Origin: Rhodospirillaceae bacterium | GTDB taxonomy: Bacteria > Pseudomonadota > Alphaproteobacteria > UBA7985 | Assembly (NCBI GenBank): GCA_038141425.1 | Contig: JAYQIC010000003.1 | Location: forward strand, 14,377-78,376 | DNA length: 64,000 nucleotides | Reading direction: 5' to 3' | Shown: piece by piece, positions 1-64,000 of the stretch | Position numbering within the stretch: position 1 is the first letter of the stretch | How the letters are laid out: each line of letters starts with the position of its first letter | Translations under genes and position numbers: made by a program | Notes under the pieces: model-generated | What the model saw: the letters and a program-made list of their open reading frames with translations, nothing else | Databases searched by the model: none | What the model was told of the DNA's origin: nothing

Positions 1-107
1 ACCGGCCCGCATCCGGGCGCAGACCAGCCCGCCAAGCCTGCAGGCGGTTCGCTGACCCGTTCCCGCGCACCTGTCTCTTCGCAAAACAGCTCACCCCAGA
101 GGCTCCC

Positions 108-887
108 ATGACCCAGCCGATTTCCTGTGCTTTTTCGGTTTCCGGCGAGGGGCCGCCGCTGATCCTCGTCCACGGCATCGGGGCGTCGCGTGCGACATGG
201 GCGACGGCCCTGCCGCTGCTGGAGCCGCACTTCACCGTCATCGCCTACGACCTGCGCGGACACGGCGCCTCGCCGCAGCCCGAGGGACGCTTCGGGCTCG
301 ACGCGCTGGTCGCCGACCTCGAACACGTGCGGGAGCAAGCCGGCGTGGAAGCCGTGCATGTCGCTGGTCACTCGCTGGGCGGGATGATCGGGCCGGCCTT
401 CGCCCGCGCCTTCCCCGACCGGGTGCTGTCGCTGGGGCTGCTGTCGACCGCTGCCTTCCGCACGGAAAAGGATAGCGCCAACGTCAAAGCGGTGGTCGCA
501 GCGATGCGGGAGCGCGGGATTGCGGACGTGCTGAGTACGCTGGCCAACCGCTGGTTCACCGACGGCTTTATCGCCGAGCACCCGGATGTGGTGGAGGCCC
601 GCATGGCGCAGGTGATCGGCACCAATCCCGAGGTGTTCCTGAACGTCTTCGATATCTACGCTGAAACGGAGATGGCGCCGTGGCTGCACGAGATCACCGC
701 GCGGTCGCTGGTGCTGACCGGGGAGAACGATGGCGGCTGTCCCCCACGGCTGAACCAGCTGATCGCCGAAGCCATGCCCTTCGCCACGCTGCGGGTGCTG
801 CCATCGCTGAAGCACTCGATCCTGCTCGAAGGCGGGGCGCAGACCGGCGCCTGCCTGCGTGATTTTCTGCTGGGCTTAGGCGACTGA
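108..887 (+). CDS. alpha/beta-fold hydrolase (3-oxoadipate enol-lactonase-like)
   Basis: Intact 259-aa ORF. It has an HG oxyanion region (LILVHGIGAS) and a GHSLGG nucleophile elbow. Confidence 0.8.
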   Translation: MTQPISCAFSVSGEGPPLILVHGIGASRATWATALPLLEPHFTVIAYDLRGHGASPQPEGRFGLDALVADLEHVREQAGVEAVHVAGHSLGGMIGPAFARAFPDRVLSLGLLSTAAFRTEKDSANVKAVVAAMRERGIADVLSTLANRWFTDGFIAEHPDVVEARMAQVIGTNPEVFLNVFDIYAETEMAPWLHEITARSLVLTGENDGGCPPRLNQLIAEAMPFATLRVLPSLKHSILLEGGAQTGACLRDFLLGLGD

Positions 888-890
888 GCC

Positions 891-2060
891 TCAGATCAGC
901 AGGCCGTCAAGGCTCGCATCCTCAAAGCCGCTGAAGCGGTTGTCAGACAGCCCGAACCAACCCGCCAGCAACCGCTGATACACCGAGCGGTAGTCCAGCG
1001 TGAACTTCAGATCGCCGTCTTCGAGGTCTTCGAGGTCCGGGTGCCGCCCGAACAGCCCCCCGCGCACCCCACCACCGAGCAGGAGGTGAGGCGCGGCCGT
1101 GCCGTGGTCGGTACCGCGCGAGTAGTTCTCGGTCGCGCGACGCCCGAACTCGCTATAGGTCAGGATCAGCGTCTGGTCCCAGTGCCCGGATTGCTTCAGG
1201 GCGCTGCGCAGCCCTGCCAGCGACCGCCCCAGATCGCGCAGTAGGCGTTCGTGGTCGCCGCGCTGGTTCTCGTGGGTGTCAAAACCGCCGATTTTCATCT
1301 TCAGCACCGGTGCGTCGACGCCCGCGCTGATCAGTGTCGCCGCAAGGGCTGCCTGCCGCCCCAGATCGCCGCCGTCGATGTTGACGTGGCGGGCAAGCCC
1401 CTTCTGCTGAATCTTGGCGCTGATCTGGCCCATGGCGCCGTCGAGGGCGTTGCCCCGATCGAGCAGCATGGAAAGCGCCGGATTGGTGCTGTCGCTGACC
1501 GTCCCCCCCAGCCCGGCATTGGCCGCCGACAGCGTCTGCAGGTGGTGCAGGGACGTGAACGAGAGCCACAGACCGCTGGAGGATGCAAAGACCCCCATGC
1601 CGCCGTCGAGGCTGATGCCGTGGGCATCGAAGCCGCTGCCCATCGCTTCGACATCCTCGGTCAGCCAGCCGTTGCGACCAGCGCGGTTGCCATCGCCGCC
1701 GGTTTCCCACAGCGCGATTGACTTGAAGTGCGACCGGTTCTGTTCCGGGTATCCCAGCCCCTGAATGATCGCCATTTCGCCCGCCTGCCACGCCGGTCCA
1801 AGGCTGGACAGCGCGTCGTTGAGGCCGAGTTGGTCGTCGAGGGTGATCAGGTCGCTGCGGTCCAGCGACACGCTGGGCCGGATTGCCCGGTAGCGGTCGT
1901 TGGCCCAGGGCACAACCGTATTGAGCCCGTCGTTCGCGCCCGAAAGCTCGACCAGAATCAACCGGCGGCCAGAGCGAGCGGCGGCTTCGGCAAGCTGGAT
2001 CGGGGCCAGTGGCAGGCTCAGACCAGCGACCAGTGAACTCAGAACTTTGCGGCGATCCAT
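891..2060 (-). CDS. DUF1501 family protein (sulfatase-like fold), probable Tat-exported
   Basis: 389-aa ORF. The N-terminus MDRRKVLSSLVAGLSLPLAP is Tat/signal-like. It has a GGFDTHENQ motif and lies 15 bp downstream of its usual DUF1800 partner. Confidence 0.75.
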   Translation of the reverse strand: MDRRKVLSSLVAGLSLPLAPIQLAEAAARSGRRLILVELSGANDGLNTVVPWANDRYRAIRPSVSLDRSDLITLDDQLGLNDALSSLGPAWQAGEMAIIQGLGYPEQNRSHFKSIALWETGGDGNRAGRNGWLTEDVEAMGSGFDAHGISLDGGMGVFASSSGLWLSFTSLHHLQTLSAANAGLGGTVSDSTNPALSMLLDRGNALDGAMGQISAKIQQKGLARHVNIDGGDLGRQAALAATLISAGVDAPVLKMKIGGFDTHENQRGDHERLLRDLGRSLAGLRSALKQSGHWDQTLILTYSEFGRRATENYSRGTDHGTAAPHLLLGGGVRGGLFGRHPDLEDLEDGDLKFTLDYRSVYQRLLAGWFGLSDNRFSGFEDASLDGLLI

Positions 2061-2075
2061 GAAGCGCGTCTCCGA

Positions 2076-4600
2076 TTACTTGAGTTGATAGACCGGATCG
2101 GTGATCAGGTCGCTGAAACCAAACCCTGCGGACAGGGGGCGTGCCGGGCGACCGGCAAGCACCATCTCGATCATGGCGTTGTCGTCAAAGGCATGGGCGC
2201 CCGAAGCGTCACCCAGCCATTCCACCCGATCATCGGGCAGGCCCAGCAGCATAACCGCGCCCGCAGCCTCCTGCGACATCATACTCGACATCATCGACCC
2301 GGCGGGCAGGGGCATGGGTTCGATCAGGGGCACGGCGTTGCTCAGGCCCTTGGCATAGCGGGTCCGGGGCAGGGCGTCGGTGATCTTGTTGAGCACGGGG
2401 TCCCAGCTGGAGCCGACCCGCTCCTGCCCCCGGCGGCGCCAGTTGCGACCTTCCTTCATGGCGTCGAAGAAGGTCGGGATCGCCGACCATAGCCCGTGGA
2501 TCAGCATGCGGTGGTCGTCGTCGAGCTGCTGGTACTGGCCCCGCTGGTCGGGGTCACCGCCGGGCCAGAGCAGGTACTCGACCCGATTTTCACCGGTGTT
2601 GTATTCCTTGAACGTGGTTGACGGCCACTGCCCGAAGAAGCAGTCGGGACGGCAGTTACTTTCTCGGATATCGAGCAGGATTTCACGGCGCCCGTCACGG
2701 CGATGCTCGACCAGTTCCAGCCGCAGGGCGTCGTAGTGCAGGCTGTTCATGCGCACGTCCATCAGCGCGAACGCGAGGCTGTTCCAGCCGCGGGAACGGT
2801 CCAGCGCCCGGCCCCAGTCGAAGGCAACCCGCCCCACGGCCAGCTGGTTTGGCTCAATCGCATCGATCGTTTCGACCACGGGTTCGAGTGGTTGGGCGAC
2901 GCGCAGCTGCAGTTCGCCCGAGCAATAGAAGTTGCCCGGCGGGTCGTCATTGACGGAGCCCCGACAACCCGGTCGCTGCACACCATCGTTGGCGAGATAG
3001 AGCTGATCTTCAAACCGCAGCCAGTCGATGAACAGGTTACGGTCCCCCCGGAGCTGCCGCCCGGGCCGCAGCAGTGGTCGTTGTAGAACCCAACGCTAAA
3101 CCAGTCGGGCTGCTCCAGTTCAGCGGGGTATTCGAGCGTATCGACCTGCCAGTTGAGGTCGGCGAGGCTCTCGATCCGGCCCAGACGCGCCGTGTCGATC
3201 CCGCCCGCGGCGTCGAATACGTCTGAGCGCCAGATCGGGATATCCTTTCCATCGGCGCGGGTCTTGTAACCGCGGATGACCATGGTCGGCGGGCCTTCAA
3301 AGTCCTCAGCGCCATAGCGCAGGCTCAGTGCCCGGCCCTGCATCGGGCTCATCATGCCGCCCGCCGCCGCGACGGCTTCCGGTTCCTCGATTGCGGGCGC
3401 TGGACCGTCATAGAGGGCTGCAAGCTGTTCCAGCGCTTCGTTCCGGCTCAGCAGCCGGGCTGGGGTGATCCAGTCCGCCCCGCCGGGCCATCCGGCGACA
3501 TTGGGCGCCTCGAACAGGTGCTGGCCCAGACCCTCCAGCTGTCCACTCAGCGTCGGCCACCACTCGGGCAAGCGGCCACCGCTGCGCAGCGTACCGATCA
3601 TCAGATCCACGGGTGACTTCACGATGGTGCCGCGATAGCGCGGGTCCCAGAACGCTTCGGAAGACAGCATCAGGCGGACCAGCTCGCTGATCTCGTAGTC
3701 GGTCTCGCGCCAGGCCGAGGCCAGCGCTTCGATCTCTGCCCGATCCTGTTCGAAGTCGGAAATGTAGTATTGCCAGAAGGTCTCGACGATGAAGGTCGCG
3801 GCGGCGTCGTTATCGAGCAGGATATCGATGACGTCATCCGCATCGAAGCGTCCGACACGGCCAAGAATGGTCTTGGACCGATCGTCGTGGTTCCACGGCT
3901 CGAACTGGAATTCGAAGTCCCGCAATTGGTTGTAGGAGAAGCCCGTCAACGCGCGGGCAACCTCTCTGACGTCTTTCTCGGTGTAGTGGCCTTCGCCGAG
4001 CACGAACAGCTCAAGCAGTTCGCGGGCGAGGTTTTCGTTGGGCTGTTCTTCGCGGTTGTTGTTGTTGTCGAGGTAGTTGAGCATCGCCGCGTCGCGTACC
4101 ACAGCCCGCAGCAGGTCGCGGAAGTTTCCGTGCCCCTGCTCGCGCAGCATCATATGCTGGTTGTAGAGCGCGTGTACCTCTTCATTCAGGCTGCCGTAGG
4201 CGGATACAAAGTGGTTGGACCAAATCAGCAGCAGCCGTTCACCGGCCGGGGACGAGGTGGACAGCATCTCCCGGATCCACCAGCGGCGGAGCTCACCCAT
4301 TTCCTTGTCGCGCTCGACGCGGAAGGCCTGCCGGTCCTGTGCCTCGTAGTCATTCACCATCCAATAGTGGACGTGGGCCTCGCCCAGCGAGGCTGATCGG
4401 GGTTCGTTGAACGGGGCGGAGACATCCAGCTGGTCGACCATGGCGTCGATGGCCTGCGCCCGGGTCAGGCCGAGCAGGGCTTCGATTTCATCCGGGTGCG
4501 CGCCGATGCCGGCGCGCTCCAGCAGATGCCGGGCATCGCCGTAAGTCATGGTGGTGCGGAGGTTCTGTGCCGCAGCCAGCCCGGCTAGCCGCCAGGGCAA
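2076..4600 (-). CDS. DUF1800 family protein with an extra internal region; reading frame broken once as sequenced
   Basis: ORFs 2762..4600 and 2076..2981 join (...FYNDHCCGPGG / DRNLFIDWLRFEDQLYLANDG...) if the C6 run at 3044..3049 is one base longer. Motifs WSNHFVS and FEAPNVAGWPGG fit DUF1800. The start may be 4600 or 4549. Confidence 0.65.
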
Positions 4601-4934
4601 GCCCGAGGCATGCCACTTTCGCCGCTTGCCAGATCTCTCTCACGGTGACTGCACCCTCTTTGATTCGTGGTCTTGGTCTCATGGGTTCCCTGTTTAGCAT
4701 ATAACAGGCCAGTTTCGTCGATTTGATCCCAGTTCAAAATTTGGTGAAAATGTCCATGATTCGCGACTTTGATAATCATAACCGCTGATCAAATGGCCGA
4801 ATTACAGAAATAAAAGCCGAATACTCTGAAAGGAACAGAAACAAAGCGTTTCAGACAGTCACGGGACCCCCGACTAGGCTCTGCCCATCAGATCTCCCCG
4901 GACATCATCCGAAATATCTAGAAGGAAACCGACC

Positions 4935-5684
4935 ATGAAACTGCCACTTAGCTTGCTCGGCGCCGGCATTGCCCTCGCCGCACTTTCTACCACCGCTACC
5001 GCAGAAGACTGCGATCTTGCCAACCTCGACCTGCGGACTTTCCCGGCCTGGGAACGGGAGCACGGTTACTGGGTGGGCGAATACACCCTGATGGGTGCCG
5101 ATGGTAACGCCTTTGCCTCCCAGAACTGGAATTACCCCTACGATCACTACGCGGGGTTCATCGCGCTCGAAGTCGAGGGCAACGCCATCACCCAGCGCAA
5201 CGTCTTCCTCTACCCACCACAATCCGCTGAAGCCTGTGAAGCCAACCCCAGTGTCCTCGGTGCCGGTGAGTGTGGCGTCAACGGTAACGAGAAAATCTTC
5301 TCCGCTGCCCAGTCTGCGGTCGATTGTTCGGGCGGTCTGAGCGGTCCTTTCATGCAGTTTGGCATGCAGCTCGACACCGAAACCCGCCTGATCGGTGATG
5401 ACACCGTGCTGTATCAGGTCCGGATGAACGGCGCCCTGATGCAGAACCAGCTGACCTCGCTGCCGGGCAACGGCACCCGTATCCGTACGGCGCAGGGCCT
5501 GTACGCCGGGAACCCGAGCTACGCCAGCTTCTACCGGGAGCGGAAGGTATCGCGGGAAGAGTTCTTCGAGCTGCTCGACGCCAAGCGCGCCGAGTACAAC
5601 ATTCTCGAGTCCGATCACTGTGCCTACGACAACGGCAACCAGCCCAGCGAGATCAGCTGCGAGCAGCACTTCTCCATGGACTAA
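4935..5684 (+). CDS. hypothetical secreted Cys-rich protein
   Basis: 249-aa ORF with a clear signal peptide (MKLPLSLLGAGIALAALSTTATA) after an AT-rich intergenic region. I recognise no family. Confidence 0.6.
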   Translation: MKLPLSLLGAGIALAALSTTATAEDCDLANLDLRTFPAWEREHGYWVGEYTLMGADGNAFASQNWNYPYDHYAGFIALEVEGNAITQRNVFLYPPQSAEACEANPSVLGAGECGVNGNEKIFSAAQSAVDCSGGLSGPFMQFGMQLDTETRLIGDDTVLYQVRMNGALMQNQLTSLPGNGTRIRTAQGLYAGNPSYASFYRERKVSREEFFELLDAKRAEYNILESDHCAYDNGNQPSEISCEQHFSMD

Positions 5685-5750
5685 GCGTCTTCACGGGGCC
5701 TGATCGAGGCCCCGGATATGCCGCCTGTCGAAAGCCGGCGTCGACAAAAC

Positions 5751-6173
5751 CTAGTCGGCGCTGGTTTTTGCGTTCAGACGCACATTGATGTTTTCGCCCA
5801 TCGAGTTGGAAAACGGGCAGAGCTTGTGGGTGGTCGCGACAAGGCGGTCTGCCGTCTCCTGATCCATGCCGGGCAAGAAAGCGGTGATGTCGATATCGAA
5901 GCGCAGCCGCTTGTTGTCGTCCGAGTTGCCCAGACCTACGGCAACCTGGGTCCGCCAATCGTCGCCAAGTTCGATTTCTTTGAACTTCGCGGCTTCTTTC
6001 ATGGCGTTGTCGAAGCAGGCTGCGTAACCCAGCGAGAACAGCTCCTCAGGCGTCAGACCTTCCTTGCCCGCGCCGGGCAGGACCGTGTCGATGGAAAAGG
6101 TACCGCTATCGAGACTGGTGTTGCCAGAGCGACCGCCCCGGGCGGTGGCAGCGGTCTTGTAGTAGATGTTCAT
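5751..6173 (-). CDS. ohr: organic hydroperoxide resistance protein (Ohr/OsmC family)
   Basis: 140 aa. Both conserved Cys contexts are present (GYAACFDNA and HKLCPFSNS), as is the N-terminal TARGGRSG motif. Confidence 0.75.
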   Translation of the reverse strand: MNIYYKTAATARGGRSGNTSLDSGTFSIDTVLPGAGKEGLTPEELFSLGYAACFDNAMKEAAKFKEIELGDDWRTQVAVGLGNSDDNKRLRFDIDITAFLPGMDQETADRLVATTHKLCPFSNSMGENINVRLNAKTSAD

Positions 6174-6274
6174 GGGTTCACGCTTTTCGAATTGAATAAC
6201 CGTTTCGGGATGAGAGCTTGGACTTAGTCGCTTCGCGCGATCATCTCAACCGCATTCTTGCGAACAGGGGGTGA

Positions 6275-6964
6275 CTAACGAAGGCGCACGTTCAGTGTGC
6301 CGATGCCTTCGATGGCGCCGACCAGCGTATCGCCAGCGACCACTGGCCCGACCCCGGACGGGGTGCCGGTGAAGATCACGTCCCCGGGTTCGAGCCGATA
6401 GAGCGTCGAAAGATCGGCGATGATTTCAGCCAGCGACCAGACCTGGTCAGCGAGGTCGCCACTTTGCCGCAGCGCGCCGTTGACGTGCAGGGTGATGGCC
6501 CCCTGATCCGGGCGGGCGCCCTTGCCCGGGGGGCACAGGGCCGAGCACAGACCGCTGAACTCAAAATCCTTGCTGGTGTCCCAGCTGCGGCGCTTGTCCT
6601 TGCTGTCCTGCTGCAGGTCGCGCCGGGTCATATCCAGCCCGACGGCGTAGCCCAGCACGTGATCGAGCGCGTCCCCGACCGCGATCCCGCTGCCGCCCTT
6701 GTCCAGCGCGGCGACCAGTTCGATCTCGTGGTGATAATTGGTCGTGCGTGGCGGGACCGGAACATCGCTGCCGTTGGCGAACAGCACGTGGTACGCAGAC
6801 TTCAGGAAATAGAACGGCGCTTCGCGGTCGACTTCATTGCCCATTTCAGCTGCGTGGTCGGCGTAGTTGCGCCCGACGCAGAAGACGCGGCGGATGGGAA
6901 AGACCTGATCGCTGTCGAGGATCGGCAGGGTGGGCGGCGGCGGCGGTGCAAAGAGATAGCTCAT
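6275..6964 (-). CDS. fumarylacetoacetate hydrolase (FAH) family protein
   Basis: 229 aa. VFCVGRNYADHAAEMG and HEIELVAAL are typical FAH-domain segments. Confidence 0.8.
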   Translation of the reverse strand: MSYLFAPPPPPTLPILDSDQVFPIRRVFCVGRNYADHAAEMGNEVDREAPFYFLKSAYHVLFANGSDVPVPPRTTNYHHEIELVAALDKGGSGIAVGDALDHVLGYAVGLDMTRRDLQQDSKDKRRSWDTSKDFEFSGLCSALCPPGKGARPDQGAITLHVNGALRQSGDLADQVWSLAEIIADLSTLYRLEPGDVIFTGTPSGVGPVVAGDTLVGAIEGIGTLNVRLR

Positions 6965-7029
6965 GGCTCAGGGGTATCGCACACCGCCCCGGTTCTGTTC
7001 AACGCCTTCCGGGTCGGGACTGCTGGTCT

Positions 7030-7620
7030 TCAGGCGCGGCTGAAGGCGATGGCATCCTCGAGCCGATCGTCGCCCCAGAACAGCTCGTCGCCGACCACGA
7101 AAGACGGCGCGCCGAACACGCCCGCTGCCTTGGCTGCTTCGGTGTTGGCGCGGTAGGCCGCGTCGGCGTCGGGAGCCGCGGCCGCTGCGGAAACCGCGTC
7201 GTAGGACTTGCCCAGCTGCTCGCAGACCCGGCGGATGTTGTCATCGCTGCCGGCCTCAACCCCATCGAGGAACCAGGCGCGGTAGGTTGCTTCGAAATAG
7301 TCGAGGTACCAGCCTTCCTGCTCGGCGATGACGCCGACCTGATTGGCGCGGTCGAAAGTCCTGCAGCGGGTAGGGGCGGGCACGGTCGGCGCAGGCAGGC
7401 CATAGCCCCCGGCGCGGCGCTCGATATCGCGCCACATGTAGCGAACCTTGGCCTCCTTTTCCGGCGGGAAGGGAATGTTGTTCATCTCGCGCATGATCGC
7501 CCGCACGCTGAAGGGGCGGAAGCGCGGGTTGAGCCCCTCGCGCTCGATCACCCCGCGCAGGCGCAGGGCGGTGAGAAAGGTGTAGGTGCTGCCGATGGAC
7601 AGAAAGGCGGTGATTTGCAT
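7030..7620 (-). CDS. 2-hydroxychromene-2-carboxylate isomerase / DsbA-like family protein
   Basis: 196 aa. It has a DsbA-like fold without CxxC and the C-terminal GVFGAPSFVVGDELFWGDDRLE typical of the HCCA-isomerase family. Confidence 0.7.
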   Translation of the reverse strand: MQITAFLSIGSTYTFLTALRLRGVIEREGLNPRFRPFSVRAIMREMNNIPFPPEKEAKVRYMWRDIERRAGGYGLPAPTVPAPTRCRTFDRANQVGVIAEQEGWYLDYFEATYRAWFLDGVEAGSDDNIRRVCEQLGKSYDAVSAAAAAPDADAAYRANTEAAKAAGVFGAPSFVVGDELFWGDDRLEDAIAFSRA

Positions 7621-7823
7621 GGAACGGCTCCGGCTCGATCGCGTTGGTTTAATGAATATACACTAATTTGGTGCCCGCCGGGTGGCTTTGCACCGGTTCG
7701 AGAGGCCGCCAGCGCTTGCCGCTGTCCCCGCCGCCCCCTACAACGACCGGCACCGTTTTTCGTGCATTGTCTGCCGCGCCTGCCGGTGTGTTCGTTCACA
7801 CCCCTACCATCGGAGCCATAATC

Positions 7824-9028
7824 GTGACCGCAACCCCCGCTTCCGCCACGCCCGCGCCGCACCGCATCGACGGCATGCGCCCTGACGCACCGGCGCGCGC
7901 GCCCTTTGGCCCCTTTGCCGTCGGGCGGGAAACGCTGAGGCTGACCAACCCGGACGTGGTGAACGCCGTAGCGCTGGAGACCGGGGAAGGACCGTCGCGC
8001 TACGACCGCCCAATGACCCTGAGCCTGTTCTACCCCGCCCGCGGCCCGGTCGAGCCCAGCCCCGTGGACAGCCTGCTCCGTGATGGCACCACGCGCATTC
8101 AGCTCTGGGGGCAGTCGGCTGAGGGTGCGCCTGTCGCCGACGAGGGGCCGGGCTTCCCGCTGATCCTCATTTCCCATGGCTGGCCGGGAAACCGCTTCCT
8201 GCTGTCCCATCTGGCGGAGAACCTCGCGACCAAAGGCTACGTTGTTGCAGCGCTGGATCACACGGACTCGACCTATGAGGACCAGCGCGAGGCCTTCTGC
8301 ACCGTGGTTCATCGGCCGGTAGACCTGCACTTCGCCCTCGATATGCTGGCGGAGATGGCGGCGGAGGGCACCCACCTGGTGCTGAGCCGGACCACGACCG
8401 AGCGGGTTGGTGTCATCGGCTATTCCATGGGGGCTATGGCGTGCTGGCGGCGCAGGGCGGTTTGCTGTCTCCCGCCGCGCTGGAAAACGTGCCGGAGGCC
8501 TTTGCCGCGGCGCTCACGGACTACACCACGGCGGCCGAGAACCCCGACCCCGCGCTTGAGCCCGATCCCCGGATCGCCGCGATGATCTCGATCGCGCCGT
8601 GGGGGCGGCAGGTCGGCCTGTGGGAGGCTGCAGGGCTGGCCCGGATCACGACCCCGCTCATGGTGGTCGGCGGCAGTGAAGACGATGTCAGCGGCTACGA
8701 GACTGGCATCCGTCAGATCTGGAAGGACTGCAGCGGCACCGACCGCGCGCTGCTGACCTTCGACAACGCCCGGCACAACGCCGCCGCCCCGATCGCGCCG
8801 CCGCCGGAGTCCATGACCGAGCACCCCGAGCTCGGCTGGCTGCCCTACGAGCACTACGCCGACCCGGTCTGGGACAGCACCCGCATGCACAACATCATGC
8901 AGCATCACGCCACCGGCTTTTTTAATCACTACGTCCGGGGGAAGGCGGGTGCGCCGGATTTGGCCGCAGCCGCAAAAGAAGAGTCGATCCTCGGCACGCG
9001 CTTCGAGTTTCTCCCTGCCGGCCGCTGA
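7824..9028 (+). CDS. alpha/beta hydrolase (dienelactone hydrolase / PAF-acetylhydrolase-like); frame broken once
   Basis: ORFs 7668..8585 and 8441..9028 join as ...VGVIGYSMGGYGVLAAQGG... if the G5 run at 8428..8432 is G6. That restores a GYSMGG nucleophile elbow. A GTG start at 7824 follows GGAG. Confidence 0.6.
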
Positions 9029-9135
9029 TCAAGACCCCGTGTCTGCGGCGGCGGAGGCCTTGCCTCGTCGCGCGGCGTGACGGCATAAGCATGCCATGCT
9101 GATCCACCTGCACCCGTCCCGGACTCCTTCTTGCT

Positions 9136-9797
9136 GTGCCTGCTCTACCGGCCCTGATTATCGTCCTGATGGCGGTGCTCAGTGCGGGTCTGGGTGCGGA
9201 TCTGGCGCGGGCCCAGTCTACGACGGTGGACGCCCCTGATGAGAATGAGACTGCAGAAGTGGCGGCTGTGTTCGCGCTGCCCGATGGCTTCGTCGCCCGC
9301 AACCCCGATGGCGGGATCGTGGTCGAGGAGTTCCTCGACTACTATTGCACCTTCTGCAAGGTCTCGAGCCCCGAGGTCGACGCGCTGGCCGCTGCCGACC
9401 CCGATATCCGGCTGGTAATCCGGGAGCTGCCGATCCTGACCCCGCAGTCGCTACCGCTGGCGCAGATCGCGCTCGCTGCGTCCTATCAGGGGCTGTATCT
9501 GGAGGTGCACAAGGCGATGATGACCGCCCGCTCGGTGCCATCGCCGGAGGCGGCGCTGGCCATTGTTGCGTCGCTGGGTGGCGACCCTGAGCAGATCCTC
9601 GCCGACATGAACCGTCCTGAAATCGGTCTGCACATCCGCCGAAACCTCGAACGCGCGCTGGCAGTGGCATCCGGTCCACGCCCGGTTTCATCGTGCAGGG
9701 GCTGCCTTTTGCAGGCTATATCGGGCAGGAGCAGATGGCCGAGCTGTTCGAACTGCTCAAGCAGCCGGAGAACGCCAGCGCCGACACCGGAAACTGA
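9136..9797 (+). CDS. DsbA-like thiol:disulfide oxidoreductase (periplasmic); frame broken once
   Basis: Signal-like N-terminus and a CTFC active site. After ...LERALAV the frame shifts (about 9666) into GIRSTPGFIVQGLPFAGYIGQEQMAELFELLKQPENASADTGN, ending at TGA 9795..9797. Confidence 0.65.
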
Positions 9798-9836
9798 GCC
9801 ACTTTACCCGCTGCCCTCACGGTTTCTGCGGCGGGT

Positions 9837-11537
9837 TCAGGCGTTTTCTTCGAGCACGTCGGTGATCTCGAACCGGGTGACGTCGACCAGTCCCAGATCC
9901 GATATCCGCAATTCCGGGATCACCACCAGCGCCAGCAGGGAGTGCTGCATGTAGGCGTTGTTGAGGCTGCAGCCACAGGCGGCCATGGCATCGACCATGG
10001 CCTGCGCCTTGTCCGCGACCTCGTGGGCGGGCCGGTCGGACATCAGCCCCGCGATGGGCAGCTCGACCAGCGCGATTTCGGCGCCGTCTTTCCATACCGT
10101 AACCCCGCCGCCGACCTCGCCCAGGCGGTTCGCCGCCGCCGCCATCATGTCCCGGTCGGTCCCGACGACGATCATATGGTGGCTGTCGTGTGCGACGGTC
10201 GAAGCGATGGCCATCGAGCCCTGATAGCCAAAGCCGGAAACAAAGCCGTTGGTGACCCCGCCGGTGGCGCGGTGGCGCTCGACCAGCGCGATCTGGCAAA
10301 CCTCACCCGTGGCCTGCACCCGGCCCTCGGTCACCGGCAGCTCAAAGCTCAGCGCCCGGGTCGGCGCCTGGTTCTCGACCACCCCGATCACCCGTGCGCG
10401 GACGGCGTTGGCCCCGGGCGGCGCACTGATGCTGAAGTCCGGTGCGCTCAGCGTCTTGCCCAGCCGCACGGTCTCGCGCGCGCCCTGCGGCCAAGGGTAG
10501 TGCGGGCAGTCGGCCAGCCGTGTTCCGTCTTCAGCGACCCTGACCCCACGGGCAAAAACGGGCTCGATGGGCAGGCTGCACAGGTCGCTGGTCAGGATCA
10601 TGTCGGCGCGGCGACCGGGGGCGATGCTGCCCAGTTCCCGCTCCAGCCTGAAGTGGGTGGCGGTGTTTACCGTCGCCATCTGCAGCGCCACCAGCGGGTC
10701 ACAACCGCAGTCGATGGCGTGCCGCACCACCCGGTTCATATGGCCGTCGTTGACCAGCGTGCCCGAATGGCAGTCGTCGGTGCACAGGATGAAGTTGCGC
10801 GGGTCCAGCCCCTTCTCCGTGATCGCCGTGATCTGGCTCTCGACATCGTACCACGCCGACCCGAGCCGCAGCATGGCCCGCATCCCCTGCCGCACCCGGG
10901 CGATGGCGTCGGCCTCGGCCGTGCCCTCGTGATCGTCGGCCGCGCCCCCGGCGGCGTAGGCGTGGAACGGCGTCCCCAGATCGGGGGAGGCGTAGTGCCC
11001 GCCGACGGTCTTGCCCGCGCGCATGGTCTCGGCCATCTCGGCCAGCATCTGCGGGTCACCGTTGATCACGCCGGGGAAGTTCATCATCTCCCCTAGCCCG
11101 ATAATTCCGGGCCAGCCCATGGCCTCGGCCACGTCCTCGGGGCTGATTTCGAAGCCCGTGGTTTCCAGCCCCGGCGCAGACGGCGCGCAGGACGGCATCT
11201 GGGTGAAGATGTTCATGGGCTGCAGCAGCGCTTCGTCGTGCATCATCCGCACGCCCTCCAGCCCCAGTACGTTGGCGATCTCGTGGGGGTCGGTGAAGAT
11301 GGTGGTGGTGCCGTGGGGGATGACGGCCGCGCAGAATTCGGCCGGGGTCAGCATGCCGCTTTCGATATGCATGTGGCCGTCGCACAGGCCGGGGATGACG
11401 TAGCGCCCGCCGGCCTCGATCACCTCGGTCTCCGCGCCGATGCAGTGGCTGGCGTCGGGGCCGACGTAGGCGAAGCGCCCGGCAGCGACCGCTACCTCCC
11501 AGCCGTCGAGCACTTCGCGGCTCTGTACGTTCACCAC
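9837..11537 (-). CDS. ade: adenine deaminase
   Basis: 566-aa ORF with PGLCDGHMHIESGML and the rest of the Ade pattern. The frame stays open upstream (..WAESAPRLVVVAAGRSPADLVIRGG) with no in-frame start. An ATG at 11685 lies one frame off, so the N-terminus is probably also frame-shifted (about 11645). Confidence 0.85.
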   Translation of the reverse strand: MVNVQSREVLDGWEVAVAAGRFAYVGPDASHCIGAETEVIEAGGRYVIPGLCDGHMHIESGMLTPAEFCAAVIPHGTTTIFTDPHEIANVLGLEGVRMMHDEALLQPMNIFTQMPSCAPSAPGLETTGFEISPEDVAEAMGWPGIIGLGEMMNFPGVINGDPQMLAEMAETMRAGKTVGGHYASPDLGTPFHAYAAGGAADDHEGTAEADAIARVRQGMRAMLRLGSAWYDVESQITAITEKGLDPRNFILCTDDCHSGTLVNDGHMNRVVRHAIDCGCDPLVALQMATVNTATHFRLERELGSIAPGRRADMILTSDLCSLPIEPVFARGVRVAEDGTRLADCPHYPWPQGARETVRLGKTLSAPDFSISAPPGANAVRARVIGVVENQAPTRALSFELPVTEGRVQATGEVCQIALVERHRATGGVTNGFVSGFGYQGSMAIASTVAHDSHHMIVVGTDRDMMAAAANRLGEVGGGVTVWKDGAEIALVELPIAGLMSDRPAHEVADKAQAMVDAMAACGCSLNNAYMQHSLLALVVIPELRISDLGLVDVTRFEITDVLEENA

Positions 11538-11796
11538 CTTGCCGCCCCGGATGACGAGGTCGGCGGGGCTGCGCCCGGCTGCGACGACGACCAGACGCGG
11601 GGCGCTCTCGGCCCATGTGGCAAAAAAGGGGGCGAAGGGGGTGGCTTCCGGGGTGCAGCGGCGGCGGACTATCGGCGGTGCTCATGCGGTCGGCTTTCCT
11701 GCTGGGCCGCGCCTCAACCGGTCGCGGCTGCTGGCAGGATAAACCCGCCCGCTGCCGCCTGTCACGCTGCTGCCCTTGCCAGGCCGTGGCCAGCGC

Positions 11797-12711
11797 CTAA
11801 ACCCGGCCAAACAGACCGATAGCCGCGATCCCGGCGGCGATCACGATCGACCACAGGAACCGGCGGCTCAGCCCGCTTTCGCGCAGGATGAAGACCCCCA
11901 TCAGCACCGATACCGGGATCGATGCCTGCCGCACAGCGCTGACCGCAGCGGCTTCCCCGCCCATGGCGAAGGCCTGCAGCACCAGCAAATAGGCCGCGTA
12001 GGACGTCGCAGCGGCCACCGGCACCCGCCACGACAGCGACGCCCGGATCTGCCCCACCACCGTGCGCGGTGTGGCGCCGTCGTCCGGCGTCCCGGCCCCC
12101 GCCGCCCCGGCCTTTCCGGTAACGCGGGTGTCGATGGCGAGCAGGGCCAGCAGCCCGGCGGATACGAGAAGGTAGATGTAGAACAGGTAGGCCCCCGGCT
12201 GCACCGCCAGCATCGCGCGGGCATCAACGATGGTGTAAATCGCCGAGCCGACCAGCGCCAGCACCGCTGCCAGCAGCGCCAGCCGGTTGCCGAAAATCCC
12301 GCCCTTGGGCTTCTGCAGCATAATCGTGCCGACGAAGATCATCAGGATGCTGAGCACCACCAGCAGGCTGTACTGCACCCCGAGCGCGACGAAGGAGAAC
12401 AGCAGGATCGCCACCGGCGAGCAGCGGATGATGGGGTAGTAGATCGACAGGTCGCTGACCCGCAGCGCCTGAAACGTCCCGAAGTAGTAGAGCACCAGCC
12501 CCAGTGCCGACAGGCACACCGACAGCCACAGCGCGGGCGGCAGGCCCAGGTTCTGCTCGAACACCAGCCCGTGGACCAGCGTCATCGGGATCCAGCACAG
12601 GGCGTAGAGCAAATAGCGGGCGTTGGGGCTGGTCCCGCCCTTGAGCAGCAGGTCGCGGACCGGGTGGATTCCCGCCGATACCATCACCAGCACGACCCAC
12701 GATGCTTCCAT
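11797..12711 (-). CDS. DMT/EamA-like membrane permease
   Basis: 304 aa, about 10 hydrophobic segments. It lies downstream of, and co-oriented with, the aminomethyltransferase. Confidence 0.6.
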   Translation of the reverse strand: MEASWVVLVMVSAGIHPVRDLLLKGGTSPNARYLLYALCWIPMTLVHGLVFEQNLGLPPALWLSVCLSALGLVLYYFGTFQALRVSDLSIYYPIIRCSPVAILLFSFVALGVQYSLLVVLSILMIFVGTIMLQKPKGGIFGNRLALLAAVLALVGSAIYTIVDARAMLAVQPGAYLFYIYLLVSAGLLALLAIDTRVTGKAGAAGAGTPDDGATPRTVVGQIRASLSWRVPVAAATSYAAYLLVLQAFAMGGEAAAVSAVRQASIPVSVLMGVFILRESGLSRRFLWSIVIAAGIAAIGLFGRV

Positions 12712-12765
12712 CAGTGGGCTGCCTGCCTGCGGCCGTTCATGCGTTCACCCTGAATGCGGCCATCC

Positions 12766-13949
12766 CTAGTTTTCGCCCTTGGCCTTGGCCTTGCGCGGGT
12801 CGAAGAACGGCTTTTCGACCACCTCGGCGTCGCAGTCCCCTGCGGCCGCTGGACCCGCAGTGCGGTGCCCAGCCCAGCGCAGTCCGTGCTGACGAAGGCG
12901 AGCGCGATATTCTGCTCCAGCCGCGGGGAATAGACGGCGGAGGTGACCCGGCCCACGGTCTCACCAGGAGCATCGGTGACCGGCCAGAAGGTGGTGTTCG
13001 GCCCGGTCAGCGGCTCGGCATCCAGCCGCAGCCCGACTTGGATCCGGTCGACCCCGGTCTCGCGGATTTTCAGCAGCGCCTCGCGCCCGATGAAGTCGTG
13101 GCCGGCGTCGAGGTCGACCAGCCGGTCGAGCCCAAGCTCGAAGGGATTGACGGTGATGTCGGCGTCGGCCTGGTAGGACAGCATCCCGCCTTCGATCCGC
13201 CGGATCGAGGAGGTGTGCCCGGGCTGCAGGCCGAAGGGCTGGCCCGCCGCCATGATCGCTTCCCACAGCGCGTCGCCCTGCGCGCTGTCCTGCAGGTAGA
13301 TTTCGTAGCCCAGTTCGCTCGACCAGCCGGTGCGGGAGACGATGACCGGGATGCCGTCGAGCTCCAGCTCGCGCAGCCAGTAGTAGCGCAGATCGCGGAT
13401 CTCATCGCCGAACAGCGCGGCCATGATCTCCCCGACTTCGGCCCCTGCAGCTGCAGCGGGGAGACGTCGGGCTCGTGGATCCGGACATCGAGGCCGCTGT
13501 TCACCGCCACCCCTGCGCCCACAGCAGCACGTCGCTGTCGGCCAGCGACAGCCAGAACCGGTCCTCGGCCAGCCGCAGCAGCACGGGGTCGTTGATCAGG
13601 CAGCCTTCGGCATTGGTGATCAGCACGTACTTGCACTGGCCGACGGCGAGCTTGGACAGGTCGCGCGGGGTCAGCCGCTGGACGAAGGCGGCGGCGTCCG
13701 GGCCGCTGATCTCCACCTGCCGCTCGACGGCGACATCGCACAGGATGGCGTCGTTGATCAGGTTCCAGAAGTTCTGCGCCGGGTCACCGAAATCGCGCGG
13801 TATGTACATGTGATTGTAGACGGAGAACCCCGTCGCCCCCAGCGCACGGTGGCGTCGAAGTAGGGCGATTTGCGGATCTGGGTGCCAAAGCCGAAGTCTT
13901 TGGAGACGGCGCCGGATGGCGTGCCCGCGCGGGCAGCGGTGTCGGTCAT
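12766..13949 (-). CDS. aminomethyltransferase, GcvT/DmdA family; frame broken four times as sequenced
   Basis: Pieces in three frames join into one protein: ...SPYFDATVRWGATGFSVYNHMYIPRDFGD...LLWAQGVAVNSGLDVRIHEPDVSPLQLQGPKSGEIMAALFGDEIRDLRYYW...RSGWSSELGYEIY...LRVQRPQGDCDAEVVEKPFFDPRKAKAKGEN. The breaks are at C-runs 13855..13859, 13509..13512, 13430..13433 and 12837..12840. Confidence 0.7.
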
Positions 13950-14118
13950 GAACGGGGTTCCTGCGATCGGGGGAAGGGGGTCTTTTGGCCTGCCTTGCCA
14001 CTTATCGGGATTGGCCGGGAAAGCAAGCGGTGGAGGGCTGTTTCCGGTTTGGCTTGCCGTGCTTGAAATTTTGGACTAACGGACCGCGGTAGCCGACCCA
14101 ATGGATTTCGGTCGTGGT

Positions 14119-14418
14119 TCACTTTGTTGCTCCAACCTCAATTGCTTGCTCATCAGTCAATCTATAGGCGATTCCTAACCTGTAGAGTTCGTCGACCCGA
14201 GAATATGAAAGTTCGTCGAATGCATCTCGATCCGGCTCCAGAAACCACTTCTCGTCGTGCTTGTATTTTTTTGGCAGGTTGTTGTACCCAAAATCTGCAA
14301 AGGCCTTGAGCTCGAGCTCAAAGGCTTCCAGGTCGCCATTCTTCGCCAAAACAGCTTTGATCAGTTCATCGCAAGACCTGAAGTGATACCATTTGTTCGG
14401 CTGGATCCACCGCTTCAT
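14119..14418 (-). CDS. hypothetical protein (99 aa) in AT-rich islet
   Basis: Protein-like composition (MKRWIQPNKWYHFRSCDELIKAVLAKNGDLEAFELELKAF...). Its GC is much lower than the flanks. I recognise no family. Confidence 0.45.
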   Translation of the reverse strand: MKRWIQPNKWYHFRSCDELIKAVLAKNGDLEAFELELKAFADFGYNNLPKKYKHDEKWFLEPDRDAFDELSYSRVDELYRLGIAYRLTDEQAIEVGATK

Positions 14419-14684
14419 CGGCCTGTCAGCGGTTTGCTGGCTCCGTGTGGTCCATCAACGCAGTCCCACCAGAGGCAATTGTACCAGTGGAAGGTCGAAG
14501 GCGCAGGCCCTGGTCGATCATAAATTTCAAAGACTCGCAAAGGGGCGAACATAGACCCATGTACCCAGACCGGCACTGGACCGGGTCTTCTTCCGATAGC
14601 CGCGCTGTCGTATCCTCTATGTAGAGGTTTTTGGGAACCAACAAAGCGGCTTTTCTGGACAGATATCGCCAACTTGTCCTTCAA
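14415..14684 (-). CDS. hypothetical ORF (89 aa) overlapping the next ORF by ATGA
   Basis: Its stop overlaps the start of 14119..14418 (ATGA at 14415..14418). It has a TTG start and odd W/C-rich composition. An alternative frame (14426..14644) is also open, so this call is weak. Confidence 0.25.
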   Translation of the reverse strand: MKDKLAISVQKSRFVGSQKPLHRGYDSAAIGRRPGPVPVWVHGSMFAPLRVFEIYDRPGPAPSTFHWYNCLWWDCVDGPHGASKPLTGR

Positions 14685-15057
14685 TCATCGGCGCGGAGTT
14701 GTTCGTTCGCTTGGCAGGCAGCTAATCCTCAGAGGATAATGATCGATGATAAAAGGCCTTGTCACCGGACTGCAACGCTGACACCGATCGAGACGGCGAT
14801 AATCTTGCCATCGCAGGGGAGTTTCGATCTCCTCCCTCGATCATCAGCCGTCCTGATCTCCTGCTCAACCGGCCTTGCTTGCCCGGCGATTTCCCGGTCA
14901 AAGCCAGATTCTTCAGGCTCCTTGGGCGGGAGGCATTGGTGGCAATCCTTGTCAAATGGTCGCGATGGCGAGGATGTCAATCAAAGATTAAACGCCACCG
15001 ATAAAAATTCCAGTGCTGAAGTTCTGGCATTTCAGTCAGCAGGATCGGTCTGTCGGT

Positions 15058-16629
15058 TTAGCCGTAGAGCGCTGCATGCTCTTCCCGCAGCGCTTTTTTC
15101 TGCACCTTGCCCATGGCGTTGCGGGGTAGGGCGTCGACCAGCACCACCTGCCGGGGTTGCTTGAACCGCGCGAGGCGGTCGGCGAGGAAGGCCGCGACGC
15201 TCTCGGCCGTGATCGCCGCCTCGTTCACGCCCTCGTTCACCCCTGTGCTCTCCCCTGAGGCTCTCCCGCCCGCTTCCGGCACGATCACCGCCGTCACCGC
15301 CTCGCCCAGATCGGGGTGGGGCAGGCCGATGACGCAGCTCTCCCGCACCCCTGGCATCCGGTCCAGCTGCTCCTCCACCTCCTTGGGGTAGACGTTGAAG
15401 CCGCCGCTGATGATCAGGTCCTTGGCGCGGCCGACGATGGCGATGCGCCCGTCTTCGGCCATGGTCGCCATATCGCCGGTGATGAAGTGGCCGTCGGCGC
15501 GGAACTCCTCCGCCGTCTTCTCCGGCATGTTCCAGTAGCCGGCGAAGACGTTGGGGCCGGTGATCTCCAGAATGCCGATCTCGCCCGCTGGCAGCGCCGC
15601 GCCCGCCGGGTCGGCGACCCGCGCGCTGACCCCCGGCAGGGCGAAGCCGACCGTGCCCGCGATCCGCTCGCCCCCTGCGTAGGGGTTGGAGGTGATCATC
15701 CCCGCCTCGGTCATGCCATAGCGTTCGAGGATCGGCTTGCCGGTCAGGGCCGCGAACTGGTCGAAGGTCTCGGGCAGCAGCGGCGCCGAGCCGGAGATGA
15801 ACAGCCGCACGCCGTCGCTGACGCTGCGGTCGAACCCGGGCGTATCGAGCAGGCGGACGTAGAAGGTCGGCACCCCCATGAGCACGCTGGCCCCGGGCAG
15901 CTCAGCCACCAGCCGTGCGGGGTCGAAGACGTCGAGGAAGATCACCTCCGAGCCGTTGAGCAGGGCGCAGTGCAGCGCGACGAACAGGCCGTGGACGTGG
16001 AACACCGGCAGCGCGTGGAGCAGCACGTCCCCCGGCACCCAGCCCCAGTATTCGTGCAGCACCAGCCCGTTGGAGATCAGGTTTCCGTGGGTGATCATCG
16101 CCCCCTTCGACCGCCCGGTGGTGCCGGAGGTGTAGAGGATGGCGGCGAGGTCGTCGCGCCCTCGGCTGACCACACCGGTGGCGGGGGGCAGGGCCGCTGC
16201 GGCCTCGGGCAGGCTGCCGCCGCCGTCGGTGCCGAGCGTCAGGCAGTGGGCGACGCCCGTCTCCACCGCCAGCGCGGGGAGGTCGTGGGTCGCCGCCGCC
16301 GCTGGGTCACAGACCAGCACGCGCGGGCTGGCGTCGCCGAGGAAGTAGGCCAGCTCGGCCCGGGTATAGGCGGGGTTGAGCGGCACGAACACCGCGCCCG
16401 CGCGCAGGCAGGCGAGGTAGAGCAGCACGAATTCCACCGACTTGCCGACCTGCACCACCACCCGGTCGCCGGGGCTGACCCCGCTGGCGGTGAGCGCGGC
16501 GGCGTAGCACCCGGTTTCGGTGTCGAGGTCGGCGTAGGCGAGGCTGCGCCGGTCCCCGAGCAGGAACAGGGCGCCGGGGTCAGCCGGGCGCCGATCCTGG
16601 AAGCAGCTGTAGAGGTTCTGGTCGAGCAT
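15058..16629 (-). CDS. matB: malonyl-CoA synthetase-like AMP-dependent acyl-CoA ligase
   Basis: 523 aa. It has the YTSGTTGRSKGA AMP-binding motif. QVGKSVEFVLLYLACLRAGAVFVPLNPAYTRAELAYFLGDA closely resembles rhizobial MatB as I recall it. Confidence 0.7.
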   Translation of the reverse strand: MLDQNLYSCFQDRRPADPGALFLLGDRRSLAYADLDTETGCYAAALTASGVSPGDRVVVQVGKSVEFVLLYLACLRAGAVFVPLNPAYTRAELAYFLGDASPRVLVCDPAAAATHDLPALAVETGVAHCLTLGTDGGGSLPEAAAALPPATGVVSRGRDDLAAILYTSGTTGRSKGAMITHGNLISNGLVLHEYWGWVPGDVLLHALPVFHVHGLFVALHCALLNGSEVIFLDVFDPARLVAELPGASVLMGVPTFYVRLLDTPGFDRSVSDGVRLFISGSAPLLPETFDQFAALTGKPILERYGMTEAGMITSNPYAGGERIAGTVGFALPGVSARVADPAGAALPAGEIGILEITGPNVFAGYWNMPEKTAEEFRADGHFITGDMATMAEDGRIAIVGRAKDLIISGGFNVYPKEVEEQLDRMPGVRESCVIGLPHPDLGEAVTAVIVPEAGGRASGESTGVNEGVNEAAITAESVAAFLADRLARFKQPRQVVLVDALPRNAMGKVQKKALREEHAALYG

Positions 16630-16735
16630 GGCGGGTCCGGGTCCGGCGTTGTGGGTTCGCCCTCACCCTTCCTGCGCGCCGTGCCGACGTCAAGGCCAGC
16701 TTGCGCCGTGGGTCATCTCGGATTAATCCGGGCGA

Positions 16736-18061
16736 TCAATCGCCACCGCCGTCGTCGGCGTCATCGCTGCCGTCGCGATCCTTGCGACGCTCGCCCAGCC
16801 GCAGCCGCCGGATCAGCAGCGCCACCACCAGCACCACCGGCACCACCAGCCCCGCGGTCAGCTGCGGCTTGGAGAAGCCAGCCGCGTCGGCCAGCGGATA
16901 CAGCAGCCCGGCGAGCAGGTTGACGGCGTAGTAGCTGATGGCGATCACCGACAGGCCCTCGACCGTGCGCTGCAGCCGCAGTTGCAGCCCCGTACGCCGG
17001 TCCATGCTGGTCAGCAGCGACTGGTTCTGCGCCGAGCGCGAGACGTCGACGCGGGTGCGCAGCAGCTCGGCCGTGCGGGTGGTGCGGTCGAGCTGGCTGT
17101 TGAGCCGGTCCTGGGTCGAGCTGACGGTCCGGATCGCCGGGTCAAAGCGGCGCATCATGAACTCGTGGAAGGTCTGCAGCCCCTCGAACCGCTGCTCGCG
17201 CAGCAGCTCGATCCGGTCGTGGACAATGGCGTTGTAGGCCTCGGTCGCGCCGAAGCGGAAGGTCATCAGCGCCGCCTGTTCCTCCAGCGTTGAGGAGATG
17301 TCGAGCAGGTTGAACAGCAGGCCTTCGGCGTCTGCGTCGGCCTTGGCCATGGTCAGCACGATGTCTTCCAGCCGCTGGTCGAAGTTGGTCAGCGCCTTGG
17401 CCAGCTTGCGCGCGCGGTGCAGGCCGAGCATGGCCATGGCGCGGTAGGTCTCGATCTCCAGCACCGACTGAACCACCTGCCCGACGCGGGCCGGGCTGGT
17501 GCCGGGCGCAACGAACAGGGCGAAGCGCATGTGGCCGTGTTCGTCGAGCTGGAAGTCCCCGGCGAGCACGGCGCTGCCGTCGAGGATGCGGGCGGCGGCG
17601 AGGCTCTTGGGGTTGAACCACTGGGACAGGCGTGCGGCCATGGCTGCCGGGTCTTCGGGGGCGAGTTCGACCCGGATGGAAACCTGCACCAGCGCCGGGG
17701 TGGTCAGGCCCTGCGCCCAGTCATCGAGGGTGGCGCGGGCGTCATCGAAGGCGAAGGCCTCAGCCGCCGTGTCTTCGCGGAACAGCGCGAGGCTGGTGAA
17801 CTCCGAATGCTGCTCCCATTTCAGCCGCTCGCCCGCCGCCACGCGGTCGAGGAAGTGGTTGGTGCCGACCTTGCCAGCGTCGAGCCCGGCGGCGCTCAAC
17901 CGGTCGGTCAGCCGGTCGCGTTCGGCGGCCCGGTCGCGCCCGACCGCATTCTCCGGGTGCTTGCAGGCGAGAAAGACCACGTCGCAGGGGGCGCTGATTT
18001 CCGCAAAGGGGCGCGCGTGGAGTTCGTCGATCAGGTCGCGGCGGCGCGGATGCTCCTGCAT
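16736..18061 (-). CDS. DUF3422 family membrane-anchored protein
   Basis: 441 aa. The N-terminus HPRRRDLIDELHARPF is typical of DUF3422, and there are two C-terminal TM helices. Confidence 0.6.
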   Translation of the reverse strand: MQEHPRRRDLIDELHARPFAEISAPCDVVFLACKHPENAVGRDRAAERDRLTDRLSAAGLDAGKVGTNHFLDRVAAGERLKWEQHSEFTSLALFREDTAAEAFAFDDARATLDDWAQGLTTPALVQVSIRVELAPEDPAAMAARLSQWFNPKSLAAARILDGSAVLAGDFQLDEHGHMRFALFVAPGTSPARVGQVVQSVLEIETYRAMAMLGLHRARKLAKALTNFDQRLEDIVLTMAKADADAEGLLFNLLDISSTLEEQAALMTFRFGATEAYNAIVHDRIELLREQRFEGLQTFHEFMMRRFDPAIRTVSSTQDRLNSQLDRTTRTAELLRTRVDVSRSAQNQSLLTSMDRRTGLQLRLQRTVEGLSVIAISYYAVNLLAGLLYPLADAAGFSKPQLTAGLVVPVVLVVALLIRRLRLGERRKDRDGSDDADDGGGD

Positions 18062-18205
18062 GGCGCGGTCTCCGGCAAAAAAAGCTCAGTAAATCGGTGA
18101 TTTAGGCCGTTTGTCCTAAAAGTCCCGTACGGCTGCCTGTCGCTCTTGTGCCTCTGCGGTGAATTTGCGCTTGCTGCGCGCGGCAAAGGCGCAGCTAATG
18201 GCGCC

Positions 18206-18802
18206 ATGATCAGCTTCGGCCTCGCCGCATTTTTCCTCGTCCTCACCCCCGGCCCAGCCGTCCTGACGGTCGCAGGCTTCGGCGCGTCCTATGGTTTCCG
18301 GCGCTCGGTGGTGTTTGTGCTCGGGATCATGCTGGGGGCGAACCTGGTGATGCTCGCGGTGATGAGCGGCCTGGCCGCCGTGCTGCTATCGGCGCCGGGA
18401 CTGCGGCTGGTGCTGCTGGCCGGATCGACGGTGTTCCTGTTCTATCTGGCTGCCCGGATCGCCTTCGCGGGGACGAAGATCGCCTTCATCGAGGCCCGGC
18501 ACCCGCCCGGCGTGCTCAGCGCAGTGGTGCTGCAGGTGCTGAACCCCAAGGCCTATGCCGTCAACACGGCGCTGTTCACCGGCTTCAACTTCGCGCCCGA
18601 GGCCCCGTGGTTCGAGATCGGTGCCAAGCTGCTTATCGCCAACATGGTCTGGATTCCACTGCACTTCCTGTGGCTCTGGGCCGGGGTGCGGCTGCACGCG
18701 CTGGAGCTCTCGGAGCGGTGGCAGCGGGTGATCAATCTCGGGATGGCTGCGGCGCTGGTGGCGGTGGCGGTGCTGTCTGCGGTGACGCTGCTGTTCGCCT
18801 GA
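18206..18802 (+). CDS. LysE/RhtB family amino-acid exporter
   Basis: MISFGLAAFFLVLTPGPAVL is the typical LysE N-terminus. Multiple TM segments. ATG at 18206 within ORF 18146..18802. Confidence 0.75.
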   Translation: MISFGLAAFFLVLTPGPAVLTVAGFGASYGFRRSVVFVLGIMLGANLVMLAVMSGLAAVLLSAPGLRLVLLAGSTVFLFYLAARIAFAGTKIAFIEARHPPGVLSAVVLQVLNPKAYAVNTALFTGFNFAPEAPWFEIGAKLLIANMVWIPLHFLWLWAGVRLHALELSERWQRVINLGMAAALVAVAVLSAVTLLFA

Positions 18803-18926
18803 AAACGGCCAATCCGTCGCAGCATCCGGTCGCAAAAGTGTCGCAAGGGTGACGCAAATCGATAAACTCTCCGGCATCGAATCTTGTCTGGATTTTGCGA
18901 CAGAGTTTCAACTGGAGGATGGCACA

Positions 18927-20307
18927 ATGGACGGCGAGTTTTACAGCAACACCCGCAAGGTCATGCCCTTTGCCAGCGCCAAGGCCGAAGCTGCCCCGTC
19001 GGTGCCGATCGACAGCGCGCGCGGCAACGCCCTCGACGACGGCAGCCCGAACAACGGCAACCGCATCGAAATCGGCCCGACCGACCTCGCGTGGCAGGAG
19101 TGGCACGCAGCCGGGCTGCAGGCGCCGGACCTGCAGGCCATGCGCGGCTACCGCCTCGACCGGATCGTCAAGGCCCTGCACGAGCGCGACTGGGGCGGCG
19201 TGCTGCTGTTCGACCCGCTGAACATCCGCTACGCCAGCGACAGCACCAGCATGCAGCTGTGGAACACCCACAATCCGTTCCGCGCCTGTCTGGTCACCGC
19301 CGACGGTCATCTGGTGGTCTGGGACTACAAGAACAGCCCGTTCCTGTGCGACTTCAACCCGCTCGTCAAAGAAGTGCGCAGCGGGGCGAGCATGTTCTAC
19401 TTTGCCAACGGCGACCGAACGCAGCAGGCCGCCAATGGCTTCGCGCAGCAGGTGGTCGAGCTGATGGGTGAGCACGCCGGCGGCAACATGCGGCTGGGTG
19501 TCGACAAGATCATGCTCGACGGCTTCTACGCACTGCGCGACGCTGGCTTTGACGTCATGCGCGGCGAGGAAGCGATGGAGAAGGCGCGCAGCGTCAAGAG
19601 CATCGACGAGCAGCTGGCCATGAAGTGCGCGAGCTGGTCGTGCGAGCAATCGGTCTACGAGATGCAGGCGGCGGTAAAGCCGGGCATGAGCGAAGACGAA
19701 ATCTGGTCGGTCCTGCACGCCGGCAACATCAAGCGCGGCGGCGAGTGGATCGAAACCCGCCTGCTGGCCTCCGGCCCCCGGACCAATCCGTGGTTTCCAG
19801 GAGTGCGGCCCGCGCAAGCTGCAGAACAACGAAATCCTCGCCTTCGACACCGATCTGGTCGGCATCTACGGCTTCTGCATCGACATCTCGCGTACATGGT
19901 GGATCGGCGATCAGGCACCGCGCGCGGACATGATCGAGGCCTATAAGCACGCGGTCGAGCACATGCGCACCAACGAGCAGTTGGTGAAACCGGGCACGAC
20001 CATGAAGGAACTGACCTTCGGCGGGCACCAGCTGGACCCGAAGTACGTGGCGCGGCAGTACAGCTGCCGGTTCCACGGCGTTGGCCTTTGCGATGAGTGG
20101 CCGTGCATCCCCTACAAGGAAGAATTCCAGGACGGGGCCAACGACTACGAGCTCGAGCCGGGCATGTGCCTGTGTGTTGAAGCGCTGGTGGGCGAGGAAG
20201 GCGGCGACTTCTGCATCAAGCTCGAAGACCAGCTGATCGTGACCGAGACTGGCTTCGAGAACATCACGCAGTACCCCTACGACGCGCGGTTGCTGGGCGA
20301 GGCCTGA
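18927..20307 (+). CDS. dddP: DMSP lyase DddP (M24 metallopeptidase fold); frame broken once
   Basis: GGAGGA RBS before ATG 18927. Segments match my memory of roseobacter DddP: DDGSPNNGNRIEIGPT, LLFDPLNIRYASDSTSMQLWNTHNPFRA, WDYKNSPFL and GGEWIETRLLASGPRTNPWF-QECGPR. ORFs 18849..19946 and 19930..20307 join if the T3 run at 19794..19796 is T2. Confidence 0.8.
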
Positions 20308-20312
20308 GCTGT

Positions 20313-20372
20313 GAGATTGGGGGCCTTAAGATTGGTAGCCGAGAGATTGAGGGCCGGGTGATGGGCATGGGC
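20313..20372. repeat. four tandem 15-bp direct repeats (rAGATTGnnGGCCnn) between dddP and the cupin gene
   Basis: The copies are gagattgggggcctt, aagattggtagccga, gagattgagggccgg and gtgatgggcatgggc, starting at 20313, 20328, 20343 and 20358. The fourth is degenerate. Confidence 0.6.
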
Positions 20373-20398
20373 TGTCTGAGGGCACGCAGCAGACTTCC

Positions 20399-21094
20399 AT
20401 GACGGGACAGTATGAGCGCGTGCGCCGGGTGATCGATGCTATTGCCGACGTGCTCCGTGCCTGCACGCTTGAGGGCGGTGCAACGGCCGAGGCTGCGCAA
20501 CGCACGCTCGACCGACTGGCGACGACAGCCCTGACGCCTGGGGCCTTCGCCGACCTTCCTCCACAATCTCCCGGCCGTCACCGCACCCTGCTCAACGAGG
20601 CGATCGAGCACATGCAGGCGCCCGGTTTGCTAGCTTTGCAGCAGGCGGTGCGTGAGGCGGTCGACGATCTGGTCTGGGCAGAGGATCAGATGAAGTACTA
20701 CGCCCCCGACGCCGACGTCGGAGCCGGCTATCGCCACGGTAACCTACACACGCTGCTGATCGGTCCCGGTGCCTGCGGCTTCGCGCACGCCGACTTCACG
20801 CTGGGCCTGTTCCTGCTGCACCCGCGCACGCTCTACCGAGACCACGCCCACCCGGCGCCGGAGACCTACGTGAACCTGTCGCCCCGCTCGGGCTGGCGGT
20901 TTGGGGAGGGCGACTGGCGTGACCTTGGCCCGGGCAGCCTCGTCTTCAACGCGCCGATGGCGCCGCACGCGACGCGATCCTACAAGCAGCCGTTTTTCTC
21001 GGTGTTTTCCTGGATCGAGGACATCGACAATCCCTGCGTTGTGCTCCCGCGCGATGACTGGACGGAGATCGAACGGGCCCTGCCACACCTGTGA
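20399..21094 (+). CDS. cupin protein of the DMSP-lyase family (DddL/DddQ-like)
   Basis: 231 aa. LYRDHAHPAPETYVNLS gives the H-x-H-x3-E-x-Y metal/Tyr motif of cupin DMSP lyases. A second cupin His lies in NAPMAPHATRS, and the tail is SWIEDI. The gene sits directly after dddP. Confidence 0.55.
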   Translation: MTGQYERVRRVIDAIADVLRACTLEGGATAEAAQRTLDRLATTALTPGAFADLPPQSPGRHRTLLNEAIEHMQAPGLLALQQAVREAVDDLVWAEDQMKYYAPDADVGAGYRHGNLHTLLIGPGACGFAHADFTLGLFLLHPRTLYRDHAHPAPETYVNLSPRSGWRFGEGDWRDLGPGSLVFNAPMAPHATRSYKQPFFSVFSWIEDIDNPCVVLPRDDWTEIERALPHL

Positions 21095-21190
21095 TGGCTG
21101 CGGCGGCAAAAACCGGCTAGCATCGGCGGAAGTCCCTGTGATCGGAAGTCCCTGTCATCGCTCATCCTTCCTGTTCGAGAGGTTCCCGCT

Positions 21191-22097
21191 ATGCCCCGTT
21201 CTCCCGCTGCTCTCAGCCCCGAAGCCGAAGCCATTTTCGCCGCCATGGAGCCCTTGACTCGCCCTACGTGCTCGACCAGCCGCTGGACGGTATCCGAAAA
21301 GCCCAGCGCGAGGGCTACACCCCGGCGGTCGAAATGGCGCTGGCGCGGTACCCCGTGACCATCACGGACGTCGAGGTTGGCGGCGTGGCGTGCATGGAGG
21401 TCTGCGCCGACAGCGCTGCGCCGACCAAGGGCACCATCCTCTACCTGTTTGGCGGTGGGTTCATGGTCGGCAGCCCGTTCGAAGACCTACCGATCACCTC
21501 GGCGCTGGCGGTCAAAACCGGCGCCCGGATCGTCGCGCCTTACTACCGCCTGGCGCCCGAGCACCCGTTTCCCGCCGCGCTGGATGATGCCTTTGCGGTG
21601 GCGCAGGCGCTGTCCGGGGAGGGGGCTTCTGCCTCGCCGGTGAGAGCGCGGGCGGCAATCTCTCGCTGGCGCTGACCCATCGGCTGCGCGCGCGCGGCCT
21701 GCCGGTGCCGGGTGCCATCGCGGCCCTGTCCCCGGCCTGCGATCTCAACGACTATGGCGACAGCGCGGTGGCGGACCGTGACCCGGTGCTGCGCGCGGAT
21801 GAAGGGCCCAACATCACCATCGCCTATCTGGCCGGGCACGACGTGACAGACCCCGAGGCCTCCCCGGTCTTCGGCGCGTTCGATGCAACCTTTCCGCCGA
21901 CCCTGATCACCACGGGAACCCGCGATATGCTGCTGAGCTCGTGTGTGCGGCTGGCGCGGGTGATGCGCGAGGGCGGCGCGGTCGTTGATCTGCGCGTCTG
22001 GGAAGGGCTGTGGCACGTGTTCGAGTTCTACCCCGACATCCCGGAGGCAGACCTGTCACTGACGGAAATCGCCGACTTCCTCCGCCCCCGGCTCTGA
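21191..22097 (+). CDS. alpha/beta hydrolase, HSL-type esterase/lipase; frame broken twice
   Basis: MPRSPAALSPEAEAIFAAMEP joins LDSPYVLDQPLDG at the C-run 21251..21253. It has the oxyanion motif LFGGGFMVG. The GESAGG nucleophile elbow is restored if G5 at 21621..21625 is G6. A catalytic His lies in WHVFE. Confidence 0.7.
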
Positions 22098-22197
22098 TCG
22101 ATTGCAAGCCGTTGACAGCGGCGGATGACATACTTCGTCGGCGCCGCCGTTACAAACCGAAACAGGGCGTTTCTGACCGCAAAGCCGCGCGTGCCTA

Positions 22198-22228
22198 GAT
22201 TGCCGTTGTCAGCAGACATTTGGCAATC
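22198..22228. promoter_or_regulatory. nested inverted repeat just upstream of the lyase-hydratase fusion gene
   Basis: GATTGCC gt TGTC agca GACA ttt GGCAATC. The outer 7-bp arms are at 22198..22204 and 22222..22228. The element ends 14 bp before ATG 22243. Confidence 0.25.
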
Positions 22229-22242
22229 GGGGAGACGCCACC

Positions 22243-24375
22243 ATGACTTTGCTCAAGAAACACCAATTCGGCCCGCGGGATCTCAGCAACAGCACTCAGG
22301 CGGCTTCGCTCGACCCGGCACCCATCGACGCTCCCCTCCCATCGCCTGCCTCAGCACCTGTCGCCCCCATCCGCTGCCTTTTCTTCGCCAAGCAGGGCGC
22401 GGCGACTGACCGTATCGCAGGCACCCGCGCCGATGCCGTGGTTCTCGACCTCGAAGACAGCGTCAAGCCCGCCGACCACCCCGCTGCCCGGGGCTGGATC
22501 AACGACCTGCTCCGCGACGGGCTGGGTGAGGAGCAGCGCGTCTTCGTCCGCGTCAACGCTCTCGACGCAGCAGCCGATCTCGACGCCGATCTTCAGGCTG
22601 TGATCGGTGAGGGTCTCGAGGGTCTGGTGCTGCCCATGCTCAACAGCGCCGCCGATGTTCACGCCTTTGATCGCCGGGTCGCCGCCGCCGAACATGCCGC
22701 TGGACTTCCCGTTGGCAAGGTCCGCTTCGTCTGCCTGCTCGAAACCCCCGCCGCTATCCTCGCCGCGGCCGAGATCGCCAAGGCCTCGCTCCGAACCATC
22801 GCCCTGTCGTTCGGCCATGCTGATTTTCTCCGCGCCACGCAGGGCGCCGACGCCGCTGATGCCTTGCTCACCGCTCGCTCGACCGTGGTTATGGCGGCGC
22901 GGGCTGAGGGGCTGCAGGCCATCGCCTCCCCGTTCATGGATCTGACCAACGACCGCGCCTTCGCCCGCGCCTGTGCTGAAATGAAGGCGCTGGGCTTCTC
23001 CGGCACCTATACCTTGCACCCGCGCCAGAACCCCATCGCCGCCAAGGCCTTTGCTCCATCGCTTGCCGACCAGCATCGCGCGCGCCTGATCATCGAGCAG
23101 GTGGGACAGGGCGGGGTCGCGACCCTTGACGGCGAGATGGTCGGCCCGCCGATGCTGGCCTGGGCAAAGACCGTGCTGGCTCAATCTCAGTCTTCCTCTG
23201 TGGCCGATGCCGGGTCCGCATCTGCATTGGCGTCTGGCCCCACGGCGGTGGCAGCGACCGTTTCCGCCTCTATGCCCCGCTACGGCATCGACCTCACCAG
23301 CCTGCGCCCCGGGCAGGTGCTGGAAAGCCCCTACGCCCTGACCATCGATGACGGCTGGCGCGCGACATGGCAGAGCGCCTTCCACGCCTCCAACCACCTC
23401 GAGACCAGCGTTGAATTTGCCCGAAGCCTTGGCCTGTCCGACCGGATGCTGCCCTACAGCCTGCTGCTCAATCTGACGCTCTGCATGTCGGTCGAGCCCT
23501 TCAGCGAAAGCTGCCGCCTGCATCTGGGGCTGCACGATGCCGTCGCAGAGCGCCCGGCCTTTGTTGGCGATACCTTCAGCAACCGGATTCTGGTGGAGAG
23601 CGTGCGCAACACTGCTCGCGGAGACGCCAGCGTCATCCGAACCCGCCACGTGCTGATCAACCAGCGCGGGGAGCGGGTCTTCAGCCTCACCAAGATGTCC
23701 TACTTCGACCCGGTCGCCCCAGCCTGCGTCGGTGCGACCGAGCCCGGCGCCATCGGTGGCGACTTTGCTGCCGCCGCCGGTCCCGCACAGTCACTGCGTG
23801 AGCGCGTGATCGAGGCCGTTGGCGCAGGCCAGCCCTTGAACAGCGTGGCCATCGCGCCCGATCTGGATGCCGGTCAGCTGATTCTGCACCCGCCCGTGCG
23901 TCCCATCGGTTGGTCTGAAAACCTCGGCCTCAGCACGCTGCTGCGTAACACCCATCCGCTGCACTTCGACGCCCAGCGTTTTGGCCGTGAAGACATCGTG
24001 GTCTGCGGCGGCTTCGTTCAGGCCATGGCCCACGCTGCCGGCGAGCGGGAGCTGCGCCAGATCGTGCACGAACAGGTCGTCCAATCCTCCCACATCAACA
24101 CCGTCGCCCCGGAAGACCGGATCGGCGCCATCAGCTTTATCCGCAGCGTCACCCCGATCAGTGACCGGCTGGAAGAAGTCGAGCTCAAGACCTTCGGCCT
24201 GCGTAATGTCGATATCGCACGCGAGCTGGGCAATCGGCCGCTGCCACTGGCGCTGTTCGAGGCGGAGGGCACCAAGCCGTCGGTATACGAAGACATCTGC
24301 CAGCGCGACTGCCCGGATCTCTCGGGTCGGATCGCGCTCCAGATCGAACGTCGGATCCTGCGCCTGCGCGGCTGA
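22243..24375 (+). CDS. fusion protein: CitE/HpcH-like acyl-CoA lyase domain plus MaoC-like double-hotdog hydratase domain
   Basis: Intact 710-aa ORF. The N-terminal half has ADAVVLDLEDSV, RVNAL and LVLPM...ETP (CitE/malyl-CoA-lyase pattern). The C-terminal 350 aa has two hotdog-like halves including LRNTHPLHFDAQRFG..VVCGGF (MaoC signature context). Confidence 0.7.
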   Translation: MTLLKKHQFGPRDLSNSTQAASLDPAPIDAPLPSPASAPVAPIRCLFFAKQGAATDRIAGTRADAVVLDLEDSVKPADHPAARGWINDLLRDGLGEEQRVFVRVNALDAAADLDADLQAVIGEGLEGLVLPMLNSAADVHAFDRRVAAAEHAAGLPVGKVRFVCLLETPAAILAAAEIAKASLRTIALSFGHADFLRATQGADAADALLTARSTVVMAARAEGLQAIASPFMDLTNDRAFARACAEMKALGFSGTYTLHPRQNPIAAKAFAPSLADQHRARLIIEQVGQGGVATLDGEMVGPPMLAWAKTVLAQSQSSSVADAGSASALASGPTAVAATVSASMPRYGIDLTSLRPGQVLESPYALTIDDGWRATWQSAFHASNHLETSVEFARSLGLSDRMLPYSLLLNLTLCMSVEPFSESCRLHLGLHDAVAERPAFVGDTFSNRILVESVRNTARGDASVIRTRHVLINQRGERVFSLTKMSYFDPVAPACVGATEPGAIGGDFAAAAGPAQSLRERVIEAVGAGQPLNSVAIAPDLDAGQLILHPPVRPIGWSENLGLSTLLRNTHPLHFDAQRFGREDIVVCGGFVQAMAHAAGERELRQIVHEQVVQSSHINTVAPEDRIGAISFIRSVTPISDRLEEVELKTFGLRNVDIARELGNRPLPLALFEAEGTKPSVYEDICQRDCPDLSGRIALQIERRILRLRG

Positions 24376-24396
24376 GCTGTCGCCCGTCTGTCGTTC

Positions 24397-24594
24397 TCAG
24401 TCGCCGTTTTGGCGCATCAGCTCTTCTTTGAGGCTGCGGATTTCCTTGCGGGCTTCGAGCAGATCAACCTCCAGCCGGTCCCGCTCTTCGCGCACGGTTG
24501 CGACCCAGCGGAAGAAGTTCATCGGGATCGCAAGCGCGCCGATGACCACCACGGTCAGGCCAATGAGCAGAAGAACGGCGATCAGGGGAGCCAT
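24397..24594 (-). CDS. small membrane-anchored coiled-coil protein (65 aa), hypothetical
   Basis: MAPLIAVLLLIGLTVVVIGALAI is a TM helix, followed by the charged helix REERDRLEVDLLEARKEIRSLKEEL. It lies downstream of mod on the same strand. Confidence 0.3.
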   Translation of the reverse strand: MAPLIAVLLLIGLTVVVIGALAIPMNFFRWVATVREERDRLEVDLLEARKEIRSLKEELMRQNGD

Positions 24595-24713
24595 GGGAGA
24601 GCCTTTCGAGCAGCGATGACAGGGGCAGGCCACGCTTCTGACGCAGCGCATTGTTCTGCCGTTTAAATGGGGTCTCAAAGGCGCTCCCGCAAATCCGCAG
24701 CCTGCAGCGCCGG

Positions 24714-26206
24714 TCAGTCAGCCGGGTCGACGCCGTACACGCGGTAGCCGATATCGCCATCCCAGTCCGGGTGCGCCTTGGCCGGGTCCAGCGCTGCGCC
24801 TGCGCGGTCGATCCTGTCGCGGCACAGGTCGGCGATGCTGGCGTAGCCCGCCTTGCCCGCCGCCGAAGTCGGCTCCACCGGCACGTCGAGTTGCACCAGC
24901 ACGAACCGCCGCCGCTGCCCGTCTTCGGCATTGAGCGAGAGCAGTGCATCGGCTGTCGTCCCCGACCCGCCGAAGAAGTCCAGCACGATGTCATCCCCCT
25001 GCGTGGTGAAGGCGAGCAGGTCGCGCATCAGGCGGATGTGCTTGGGGTTGAGGAAGACCTTGGCCCCCATCAGCCGGGTCAGATACTGGGTATTATACTG
25101 GGCATCGTAGAGGCCGAGCGAGGACTTGATCGGGATGTTGGCGTTGCGGAATTCGTTGAAATATTCCTTCATCCGCACCTGCCCGGTCTCGGACTTGGGG
25201 AAGATCAGCTCGCCCGCCGCTGCCTTGCGCGCCATCTCCGCCGGGCTGAAGGCCCAGACATCGCGAAACCGTCTTCCGGTCGCCGGGTCTTCGACGTCGA
25301 AGGCTTCGCGCGGGTCTTTCACCGTGGATTTGCAGTTGGTGTTGCGCCAGGGACCGCGTGGGTCGTTGTCGGGGTTTTCGAAGCCCTCCGGGCTGCGCGG
25401 TCGCCCGATGAAGGAAAAGGCCGAAGAGCGCTGGAACACCAGCAGGTATTCGTGCACCCCGGCGATCATCTGCGCCGGTGGGACACCCTTGGCCGAGGAT
25501 TTCTTGTCATAGACCATGCACTCGACGAAGTTCTCGGCCCCGAACACCTCCTCGCACAGCTTCCACAGGTTCGGCAGCTCGTTCTCATCAATGGAGATGA
25601 CGATGCAGCCGTCTTCGCGGAGCAGTTCGCGGGCCACCTCCAGCCGTGGTAGCATGAAGCTCAGCCAGTCGGCATGAAAGCGGCCGTGGTGGTCGGCGTC
25701 TTCGCCGCCCTGCTGCGGTTCTGTCGCCGCTGCCTTGGGCTTGCGCGCGGTGTAGGAGCGCAGGCTTTCGCGGAAGTTATCCGGGAAAATAAACGCATTG
25801 CCGGTGTTGTAGGGCGGATCGATGTAGATCAGCCGAACCTGCCCGGCGAGGTCGCCGATTTCCGGCTCGGTAGCTGACCCGGCCCGCAGCAGCTTCAGCG
25901 CGGTGAGGTTGTCGCCGACGATCAGCCGGTGTCCGGTGGTCTCGGGTGACTTGCTCAGGTCGGGGCGGGGTGGAGCCGCCCTTCGGGGGGTGCCGCAGCC
26001 TGCCGCCGGGCCTCGGCCTTTCCCGGCCAGGTGAAGGCGTAGGTTTCAGCCGCGAGGCGATCCTCGCCCAGCTCGGCCTGCAGGGCGGCGCTCAGCCGTT
26101 CGGGGTCGACACGCCGGGTGACGGCGCCCGTGCTCGGGTCGCGGGTCTCGATCACGCTCTCCGGAAACAGCCGCTGGAGCCCGGTGATTTTATCGTCTGG
26201 CGTCAT
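24714..26206 (-). CDS. mod: type III restriction-modification Mod-like N6-adenine DNA methyltransferase (solitary); frame broken once
   Basis: The N-terminus has LFPESV..YAFTWPGK. It then has LIVGDNLTALKLL, motif IV IYIDPPYNTGN, HADWLSFMLPRLEVARELLREDGCIVISIDENE, and motif I LDFFGGSGTT. This order and these segments parallel EcoP15I Mod as I recall it. The break lies somewhere in 25950..25990, a C/G-run region. Confidence 0.8.
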
Positions 26207-26230
26207 GGCCCGTTCCGGTCACGCTTGGTC

Positions 26231-27694
26231 TCACTGCGGGTTGGTCGCCAGCCACACCGATTTGGTCTGCATGAAGCAGCGCATGCCCTCGATGCCGTTT
26301 TCGCGGCCATAGCCCGACTGCTTGAACCCGCCAACGGGGCTTTGCGTTGCCGCGTTGAAGTAGTTGTTGATGTAGACCGTCCCCGCTTCGATCCGCGCCG
26401 CCATCCGCATGGCCAGCGCCACGTCGGCGGTCCAGATCCCCGCGGCCAGCCCGTAGGGGGTATCGTTGGCGCGCTGGATCGCATCCTCGTCGTCCGTCCA
26501 AGCTTCGGTCGAGGCGACGGGGCCGAAGACCTCGGTCTGGGCCAGAGCCGCGCTGTTGGGCACGTCCGCGAACAGCGTCGGGCCGACGTAGTAGCCCCGC
26601 TCCCGCACCGCACGGCGCCCGTCGAGCAGCAGGCGGTGACCGGCGGTCTCGGCGGCGTCGATCTTGGCCAGCACGCCTTCGTAGTGCGGGCGGTTGGCCA
26701 GCGGGCCGATGGTCGTCGCCGGGTCCTCGGGTGGGCCGACCACGGCCTGCGCGCCGATGGCCGCCAGCCGCTGGGTGAAATCATCGATGATGTCGGCGTG
26801 AACCAGCAGGCGCGAGCCGGCGATGCAGCTCTGGCCCCCGCCGGGGAAGATGGCGTTGGCGATGCCGCGTGCTGCCAGATCAAGGTCGGCGTCGGCCCGG
26901 ATGATGTGCGGGGATTTACCGCCCAGCTCCATGACCACCGGCTTGACCTGCTCGGCCGCCAGCGCCGCCACCGCCCGACCGCCACTGGTGCTACCGGTGA
27001 AGCTGACCATGCGTACGTCGGGGTGGCGGACCAGCGGCGTCCCGGTGGTGGGGCCGTAGCCGGTGACGACATTGACCACGCCGGGGGCAGAAGCTCGGCC
27101 TCCTGCAGGATCTGCATCAGCGCCAGCGTCGAGCAGCTTGCGTGCTCGGAGGGCTTGATCACCGCCGTGTTGCCCGCCGCCAGCGCCGCAGACACCTTCC
27201 AGATCACCGTCCCGACCGGCGCGTTCCACGGCAGGAACAGCGCCACCACGCCAAAGGGCTCCCAACTCATATAGTTGTGCATGTCGGGCATTTCGGCGGG
27301 GATCACCCGGCCTTCGAACTTGTCGCAGAGGCCGGCGTAGTAGTGCCAGCTATCGACCTGCCACCCGCCTTGTTTCAGGCCCGGGGCAATGTTGCCGGTC
27401 CGGCCATTGTCGCGCAGCTCGACAGCGCCCAGTTCCTCAGCCTTCTCGGAAATCAGGTCGCCGATCCGGCGCAGCACCCGCCCGCGCTGGGCGGGCAGCA
27501 TCCGGCCCCCATGGACCGTGGTAGAAGGCGGCCTTGGCGGCCCGTACCGCGCGGTCGACATCGGCCTCGCCACAGTCCGCCACCTGCGCCCAAACCGCGC
27601 CATCAGCAGGGTTCTCTGAGTCGATCCACTGGCCACCGGCGGGCTGGTGCCACTGGTTGTCGGCGAAGTAGGGGAAGCGTGTCACCTCAGGCAT
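26231..27694 (-). CDS. NAD(P)-dependent aldehyde dehydrogenase; frame broken twice
   Basis: ELGGKSP and GQSCIAGSR catalytic motifs. The three frame pieces join at the C5 run 27506..27510 (..HGPWG/RMLPAQRG..) and the G5 run 27083..27087 (..EAELLPP/GVVNVVTGYG..). Confidence 0.85.
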
Positions 27695-29383
27695 GGATCA
27701 CCTCACTGGCAGCGGGGGGCTCGCCGGGATACTCGGGCGGCGGCGGCGGGCGCTGCAAAATCATGTCGGCGGCCTTTTCGGCCATGGCGACCACGGTAGC
27801 ATAGAGATTGCCGGTAATCTGCGTCGGCATGGCGGCGGCGTCGCAAACCCGCAGGCCCTCGATCCCGCGCACCCGCAGCTGGTCATCGAGCACGGCGTCA
27901 AGGTCGGTGCCCATGCGCGCGGTGGAGCAGGGGTGGTGGCCGGTGTAGGCGGTTTCGCGGATAGCTTCGACGACCTGCGCGCGGTCGACGGCGTCCTTCC
28001 AGACACCGATCTCGCCCTGATGGTAGCGGGCGATTTCCGGCTGGGCCATGACCTCGCGCATGGCGGCGACACCGCGAACCAGCGCGTCGATGTCCGCGGG
28101 GTGGGACAGGAAGTTGGGGTCGATCCGTGGGTGGTCGAGCGGGTCGGCGCTGCGCAGCCGCAGGGTCCCGAGGCTCTGGGGCCGCTCGAGGTTGATGTCG
28201 ATCTGCAGCCCCGGCCGCGCCACCTTGCGCCCCCGGACCAGCAGCCGTCGCCCCAGCCGCTGCAGCAGGGGCGCGTCGTCCCGGTCCCCGCTGCCGAGGT
28301 TCTCATCGATGATCATCGGCGTCATGAACACCTGCAGCTCCGGCAGGGTCACGTCCTCGAAGGCGTGGAACAGCACGGCAGAAAACAGCGCCCCGCCCCC
28401 CGGCCCGGAGCCGTTGAGCAGCCAGCGCCCCATCAGCAGCGCTGCCCGGTCCAGCCGCTGATACCGGGCGGTGCTGAGGTCGATGCGGTCGGAGGCGTAT
28501 TGCATGGAAACATCGACGTGGTCGGCCAGATTGGCGCCCACATCTGGGGCGTCGAGTAGCGGCTTGATCCCGTGCGCGCGCAGGTGTTCGGCAGGGCCGA
28601 TCCCCGACAGCATGAGCAGCTGCGGCGTGCCAAAGGCCCCTTGGCAGACGATGATTTCACGCCCGGCGGAGATCACTTCGCCGTCGGTGGTCTCGACCCC
28701 GACGGCCCGGCGGCCGTCGAGCACCAGCCGCGCAATATGGCGGCGGGTGAGCACGGTCAGGTTCTTCGGCCGCTGGCTGAGGTAGGCGATGGCCGAGGAC
28801 TGGCGCACCCCGCGCGAAACCGTGCTGTCAGTGCGTGCCACCCCGGTGCGGTCCGGGCCGTTGAAGTCGTCCAGCTCGCGGTGTCCGACGGCGCGCGCGG
28901 CGTCGATGAAGGCCCGCTCCAGCGTGCCGAAATTGACCGAAGGCTCGGTTTTCAGCGGGCCGTCTGTACCGTGCCAGTCATCCCGGCGGTCGCGCGACCC
29001 CTCGGCGCGCTTGAAGTAGGGCAGGAGGTCGGCGTACCCCAGCCCCTGAGCCCCGACTGTCGCCACTGCTCATAGTCGCTTTCGACCCCGCGCATGTAGA
29101 TCATGCCGTTGACGATGGACGAGCCTCCGAGGGCCTTGCCGCGCGCGAAATAGATGCTGCGGCCGTTTAAGCTGGCCTGTGGTTCGCTGTGATAGCCCCA
29201 GTCGAGCTTGGGATTGCCGAAGACGAAGCCATTGCCCGCGGGCATGCGGATGAACAGGTCGCGGCCGGGGCCGCCAGCCTCAACGATGCAGACCGAAACC
29301 CCCGGGTCTTCGGCCAGCCGCGCGGCCAACGCACAGCCCGCCGATCCTCCCCCTGCGATCACGTAGTCGAATTTCATGGCCAC
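27687..29383 (-). CDS. GMC family oxidoreductase (choline dehydrogenase-like); frame broken once
   Basis: FDYVIAGGGSAGCALAARL FAD motif and GGSSIVNGMIYMRG. The pieces join (..EQWRQSGAQGLGYADLLPYFKRAEG..) at the C4 run 29051..29054. Its stop overlaps the ALDH start by 8 bp. Confidence 0.85.
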
Positions 29384-29458
29384 CCGTGCTTCGGACCTGC
29401 TTTCTGCTTCGAGCGGGAGCCTACACCAAGCCCGCCAGCGGCAGAAGCGCCGCGCCCG

Positions 29459-29902
29459 CTACTGCTGGTCGCGCTCCAGCCGCCGGAACCAGTCCAAGCC
29501 CTCGCCGATACCCGCTTCAAACGGCGTTGGCAGCCCGATGTCCGTGCAATGCGGGGTGCTGAACCAGTCGTGGTACTCCTCGACTGCCGTTTGCAGGGTG
29601 CCGTTGTAGACGTCGAAGAAAATGTCGGTCAGCGACCAGGTCAACTCGAAGATCATGTTGGGGGAGGCTGGATGCTCAGCGATCAGCGCCCGGATTTCAT
29701 CGCTCTGTTCGTAGGTGGACGTGCCAACCGGCCGCCGCCGGGAGCCGTCGTGCATGGTCCCGGCGAGCTGGTGCGCCGCTGCGCACATATCCCGGCTGTA
29801 GTCGGCCCCCATCTGGGCGGCAGCGGGCGGGGCAAGCGCCAGTAGGCTCAGGCCCGTCAACGCGGCGAGATACAGGTGTTTCACGGGTCGGCTTATCATC
29901 AA
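29459..29902 (-). CDS. hypothetical secreted protein
   Basis: 147 aa with signal peptide LAALTGLSLLALAPPAAAQ. No recognisable family. Confidence 0.5.
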   Translation of the reverse strand: MMISRPVKHLYLAALTGLSLLALAPPAAAQMGADYSRDMCAAAHQLAGTMHDGSRRRPVGTSTYEQSDEIRALIAEHPASPNMIFELTWSLTDIFFDVYNGTLQTAVEEYHDWFSTPHCTDIGLPTPFEAGIGEGLDWFRRLERDQQ

Positions 29903-30061
29903 GGTCAGGGCCTTCTCATCGGTCGTTATTGGTGCAGCTGATCATAAATTTTCGTGCTGTACCATCCGGCGCTAAAACGACGCTCAGACCCGAGTTCTCT
30001 TGAGCGCACCCTGAAAATCATTAGAATACACTAAAGTAAGTGCAAACCGGGAGAGCTGACC

Positions 30062-30544
30062 ATGCGGACAATGCGGATTTTCCTCGGCCTTTTGTCCGCA
30101 ACAGTGGCCTTGGCGACGGCGGGGACGGCTGCGGCTGAAGACGTTTATACCTGTCCGGTCGAGGACGTCATCGGCTTCCGGAAAATGGAAGAAGGCGCAA
30201 CCGCCGATAACAAGTTCGGCTGGGCCATGGACGTCGATACCCTGCAGCCCGAAGACATTGTTTATCAGCTGATTGTCTCAGACGACGGTGTGGTCTCCGT
30301 CTATGTCAGCACCGATGGCAGCGAGTACATGGATCTCGAAGAAATCTACGGCTTCGGTATCGATACCTTCCAGCGTGGCGTGCTCGCCCTGTCGGGTGGC
30401 AGCGATATCGAGCAGGGATCGACACGGTTCAACTTTGCCTTCGACGTCGCGGAAATGACGATGATGCTCCATATCTCCAGCGTCTATGCAGAGGACACAC
30501 CGCTGGATACGTCCATGTACCTCTATACTGCCAAGTGCAGCTGA
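30062..30544 (+). CDS. hypothetical secreted protein
   Basis: 160 aa with signal peptide MRIFLGLLSATVALATAGTAAA, preceded by an AT-rich spacer. No recognisable family. Confidence 0.55.
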   Translation: MRTMRIFLGLLSATVALATAGTAAAEDVYTCPVEDVIGFRKMEEGATADNKFGWAMDVDTLQPEDIVYQLIVSDDGVVSVYVSTDGSEYMDLEEIYGFGIDTFQRGVLALSGGSDIEQGSTRFNFAFDVAEMTMMLHISSVYAEDTPLDTSMYLYTAKCS

Positions 30545-30592
30545 CCGCGCAGGGCTCGGAGACATGACGACGACCGAGGGACCGATCAAAAG

Positions 30593-31040
30593 GTGCTGCA
30601 GCAAAGTCGGCCTAATAACTCAGTGTTCTGGGCTTCCCTGGCTGGCCTGCTCCAGGTCGCGCTTGCTGTCTCCGCGGGCGTGATCGCCTACTGGCAGGTG
30701 ACCGAGCAGTGGGCGGTGCAGAACGAGCAGGCCGCCCGTGATGCCTACAAGGATTTTCTCAAGATCTCGATGGATCATCCGACGCTTTCGGGGGTACCTG
30801 TCTGACTATGAGTACACCGAGCAGGATGACGAGCAGTACTTCTGGTACGTCACGCTGATGACGGAAACCTTCGAGCAGGTGCTGGCCTACGTGCCCAACA
30901 TCGACGCGTGGATCGACCTGCTCGAGCTGCAAGTGGACATCCACTGCGAATATTATTCCTCCGACGGCTTTCAGCCTGAGCTCTACAGCCAACGACTGCA
31001 GGAGGTGGTCCAGCAGGTTCTGGCGCAGGGCGACTGCTGA
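30593..31040 (+). CDS. hypothetical membrane-anchored protein; frame broken once
   Basis: One N-terminal TM helix (VFWASLAGLLQVALAVSAGVIAYW). ORFs 30593..30805 and 30738..31040 join (..ISMDHPTLSGYLSDYEYTEQDDEQ..) if G5 at 30790..30794 is G4. Confidence 0.45.
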
Positions 31041-31107
31041 CCCTGCTTCTGATAGGCTGTTGCCATCGGGCGCCTTTTTCGGCGTGCAGGCCAAGGGAGG
31101 CAGCATA

Positions 31108-31899
31108 ATGACCTTTCATCAGACTTTGACCCCGTTGCTCACCGCCGTAGGTGCGGCAGCGCTGCTGGCGCTCGCAGGCGCCTCGACGGCCGCCGCACAG
31201 AGCGCTTGTCCCGCTGGTTTCCGGTCGGCCACAGGCGAGAGCTTCGGCATCCCGGTCTGCGCCACAGAGCGGGTCAGCGACCGCGCGCTTGAACACGCTG
31301 CGGGCGTTATGAACCGCTTGCTCGACTTCGACCGCAACGGCGCGCCGGACAGCCCGCCGGTGCTGGCGGAACTCCACGACAGCGGTGCGTTCTATGCGGT
31401 GTTTCCCAACGAACGCGCAGTCGAACGCTTCTTCGACCGACTGGATGACAGCCAGCACGACACCTACGAGGCGTCGGTGGTGGTCATGGAAGACGAGATG
31501 GACATCGGCGGTCGTGAGGGCTGGGACCCGACCATCGAAGAGGCGCTGCACGTCATCACTCAGTTTGGCTATGCCGAGGCTTTCCCCGAAGCCTTCGGTG
31601 AGTTTCGCGGCAGCGCAATTGCCGACCTGATGGATGCGGCGCGTGGGGGCTATCACGCGCGGGTGCCCAACCGCTATCCGGCGGGGGCCGTCTATACCTA
31701 CGACGACCGAAGCTGCGACTACGGCTGTCAGGTCACCGAGTTCACATTCTGGGCCATAACGTCGATGCGTGGCCTGAACCGCAATCGGGCCGATGAGATC
31801 GGCGAGGAGTGGCGCCTGCACACGCCCGAGCTGATGGAGAGCCGGGCGCCGGGGCTGGTGGCGCTGCTCAGCGATCCCCGTTTCGGCATCCTGTTCTGA
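31108..31899 (+). CDS. hypothetical secreted protein
   Basis: AGGGAGG RBS before ATG 31108. Signal peptide LLTAVGAAALLALAGASTAAAQ. 263 aa with no recognisable family. Confidence 0.55.
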   Translation: MTFHQTLTPLLTAVGAAALLALAGASTAAAQSACPAGFRSATGESFGIPVCATERVSDRALEHAAGVMNRLLDFDRNGAPDSPPVLAELHDSGAFYAVFPNERAVERFFDRLDDSQHDTYEASVVVMEDEMDIGGREGWDPTIEEALHVITQFGYAEAFPEAFGEFRGSAIADLMDAARGGYHARVPNRYPAGAVYTYDDRSCDYGCQVTEFTFWAITSMRGLNRNRADEIGEEWRLHTPELMESRAPGLVALLSDPRFGILF

Positions 31900-31904
31900 C
31901 CTCA

Positions 31905-32998
31905 ATGAACGCTCCTTTGCGCCTTGTGCCCTTCGACGGGCTTTGGGAAATGGCGATCGACGTTCCTACTCGATGCTCGCCGGTCGGGGTGAACTGGCCT
32001 GGTCCTGCGGGCAGCTGGCGCTGGGCGAGGGCGCACGGGTGCAGGCGCCCGGTGATCTGCTGGCACAGGCCGATGTCGTCGCCGACCACCTCGGCACCAT
32101 CCTCCGCCGTGCCGAGCTGGACCGATCCTGTGTTCGGCGGCTGGTCGCCTACTACGTGCCGGAGACCGACGGCGATGGCCCTGCGCTGATCGCCCGGCTT
32201 CTGGACCGTCTCGGCAAAGCAGTGATCGTCGATCTCGTCCCGGTCCCCGTGTTCTACTACCACGGCGTTCGGCTGGAGATTGACCTGTTCTGCGGCGCGG
32301 TGCCCGCTGCGCCGACCCTTGACGATGTCTCGCTTGCAGGCGGGGCGGCTACGGCCCGGTTCCAGTCAACAGCCGGGGAGACGTGGGTCAGCTTCGCGGG
32401 GTCGCCAGTCGCTCTCGATGCGGCTCTGGAAGCCCTGCGCGATGCCTGCCGCCAACGCGGTCTGGATCCCCAAAACTGCCTCGAAGAGCACTGGACCGCG
32501 CCGGAAGCGGCGCTCGCCAGCCTCGGCGCTGCTGGGGTCGGCTTTGGCAATGGCTTTGACCCCGGCGCGGTGGTCAGCACAGGCTCAGACGACCCGCTGA
32601 TCCGACTGCGTGCGCGGGTCCGCTCGGACGCTGTCGCGGCACAGCGGACGGCGCGCGCGGGCTGTGGCTTCATCGTGCGTGAATGCGGTCCGCATCTGTG
32701 GCTGCAGGGACGGGCGGGCGAGGGCCTGTCCGGGCTGGTCGGGCAGACCGCAGCGATCATGCAAGGAGCCGACGAGATTCTGGCCGAGTACGGCCTTTGC
32801 TTTGAGGACGTGATCAAGCAGACCGCACACTACTGCGGCGGCTCGGCCGGGGAGCTGCACGACAATATGGGCGTGCGGAACGCGTACTACAGCAAGCCCG
32901 GCCCGGCCTCGACCGGGATTCCGGTGCGCGGCTTTGAACAGGCGACGACACGGACGGTGATCGACCTCCGGCTGCTGCGGGGCTGGCGGGATCAGTAG
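31905..32998 (+). CDS. multi-domain RidA/YjgF-like protein; frame broken once near the N-terminus
   Basis: MNAPLRLVPFDGLWEMAIDVP joins YSMLAGRGELAWSCGQLAL at about 31962. The N- and C-terminal thirds look like RidA domains (..VRRLVAYYV.., ..VIKQTAHYCG..). Confidence 0.55.
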
Positions 32999-33121
32999 CG
33001 CCGGTGTCGACAGACGTGGGCAGTGAACGGCGACCCGCTTGCCAAGGTTGCAGCTCTTCGACAGACTTAGGGTGAACCTTCCAGCCGTCGCAGACCGTCC
33101 CAGCCCCCGGAGCGCCATGCC

Positions 33122-33613
33122 ATGACCAGCCAGCACGAAACCGATCTGATCCACCTGACCCGCTCGATCGAACTCGCCGACGAGGCTGTGCGCGAAGGCA
33201 ATCATCCCTTTGGCTCCGTGCTGGTCTCTGCCGAGGGCGAGGTACTGGCCGAGGCCAAGAACAGCCATTCGGTCGACCGTGGCCCGGGCCACGCGGAGTC
33301 CAACCTCGCGCGGCTGGCGGCGCGGCAGTTCGACATCGAAACCCTGCGCGGCTCGACCCTCTACACCTCCGTTGAACCCTGTTCGATGTGTGCGGGAACG
33401 ACCTACTGGGCCGAAATCGGCGCCGTCGTCTTCGGCATGACCGAGCGCCGGTTGGGGGAGATGACCGGCGATGACCCGGAAAACCCGACCCAGGATCTGG
33501 AGTGCCGGACGATCTTCGCCTCGGGCCGCCGCCCGGTCGAAGTGCGCGGCCCTTTCGACGAACTCGAAGAGCGGATTGTCGCCCAGCACCTCGCCTACTG
33601 GCGCACGGCCTGA
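33122..33613 (+). CDS. CMP/dCMP-type zinc deaminase (nucleoside or guanine deaminase-like)
   Basis: 163 aa with HAE (GPGHAESN) and PCSMC zinc-binding motifs. Confidence 0.8.
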   Translation: MTSQHETDLIHLTRSIELADEAVREGNHPFGSVLVSAEGEVLAEAKNSHSVDRGPGHAESNLARLAARQFDIETLRGSTLYTSVEPCSMCAGTTYWAEIGAVVFGMTERRLGEMTGDDPENPTQDLECRTIFASGRRPVEVRGPFDELEERIVAQHLAYWRTA

Positions 33614-33638
33614 CGACGACGGGACGGGAGCAGAGATC

Positions 33639-33908
33639 GTGCAGGCGACAGAAATCCGCATGACCGGCGCACTGGCCTCCGACAGCCTCGCGCCGTGGAT
33701 CGAGCATCGCGCGCGCAAGCTCAACCTGCAGGGCTGGCTCGAACAGAGCTCGGGCCACACAGCCAGGATCGTGGTCACGGGCGAGCCGTCGATGATCGAA
33801 GCCATGGCCGTCAGCTGCAGCCTCGGTCCGGCAGACGTGCTGGTGCAGGACATCTCCACCCACGCCCTGACCCTCGACCGGGCGGTTCAGGGGTTTGTCT
33901 GCCGATGA
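33639..33908 (+). CDS. small acylphosphatase-like fold protein (degenerate, catalytic residues not conserved)
   Basis: The spacing ..TGAL....W.EHRARKLNLQGW.....G...IVVTGEPSMIEAM.....LGPADVLVQDI resembles acylphosphatase-like domains but lacks VQGVxFR. The start is GTG 33639 or ATG 33660. Its stop overlaps the next start (ATGA). Confidence 0.35.
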   Translation: MQATEIRMTGALASDSLAPWIEHRARKLNLQGWLEQSSGHTARIVVTGEPSMIEAMAVSCSLGPADVLVQDISTHALTLDRAVQGFVCR

Positions 33909-34494
33909 GCGCGCGTCCGGTCGGCCTCAGCCGCGACCTGCCTGCCGCCCGGGTGATGCGGGCCATGGTCGACGATCAGGATCTGGTCGTGTGGCGCTCG
34001 GCGGGCGGCACGCTGGCCGCGTGGGACAACCGCTGCCCGCACCGGGGCATGGCGCTTTCGCACGGCTTTGTCGGGGGGAGAACCTCGCTTGCCTCTACCA
34101 CGGCTGGCACTTTGGCTGTGAGAGCGGGGGCTGCAGTCTGATCCCCTCGCACCCCGAACTGACCCCGCCGGAGACCATCCGCACCCGCGCGTTTCCGGCG
34201 CGGGAACAGGGCGGCGTGATCTGGGTGGCCCTCTCGGGCGAGGCCGATGCGCCGGTCGATGATCTGGACGGCTTTGCGCCGCTGCGCAGCCTGCACGTCG
34301 AAGCCGCTGAAATGACCCTGCTCGACGCCGCGTCCGACCATGCCTTTCCTGACGCGCGCCTGCGGCTGCTCTGCAACCCGATCGCGCCGGATCTGACCCT
34401 GCTGCTGGTGCTGATCGACGCTGCGGCCGATACAGCGACGCAGAAGGCGGCGGCACGCTGGTGCGAACAGCTGCGCCGGATCGCAGAAGCATGA
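33905..34494 (+). CDS. Rieske [2Fe-2S] domain protein; frame broken once
   Basis: CPHRGMALSHG ... CLYHGWHF gives the full Rieske ligand set once the G6 run at 34073..34078 is read as G7. There are ATGA overlaps at both ends. Confidence 0.75.
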
Positions 34495-35369
34495 GCCAGA
34501 CGCCTCCTCCCGCGCCCCACCTCGCGCCCCACCTCGCGCACGCCCGCAACGACTGGTACGCCGTCGCCGACGCCAACAGCATGGCGCAGGGGCCGCGCTC
34601 GACCCGCTTGCTGGGCGAGGACATCCACATCGACGGCAGCTTCGATGCGCCGGTGGTTACAGACGCAACCGGCCGACGCCTGCCGACCGAGGTCAGGTTC
34701 GACCACCTCTGGACCACCCTCGGCGACGATCCCCGCCCGCTGTTCGAGATCCCCGAGGGCGACGAGCCCGGCCGCCGCCGCTTCCCCTGCGGCATGGTCC
34801 GGGTCCGGTGCTCGCCCCTGCGTGCGGTCGAGAACTTCCTCGACATCGCGCATTTCCCCTTCGTTCACACCGACGTTCTCGGCGCGGAGCCCTATACCGA
34901 AGTGGAGCCCTACAAGGTCGAAATCAGGGAGCAGGACGACGAGGTCTGGGCCACGAAGGTTCGCTTCTTCCAGCCCGTCGCGGCCCGCAGCGCCGAGGGT
35001 GGCATCACCACCGACTATGAATATCGGGTGCCTGCACCGACCACAGCCGTGCTCTACAAGACCTGTCCGCCCAAGCCCGAAGCGCAGGATGTCATCGCCC
35101 TGTTCGTTCAACCGCGCAGCGAGACCGAATGCGATGTCTGGCCGTGGATGGCGCTCTATGACTTCGAGACGCCCTACGCCGATCTGGTCCAGTTCCAGCA
35201 GATGATCTTCCTGCAGGACCGCTCGATCCTCGAAAGCCAGCGGCCGATCAAGCTGCCGCTCGACCCGAAGATGGAGATCCCGACCCGGGCGGACCTGACC
35301 TCGGTTGCCTACCGCCGATGGCTGAAGAAACGCGGCGCTCTCTACGGCGCGGTGGAGGGCGGTGCATGA
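34491..35369 (+). CDS. Rieske-type oxygenase catalytic subunit lacking its own Rieske cluster ligands
   Basis: WYAVADANSMAQGPRSTRLLGEDIHI opens like a Rieske domain but has no CxH/CxxH. It has the mononuclear-iron motif ENFLDIAHFPFVH and FLQDRSILESQ, typical of the VanA/phthalate-family catalytic domain. Confidence 0.7.
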   Translation: MSQTPPPAPHLAPHLAHARNDWYAVADANSMAQGPRSTRLLGEDIHIDGSFDAPVVTDATGRRLPTEVRFDHLWTTLGDDPRPLFEIPEGDEPGRRRFPCGMVRVRCSPLRAVENFLDIAHFPFVHTDVLGAEPYTEVEPYKVEIREQDDEVWATKVRFFQPVAARSAEGGITTDYEYRVPAPTTAVLYKTCPPKPEAQDVIALFVQPRSETECDVWPWMALYDFETPYADLVQFQQMIFLQDRSILESQRPIKLPLDPKMEIPTRADLTSVAYRRWLKKRGALYGAVEGGA

Positions 35370-36037
35370 GCCCCGCCGCGAACACAGTGCCCGCCTTCAC
35401 GCTCTACGACTACGTGCTGTCGGGGAACTGCTACAAAATCCGGCTGGCTGCTGCCTTGCTCGGCGTGCCCTACGACAGCATTGCCGTCGACTTCTACCCC
35501 GGCTTTGAACATCGCTCGGAAGCGATGCTGGCGCTGAACCCGGCCGGGACGCTGCCGGTGATGAAGACCGCCGACGGGGCGGTGCTGACCGAGACCAACG
35601 CCATGCTCGCCTGGCTGGGCCTGAACCATGACCCAGGCGGCGGCTGGTACCCAGCGGCGGACCCGGTGCGCGGCCCGCGACTGGTCGAGGCCATGTCCTT
35701 CGGCGCCGGGCTGACGGGGAGCATCGGGCTGGCTCGCCTGCACGCCATGCTCGACTGGCCGGTCGATGGTGCGGCGGCGCGCGAGGCCGGGAAGCGCGAC
35801 CTGCGGCAGCTGGAATTGCGGCTGACGGCAATGCAGATCGATGGCGAGGACTGGCTTGCGGGTGGGACGGCGCCCTCGATGGCGGATCTTGCGTGCTTCC
35901 CCTACGTCGCGCTCAGCCCCGATGCCGGGCTGGACCACGACGGCTACCCGGCGATCCGTTCGTGGTTGTATCGGGTGCGGAGCCTGCCGGGGTTTGTCAC
36001 CATGCCGGGTATCCACGACCTGCACGAACTGCGCTAG
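35366..36037 (+). CDS. glutathione S-transferase family protein
   Basis: Thioredoxin-like N-domain (FTLYDYVLSGNCYKIRLAAALLGVPY..LNPAGTLPV) plus a helical C-domain. There is an ATGA overlap with the upstream gene. Confidence 0.75.
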   Translation: MSPAANTVPAFTLYDYVLSGNCYKIRLAAALLGVPYDSIAVDFYPGFEHRSEAMLALNPAGTLPVMKTADGAVLTETNAMLAWLGLNHDPGGGWYPAADPVRGPRLVEAMSFGAGLTGSIGLARLHAMLDWPVDGAAAREAGKRDLRQLELRLTAMQIDGEDWLAGGTAPSMADLACFPYVALSPDAGLDHDGYPAIRSWLYRVRSLPGFVTMPGIHDLHELR

Positions 36038-36942
36038 GGCGCGGGCCAGTGGCGGTGAGCCACGCCAAGGTCGAGCTCGGTTTCCTTCAGCCGATGGACG
36101 AAGGACTGCACCTTGGTGGTGCGGTGCAGGTCGACGTGGGTGACGATCCAGAAATCGATGGCCCAGTCCGGGTGCGGCGCGACGACTTCGACGAGGTTGT
36201 CGTCCTGCTCTGCCGCGGCCTGCCACAGCGGACCGATGCAGTGGCCCTGGACCACGGCGCTGTGCCCGATCAGCAGGCTGTCGGTGCGCAGGGTAATGTT
36301 CTCCGGCGGCACGTTCTGCTCGATCCATTCCAGCGGCCCGACGCGTTCGGAGACATCGCCCCCGGCGCAGAAGCGGTGCTGCCCGAAGTCGGCGTCTGAA
36401 GTCGGGAGGCCGTGCTGCCGCGCGTAGCTCTGGTGGGCATAGAGGCCGAGGCTATGGCTGCTGTGATGGAGCACGACGAAATCCGGGTCGCCGGGGCGGG
36501 GACCGGCGCGCAGGGCGACGTGAGCCTCGCCGAATTCCATCCGCATCAGCTGCTCGGTGGTGACCACGCGGCAGGAGACGGCGGGAAAATCCCGCTGCAT
36601 GCGGATCATGGCGCGCAGCAGGGTGACTTCGAAGCCGGGCAGGGCGGTGATGATCAGCTCGCCCGCCGGCTCGTCCTGCCGGTGCCGGGCGCGACCCAGC
36701 CACTGGGTCAGTTCGTCATCTGCGCGGCTGCCGACTTCCAGCAGTTCCCGCCCGACGTCGGTGGGCGTGTAGCCGCGCTGGTGGCGCTGGAACAGCTTCG
36801 AGCCCAGCTCGGCCTCCAGCGCGTCGATATGGCGGAGGATGGTGGCACGGTGCACGCCCAGCGCGTCAGCCGCCGCCGAGACCGTGCCCAGCTTCGCCAC
36901 CATGTAGGCGCATCTGACTTCCGTCCATGCGACCACCCTCAC
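36034..36942 (-). CDS. LysR family transcriptional regulator
   Basis: HTH AKLGTVSAAADALGVHRATILRHIDALEAELGSKLFQR followed by a LysR substrate-binding domain. It is convergent with the GST gene. Confidence 0.85.
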   Translation of the reverse strand: MRVVAWTEVRCAYMVAKLGTVSAAADALGVHRATILRHIDALEAELGSKLFQRHQRGYTPTDVGRELLEVGSRADDELTQWLGRARHRQDEPAGELIITALPGFEVTLLRAMIRMQRDFPAVSCRVVTTEQLMRMEFGEAHVALRAGPRPGDPDFVVLHHSSHSLGLYAHQSYARQHGLPTSDADFGQHRFCAGGDVSERVGPLEWIEQNVPPENITLRTDSLLIGHSAVVQGHCIGPLWQAAAEQDDNLVEVVAPHPDWAIDFWIVTHVDLHRTTKVQSFVHRLKETELDLGVAHRHWPAP

Positions 36943-36994
36943 CCCCGCCTGTTGCTGCCGTTCGATGCCTATATTGGCGACCGGCCGGGCTGCT

Positions 36995-37129
36995 TCAACG
37001 CTCTTTGTTCTGCTGCTTGAGTTCGTAGGCCTCTTTTTTCTTCTGATAGTCCTCTTCGGACAGGGCGTGCCAGCCCATGCAGAAACCGGTGACGGAGCGG
37101 CCGCAGCCGCAGCGGGGTTTTTCGTTCAT
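36995..37129 (-). CDS. small Cys/His-rich protein (44 aa), hypothetical
   Basis: Perfect AGGAGG RBS 5 nt before the ATG. The sequence is MNEKPRCGCGRSVTGFCMGWHALSEEDYQKKKEAYELKQQNKER: four Cys plus His, then a Lys/Glu-rich tail. Confidence 0.4.
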   Translation of the reverse strand: MNEKPRCGCGRSVTGFCMGWHALSEEDYQKKKEAYELKQQNKER

Positions 37130-37373
37130 TGTTACCTCCTGAGTTGGTTGGTCAGGCGGTAGGGTCGTTGATCTTTGGGTCTGGTGAAATGCGCGATCCT
37201 GCGCAGAGCCTGTACCGATCCCGCGCAGTTTGTGCAGGGGAACCGGCACCGCCGACGCACCGTTTATCCGTCGACGGATCGGTTTGGGTGCTTGGCCCCT
37301 TCGCCAGCCTATTGCTCTAGGTGCTTTAAACTGATTTTCTAGTGGCTTGCGCAAACCACGTGCGACCCGGCTG

Positions 37374-38136
37374 ATGACCCTGAAGAATGCCCTTGCCGCT
37401 GGCCCTGTAACCGCGACCTTCGCCTCGCTGAAGGACCCGGCCGTCGCCGGCGTGCTGGCTCAGGCCGGATTTGGCTGCATCGTCATCGACCGCGAACACG
37501 CTGTCATGGGGCCGGAAACCGCCGCTGGCCTGATCATGGCCAGCCAGCGGGCGGGCCTCAGCGCCATCACCCGCATCCCCGAGCTCGCCCGTGCTGCGGT
37601 GCAGGACGCGCTCGAAGCCGGTTCTGACGGTATTCTCGCGCCCATGGTCGAGAGCGCTGAGCAGGCAGCGCAACTGGCCAGCTGGTGCCGCTATCCGCCC
37701 GAGGGCACGCGCGGCGTCCACCCCCTGACACCCGCGACCGGCTACGGCGCTATTCCCATGCCGCAGATGTTCCGCGCCGCCAATCAGCAGGTGCTGGTCT
37801 GCGCCCAGATCGAGACCGCCGCCGGGTTGGAGCAGGCTTGGGGCCATCGCCAAAACCGACGGGATCGACCTGCTGTTCTTCGGTCCCGGCGACATGGCCG
37901 TTTCGCTCGGTGTCGGCATGGACGATCCCCGGTTGGCCGAGGCCTTCGAGCGCGTGCTCGAGGTGGCGGGCAAGGCGGGTAAGCTGGTCGGAACCTTCGC
38001 CATCAACGCCGAGGGCGCCCATCGCGCCGCCGCCGCCGGGGCACGGCTGCTGGTGCTGGGCAGTGACCTAGCCCTGCTCAAGCAGGCAGGAACCGAGGCC
38101 AGCCAAGGCCTCAAGCGCCGTCTGCAACGGCCATGA
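37374..38136 (+). CDS. HpcH/HpaI family aldolase; frame broken once
   Basis: GFGCIVIDREHA, PMVESAEQA, RYPPEGTRG, QIET and LLFFGPGDMAVSLG. The pieces join at the G4 run 37849..37852. Confidence 0.8.
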
Positions 38137-39765
38137 GCCTGCGCATCGCCGTTATTGGGGCCGGACCGGCAGGCGGCCTGATCGCCGGTCTGCTGGCGCG
38201 CGAGGGCCACCGCGTCACCCTCGGTGACCGCCGCGACCGCGCGGCGATGGAGGCCAACGAAGACCGCTCGATCCAGCTCTCGGTGTCTCCCCGCGGCATG
38301 GGTGCTCTCGCCGCAGCTGGCCTCGATGACAGCATGAAGGCCCGCTCGATACCGCTGGCCGGGCGTGTGTTTCACCGCCCGACAGCCGCCTGCTGTCGCT
38401 GCTGCCCACCGATCCCAGCTGGAAGAACTTCTCGACCGACCGGGGTGAGCTGACCGGCACCATTCTGGACTGGGCCGCGGCGGCGTCCGGGTTGGAGCTG
38501 CGGCTTGGCTGGCAGTGCATCGATCTGGTCCGGCGCGCCCGGCAGGTGGTCTGGCGCGACCCCGACGGCGGGCTGAAGACCGAAGCGTTTGATCTGGTGA
38601 TCGGCGCGGATGGTGCGGCTTCGACCGTTCGGGCCAGCCTCGTCCGCGCGCCGTCGATCGACTTCGCCAAGCGGATCTCGCCCTGGGGCTACGCCGAACT
38701 CAAGATGCTGCAGCAGGCTGGGCCGGAGGCGCGCCTGAGGCCCCCTTCGCCCCCTGATGCGATCCACATCTGGCCACGAGGCGAGTTCTTCATGGTCGCC
38801 TTCCCGGCAGGGGACCAGAGCTACCGCGCCACGCTGGTCATGCGCCACAGCCAGCTGGACGCACTCCGGAACAGCGGTGAGGCGCAGGACTATCTGAGCC
38901 GGGCGCTGCCGGATGTTGTCGACACCCTCGCCGACCCGACTGTCGAGCTGAACCCTGGTCGACTGATCCCGATCCCGATCGTTCGTTGCGGTCGCTGGGA
39001 TGATGGGGGCTTCACTGTCATTTTGGGCGATGCCGCCCATGCGACTGCGCCGTTCATGGGGCAGGGGTCAATATCGCGCTGGAAGACGCGGTTGTGCTGG
39101 CCGGGCACTTGCGTGGCATCGCGCGCGCCGACGATCTTGGCCCGGCGTTGGAGGCCTTTTCCGCTGAACGGGTGCCAGAGGGCATCGCCTGCTGCGACCT
39201 GTCCGAGAGCGCGGCCAATCTGCTGCTCAACCTGCCCCCGGACAACACCGACCCCGACGCCGGTCCGCTGAACGGCCTGAACTTCAAGGGCGCGGGCTAC
39301 AGCGAGGTTGCGCCGCTGATGCTGCCGGGATGGCAGCCGCAGGTTTACGCCGACACTTTCCCGTCGCTGCACCGTGGTCCGCTGCCGGTTGATCCATCGC
39401 GCCTGACTGAAATCAGCGTCGCCGAAGGCGACACCGTTATTGCCGTCGATGATCCCTCCGACGCGCTGTTTATCCTGCGTCGAGGACGGCTGCGGATCGA
39501 CCTGCCGCAGGAATCGCTGCGGCTGACCGCGCCGGCCATCGTCGGTGAAATGGGCTGGTTCGGTTCCCGGCGCCGCACGGCAGCCGTGGTTGCCGACGCC
39601 GATTGTAAACTCGATCGCCTGGCCTTCGCCGACCTCGAAGCGCTGTGCCGTGAAAACCCGGCCGGGGCGCTGCCGCTGGTTCGGCAGATTTCCGATCTCG
39701 CGGTCGAGCGCCTGACCTCACGCTTCCACCGGGCGGCGCGGCTACGTGCTGCTGCTGGCCGGTGA
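38133..39765 (+). CDS. kynurenine 3-monooxygenase-like FAD monooxygenase fused to a C-terminal cyclic-nucleotide-binding domain; frame broken twice
   Basis: IAVIGAGPAGG, DRSIQLSVSPRG, GADGAASTVR, HIWPRGEFFMVAFP and LGDAAHATAPFMGQGVNIALED follow the KMO pattern. The C-terminal 130 aa (..GDTVIAVDDPSDALFILRRGRLRI..IVGEMGWF...RTAAVVADADC) is cNMP-binding-like. Breaks are at the C3 run 38378..38380 and the G4 run 39064..39067. There is an ATGA overlap with the aldolase. Confidence 0.7.
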
Positions 39766-40099
39766 TCAGGCCCGTGCCGCTCTGCACGACTTTTCCGGAC
39801 AGCATCGGGAAGACCTCGGCGGTCTGCTGCTCGCAACTGATGCGGTTACGGCCGGGGTTCTGGAGGCAGACGCCGGGCTGCAGGTCGCCCGCAGGCTGCA
39901 ATCGCCAGCGAGTGCTGGCGCTGGCGCAGGCGGGTTGGAGAGATGGTTGGAGCTGGCCGAGACCGGGCAGTTGGCGGCCGCGCTGGTGTTTGGTGAGCCC
40001 GAACCCGCGTTCAGACCAATTTTGCAGGCGCTCGAAGCCCGATCCATCCCGGTCCACCGCGACCCCGCGGACCTCGCCGGCGTTGTTCCCGCCGACTGA
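39746..40099 (+). CDS. methylglyoxal-synthase-like (MGS-like) domain protein, or a further C-terminal domain of the preceding gene
   Basis: (Y)VLLLAGDQARAALHDF...LLLATDAVTAGVLE..GLQV...AALVFGEP...LQALEARSIPVHRDPADLA follows the MGS-like domain pattern. A GTG start at 39746 overlaps the upstream stop by 20 nt. One more frameshift would fuse the two genes. Confidence 0.45.
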   Translation: MLLLAGDQARAALHDFSGQHREDLGGLLLATDAVTAGVLEADAGLQVARRLQSPASAGAGAGGLERWLELAETGQLAAALVFGEPEPAFRPILQALEARSIPVHRDPADLAGVVPAD

Positions 40100-40125
40100 G
40101 CGCGCCTGAGACGGACGGGGGTCGT

Positions 40126-41287
40126 TCAGCCGCTGCGCAGGTCGAGGTAGGCGTTGGCCACCCCTTCGTCGATGTCGCGCGGCACCGGCACCACGCAGTC
40201 GCTGGCATCCGCCCCCCGGTCGCAATCCGCTCCAGACACCGCGCTTGCAGCGCAAAACCGAAGTCCATGGCCTCGATCGAATTGCCAGGGGCCGCGGCCC
40301 GGCGAGGTTGGCCATATGCCCTGCCGCCGCGATGGTCAGCCGTCGCCCGTCTTTCAGCCGCAGGGTGGTCAGTGCGCCGTTCTCGAATTCGTCCCGCTGT
40401 TCGACCTCGGCCGAGCCGGTCATGCCGGCAACGTCGATCTCCGTTGGGAAATGCCCGCCGTTGAGCAGGATCGCCGCGTCCTTGATCAGGCTGAGGTGAT
40501 CGGCGGTCAGAACGTCGACAGCGCCGGTTTCGGTAACGATAATATCGGCACTGGCGATGGCCGCGTCGGTCGCCGGTGTCATAAAGCCGTCCAGATGCGC
40601 CTCCAGCCGCCGCACCGGGTCGGTCTCGCACACCGACACCTGCGCGAAGGCATGGCGGAAACACGTCGCGACCCCTTCCCCGCAGGGACCGTAGCCGAAG
40701 ACCGTGACCCGCTTGCCGTTGGTCGAGCGGTTGGTAAGCCGCATGTATGTCTCGAACATGCTCTGGCCCACGGCGTGGCGGTTCTCCCCGAACTGTTTGA
40801 TCGGGCTGTCGTTGATCACCAGGATCGGCATGCTCAGCTGCTCGCGCAGCGGTTCCAGCCGCATCCGGCCTGAGGTGGTTTCCTCCGTCCCGCCGCGCAG
40901 GCCCGGGTAAGGGGCTTCGAGATACAGCGCGAACAGGTCTCCGCCGTTGTCGAGCAGCAGGTCAGGCTGCGCTGCCAGCACCCGCCGGAGCAGGGCGGTA
41001 TGCCGGGCCGGATCGGTGGTTTGTTCGGCCTCGACCCGAACCCCGGCGGCGCGCAGATACTCGACCGAGTCAGGCTGGGTGCTGCTGAGGTTGCCCGAGG
41101 CGATGACGTCCGCCCCGCCCGCGCGCAGGGTCATGAGCAGTGCGACGGTCTTGGGTTCGAGGTGGATACCAGTGCCGATGGTGAGCCCTTCAAAGGGGCG
41201 GGTCTGGCGGAACTCGTCGCTGATCTGGCTGAGCAGGGCGCAATGATCGGCGACCCACTCAATCCGGCTTCTGTTTCTGATGCCCAC
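40126..41287 (-). CDS. adenosylhomocysteinase (AhcY)-like NAD-binding enzyme, short form; frame broken twice
   Basis: GIHLEPKTVALLMTL, DNGGDL, GGTEETTSG, VINDSPIKQFGENRHAVGQS and VFGYGPCGEG. The breaks are at about 40285 and at the C6 run 40212..40217, giving the C-terminus ..GNSIEAMDFGFALQARCLERIATGGADASDCVVPVPRDIDEGVANAYLDLRSG. The 605-aa ORF in the track is out-of-frame read-through. Confidence 0.7.
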
Positions 41288-41577
41288 GGCTCTGCCTCCG
41301 CCCCTGTCCCTGACTTTGTCCTGATGGCTGCGTCTGATCGGACGAGGCCCGTGGGCATCTTAGCGCGAAGGGCGCCCTTGGACAGCCACCACTGCCCGCA
41401 AACCCGCAACCGCTCCTTCAGGCCCATTGCTGTCGATCCTGCCTGATCCGTTAAGCGATAACCGGGTCGATCACGTGCTTTCTGCGCCCGATTGTCTGCA
41501 ATGCGGTCAACGGGCTTCATTTTTCGGACAATATCCCGCAGAACTGAATTCTGATCCCGCTCGCAGGAAAATATCCC

Positions 41578-42788
41578 ATGTCAGAAGACTTTTACCGCAT
41601 TCGACGGCTTCCGCCCTACGTTTTTGCCGAGGTGAACACCCTCAAGCAGGCGGCGCGGGCGCGGGGCGACGACATCATCGACTTCGGCATGGGAAACCCG
41701 GACCAGCCCCGGCGCCGCACATCCTCGCCAAGATGCAGGAGGCGATCCAGAACCCGCGCGCCCACCGCTACTCCACGTCGCGCGGGATCCCGGGGCTGCG
41801 CAAGGCGCTGGCGGCTTACTACCAGCGGCGCTTCAACGTCGACCTCGACCCCGAACGGGAAGTGATCGTGACGCTGGGCTCCAAGGAGGGTCTGGCCAAT
41901 CTCGCGCAGGCGATATCCTCACCCGGTGACACCATTCTGGTGCCCAATCCGTCCTACCCGATCCACGCCTTTGGCTTCATCATCGCCGGGGCGGCGCTGC
42001 GCTATCTGCCCTCGGCGCAGACGGGCGCGGCGTTCTTTGAGCAGCTCAAGCGCACGGTCGAGCACGCCGTGCCGAAGCCGATCGCCATCGTCATCAACTA
42101 CCCCTCGAACCCCACGGCGGAGGTGGTCGACCTTGACTTCTATGGGCAGATTGTCGACTTCTGCCGCCATCACGGCATCTACGTCCTTTCCGACCTTGCC
42201 TACGCCGAGGTCTATTTTGACGGCAACCCACCGCCGTCTGTGCTGGAAATCCCCGGCGCCAAGGACATCGCCGTCGAGTTCACGTCCATGTCCAAGACCT
42301 ACAACATGCCCGGCTGGCGGGTTGGTTTTGCCGCCGGCAACCCCGATCTGATCGCCGCACTGGGGCGGGTCAAATCCTACCTCGACTATGGCGCTTTCAC
42401 ACCGATCCAGGTGGCGGCGACCGCAGCACTCAACGGGCCGCAGGATTGTGTTGAGGAGATGCGGCAGCTCTACGCCGGTCGCCGGGATATCCTCGTGCAC
42501 GGGCTGCGTGCGGCGGGGTGGGACTGTCCGCTTCCGCCCGCGACCATGTTCGTGTGGGCGCCGATCCCGCCCGCCTTCCGCGATATGGGCGCCATCGGTT
42601 TCACCAAGGCGCTGCTCGCCGAGGCAGATGTTGCCGTCTCACCCGGTGTCGGGTTTGGCGAGCACGGCGAAGGCTATGTCCGGCTCGGGCTGGTGGAGAA
42701 CAGCCACCGCATCCGGCAGGCCGTGCGCAACATTCGCGGCTTTTTGCACCGCCATGGTGTGGATGGCGACCTCGCCGCTGCGAGCTGA
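41578..42788 (+). CDS. class I/II pyridoxal-phosphate aminotransferase (AlaC / LL-DAP-aminotransferase-like); frame broken once
   Basis: [42 protein letters not shown] joins ..[32 protein letters not shown] at about 41702. [13 protein letters not shown] contains the PLP lysine context. Confidence 0.85.
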
Positions 42789-42826
42789 CCCCGCCGCCCG
42801 GGCGGGGGCGGGCTGTCTCAGCTGGC

Positions 42827-43549
42827 TCAAGAAAACCGGCTGGCCAAGCCGATGATCCGCGCCAGTACACCGGGGTAGCACGCCTTGCGCCCCCGCCGTA
42901 CCGCCCGCTCAGCCGCCGCGACCACGCTCTCCGGTTCCACGGCCAGGAACCGTCGCCCTAAGCGCGAGTTGAGTAGCGGTGGGCCGTCCACGGCCTGATC
43001 GAGCAGGGGGGTTTTGACCGCCGGCGGGTAGACCAGCGTCATCCGCACCTTCGACCGGTTCTCGGCGATCAGCAGTCCCGCGTAGAAATTGTTCGCCGCC
43101 TTGGAGGCGCCGTAAGCACCGAAGCGCTGCATTGGCATGAGCCCGGCTGTAGAGCCATAGAGAATGACCTCGCCCTCGTCGCGCGCCACCATCGCCGGGA
43201 TCACGGTCTGGCAGACGTTGACCATGCCGACGTAGTTGATCTCCATGATCCGGCTGATCTGCTCCGCCGAATGATCGAGCAGACGCCCGCCGGGCATAAT
43301 CGCCGCACAGTTGATCAGGCGGTCGATGGGCCCGTGGGCCGCAATCACCCTTGAGACGGTCTCCCGCACCCGGGCAAGGTCGGTGACATCGCAGGCGAAC
43401 GGGTGGATGCCGGGCGACAGACTGGCGGTTTCGCGCAGCCCGGCTTCGTTAACGTCCAGAATAGCGACCGCGTAGCCCTCATCCGCCAGCCGCTGGGCGT
43501 GGACCCGGCCCATTCCGCTGGCGCCGCCCGTGATCAATGCCGTTTTCAC
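42827..43549 (-). CDS. SDR family oxidoreductase
   Basis: TGGASGMG cofactor motif and the YGASKAA catalytic motif. Confidence 0.85.
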   Translation of the reverse strand: MKTALITGGASGMGRVHAQRLADEGYAVAILDVNEAGLRETASLSPGIHPFACDVTDLARVRETVSRVIAAHGPIDRLINCAAIMPGGRLLDHSAEQISRIMEINYVGMVNVCQTVIPAMVARDEGEVILYGSTAGLMPMQRFGAYGASKAANNFYAGLLIAENRSKVRMTLVYPPAVKTPLLDQAVDGPPLLNSRLGRRFLAVEPESVVAAAERAVRRGRKACYPGVLARIIGLASRFS

Positions 43550-43719
43550 CGCGCCTCGCTCCCATGCTCTTTCCCGGGAGCCTACGCAGGCACAGCGGCG
43601 ATTTCAAACCTGTTCGTGCCGGGGGCGGCTTCAACTGTCCTGCGTGGCGATGGCTGACCGAGCACGACAAAACAGCGATCAACCAACCAATGCGCACAGA
43701 CGGGGAATTTGATTTATTG

Positions 43720-43735
43720 AGAGATAAATATCTCT
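43720..43735. promoter_or_regulatory. 16-bp perfect palindrome AGAGATAaaTATCTCT in the divergent SDR/cupin intergenic region
   Basis: The arms are at 43720..43726 and 43729..43735. The palindrome is embedded in the only AT-rich patch of this spacer, about 85 bp upstream of ATG 43821. Confidence 0.25.
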
Positions 43736-43820
43736 AATGGCTCAATTAAAATTGAAGGGTTAATGCCATTGTGTATCGTGACTGGCGTAATGAATAAGCG
43801 CAGTATCAAGGAGACACGAG

Positions 43821-44177
43821 ATGGCGAGCGTTGAAGCAAAGAACTTTTCGTCCGACGCCGACGAAGTGATGACCCCGAACAACGCGCGGGTCGAAACCGT
43901 CAATGTCATGGGGCAGCGGGTCATGCGGCTTACGGTGCAGCCGGGCTGGCAGTGGTCCAAGGACATCAAGCCGCTGGTCGGCACCGAGTCCTGTCAGGCC
44001 AAGCACGTCGGTGTGATCATCGAAGGCACCATCAAGTGCGTGCACGATGACGGCAGCGAAATCACATACTCAGCAGGTGATGCCTACGCAATCGAGCCGG
44101 GCCACGATGCTTGGGTGGTGGGTGACTCGCAGGCGGTGGCCTTTGAATTCCACGGCGCCTGGGGCGAGAGCCACTAA
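43821..44177 (+). CDS. cupin domain protein
   Basis: 118 aa with an AAGGAG RBS. It has beta-rich cupin-2-like segments (GVIIEGTIKCVHDDGSEITYSAGDAYAIEPGHDAWV). Confidence 0.7.
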   Translation: MASVEAKNFSSDADEVMTPNNARVETVNVMGQRVMRLTVQPGWQWSKDIKPLVGTESCQAKHVGVIIEGTIKCVHDDGSEITYSAGDAYAIEPGHDAWVVGDSQAVAFEFHGAWGESH

Positions 44178-44242
44178 AGCCCTCCCTTACGCCATCTGAG
44201 GGCGGGTCCCGACGGGCCCGCGCCTCTGAACCCGTGGAGCGA

Positions 44243-45143
44243 CTAGCGCTGGGCGGAGATGAACAGCCCGACAGCGACGGCGGCGTAACTGATCCCATGC
44301 GCCATGGTCAGCGCCTCACCGAGGAATGACAGCCCCAGAACGCTGGCCACCACCGGGGTCAGGTAGCCGTTGCGCGTGGTGAAGGTTGCGCCTTCCCGCT
44401 GCACCAGCAGGCCGCGCAGGGCCTGCCCCGCACCGGTCGTGATCAGCCCCGCCATCACCGCACCGCCGAGCGGAATCCAGCCCGGAAAGGCCGTGGGGGC
44501 GTTGAACATGAACAGCGGCAGCGCCAGCAAGCAGCCCGCCATCAGCGAATAACCCTGATACTGCACAGGGCGGAAATCGCGGATCGTCGACATGTGGACG
44601 ACCCCGGCGGCCAGCGCCACCGAACTGAGGATGCTGACCGCGTGAGGCAGCAGAATGAACCACGACGGGCGGCCCGCGTCGACCGGCGTCGGCGCCGCGC
44701 CGATCTGGCTGAGCGCGAGGTAGGAGATCCCGACGGAGCCGACGAGGAAACCGATCCACTTACTGGCGCTGATATGACGGCCCAGCAGGACGCGCGACAG
44801 CACCAGCACGAAAATCGGCACGGTGGAGTAGTAGATCGCCACCATCGACGTCGGGATGAAATTCAGAATCCACGGCAGCGACAGAAACGGGAAACCGATG
44901 AACAGCACGCCGTTGAGCAGGACGGGAACGCGGCTTTCCCGCGGCAGGCTGAACCGGTGCTGGGTCAGGCTCATGAGGACCAGCAGCGACAGCGCCGCGA
45001 CCGATGATCCGCAAGGCCCCAGCCGACAGGTTCGAAAAACCGTCCAGAGAAATCTTGATGAAGAAGAAACCGGCACCGTAGCAGGTCGACAGCAACAGCA
45101 GCATGAGAATGGAGATCGTCAGGCGTCGCGTGCTTTGGCGCAT
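44243..45143 (-). CDS. EamA/DMT family transporter; frame broken once
   Basis: MRQSTRRLTISILMLLLLSTCYGAGFFFIKISLDGFSNLSAGALRII joins VAALSLLVLMSL... at about 44993. About 10 TM segments. Confidence 0.7.
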
Positions 45144-45416
45144 GGAGCGGTCTTCCTTCAAGGCTTCTGACCCAAGGCCGGTCAGGGGCAAGTCTGTGAC
45201 GTTAGCACCGGTTCCGCCCGCAAGACCATGGAAACCGTTCGGCGTTTACACAGCGCCGGACCGCTGCTGCCGGATCTCGCCCAGATGGCCTCGATGGGTG
45301 CCGGTGCGGGAGAGAGGCAAAACGTTACAAAGCGACACTTACCGTTTCTGATCGAGAAGTTCGTTTCCACTAGTGTCCCGACATCGACAAAGAAATGACC
45401 TAAGGAACCAACACCG

Positions 45417-45782
45417 ATGAAAACCGCTATCGCTCTGTTCGCCGCTGCTCTGTCTGTTGCAGCCCTCTCCACCAACGCCTCTGCTCAGCAACGCATGGCG
45501 AGCAACCTTGGAACCACTTTCCCATCGGTTGTGACTGAAAAGGGTTCAAATGTCCTGCAACAGGCAGGCGCTTCCATGAACACTGGTAACCGTAGCAGCG
45601 TTTCAGTTGCACCAATCCCAAGCCCAAATCCTCGCGTGAAGGTTCCTGCACCTGATAAGCATGATGCTACTCAGACTCAGACTCCATTTCAGACCACAGC
45701 CTTCCCAACAGAAGAATGGATGCCTTCGGCAAAACCTGCCGCCAAACACATCCTTCGGCAGCCGCAGTGGTGGTGGCATTAA
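45417..45782 (+). CDS. hypothetical small secreted protein (Ser/Thr/Pro/Gln-rich)
   Basis: AAGGAA RBS and signal peptide MKTAIALFAAALSVAALSTNASA. The local GC is lower than the flanks, and the protein ends ..RQPQWWWH. Confidence 0.45.
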   Translation: MKTAIALFAAALSVAALSTNASAQQRMASNLGTTFPSVVTEKGSNVLQQAGASMNTGNRSSVSVAPIPSPNPRVKVPAPDKHDATQTQTPFQTTAFPTEEWMPSAKPAAKHILRQPQWWWH

Positions 45783-45822
45783 GCTCGTTTCTCAGTCGGC
45801 CGGTATCGCGGTTGAAAAGGCC

Positions 45823-46308
45823 ATGAACTCTGGTTCCAGCGATGAGAATATCGCGGCGGCAGCCTGCACAACGCCCGTGAACAACGCCTTAATCGCTGTC
45901 GTGATCATTGCCGCGGTGGACGCCGATAACTGCCCGAAGCCCCAGGCGGCGACGGCGATTGAGTACGGCCTGATTGCGGCACTGGTCGGCGGTGGCCCGG
46001 ATGCGACCGACACCACCACCACCGGTGAGGCGGAGCCTGAGGCAGCGACGGCCATCGAGTACGGTCTGATCGCGGCGCTGATCGGCGGCGGGCCGGATGC
46101 GACCGACACCACCACCACCGGTGAGGCGGAGCCTGAGGCAGCGACGGCCATTGAGTACGGCCTGATCGCCGCTCTGACCAGCAATGGTCCGGACGTTACC
46201 GACACCGTCTATGCGATGCTCATCCTTCCCGCAGACACTCATCCCCAATTCCCCGATCTTGCAGGGGCTGCTCCACCACGCGGCCCCTGTTTTCATTTTC
46301 GATCCTGA
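45823..46308 (+). CDS. ORF carrying three tandem Flp-pilin boxes (ATAIEYGLIAAL) separated by acidic Thr-rich linkers
   Basis: ATG 45823 lies within ORF 45661..46308. The protein reads MNSGSSDEN..ALIAVVIIAAVDADNCPKPQ-[AATAIEYGLIAALVGGGPDATDTTTTGEAEPE]-[AATAIEYGLIAALIGGGPDATDTTTTGEAEPE]-[AATAIEYGLIAALTSNGPDVTDT...]. Differences between copies are almost all synonymous in this frame. Confidence 0.5.
   Translation: MNSGSSDENIAAAACTTPVNNALIAVVIIAAVDADNCPKPQAATAIEYGLIAALVGGGPDATDTTTTGEAEPEAATAIEYGLIAALIGGGPDATDTTTTGEAEPEAATAIEYGLIAALTSNGPDVTDTVYAMLILPADTHPQFPDLAGAAPPRGPCFHFRS
45946..46206 (+). repeat. 96-bp tandem repeat, about 2.7 copies, coding
   Basis: The units start at 45946, 46042 and 46138. 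The last 42 nt of units 1 and 2 are identical. The first 54 nt differ at 9 positions. Confidence 0.85.
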
Positions 46309-46477
46309 AAACACGGCCTTCACAAATTTTGAGCAAAGGCACTGTGCGCCGCACAAAGAATCTTCATCGCTCCGGAATCGGCGTTGCCGCCGGCTCGGTT
46401 CAAGGCACCTTCGGCAGCGTTCGTGCAGAAGTATCGTCACCGCGCATTACCCCCTCGCAGCGTTCTAGCCACAGGGG

Positions 46478-47218
46478 GTGACGCCTCAGGGTTCGCCCCG
46501 GCTTTCTGCCACTGTCGTGTTGATCAGAAGGGCGAAGGCTTTGGAGTTCCGCTTTTTCGAAATCTATCGGAATACAGAGTATCTGCTGTTGCTCGCCAAG
46601 GGCGCGCTGCTCAGCGGCGGCATCACGGTCCTCGCCGCCACCTTCGGCCTCATCATAGCTTTCGCCATCGCCGGGGTCCGGTTTGCGCGGGTGCCGGTCC
46701 TGACCCAGCTGACGGCCGCCTATGTCGAGTTCATCCGCAACACGCCGCTGATCGTGCAGCTGTTCTTCATCGCCTTCGGCCTGCCGCTGCTGCTGGGCTA
46801 CGAGTGGCCATTCTGGGCGCACGCGCTGCTCTCGCTCAGCATCAATTTTTCAGGCTATTTCGCCGAAATCCTGCGCGCGGGACTGGAGAACGCGGACTCA
46901 GGCCAGCGTGAGGCCGCCCGGGCGCTGGGGCTGCGCCCCCGACCGATCTTCTTCCTCGTCATCACCCCCGTTGCCATCGCAACTATGTTTGCGAGCCTGA
47001 ACAGCCAGTTCATCTTCCTGTTCCTGACCACTGGCATCATCTCCGAAATCGGGGTCGCCGACCTGACCCAGGCAGGGCTGTATATCGACAGCCGTACCTT
47101 CCGCACCTTCGAAGTCTTTCTGGTCCTGACCGCGATCTACATCGGCATTTCCATGCTGTTCAAAGCCGTGCTGGCGCTGGTCGAGCGGCGCCTGTTTCCG
47201 TGGAAGTTCGTGCGATGA
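46478..47218 (+). CDS. polar amino-acid ABC transporter permease (His/Glu/Gln/Arg/opine family)
   Basis: EFIRNTPLIVQLFFIAFGLP and the EAARALGL EAA loop. The true start is probably internal (for example TTG 46541, after GAAGG). Confidence 0.8.
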   Translation: MTPQGSPRLSATVVLIRRAKALEFRFFEIYRNTEYLLLLAKGALLSGGITVLAATFGLIIAFAIAGVRFARVPVLTQLTAAYVEFIRNTPLIVQLFFIAFGLPLLLGYEWPFWAHALLSLSINFSGYFAEILRAGLENADSGQREAARALGLRPRPIFFLVITPVAIATMFASLNSQFIFLFLTTGIISEIGVADLTQAGLYIDSRTFRTFEVFLVLTAIYIGISMLFKAVLALVERRLFPWKFVR

Positions 47219-47916
47219 AGGAGCTGCTGGTATCCCTGCTCGGAAAGCCCGAGGGCATCGTTCTGTTCCAGCTGATCATGGCGGCGCGGTTCACGGTGCT
47301 GCTGTCTCTGCTGGCCTTTATCGGTGGTGGTCTGGTTGGGGCGATCGTCTGCGCCTTCAGGGTATCGCCTTCTTCGGTGCTGCAGCGCGTTGGCGGGGCC
47401 TACGTCTGGCTGTTCCAGTCGACACCGCTGCTGATGCTGCTGTTCATCATCGGGCTGGGCCTGCCCAAGTTCACCGGGATGGAGGTCAATCCATGGACCG
47501 CCGCCGGGTTCGCCCTGACGCTCTACGCCAGCGCCTATCTCGCCGAAGTCTGGCGCGGGGCCATCGCCTCGATCCCGGCCGGGCAGTGGGAGGCCGGGCG
47601 TGCGCTGGGCCTGAATTTCTTCCGCACGCTGGGGCTGATCATCGTGCCGCAAGCCGTGCGCGGCACGCTGGCGCCCACCGTCGGCTTCATGGTGCAGATT
47701 ATCAAGGGCACATCGCTGGCCTACATCATCGGCTTCCACGACCTGATGAGTGTCGGCAAGCGCTGGGCGAATGCGTCCGTTCCCGGTACTGAGGCCTTCC
47801 TGATCTATCCGCTGCTCGCGCTGTTCTACTTCGCGCTGTGCTTCCCGCTTTCAACCTATTCACGCTGGCTCGAGAGCCGGCTTGGATCAGCAGCCCGATC
47901 TCCGACGGCTGCCTGA
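47215..47916 (+). CDS. polar amino-acid ABC transporter permease
   Basis: WLFQSTPLLMLLFIIGLGLP and the WEAGRALGL EAA loop. There is an ATGA overlap with the upstream permease. Confidence 0.85.
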   Translation: MKELLVSLLGKPEGIVLFQLIMAARFTVLLSLLAFIGGGLVGAIVCAFRVSPSSVLQRVGGAYVWLFQSTPLLMLLFIIGLGLPKFTGMEVNPWTAAGFALTLYASAYLAEVWRGAIASIPAGQWEAGRALGLNFFRTLGLIIVPQAVRGTLAPTVGFMVQIIKGTSLAYIIGFHDLMSVGKRWANASVPGTEAFLIYPLLALFYFALCFPLSTYSRWLESRLGSAARSPTAA

Positions 47917-47949
47917 CAACTCCCCACCAAGAAATGAGGTAACTGAGCA

Positions 47950-48732
47950 ATGAAATCCCTGAAAATCTGGCTTTCCGGCCTTGCCCTTTCCGCCAGCGTT
48001 GCGACCGTGGCACAGGCTGAACTGAGCGACATCCTGAGCTCGGGCACGGTCAAGATCGCCGTTCCGGAAAACTTTCCACCCTTTGGTGCGCTGGGCATCG
48101 AAGGTGAATATGAAGGCTACGACGTCGACGTTGCTAAGCTGATCGCTGCTGACCTTGGCGTCGAGCTGGAGCTGGTGCCCGTCACCTCGAAGCAGCGCAT
48201 TCCTTTCCTCGAAACCGACAAGGTTGACCTCGTGATCGCGACCATGGGTGCCAACCCGGGCCGGGCCAAGTCGATCTGGTTCTCTTCGGCCTACGCGCCG
48301 TTCTTCTCCGGGGCCTTCGCTGCCAGCACGCTGGACATCAGCGGTCCGGCTGATCTCGCCGGCCTGAAGGTCGGTCTGACCGGCGGTACGCTGGAAGATC
48401 TGGAGTTGACCGAAAGCGCGCCTGCGGGCACGGAGATCATTCGCTTCGGCGACAACGCGGCGACCCGCGCAGCCTTCCTCTCCGGCCAGGTCGATGTCCT
48501 TGTGACCGGTAACACCGTGGCGGCGGGCCTGTCGGAAGAAAACCCCGACCTCGACATCGCCACCAAGTTCATCATCAAGGAATCCCCGGCCTTCATCGGC
48601 GTGAAGAAGGGCAACATGGACCTGCTGCAGTGGGTGAACGTGTTCATCCTGCACAAGAAGCTTGGCGGAGACCTTAACGAGCTTTCCGAAAAGTGGCTGG
48701 GCCAGCCGCTGCCACCACTGCCAACCATGTAA
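47950..48732 (+). CDS. amino-acid ABC transporter substrate-binding protein (family 3)
   Basis: Signal peptide, then GTVKIAVPENFPPFG..GYDVDVAKLIAADLG, typical of family 3 SBPs. Confidence 0.85.
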   Translation: MKSLKIWLSGLALSASVATVAQAELSDILSSGTVKIAVPENFPPFGALGIEGEYEGYDVDVAKLIAADLGVELELVPVTSKQRIPFLETDKVDLVIATMGANPGRAKSIWFSSAYAPFFSGAFAASTLDISGPADLAGLKVGLTGGTLEDLELTESAPAGTEIIRFGDNAATRAAFLSGQVDVLVTGNTVAAGLSEENPDLDIATKFIIKESPAFIGVKKGNMDLLQWVNVFILHKKLGGDLNELSEKWLGQPLPPLPTM

Positions 48733-48793
48733 GCGTGGCGCATGGGGTGGGGGCGCACAGGCTGCGGCCCCTCCCTCGTCTTGCTTTGTATGA

Positions 48794-48823
48794 AAAAGGG
48801 TCGCCTGCGGGCGGCCCTTTTGC
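48794..48823. terminator. bidirectional stem-loop between convergent genes
   Basis: aaAAGGGTCGCC tgcg GGCGGCCCTTtt: a 10-bp stem with one mismatch, with A-rich and T-rich flanks on either side. Confidence 0.45.
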
Positions 48824-48868
48824 TGTCTGCGGGTGGCGCGAAACCACGGTACCGCAGAAACGCGGTGC

Positions 48869-49369
48869 TTATTCAGCCCATTCCGGCAGGGGCAGGCCGT
48901 CTTCGTGGCCGCAGATCCCCGAGGTATCGCCCGACACCGTGTATTCGAGCTGTGTGTAGTGATCGCAGAACTCCGTGCTCACCTCCATGCTGTGGGTGCC
49001 GGTGTCGATGGGGTTGAAGCGGTTGCGGTAGTTCGTCAGCTCGCGGCCGAAGATATCCATGTACCGACCCTGCGGCCAGCAGCCCTGATTGTCATAGACC
49101 GACGGGGTGAAACACCAGCCGTTACCGCTCCACCACTGTCCTGCAAGGTGGCCCGTGGGCCGGCGAATTTCGATCAGCTCGCCCCCGAACAGGCCCCGGA
49201 TATGGGTGTTCCAGACGACGTAGGCCTGACCACCCATCTCGAAGGTCGTGACCTTCTCGACGCCGTAGGGCAGCACGGCCTGACCATGGTGATGCGGGTG
49301 CGCGCCCGCGCTGTGAAAGCCGAGGCCGCCGAGGGCGAGACATCCAACCGCCAATAGCCTTTTGATCAT
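48869..49369 (-). CDS. hypothetical secreted protein with His-rich N-terminus
   Basis: AAGGAG RBS and signal peptide MIKRLLAVGCLALGGLGFHSAGA. The mature N-terminus is HPHHHGQ. It is Trp/Cys-rich, and I recognise no family. Confidence 0.5.
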   Translation of the reverse strand: MIKRLLAVGCLALGGLGFHSAGAHPHHHGQAVLPYGVEKVTTFEMGGQAYVVWNTHIRGLFGGELIEIRRPTGHLAGQWWSGNGWCFTPSVYDNQGCWPQGRYMDIFGRELTNYRNRFNPIDTGTHSMEVSTEFCDHYTQLEYTVSGDTSGICGHEDGLPLPEWAE

Positions 49370-49569
49370 CGTTCGGGGCTCCTTAGTGCAAATAACCAAA
49401 AACCCTTATAGCCGAAGAAAGGGCTGAGAGAAGCGCTTTGCCGCGATTGTGACCCGTCCTTCTCGTTCTGCAGCGCTGAGGTTGCTGCGAAAGATCAGGT
49501 CTTGCCGCCGAGCCGCCTTCGCGTTCAGACTGCGCGCACGTGTATTTTCAGGAGAGAGAGACCAGACCC

Positions 49570-50406
49570 ATGAGCAAGCTGACCATTGCTGTGACCCAGA
49601 TGACCTGTGGCTGGGATCAGGACGACAACATCCAGCGGGCCGAGGCGATGGTCCGGGAAGCCAAAGGGCAGGGCGCCGGACTGGTGCTGCTGCAGGAGCT
49701 GTTCCTCACCCCCTATTTCTGCTCCGAGCAGGACCAAAAGCACTTCGACCTGTCCCGGCCTTTCGAGGGTCACCCGGTCATCGATCACTTTGCGGCGTTG
49801 GCCCGCGAGCTCGGCGTGGTCATGCCCATCAGCTTTTTCGAGCGGACCGAGCGTCAGTTCTTCAACAGCGTCGCGATCGTCGACGCCGACGGCAGCATCC
49901 TCGGCCTCTATCGCAAGACCCACATTCCCGACGGCGAGGGCTATCAGGAGAAGTTCTATTTCACCCCCGGCAATCTGGGCCTGCGGGTCTGGAATACGGC
50001 GGTCGGCCGCATCGGTGTCGGTATCTGCTGGGACCAGTGGTTCCCGGAGGTGGCGCGGACCATGGCGCTCAAGGGCGCCGATATCCTGCTCTACCCCACC
50101 GCCATCGGCTCGGAGCCGGGATTCCCGGGGCTGAGTTCCATGCGGCACTGGCAGCGGACCATGCAGGGTCATGCAGCCGCGAACATGAGCATCCTCGCCG
50201 CCAGCAACCGCATTGGTACGGAGAAGGTGGGACACCAGATGGACTTCTACGGTGGCAGCTTCATCGCCGACCACACCGGCGGGATGATGGCCGAGATGGA
50301 GGAACAGGCCGGGATCGCGCTGGCAACCGTCGATCTCGACGAGGTGCGGCGCTACCGCGAAGGCTGGGGGTCGTTCCGTGACATCCGCCCCGACATCTAC
50401 GCCTGA
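49570..50406 (+). CDS. aguB: carbon-nitrogen hydrolase, N-carbamoylputrescine amidase-like
   Basis: LVLLQELF (Glu), YRKTHIP (Lys) and GVGICWDQWFPE (Cys) form the nitrilase-superfamily triad in the AguB-like context. Confidence 0.75.
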   Translation: MSKLTIAVTQMTCGWDQDDNIQRAEAMVREAKGQGAGLVLLQELFLTPYFCSEQDQKHFDLSRPFEGHPVIDHFAALARELGVVMPISFFERTERQFFNSVAIVDADGSILGLYRKTHIPDGEGYQEKFYFTPGNLGLRVWNTAVGRIGVGICWDQWFPEVARTMALKGADILLYPTAIGSEPGFPGLSSMRHWQRTMQGHAAANMSILAASNRIGTEKVGHQMDFYGGSFIADHTGGMMAEMEEQAGIALATVDLDEVRRYREGWGSFRDIRPDIYA

Positions 50407-50751
50407 GGGCGAGACAACGTGTCCGGCGCTCGCACGGGTCAGGGGCTGGCGTATGCCGCCCCGCTTGCGGTAGATTGAGGGCTGAGGATGGTGGCGCGCC
50501 GGGAGGCGTGCTTGAACGGTAGGGGGCTGACATGGCGACCAGAAACGTGAACTGCATGACTAATACAGCCGTGGTCCGAGAGCTCTACTGGGGCTGCGGC
50601 GGCGGAGTTATGTCGTGCTTTTCCGGGGCGGTTTCCGCCACCGTGCCCAACCGAAAGGCCCATCCGAGCTGCCCGCGCGAGGCCGTGCAGCAGCAAAACG
50701 CCACCAAGCCGGGTACTGTCAGCAAATAGAACCAGTCAAAAAGGCGGGGGC

Positions 50752-51968
50752 TCAAAACCCCGCCAGCAGGTGGTCCAGAGCATCGACGGCAAGCGCCATA
50801 TCGGCATCGGTAACAAATTCGTCGGGCCGATGACTGACCCCGCCGCGGCAGCGCACAAACATCATCGCAACCGGGCACAGGTCCGACATGGCCGAGGCAT
50901 CGTGGGTCGCGCCTGAAGGCAGGTCAAAACCTGTCCCGCCCTGCGTGGCGGTGACGGCGTCGGCGACACGGGCTTGCAGCCCGGGTTCGCACAGGACCGC
51001 ATCCTGGCTGTAGGTGCGCTCGAAGCTGATACCGCAGCCCATCGCCGCCGCGCTCTGCGCCGCGAGTGCCCTCGCAGCACCGTGCATGTCGTGGCGTTTT
51101 GCGTCGTCGATGGCGCGCAATTCCAGCACCAGTTCCACCCGCTTGGGGATGGCGTTAACCGCCCCGGGCGCAAGAATGAGCGTTCCGACCGTGGCCCGGA
51201 CATCGCCCTGCTCCTGCGCGAGTGCGTTGACCCCGCTGATGAAGCGGGCTGCGGCGACGAGGGCATCCTTGCGGCCGGCCATGGGCATCGTGCCCGCGTG
51301 GCCGGTTTCACCGGTAAAGACAATCGCATTGCGCTCGATGCCGCAAATCCCGGTCACCGTCCCCAACGCCAGTCCGGCGTTTTCCAGCACCGGGCCCTGC
51401 TCGATGTGGACTTCGACGAACCCGATCACGTCTTCAGGGCGGCGACGCTGGGTCGAGAGCTGGTCGGGTGCCCCCGAAGTCAGCCATGGCTCTGGCGATC
51501 GAGATGCCGTCAGCGTCCATCAGGTCCAGCGCTGCCGGATCGAGCGTGCCCGCGAGCGCGCGCGGGCCGATCAGGGCGGTGGGGGAAGCGCACGCCCTCT
51601 TCGTCGGCAAAGGCGACGACCTCGACAGGCACCGTCGGCCATCGCCCGTCGCGCCGCATTTTCTCCAGCGCCAGACAGGGCAGCAGCACGCCCATGATGC
51701 CGTCATAGCGGCCACCGTGCGGTACAGAATCCTGATGCGAGCCAAGGATCAGCGTCGGACCTTCTTCGCCTGAGGCAGAGCGACCGACCAGCGTGCCTGA
51801 AGCTGTCATTTCAGGCTCCAGCCCGGCCCGCTCCATCCACCCCCGGATGTGGTCGAGCGCGGCGGCATGTTCCCCGGAAAAGGGAAGTCGGCTGACCCCG
51901 TCGACCGTGGTCGAACAGGCTGCAACCCGGCTCAACCGCGCCTGAGCTTCTTCCCCCAGTTCATGCAC
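50752..51968 (-). CDS. M20-family amidase (N-carbamoyl-L-amino-acid hydrolase / allantoate amidohydrolase type); frame broken twice
   Basis: GSHQDSVPHGGRYDG, FADEEGVRF, VEVHIEQGPVLE, TGETGHAGTMPM and GATHDA. The breaks are at the C5 run near 51590 and the C5 run 51471..51475. Confidence 0.8.
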
Positions 51969-51977
51969 ACCTCTTAT

Positions 51978-51989
51978 TTATCATGATAA
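51978..51989. promoter_or_regulatory. perfect palindrome TTATCATGATAA (box 1), candidate GntR operator
   Basis: It lies between the divergent amidase (start 51968) and GntR (start 52062) genes. The same box recurs twice at 53.5 kb. Confidence 0.4.
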
Positions 51990-52061
51990 TTCAGCGTTAC
52001 ATAACCAGAGTTTTGTGTCTATTGAAGGCCCAAATGTTTAAGTGAGCCAAAAGGCGCTCCC

Positions 52062-52806
52062 ATGGTTGCCAAGAAATCCCGCCCGGTAAAAGTCTCGGAA
52101 GAAATCAAGACCTGGGTCGTCGATCGCGATTTGAAGCAAGGGGACAGGCTGCCCAACGAGGCCGAGATGATCGCTATTTTTGGTGTTTCCAAAGGCACGG
52201 TGCGGGAAGCGCTTACGCATCCTCGAGGCCGAGGGCCTGATCAGCACCCGGACCGGTCCCGGTGGTGGCAGTTTCGTCAACAAGGTCACGGTTGAGCACG
52301 CAAAGTCCCTGCTCGCCAACTACTTTTACTTTGAACAGCTGTCCCTGAGCGATTTTTACCAGCTGCGCAAAATCCTCGAACCCGAGCTGGCGGCGAACCT
52401 TGCCGGTAAGCTGACCGAGGAGCAGCTGAACGAGCTTGACGCGCTGACTGCATCGCTGCCCGAACCGGCAACATCGGCGCAGGAAGAGAAAGAGCAGCAC
52501 ATTGCGTCACTGCGTTTTCACCAGCGTCTGGCGGAGTTTGCCGAAAACCGGCTGCTGGGTTTCGTGATCGCCTTCATGGCGCGGTCGCTGACCGATCTGA
52601 CCGTCTATCGGCGGCTCTATGATCCACCGAACCACGAACTCGCGATGAAAGGCTGGGAGCACCAGCAGCGGTTGGTCGGGGCCTTGCGACAGGGTGATGC
52701 CGACGCGGCCCGCGAAATCATGGCCTCTCACATGAGCGTGGCCGAGGAGCTGATGGCGGTGCAAGAAGCCGAGCTGGAGCGTCGCTTTATCAGCGTGGAG
52801 CGCTGA
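52062..52806 (+). CDS. GntR family (FadR/FCD subfamily) transcriptional regulator; frame broken once
   Basis: LPNEAEMIAIFGVSKGTVREAL-RILEAEGLISTRTGPGGGSFV is the winged HTH, followed by a helical FCD-like domain. There is a single extra base near 52211..52217. Confidence 0.85.
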
Positions 52807-53499
52807 TCAACCGGTCTTAGAGCTTTCCAGTTTTGCCAGATCCGGTGCGCGATGCCGGTCTTCGGCAACAGGCACTTCGTCCAGCCAGTCCTTGTAAGGT
52901 GAGGAATTGCACTGGTCGTAGAGCCTGCGCAAATCACCCAGAGGATCGTCGGACGAATCGATGCGCAGGTCGAGCGGGGGTCGCTCAGGCGTCAGGCACA
53001 GCAGGCTCGCCGACATCAGCCCGCGATAATCACCGCCCGCCGCCCGGGCTGCCCCGAGCGCCGCGAGCAGCCGCTCGCCGAGCGAATCGTCGGTCGCCAT
53101 GAAGGTCGCCGACATGGCGTCGACCACGTCGCGCTTGGCCAGCATATTGCCGCCTACGACCAGATTTGGTGCGCATTCGTGGCCGGCGTAGGGGAGACTC
53201 TGGTCGCCGGTATGCCCGGCCGTGCGGCCTTCGCGGTCCAGCGTCAGGAGCTGTCTGAAGCCCTTTCCGGTGTCGGGTTCGACCACCTGCGCCAGCGCTG
53301 AAGCCGCGTCGGCGCCCATGCGCATGGCCCGCAAGGCCTCGTCCCGCCAGAACGTGCTCGGCGAGGTTCCCTGGCTCGCGACCAGCCCAGAATCGATGTT
53401 CCCACGCAGCACCCAGCCCCCGACGCAGAGGTTTCCTGTGGCCGAAGCTGCGGCGAAACCGCCGCTTTTTTCATCAAAAGCCAGAATTGAGAAGGTCAT
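52807..53499 (-). CDS. DUF1028 family protein (Ntn-hydrolase-like)
   Basis: MTFSILAFDEKSGGFAAASATGNLCVGGWV..ASQG is the typical DUF1028 N-terminus. It is convergent with the GntR gene with zero gap. Confidence 0.8.
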   Translation of the reverse strand: MTFSILAFDEKSGGFAAASATGNLCVGGWVLRGNIDSGLVASQGTSPSTFWRDEALRAMRMGADAASALAQVVEPDTGKGFRQLLTLDREGRTAGHTGDQSLPYAGHECAPNLVVGGNMLAKRDVVDAMSATFMATDDSLGERLLAALGAARAAGGDYRGLMSASLLCLTPERPPLDLRIDSSDDPLGDLRRLYDQCNSSPYKDWLDEVPVAEDRHRAPDLAKLESSKTG

Positions 53500-53530
53500 G
53501 GGTACCGTCGTTGAACAATTTTTCTTGTAT

Positions 53531-53542
53531 TTATCATGAGAA
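53531..53542. promoter_or_regulatory. TTATCATGAgAA (box 2, one mismatch)
   Basis: It lies in the divergent DUF1028 / peptide-ABC intergenic region. Confidence 0.35.
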
Positions 53543-53558
53543 TTTGGCTGGATGCAAT

Positions 53559-53570
53559 CTATCATGATAA
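53559..53570. promoter_or_regulatory. cTATCATGATAA (box 3, one mismatch)
   Basis: It is 17 bp after box 2 and about 34 bp upstream of ATG 53604. Confidence 0.35.
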
Positions 53571-53603
53571 ATTCATCATACGCATAGGAGAGAGGATTAC
53601 ATC

Positions 53604-55178
53604 ATGAATATGCTGTCTGTAACACGTAGAACGCTGCTCGCGATCGGGGCGGCTGGGGCTATGACCCTTGCTTCGGTCAGTGCGCTCGCACAGACACCAC
53701 CCGGTGTCTTGATTGTCGGTCAGATCGCTGAGCCCAAGTCTCTGGACCCGGCGGCGGTAACGGCCGTGAACGATTTCCGCATCCTGATGAACGTCTATGA
53801 CGGTCTGGTGCGCTACAAGGACGGGACGCTCGAAGTCGAGCCGTCTCTGGCAACCTCCTGGGACATCAGCGACGATGGCCTTGAGTACACATTCTCCCTG
53901 CGCGAAGGCGTGAGCTTCCACGACGGTTCGGCCTTTGATGCCGAAGCGGTGAAGTTCAACTTCGACCGCATGCTGGACGAGAACCACCCCTACCACGATA
54001 CCGGACCGTTCCCGCTGTCGTTCTTCTTCTCTGCGGTTGAAGACGTGGCGGTGATGGATGCATCGACGGTGAAGTTCACCCTGAACGCACCCTATGCACC
54101 CTTCCTGTCCAACCTCGCTTACCCGACCGGCCTGATCGTCTCGCCGGCGGCAGTGATGGAACACGGTGCTGACTTCGGCCGGAACGCTTCGGGTACCGGC
54201 GCCTTTACCTTCGGCGAATGGCGCTCGAACGAAGCCGTCGTGGTCGAAGCCAACGCCGACTACTGGGGCGGTGCACCGGCCCTCGATGCGGTGGTCTTCC
54301 GCCCCATCACCGATGCCAACACCCGCGTTGCTGAAATGCTCGCTGGCGGTATCGACATGATGGTCGAAGTTCCCCCGGTTTCCCTGAGCAGCTTCGGCGC
54401 GGACCCCTACGTGGTTCACGAGCAGGCCGGTCCTCACGTCTGGTTCCTGATCCTGAACGCCAAGGAAGGCCCCTTTGCTGACAAGCGTGTGCGGCAGGCT
54501 GCCAACTACGCGATCAACAAGGGAGCCATCGTCAACGACGTTCTCGAAGGCACTGCAGCGATCGCAGCAGGCCCAACGCCTCCGGCCTTTGCCTGGGCGT
54601 ACAACGAGAGCCTCGAGCCATACCCCTACGACCCCGACAAGGCCCGCGCCCTGCTGGCTGAAGCGGGTACCGAGGGTGCTGAGCTGACCTTCTACGTCAC
54701 CGAAGGCGGTTCGGGCATGCTCGACCCCGTTGCCATGGGTACGGCCATTCAGGCCGACCTGCAGGCCGTCGGCCTCGACGTGAAAATCGAGACCTACGAG
54801 TGGAACACCTTCCTCGGTGAGGTGAACCCGGGCCTCGAGGGCAAGGCAGACATGGCCGAAATGGCGTGGATGACCAACGACCCAGATACGCTGCCATTCC
54901 TCGCGCTGCGCACCGACGCGTGGCCGGACAAGGGCGGCTTCAACTCCGGCTACTACTCCAACCCGGCGGTAGACGAGCTGCTTGAAGCAGCCCGCGCTTC
55001 GACCGACCAGGCTGAGCGTGCGCGTCTGTATCAGGAAATGCAGACCATCGTTCAGGAGGATGCGCCGTGGGTCTTCGTTGCGAACTGGAAGCAGAACGCC
55101 GTGTCTAGCAACCGCGTGGAAAACTTCGCGCTGCAGCCATCGTTCTTACTCCTGCTGAAGGACGTCGCGAAGAACTAA
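53604..55178 (+). CDS. peptide/nickel-type ABC transporter substrate-binding protein (family 5)
   Basis: 524 aa with a signal peptide. ..LDPA..VNDFRILMNVYDGLVRY..LATSWDIS is the family 5 pattern. Confidence 0.85.
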   Translation: MNMLSVTRRTLLAIGAAGAMTLASVSALAQTPPGVLIVGQIAEPKSLDPAAVTAVNDFRILMNVYDGLVRYKDGTLEVEPSLATSWDISDDGLEYTFSLREGVSFHDGSAFDAEAVKFNFDRMLDENHPYHDTGPFPLSFFFSAVEDVAVMDASTVKFTLNAPYAPFLSNLAYPTGLIVSPAAVMEHGADFGRNASGTGAFTFGEWRSNEAVVVEANADYWGGAPALDAVVFRPITDANTRVAEMLAGGIDMMVEVPPVSLSSFGADPYVVHEQAGPHVWFLILNAKEGPFADKRVRQAANYAINKGAIVNDVLEGTAAIAAGPTPPAFAWAYNESLEPYPYDPDKARALLAEAGTEGAELTFYVTEGGSGMLDPVAMGTAIQADLQAVGLDVKIETYEWNTFLGEVNPGLEGKADMAEMAWMTNDPDTLPFLALRTDAWPDKGGFNSGYYSNPAVDELLEAARASTDQAERARLYQEMQTIVQEDAPWVFVANWKQNAVSSNRVENFALQPSFLLLLKDVAKN

Positions 55179-55319
55179 CCCCCTAGAGACGCTTCGTCTT
55201 GATGGACCAAGGGCGGCTTGCCTACCGCAGGTGAGCCGCCCTTTTTTCGTATTCCTTTGACGGCACGCCGCTTGTTTGCGACCGTCGAAGCCGTCTGATT
55301 GATTTGGGTTGCCTGCACC

Positions 55320-56267
55320 ATGGGCGAGTACATCGTCAAAAGACTGCTTTCCGCTCTGCCGGTGCTGTTTGGCATTACGGTCATCGTGTTCCTGATCATG
55401 GCCATGATCCCCGGCGACCCGGCGACGGCTATTCTCGGCTCCTACGCCACCCCCGAAAACGTGGAACGCCTGAACCGGCAACTGGGCCTCGATCGCCCGC
55501 TGCCGCTGCGCTACCTGATCTGGCTGGGCAATATGCTGCAGGGGGACTTTGGCCAGTCGTTCTCGCTGAACCGGCCGGTGCTCGAAGAGGTCCTGGAGCG
55601 GCTCAACGCGACCCTGATCCTCGCGGGTACGGCTTTCGTGCTGTGTTCGGTGCTGGGCATTGTCGCCGGAGTGATCTCCGCGACCCGGCAATACGGCCTT
55701 GCCGACAAGGGCATCACCTTCGCGGTCATCCTCGGGATTTCGATCCCTTCATTCTTTCTGGGGATGATGATGATTCTGGTGTTCGCAGTGAACCTGCGGA
55801 TGTTCCCGGTCTCGGGCATGTGGCCGATCTACGGTGACCGCGACCTCGAAGCGCTGATCCGGCACCTGACGTTGCCGGCGCTGACGCTTTCCGTCGTCGC
55901 TACCGGGGTGATCGCACGGCTGAGCCGTTCGGCCATACTCGAGGTGCTGCGCGCCGACTATATCCGCACCGCCCGCGCCAAGGGCCTGCGCGAAAGTCGC
56001 GTGGTCTGGCTGCATGCACTCAAGACCGCCATGGTCTCGATCCTGCCGATCCTCGGCCTGCAGGCCGGGTTCGTGCTATCCGGTGCGGTCTATATCGAAA
56101 TGGTGTTCCAGTGGCCCGGGGTCGGGCGCATGCTGGTCGACGCCATCCTCAAGCGCGATATCATGCTGGTGCAGGGCGGCGTGGTCTTTGTCGCCAGCTG
56201 CTACGTGCTGTTCAACATCATCGTCGACGTGCTGCAGACCCTGCTCGACTCAAGGATCAAGACATGA
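55320..56267 (+). CDS. ABC transporter permease (DppB/OppB-like)
   Basis: MGEYIVKRLLSALPVLFGITVIVFLIM..PGDP and YIRTARAKGL. Confidence 0.85.
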   Translation: MGEYIVKRLLSALPVLFGITVIVFLIMAMIPGDPATAILGSYATPENVERLNRQLGLDRPLPLRYLIWLGNMLQGDFGQSFSLNRPVLEEVLERLNATLILAGTAFVLCSVLGIVAGVISATRQYGLADKGITFAVILGISIPSFFLGMMMILVFAVNLRMFPVSGMWPIYGDRDLEALIRHLTLPALTLSVVATGVIARLSRSAILEVLRADYIRTARAKGLRESRVVWLHALKTAMVSILPILGLQAGFVLSGAVYIEMVFQWPGVGRMLVDAILKRDIMLVQGGVVFVASCYVLFNIIVDVLQTLLDSRIKT

Positions 56268-58162
56268 TCGGGCTGGTCCGGCTGATCGCACGCAACCGGC
56301 TGGCGCTGGTCGGGCTGGTGGTGCTTGTGGCGCTGGTCCTGCTGTCGCTGATCACCCCCTTGCTGCCGCTGGCCAACCCGGACGTGATCGACACGGCCCG
56401 CCGCTTCCGGCTGCCGTTCACGGAAGGCGCACTGCTGGGCACGGATCATCTGGGCCGCGACCTGCTCAGCCGTTTGCTGTGGGGGACGCGGCTGTCGCTG
56501 CTGGTCGGCTTCTCAGCGGCTCTGATCGCCGCAATGATCGGCGCAACCATGGGCATCGTCGCCGGATACTTCGGCGGCATCACCGACAATGTCATCATGC
56601 GCAGCGTGGATACCCTTATGGGCTTTCCCTACATCCTGCTCGCGCTGGCCATCGTCGCGGTGCTGGGGCCGGGGCTGTTCAACGCCCTGATAGCCGTCGC
56701 CGCCGTCAACATCCCGTTTTTCGCCCGGAATATCCGCGGCGTCACCGTCACCATCGTCCACCTCGAATACGTCGACGCAGCGCGGCTGAACGGGCGCAAC
56801 CACCTGAGCATCATCGTCGGTGAAGTCCTGCCCAACGTCATCCCCACCATCGTGGTCGCGGTCTCGACAACTGTCGGCTGGATGATCCTCGAGACTGCCG
56901 GTCTGTCCTTCCTCGGCCTTGGCTCCCAGCCGCCGCAGGCAGATCTCGGGTCTATGCTCGGGGAGGCTCGCGCGGCCCTGATCACCAGCCCGCACACGTC
57001 CTTCGTGCCCGGGGCCATGATCCTGATCATTGTCATGGGGGTGAACCTGCTCGGTGATGGTATCCGCGACGCGCTCGACCCCCGGCTCAAGGCCGGCGCC
57101 CTCAGCCGTCCGCAGCCCGCCACCAAGGTCGCGCACTTCGACCCCAGTGTGCCGCAGCAGCCCGACGCCGTGCTGGAACTGGCCGACCTGTCCACCGCCT
57201 TCGACCTCGGTGCGCGGGAGCTGCGCGCGGTCAGGCAGGTCGACCTGCACCTGAACAAAGGCGAGTGCCTGGGCATCATCGGCGAAAGCGGCTCGGGCAA
57301 GTCCGTCACCGCGCTGTCGATCCTGCGGCTGGTCGCCTCTCCCCCCGGCGTGATCAAGGGCGGATCTGTCCACTTCGGCGGCGAGGATCTTGTGCGCCTG
57401 CCGCACCATCGCCTGCGCCAGATCCGCGGTAACCGGGTCGCCTATATCTTTCAGGACCCGCTCACGACCCTTCACCCGCTGCTGACCGTGGGCACGCAAA
57501 TGCTTGAAGCCATCAAGGCGCACCAGCGGATCACCACGCAGGAAGCGCGAGAGAATGCCCTGTCGCTGCTGACGCAGGTGCGGATTCCCGATCCGCAGCG
57601 GGTCTTCAGCAGCCATCCTCACCAGCTTTCCGGCGGCATGCGCCAGCGCATCGGCATCGCCATGGCGCTGTGCAACGACCCCGACGTGATCATCGCCGAC
57701 GAGCCGACCACGGCACTGGACGTGACCGTGCAGGCGCAGATCGTGACGCTGATCGACGATCTGCGCCGGGAGCGGGGTCTCTCGGTCATCTTCATCACGC
57801 ATGATTTCAGTGTTGTCTCCCAGCTCTGCGACCGGGTGGCGGTCATGTACGCCGGTGAGCTGGTGGAACTGGGATCAACGCAGCAGATCATCGAACAGCC
57901 GCAGCATCCCTACACCACCAAGCTGATGCAGTGCGTGCCGCAACTGGGCGCGGGCAAGCGGCGGCTGCACGCCATTCCGGGCCTTCCGCCCCGTGCTGAC
58001 GAGCCGCTGGTTGGCTGCGCCTTCGCCAGTCGCTGCCACATCGCCAGCGACGCCTGCCGGCAGGGACCGATTGCGCTCGACCGCCTCGAACAGCAGCGCG
58101 CGGTGCGGTGCATCCATCGCGGCGAGCACGGCCTGCCACAGATTGAGGGGGCGGCAGCATGA
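56264..58162 (+). CDS. fused ABC permease (DppC-like) and ATP-binding (DppD-like) protein
   Basis: The permease part ends ..[14 protein letters not shown] 27-aa linker follows, then [22 protein letters not shown] (Walker A), LSGGMRQR and [11 protein letters not shown], all in one open frame. There is an ATGA overlap with the upstream gene. Confidence 0.8.
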
Positions 58163-59114
58163 GCCATCCGGCCCTGAAAATCACCGAGTTGAGCAAGACC
58201 TTCACCGACGCATCCGGCCTGCTGGGTCGATCGCGGCGGGAGGTGCGGGCCGTGACGCGCGTCAGCCTCGATGTCGCCCCGGGCGAAACGCTGGGGATTG
58301 TCGGCGAGTCCGGCTGCGGCAAGACCACGCTGGCGCGGATGCTGGTCGGCCTGACCCCGCCCACCCCGGGCGGATCGAGATCAACGGCACCGACCGTACC
58401 GGCGACAGCACGCGCCGTTTTGGCCGCGATATCCAGTACGTGTTCCAGGACCCGACCAGCAGCCTCAACCCGCGCATGACAATCCGCGATATTCTGAGCG
58501 TCCCGCTCCGCTATCTGCACGGCATGGACGGCCCCGCACGGGCGGCCCGGATCAGCGAGATTATCGACGCGGTGAACCTGCGCGAGGAGTTCCTCGACCG
58601 TCACCCGCACGAATTTTCCGGCGGTCAGGCGCAGCGGATCGGGATTGCGCGGGCTTTGGCGGCCGATGCCCGCATTCTGGTTCTCGACGAGCCGGTGTCT
58701 GCGCTGGACGTGTCGATTCAGGCGCAGGTGCTCAACCTGCTCGCCGACCTCAAGGCCGAGTACGGGCTGACCTACATTTTCATCAGCCACGACCTTGCGG
58801 TGGTCGAGGCGATCAGTGATCGGGTCGCGGTGTTCTACGCGGGATCCATCGCGGAAATCGGCCCGGCAGAACAGATCTTCGCCGCGCCCCGCCATCCCTA
58901 CACCAAGCTGCTCGCAGACAGCGCCCCGGCGGTCGGCAAGCCCATCCAGACCCAAGAGTCCGCGCTCAGCGATGTGCAGGTGAGCCCGACCCAGCTGCCC
59001 GGCTGTTCGTTTGCGCCGCGCTGTGCCTATGCCTCGGAGCGCTGCCACAGCGAACCGCCCGTGCTGGAAACCGCCGGTCCGCACGCCGCAGCCTGTTTTC
59101 ATCCGCTGGACTGA
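58159..59114 (+). CDS. ABC transporter ATP-binding protein (DppF/OppF-like); frame broken once
   Basis: [27 protein letters not shown] and [11 protein letters not shown]. The pieces join (..[15 protein letters not shown]..) at the G3 run 58368..58370. ATGA overlap. Confidence 0.85.
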
Positions 59115-59250
59115 GGCACTTACCCCCCTCAAGGAAATGCGGGTATCGATGCCAGCCAGCCCCGCTGGAGCACTTCGGACAGCCAGCGTTGTTTCCGGCT
59201 CCCATCACCTCTAGGCTTCGCGCCAATCCTGAAACGAGCTGGCGGCCTTC

Positions 59251-60419
59251 ATGGCAACAAAGACGAACTGGAAAGCCATCCTCGCGGTCTACCTGATCGG
59301 CGTGGCAGCGGCTGCGCAGGTCGGGCGCATTGCCCCGGCGGCGAGCAGCCTGCGCGAAGATATGGCCATGGGGCTGACCACCTACGGCTGGATGGTGTCG
59401 CTGATCACCTTGCCTCGGCGGTGCTGGGGTTGGCGGCCGGGTATTGGGTGGTGCGGCGGGGACCACGTTTCGCGCTGTTTGCGGGAATGGCGGTGCTGTT
59501 CGTCGGCCTTGTGCTCGCAACGCTATCGCCCTCGAAGACCGTGATGCTGCTCGCCCGCATGGCCGAAGGGCTTGGCTATCTGGCGATTGTCGTTGCTGCG
59601 CCCACGCTGATCGCCCGCGAAGCCAGCGGGCGGGACACCGCCCGGTCTCTGGCGCTGTGGGGTACATTCTTCCCGCTGGGCATCAGTACAGCGGCCATCA
59701 CCGGGGGCCTGCTGTCAGAGCTTTTCGGCTGGCGGGTCTGGTTCGGGATCAACGCTGCGACGCTGGTCCCGATTGCGCTGATGACGCTGGCATCGGTTCC
59801 GGCAGACCCGGGTGTGCAGCAGCGGTCTCCGGCGGCGGGCAGTCGCCAGCCGCTGTCCTTGTTGCCGGTTTCGGCGTGGCTGCTCGGGCTTGGATTGCTG
59901 AGTGTCACGCTGATCACGCTGGCCTTGCTGAGCATGCTGCCCGTGTTCCTGATGGAGAGCCACGGGCGCTCGCAGCAAACCGCTGGCGGCATCACCGGTG
60001 CCGTGGCGATGACCAGCATTCTGGGCAGCCTGCTCTATGGGTGGGTCGCGAACCGGATTGGCGAGACCACGATCCTGATGAGCGCTGCCGTGCTGCTGCT
60101 GGTCAGTGCTTTCCCGGCCTTCGATCCGGCTGCGGTGGTTCCCGTTACCGTCGCCTTTGCCGCGCTGGCGATCTTCGCTACCGGGGTGCTGGTGGCATCG
60201 GTTTTCGCAGCCGTGCCCCGTCTGGTTCCAAGCCCTGACGACATCGGTCCAGCCAATGGTCTGATCGCCCAGATTGGCAGCGTCGGCGCCCTGAACGGGC
60301 CGCCGATCATCGGCTTTTTCATTGCCTCCAGTGGCTGGACAGCGCTGACGGTGATGATTGTGATCTTCACGCTCTCGTTCCTGAGCTTCGCCATTTCCGC
60401 CAATGCCGCGCAACGTTAG
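59251..60419 (+). CDS. MFS transporter; frame broken once
   Basis: About 12 TM segments. The pieces join (..MVSLITLASAVLGLAAGYWVVRRG..) at about 59411. Confidence 0.75.
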
Positions 60420-60598
60420 CGCTAGCGGTTGACTGGCTGGACCCAAGCCCGCCGGGCTTGGCTGCTGGGGTGTTGCCGGAAACGCAACAAGGTGGACGTG
60501 AACCAGCACTAGACCCCCAAAAATCCTCCCTTCTATGGTTGCACCGAGCGCACCACCACGCGCCCGGAAAAAGAACAGAAAACCAAAAGGGACCTAGA

Positions 60599-61885
60599 AT
60601 GTTTAAACACGTCCGACAGCTTGCGGGGGTCGCTGCACTGACCCTGGCTGCACAGGCAGCCTACGCTGATAATGATACGATTAAGGTCGGGGTGCTGCAC
60701 AGCCTGTCCGGCACTATGGCGATCTCCGAGACCACGCTCAAAGACACCGTTCTGATGATGGTCGAAGAGCAGAACAAGAAGGGCGGTCTGCTGGGCAAGA
60801 AGCTCGAAGCCGTTGTCGTCGACCCGGCTTCTGACTGGCCCCTGTTTGCCGAGAAGGCACGCGAGCTGATCGAGATTGAAGGCGTGGACATCATCTTCGG
60901 GTGCTGGACGTCGGTTTCGCGGAAGTCAGTGTTGCCGGTGATCGAAGAGCTGGCGTCGGTGCCGCTGTTCTACCCCGTTCAGTACGAGGGTGAAGAGTCC
61001 TCCAAATACGTCTTCTACACCGGCGCCGCACCGAACCAGCAGGCTATTCCGGCAGTCGACTACTTCCTCGAAGAACTGGGGATTGAGTCGTTCGCGCTGC
61101 TCGGCACCGACTACGTTTACCCACGCACGACCAACACCATCCTTGAACAATACCTGAAGGACGCCGGGATCGCCGAAGAAGACATCTTCGTGAACTACAC
61201 GCCCTTCGGCCACTCCGACTGGCAGACCATCGTTTCCAAGGTCAAGGACCTGTCCGCGTCGGGTAAGAGCGTCGGCGTGATCTCCACCATCAATGGTGAC
61301 GCCAACGTACCATTTTACAAGGAACTGGCGAACCAGGGCATCTCGGCTGAAGATATCCCGGTTGTTGCATTCTCCGTCGGTGAAGAAGAACTCTCCGGTC
61401 TCGATACCGGTCCACTGGTGGGTCACCTCGCAGCCTGGAACTACTTCCAGTCGGCAGCCGCCGCCGTGAACGATGAATTCGTTGAAACCTGGAAGGCGTT
61501 CATCGGTGATGAAGACCGCGTGACCAACGACCCGATGGAAGCGACCTACATCGGCTTCCAGCTGTGGGCGCAGGCCGTGGAAGCTGCAGGCTCTGAGGAC
61601 TACGCCGAATGGCAGGATGACATCTACGGCATGTCGGTACCGAACCTGACCGGTGGCACCGCGACCATGCTGCCGAACCACCACCTGACCAAGCCGGTGC
61701 TCATCGGTGAAATTCAGGCAGATGGTCAGTTCGACATTGTTTCGCAGACCGCTGAAGTCCCTGGCGATGCCTGGACCGACTTCCTCGCCGCGTCTGCAAC
61801 CCGGATCTCCAACTGGGAAGACAGCGAGATCGACTGCGGGAACTACGACACTGAAACCGGTGAGTGTTTCGGCCAGAACTACTAG
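60599..61885 (+). CDS. urtA: urea ABC transporter substrate-binding protein UrtA
   Basis: Signal peptide, then IKVGVLHSLSGTMAISETTLKDTVLMMVEEQNKKGGLLGKKLE..FGCWTSVSRKSVLPV, the UrtA pattern. Confidence 0.9.
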   Translation: MFKHVRQLAGVAALTLAAQAAYADNDTIKVGVLHSLSGTMAISETTLKDTVLMMVEEQNKKGGLLGKKLEAVVVDPASDWPLFAEKARELIEIEGVDIIFGCWTSVSRKSVLPVIEELASVPLFYPVQYEGEESSKYVFYTGAAPNQQAIPAVDYFLEELGIESFALLGTDYVYPRTTNTILEQYLKDAGIAEEDIFVNYTPFGHSDWQTIVSKVKDLSASGKSVGVISTINGDANVPFYKELANQGISAEDIPVVAFSVGEEELSGLDTGPLVGHLAAWNYFQSAAAAVNDEFVETWKAFIGDEDRVTNDPMEATYIGFQLWAQAVEAAGSEDYAEWQDDIYGMSVPNLTGGTATMLPNHHLTKPVLIGEIQADGQFDIVSQTAEVPGDAWTDFLAASATRISNWEDSEIDCGNYDTETGECFGQNY

Positions 61886-61900
61886 GGCTTCCCTGGTAAC

Positions 61901-61962
61901 GGGCTCCGCCTCTTTGCCTCCTCAGCGGAGCCCCCTCGTAAGCCCGGCCTCGCGCCGGGCTT
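61901..61962 (+). terminator. two consecutive perfect 9-bp stem-loops between urtA and urtB (attenuator or partial terminator)
   Basis: The first stem pairs GGGCTCCGC (61901..61909) with GCGGAGCCC (61925..61933). The second pairs AAGCCCGGC (61940..61948) with GCCGGGCTT (61954..61962) and is followed by a single T. Confidence 0.35.
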
Positions 61963-62125
61963 TCACTGCCCCTTCCAGTCTTGCCTGTCGTCCTCCGCCT
62001 TCTTGGTATCGGGATGCACGCGGCAGATTGGTGGGCGTTGGTGACCTTCAACAGTCTTTACACGAGCAGGGCATCCAATCGCCGCGCTAGGCGCCCTTGC
62101 TCCCAGTACGTGAAGGGGCGGCTTA

Positions 62126-63739
62126 ATGCGCTCGTTTCTGCTTACCCTTATTGCAGTTCTGCTGCTGCTACCCCTGCAGGTGAAATCACAGACGCTGCAG
62201 GACATTTTTGTGACCCGTGCCGATGATCTGGCCGCCGGAAACACCGCGACCGTCAAAGAGCTTGCCCGCCTGACCGCAGCCACCCGTGAACCCCAGACCA
62301 AGGCCATCCTCGAAGCCTGGATCGCCGGTGATATCCACTTCCGCAAGAGCGACAATCTCATTGTCTTGGTCGAGGAGAGCGATGCGGGCCTGAGCCTGCG
62401 CGATCTGTTCTCCAATGAGAAGGTGGCGCAGGCCGAACGGGGTGACACCAAGAAGGTTAAGAATTCCACGCCGATCAAGGCGATCCTGCGCCCCGCTCTG
62501 GCAGCGCTGGAGCTGAGTAGCCCTGATCCGGCGGCGCGCAAAGCCGCTGCCGAACAGCTCGCCAAGAAACCGAACGAAGCCGCGCTCAATCTGCTCGCAA
62601 CTGCGCTGGAGACAGAGACTGACGCCAGCGCGCGTCGCGCCATTGAAAACAGCCTGATCATTGCCACCCTTGCCGTCGGCGACGACCAGAGCGTTCTGGT
62701 GCAGCTGATGACCATGGGGAATCGGCTAGAGCCAACGGTAAGGGGCGCGGTGCAACGGCTGGTCGACAAACCCAAGCGCGCGCCCGAGGTGGTTGCGGCA
62801 GCGGCCGCGCGGCTCGACGCCATCAACAATCTCGTCGACCTGAACAACTTCGGCAACAATCTGCTGTTTGGTCTTTCGCAGGCCTCTGTGCTGCTGCTCT
62901 CCGCCATCGGTCTCGCCATCACCTTCGGCGTGATGCGGGTGATCAACATGGCGCATGGCGAGTTCATCATGATCGGCGCCTACACGACTTTCGTTGTCCA
63001 ATCGCAATTGCCCGGTATGCCGGGCGTGGCGCTGGTGCTGTCGATCCCGTTGGCTTTCGCTCTGGCCTTTGCGGCCGGGGTGATCCTTGAGCGCACGGTG
63101 ATCCGGTTCCTGTACGGTCGGCCGCTGGAGACGCTGCTGGCGACCTTCGGGGTCTCGCTGGTCCTGCAGCAGTCGTTCCGCCTGATTTTCACCCCGCAGA
63201 ACCGCCCGGTGATCACGCCGGACTGGCTGGCGGGGAATGTCGCGCTGAATCCGATCCTCGGGCTGACTACACCGCGGATCTTCGTGTTTGTGGTGGCGCT
63301 GGCGGTGTTCTTTGGCCTGCTGGCCTTCCTGCAGCGGTCTCGCTTCGGGCTAGAAATGCGCGCTGTGACCCAGAACCGGCCCATCGCCAACACCATGGGC
63401 ATCAACGCCGGCCGGGTCGATTTTCTGACCTTCGGCCTGGGGTCTGGCATCGCCGGGCTAGCAGGTGCGGTGCTGTCCCAGGTGCTGAAGATCAACCCCG
63501 ATATGGGCGTGACCCTGATCATTCCCAGCTTCATGGTGATCGTGATCGGTGGGGTCGGCAGCCTGTGGGGTGCGCTGGTTGGCGCAGGGCTTGTGGGTAT
63601 GGCCACCAAGCTGGTTGAGCCGATCTTCCCGAACAACACGCTGCTCGCCACGGCCATCATTCTGGTCGCGATCATCGGCTTTATCCAGTTCAGGCCCCGG
63701 GGCTGTTCGCCCAGAAAGGGGAGGTCCGCCGAGCTATGA
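62126..63739 (+). CDS. urtB: urea ABC transporter permease UrtB (with long N-terminal periplasmic extension)
   Basis: 537 aa. It has a signal or TM segment, about 230 aa of helical-repeat-like extension, then a LivH-type permease core. The last 15 codons look locally out of frame. Confidence 0.85.
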   Translation: MRSFLLTLIAVLLLLPLQVKSQTLQDIFVTRADDLAAGNTATVKELARLTAATREPQTKAILEAWIAGDIHFRKSDNLIVLVEESDAGLSLRDLFSNEKVAQAERGDTKKVKNSTPIKAILRPALAALELSSPDPAARKAAAEQLAKKPNEAALNLLATALETETDASARRAIENSLIIATLAVGDDQSVLVQLMTMGNRLEPTVRGAVQRLVDKPKRAPEVVAAAAARLDAINNLVDLNNFGNNLLFGLSQASVLLLSAIGLAITFGVMRVINMAHGEFIMIGAYTTFVVQSQLPGMPGVALVLSIPLAFALAFAAGVILERTVIRFLYGRPLETLLATFGVSLVLQQSFRLIFTPQNRPVITPDWLAGNVALNPILGLTTPRIFVFVVALAVFFGLLAFLQRSRFGLEMRAVTQNRPIANTMGINAGRVDFLTFGLGSGIAGLAGAVLSQVLKINPDMGVTLIIPSFMVIVIGGVGSLWGALVGAGLVGMATKLVEPIFPNNTLLATAIILVAIIGFIQFRPRGCSPRKGRSAEL

Positions 63740-64000
63740 TGAGCCTCGAACGATACAACCGCCTGAGCCAGCGCTACCGACGGATAAGCCCCCTTCTCTC
63801 CATGCTGGTGGTCTTCGCCCTGTTGGCCGCTTTCATGGTGTTCGTGCCCGTGGCCAACCAGTCCTACGCCGGCGGCGGTGGGTGGCTGCCCGATGCCATG
63901 GTGCAGCTGTTCGGCAAGATCCTGTGCTTTGCGCTGCTGGCGATTGCGCTCGATCTGGTTTGGGGGTTCTGCGGTATCCTTTCGCTGGGCCACGGCGCCT
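63736..64000 (+). CDS. urtC: urea ABC transporter permease UrtC (5' part, runs off the window)
   Basis: ATGATGA overlaps the urtB stop. The frame is open to the end of the window: MMSLERYNRLSQRY..LFGKILCFALLAIALDLVWGFCGILSLGHGA, a typical UrtC/LivM start. Confidence 0.8.
   Translation, partial: MMSLERYNRLSQRYRRISPLLSMLVVFALLAAFMVFVPVANQSYAGGGGWLPDAMVQLFGKILCFALLAIALDLVWGFCGILSLGHGA

Follow-up and report, generated by a model that had tools for sequence, protein, structure and literature searches.

Our best guess is that the 64-kb stretch of DNA analysed here (the window) carries a gene for a variable protein that is exported and employs the Flp pilin motif as a short hydrophobic association module. 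We give a probability of roughly 0.55 to the overall explanation, that of one exported, disordered repeat protein with Flp boxes acting as association helices.

Gene structure and disruption

A single coding gene starts at 45417 and has its native end near 46230, with the 96-bp repeat forming its 3' part. The original prediction described a separate small signal-peptide ORF before the box ORF, which does not hold. Judged by alignment A1, made with two intact references (L001 and L002, both encoding the 271-aa protein P0001), ORF 45417-45782 and the 161-aa ORF belong to one and the same gene, which a frameshift has divided. The extra C at 45742/45743 leaves ORF 45417-45782 and a second ORF at 45661/45823-46308. 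P0001 is 100% identical over the aligned part to the second ORF of the window, and includes the sequence of the first ORF too. The ORF runs to a TGA ending at 46308 because the native stop was removed by the indel at 46220-46223, making this end a read-through. The features of the gene are as follows.

45401..45405, plus strand: Shine-Dalgarno-like AAGGA, read from the sequence, 11 nt before the start codon at 45417
45417..45485, plus strand: Sec-type signal peptide MKTAIALFAAALSVAALSTNASA, predicted cleavage after ASA; first 23 codons identical in P0001
45486..45741, plus strand: N-terminal module, variable and rich in Pro, Thr, Ser and Gln; frame set by the ATG at 45417
45742..45743, plus strand: frameshift by one extra C, GCCGCCAAAC versus GCCGCAAAC in the intact copies (alignment A1)
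45781..45945, plus strand: conserved 55-aa two-cysteine module KLVSQSAGIAVEKAMNSGSSDENIAAAACTTPVNNALIAVVIIAAVDADNCPKPQ, nearly invariant in alignments A3 and A4
45946..46041, plus strand: repeat unit 1, AATAIEYGLIAAL (Flp box) followed by VGGGPDATDTTTTGEAEPE
46042..46137, plus strand: repeat unit 2, AATAIEYGLIAAL followed by IGGGPDATDTTTTGEAEPE
46138..46219, plus strand: repeat unit 3 (box and diverged tail), AATAIEYGLIAAL followed by TSNGPDVTDTVYAM
46220..46223, plus strand: indel, TCAT in place of 15 nt of the intact copies (CTGAGTTCGAGTAAG, PEFE and stop; alignment A1)
46261..46290, plus strand: GC-rich hairpin resembling a terminator, then TTTCATTTTC; it lies beyond the native stop and is kept in L001 and L002

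DNA similarity to the paralogous loci L005 and L006 begins about 20 nt upstream of the ATG at 45417. A promoter scan upstream of the gene found nothing, and the same was true of Rfam and tRNA scans of the window. The spacer has the lower GC content originally reported, with 0.53-0.56 at 45250-45849 versus about 0.58-0.71 in most flanks. A megablast of the 43-49 kb region against plasmids returned a trivial 64-bp match only. Two minus-strand ORFs, 45792-46205 and 45889-46440, were rejected, having no Pfam match and a non-synonymous substitution pattern.

The C-terminal extension of the window copy is present in no database protein, with the best matches spanning only 73% of the 215-aa ORF. Exact look-ups of the three ORF products of the window were empty because this copy is uniquely disrupted. 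A further 16 window-private indels, of lengths that are not multiples of three, were found in adjacent sequence. Since many similar 1-bp indels occur in the neighbouring genes, the disruption reflects either sequencing error or local gene decay, and the window copy may be a pseudogene or the product of a sequencing error. It is an example of a single frameshift making two misleading ORFs from one gene.

Repeat array and Flp boxes

Tandem Repeats Finder placed a period-96 repeat at 45944-46206, with 2.7 copies and 86% matches, in agreement with the copy number first described. This repeat encodes AATAIEYGLIAAL three times. The translated units, at 45946, 46042 and 46138, read AATAIEYGLIAAL and then V/I-GGGPDATDTTTTGEAEPE, with unit 3 diverged past the box; its tail is kept in orthologues as TSNGPDVT(D/E)TVYA(M/E)xEFE. 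In a codon comparison, units 1 and 2 differ by 8 synonymous changes and one V/I change. Between units 2 and 3, the 13 box codons have 4 synonymous differences and no replacements, and both sets of counts reproduce the original ones exactly. Over the box, the three pairwise unit comparisons give 15 synonymous and 0 non-synonymous changes in the plus frame, against 0-9 synonymous and 9-17 non-synonymous in the five other frames. By this substitution pattern, the pilin-like boxes are real and maintained by selection.

The likeness to the Flp motif also stands. The Pfam family PF04964 (Flp_Fap) matches with E=7.8e-16, in 3 stretches that each cover only profile positions 6-20 of 46. The whole three-box protein reaches 56-58 bits against a cut-off of 32.2, summed over three partial matches, and one-box relatives score 11-23.5 bits against the same cut-off. 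With a home-made Flp HMM, each box scores 20-24 bits. No further Flp-like box was found elsewhere in the 64-kb window.

The same three-box array is present in two independent JGI contigs, L001 and L002. Their boxes show two synonymous differences to the window, both in box 1, and L002 has one more synonymous TAT/TAC change further downstream. Because these independent contigs have the same array, the three copies are not an assembly artefact of the window, which the original prediction had named as a possible objection.

The residue before each of the three boxes is Ala (176, 208 and 240 in the 271-aa P0001, with box starts at 177, 209 and 241). The presence of Ala where Gly was expected is as first noted. 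It is probably no great anomaly: in a phylogenetically narrow sample, 18 of 120 real Flp prepilins likewise carry Ala at -1 and read K-A-ATAIEY. The boxes indeed come without the hydrophobic helix of a pilin. Counted from +1, the uncharged stretch is 13-17 aa in the boxes, followed by Pro-Asp, versus 21-32 aa in the 120 real Flp, and the Hessa sum over 19 residues is about +9 for a box versus +1.1 to +1.5 for real Flp. The residues preceding the boxes are acidic, with no basic leader there. Finally, Glu5 of the box is relaxed in more distant paralogues (AMAYRLIAAL, AIAYGLIAAM), as would be expected of a generic hydrophobic module rather than of a specific pilin mimic.

Export, topology and fold

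Intact relatives have 200-271 aa, and are composed of a signal peptide, a variable Pro/Thr-rich region, the 55-aa two-Cys module, 1-3 units of 32 aa and a short acidic tail. The first 13 residues of every 32-aa unit copy the mature N-terminus of Flp pilin. In a rule-based check, the signal consists of MK, a 15-residue hydrophobic core and STNASA, with a predicted cut before QQ. All 62 signal-bearing members, which represent two divergent signal types, have A-[ST]-A at positions -3 to -1, and 57 of them have an even number of Cys. The protein is probably exported, since the Sec-type signal is conserved and the cysteines are paired.

The mature part has a net charge of about -15, and its best segment has a summed Hessa score of +4.2, versus +1.1 to +1.5 for real Flp. 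With no membrane-grade segment in the mature part, the boxes would lie across the membrane from the peptidase active site. The protein is not a pilin.

In terms of hydropathy, a Kyte-Doolittle 19-residue window over IAAAACTTPVNNALIAVVIIAAV gives 1.75-1.87, above the classical 1.6 cut-off. This value would allow a stop-transfer segment at IAAAACTTPVNNALIAVVIIAAV with cytoplasmic boxes behind it.

Two AlphaFold runs, one with the full protein (18 sequences) and one with the C-terminal half (24 sequences), gave a mean pLDDT of 32.5 and 33.4, and no fold was confidently predicted for the intact protein. Nothing significant came from a PDB sequence search, NCBIfam, PADLOC or PHROGs. The 55-aa module searched alone had no Pfam match, not even at E<=10. 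As for anchoring, no lipobox, sortase-type or C-terminal sorting motif was seen.

Prepilin peptidases take membrane-anchored class III signal peptides as substrates, at the cytoplasmic face. Their motif is GXXXXEY (PMC10934763). The original prediction proposed a multi-core precursor, in which a prepilin peptidase of the TadV/CpaA type cuts before each ATAIEY box and frees Flp-like peptides of about 32 aa. We consider this highly improbable. The box scores, the strict purifying selection on the boxes and the identity of all 13 residues to real Flp, with Thr2, Glu5 and Tyr6, do speak for it; the regular units with acidic linkers resemble multi-core precursors, and Ala at -1, which some real Flp prepilins have, would not disqualify them. 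These points are opposed by the conserved Sec-type signal and the paired cysteines, by GGGPD directly after the 13 box residues with no membrane span, by acidic residues where a basic leader would be expected, by the loss of Glu5 in distant paralogues, and by the absence of peptidase, tad and flp genes from three different genomic contexts. Because the boxes have no membrane-spanning helix and the protein is probably exported, processing by TadV/CpaA is unlikely, and the protein is probably not a substrate of a pilin peptidase. It may instead be a decoy or regulator of such an enzyme. Taking LIGG as a double-glycine leader for a C39 peptidase was rejected by inspection, as the hydrophobic spacing is unfit and unit 3 has no GG.

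Family, loci and selection

The gene is one of a very small multigene family that recombines in a clade of uncultured marine alphaproteobacteria; the signal peptide is common to its members and the other modules are shuffled. At E<=1e-3, 20 of 1.84 billion representatives fall in the family, which is confined to MAGs of marine alphaproteobacteria. A genome-collection scan with the narrower alignment A3 matched only two GTDB species genomes, and the metagenome scan for the family gave at least 3 loci.

The order EamA, repeat gene, two ABC permeases and solute-binding protein is found in L003 and L004. Five further loci (L007-L011) align to the same window region with 87-93% DNA identity, and L003 with up to 96%. 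A comparison of this spacer across relatives had been suggested originally: the EamA/ABC position is conserved. Intact members of the family have 1-3 boxes. With omega at 0.06-0.25 between orthologues, the gene is by this measure under purifying selection, and the claim of a selected plus-strand frame is upheld.

The 5' module of the window has 90-92% DNA identity to the paralogous loci L005 and L006 and does not align to the syntenic L003; the N-terminal half is allelically replaced against flanks that are 87-96% identical. One cluster at 90% identity has members of 271, 239 and 207 aa with 3, 2 and 1 boxes, respectively. Pro-rich repeats in the N-terminal region also vary in number, with DTTPPTFGVS present 2-4 times and IAVQSPFKP 2-3 times. 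Paralogues reach 466 aa. The strict box is missing in 15 of the 62 signal-bearing sequences, several of which are short, truncated calls.

The family occurs in three unrelated contexts with no common neighbour: EamA/ABC permeases, resolvase/ZnuABC and DsbA/RlpA/PBP5. A tad/cpa family turned up neither in the 30 further ORFs scanned in the window nor around L003-L006 (annotated 10-kb flanks for L003), in keeping with the original prediction for the neighbourhood. The flanks covered were likewise free of flp genes. Across the three contexts there is no adjacent maturation protease, modifying enzyme or exporter. Literature searches found no multi-box Flp protein.

These observations could also be explained by a variable exported or surface protein that is unlinked to Tad pili, for example in adhesion or in evasion of phages or grazers, with the box as a captured or convergent hydrophobic spacer. 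Mosaic shuffling of the N-terminal half, changing copy number of both the Flp unit and the Pro-rich repeats, several contexts without a conserved neighbour, disorder and the sequences without a strict box are all consistent with it. We hold this reading to be doubtful, though a serious contender: identity to the Flp consensus at 13 of 13 positions under synonymous-only change is hard to obtain with a generic spacer, and the surface location is putative.

The locus could, on the other hand, be what is left of an old array of flp genes, now in decay, with ORFs that have no function. The frameshift and lost stop of the window gene would fit, as would the window-private frameshifts in neighbouring genes, the absence of a predicted fold and of any family match past the Flp motif. 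By eye, SSDEN-IAAAACTTPVNN-ALIAVVIIAAV looks like a degenerate Flp prepilin. The piece ALIAVVIIAAV does lie upstream of the first box, as reported. However, this likeness, which had suggested a permuted flp gene to the original prediction, has no statistical support: the piece scores 0.8-1.0 bit against the home-made Flp HMM, and BLASTP of the upstream module against real Flp gave no alignment. Dozens of independent metagenome sequences have intact ORFs, omega is low, and the signal peptide, cysteine pair and terminator are conserved. Debris is thus very unlikely.

About 15 of 25 positions of the upstream module agree by eye with what we take to be the alphaproteobacterial Flp consensus, which is a lead and not a result. 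The signal peptide together with NLGTTF shows a weak 3-bit match to the Flp helix with GTSLKTTF, which is not significant either.

Proposed explanation

In the exported repeat protein that we prefer, Sec would carry the chain across the membrane and signal peptidase I would cut after ASA. The mature protein would then form a disulfide and be largely disordered and acidic. The most likely role of the Flp boxes would be that of short hydrophobic helices through which proteins associate. The copy number of the 96-bp unit would change through unequal recombination. Because the boxes are too short for the membrane and would be outside the cytoplasm, they would not be class III signal peptides and would not be cut by TadV/CpaA.

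The Flp residues that the boxes copy make up the packed core of real Tad filaments; in the Caulobacter pilus, residues 1-9 are packed tightly into a hydrophobic core (PMC10710030). The partner of the boxes might be the Flp pilin or the Tad machinery of the cell itself, making the protein a pilin mimic, which we consider unlikely. It might instead simply be other copies or other surfaces. A more specific version seems quite unlikely to us. Here a secreted protein with several Flp N-termini would dock Flp subunits or the Tad assembly platform periplasmically, intact or as peptides of about 32 aa; it would cap, poison, regulate or decorate Tad pili, with recombination diversifying copy number and flanking modules. 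If true, pilin mimicry would be a previously undescribed control or modification of type IVc pili.

Significance

To our knowledge, the Flp motif is known only from Tad pilins and pseudopilins, where it serves as an N-terminal signal for processing and packing. In the present family it appears internal, in tandem and under purifying selection, in a predicted Sec-exported protein that is not a pilin. Such a placement implies either a co-opted, free-standing module or an interaction with pili not yet described. The automatic annotation of these proteins as "Flp pilin" is wrong. Since the family is narrow (about 20 clusters, one marine clade), it would gain wider importance only through a demonstrated link to pili.

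Comparison with known systems

Multi-core precursors, such as those of cyanobactins or the fungal Kex2-cut repeats (e.g. ustiloxin), have a targeting sequence, tandem near-identical cores, linkers and a variable copy number. The window family likewise has an N-terminal targeting sequence and tandem short cores with linkers in variable number. It differs in having no adjacent protease, maturase or transporter in its three contexts and no recognised cleavage sites, and it adds large conserved non-repeat modules.

TadV recognises a G/A-XXXX-E-(Y/F)-type motif in TadE/TadF pseudopilins and other class III substrates (PMC10934763). The window boxes resemble this motif, but such substrates have a single N-terminal motif and a membrane anchor and are encoded in tad loci, none of which applies to the window protein.

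The Flp/Fap pilins of Tad (type IVc) pili (PF04964; Caulobacter PilA, Aggregatibacter Flp1) share the motif. Their mature N-terminus is matched by the 13 residues ATAIEYGLIAAL(I/V), with Thr2, Glu5 and Tyr6 among them; some real prepilins also have the Ala that stands before the window boxes, and the automatic JGI label of relatives is "Flp pilus assembly pilin Flp". In real pilins, however, the motif is N-terminal after a short basic leader, whereas here it is internal, in 1-3 copies, behind a Sec-type signal ending in ASA. At least 21 uncharged residues follow the cleavage site of the pilins, compared with GGGPD after the box. The 120 sampled pilins have 52-93 aa, in contrast to 200-271 aa (paralogues to 466) with a Sec signal peptide. 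Flp pilins are usually encoded next to tad/cpa genes, with no tad linkage here. The PF04964 threshold is passed only by adding three partial matches.

Lastly, mosaic repeat-bearing secreted or surface proteins form a generic class. The window family differs from them in having no anchoring signal, and its surface location is putative. It shares with them a conserved signal, shuffled modules, repeat-number polymorphism, multiple loci and low-complexity, acidic, Pro/Thr-rich sequence.

Gene model and lesions in the window copy

The original prediction placed a small signal-peptide ORF ahead of a separate ORF with three Flp boxes, a model that proved wrong. Database searches with the 215-aa ORF retrieved proteins of 200-271 aa that matched 73% of the query and extended far upstream. 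These proteins start with the upstream "signal-peptide ORF" and then run into the box ORF. Lesions were read from the alignment of the window with L001 and L002, two independent JGI metagenome contigs encoding an intact 271-aa copy (P0001).

Features of the gene and its 3' neighbourhood in the window
45742/45743, + strand: frameshift, extra C (GCCGCCAAAC versus GCCGCAAAC in intact copies)
45946, 46042, 46138 (starts), + strand: repeat units, translating to AATAIEYGLIAAL then (V/I)GGGPDATDTTTTGEAEPE
46220-46223, + strand: stop-removing indel, TCAT in place of the 15 nt CTGAGTTCGAGTAAG (encoding PEFE plus stop)
46261-46290: conserved terminator-like hairpin, read through by the ORF
46478-48732 (also L003:11719-13234, in a syntenic contig): ABC genes 3' of the gene, two permeases and a family-3 solute-binding protein

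Given the two lesions, ORF 45417-45782 and ORF 45661/45823-46308 are two halves of one gene, split by the extra C and deprived of its native stop; the ORF extends to 46308 because the stop-bearing 15 nt are replaced.

Against three related assemblies, the stretch at 37.3-45.2 kb (block 37300-45250) has 16 window-private non-3n indels, mostly 1 bp (e.g. at 37838, 38380, 38726, 38755, 39063, 39742, 40117, 40213, 40286, 41708 and 45003), versus 0-1 per comparator; the same comparison found none in 46.3-49.4 kb. The genes they break are an FAD-binding/cNMP-binding gene, with at least four frame changes, the neighbouring EamA gene and an aminotransferase. The indels would reflect sequencing error in this region or, alternatively, decay of a block of genes; non-functional debris is a plausible reading of the window's particular copy. 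Elsewhere in the window, partial Pfam profile matches (Aldedh 183-461, Peptidase_M24 67-208, GCV_T 3-107) of several enzymes suggest more frameshifts.

Repeat array and Flp boxes

The tandem repeat with its Flp boxes is real. Tandem Repeats Finder reports an array at 45944-46206 (period 96 bp, 2.7 copies, 86% matches), with divergence of the third unit beginning past the box. The codon counts originally predicted were exact: 8 synonymous changes and one V/I change separate units 1 and 2, whereas the box codons of units 2 and 3 differ by 4 synonymous changes and no replacement. Across the 13 box codons, the three pairwise comparisons add up to 15 synonymous and 0 non-synonymous changes in the + frame, a pattern seen in no other frame of either strand (0-9 synonymous, 9-17 non-synonymous). 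A Pfam search of the two long minus-strand ORFs gave no match.

The + ORF matches PF04964 (Flp_Fap; E=7.8e-16) in three stretches, each covering profile positions 6-20 of 46 only, that is, the Flp motif itself. A six-frame motif scan found no further Flp-like boxes in the 64-kb window.

Locus conservation and host

The order EamA, gene, two ABC permeases and solute-binding protein is also annotated in L003 and L004, and L007-L011 align to the same stretch at 87-93% DNA identity (L003 up to 96%). Gene order and alignment thus place the gene at a conserved position. It is intact in four contigs (L007, L009, L010, L011), truncated where the contig stops in L008, and frameshifted in L003 and L004, both "pilon" long-read assemblies. 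As predicted, the ABC operon appears to lack its ATPase, none being annotated within ~10 kb downstream in L003.

Only two GTDB species genomes carry the gene, the MAGs "Alphaproteobacteria bacterium Co_bin_450_strict" and "Geminicoccus sp. SP156", and relatives are named at NCBI as Rhodospirillaceae, Alphaproteobacteria and Geminicoccus MAGs. On this basis, the host is unlikely to belong to the Rhodobacteraceae, where the original prediction had looked for relatives. A DMSP-lyase-family gene (PF16867), which fits a marine host, and an N6/N4 DNA methylase gene lie elsewhere in the window, at 20351-21091 and 24717-26045.

Selection, family size and mosaicism

Between orthologues, omega is 0.06-0.25 with dS up to 0.88 (Nei-Gojobori, 62 codons, conserved module into box 1). 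The gene therefore encodes a real protein under purifying selection, as had been proposed for the + frame peptide, and debris as a reading of the whole family is improbable.

A full HMMER search found 20 proteins at E<=1e-3 among 1.84 billion representatives. One, P0082, is spurious: a mis-called 281-aa product that reads through two ordinary flp genes and so illustrates an artefact route to two Flp boxes in one predicted protein. The family is thus narrow, and the window copy is broken.

The 5' module of the window (45397-45785; signal peptide and variable module) does not align to L003, unlike the flanks, which are 89-96% identical. Paralogues at L005:1724-2111 (near resolvase and znuABC) and L006:1941-2290 (near dsbA, rlpA and a PBP5-type gene) match it at 90-92% identity. 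The alignments indicate that paralogues exchange modules, the junction lying at TSFG(S/T)RSGGG(I/F)KL. More distant members keep this signal peptide and the TSFGTRSGGGFKLAS junction and join them to other modules, among them AIGIIHPDYVPIDPE repeats and a tail of the form KTFDYCVIYPERC...PTFGPH, and their boxes are relaxed (AMAYRLIAALIEG, ATAEDYALIASLIG, AIAYGLIAAMIEG).

Box number also varies, being 3, 2 and 1 in members of 271, 239 and 207 aa from one 90%-identity cluster. Pro-rich N-terminal repeats likewise differ in number among close relatives (the orthologues P0002-P0016 and P0024): DTTPPTFGVS x2-4, IAVQSPFKP x2-3 and TQVQSPFQT x2-3. A small ACTCAG repeat (x2.7) lies at 45669-45684, in the N-terminal region. 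Four paralogues (P0029, P0033, P0068, P0070) carry 2-3 tandem copies of (E/G)AIG(I/V)IHP(S/D)Y(V/I)P(I/N)(D/P)PE, and their C-termini bear a module with two cysteines, KTFDYCVIYPERCTVSEIERPTFGPHILTFDD. The PHI(L/V)TFD element is also found at the mature N-terminus of the "MPH" allele of the window's orthologues. The family as a whole may simply be one of variable secreted proteins independent of Tad, a reading we consider rather unlikely.

Predicted properties of the intact protein

Parts of P0001 and P0001-type proteins
Signal peptide: MKTAIALFAAALSVAALSTNASA, then predicted cleavage, then QQ
Variable stretch: Pro/Thr/Ser/Gln-rich, after the signal peptide
Junction motif: TSFGSRSGGG(I/F)KL
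Conserved module: 55 aa, two cysteines, including ALIAVVIIAAV
Flp units: one to three in P0001-type proteins
Tail: TSNGPDVTDTVYAMPEFE

A-[ST]-A occupies -3..-1 in every one of the 62 family sequences whose N-terminus is retained, and these include two very dissimilar signal sequences. Mature-part cysteines are even in number in 57/62 and exactly two in 51/62. Net charge is -15 to -19 in 271-aa three-box forms and about -2 to -38 across full-length members. No segment of the mature protein comes near the membrane-spanning threshold on the Hessa scale (best segment +4.2, box about +9, real Flp +1.1 to +1.5), although the cruder Kyte-Doolittle scale gives up to 1.75-1.87 for a window across residues 145-167. 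Mean pLDDT was 32.5 and 33.4 in two AlphaFold runs, which showed only short helices over the boxes.

The picture we infer is of an acidic, largely disordered protein that Sec exports and that contains a disulfide. Signal peptidase I would cleave it, a disulfide would form, and the acidic chain would present one to three short hydrophobic helices.

Proposed role of the boxes

In the Caulobacter Tad pilus, Flp residues 1-9 (the Flp motif) make up the filament's tightly packed core, where the contacts are hydrophobic, and Tyr6 is positioned beneath the next subunit's N-terminus (PMC10710030); this peptide thus serves to pack one subunit against another. Our best guess is that the Flp box is reused as an association module, for self-association, surface binding, or docking onto Flp/Tad machinery. 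That Glu5 is relaxed in the boxes of more distant paralogues favours a generic module, and the 13/13 identity kept by synonymous-only change favours the specific version. Pilin mimicry of this docking kind is, overall, unlikely.

The original prediction also suggested a multi-core precursor cut at each box by TadV/CpaA. This peptidase cuts at the cytoplasmic face of the membrane. It takes the leader off membrane-inserted prepilins at GXXXXEY (PMC10934763). The boxes cannot anchor in the membrane, follow acidic linkers and lie behind a Sec signal, which makes them poor candidates for this cut; we consider such processing very improbable.

Comparison with Flp pilins

As a yardstick we collected 120 real Flp pilins. 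Position -1 is Gly in 102 and Ala in 18 (K-A-ATAIEY; P0091, P0095, P0098 and P0202 among those reading K-A-ATAIEYGLIAALIAV), so the GXXXXEY rule is not absolute, and Ala at -1 is not the anomaly once claimed. One Ala(-1) prepilin is annotated from Sphingomonas oligophenolica.

An HMM from these pilins gives 20-24 bits per box and no other significant match. By eye, MKTAIALFAAALSVAAL...NLGTTFPSVV (P0001 residues 1-39, window 45417-45533) and SSDENIAAAACTTPVNNALIAVVIIAAV (residues 140-167, window about 45838-45921) look like degenerate Flp prepilins. The likeness is a hint that a fused flp array may have given rise to the entire gene, an idea that has no statistical support at 3 bits for the signal peptide plus NLGTTF and about 1 bit (0.8-1.0) for ALIAVVIIAAV.

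In agreement with the prediction, neither 30 further window ORFs nor the flanks of L003-L006, as annotated by Pfam, contained tad/cpa or flp genes, and a motif scan across all fetched loci detected none either. The Pfam threshold is reached by the window's protein solely through summing three partial matches, and single-box relatives score 11-23.5 bits versus a cut-off of 32.2. JGI labels family proteins "Flp pilin", an annotation trap. The literature searched gave no account of tandem Flp motifs at internal positions, and no curated family fits beyond the motif.

Lastly, all 120 real pilins carry the motif near the N-terminus behind a basic leader, with an uncharged stretch of 21 or more residues from +1, and measure 52-93 aa. 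The window's protein differs in N-terminal position, hydrophobic helix, size and gene linkage, and we classify it as a new architectural variant on the known Flp motif, in an uncharacterised, lineage-restricted family.
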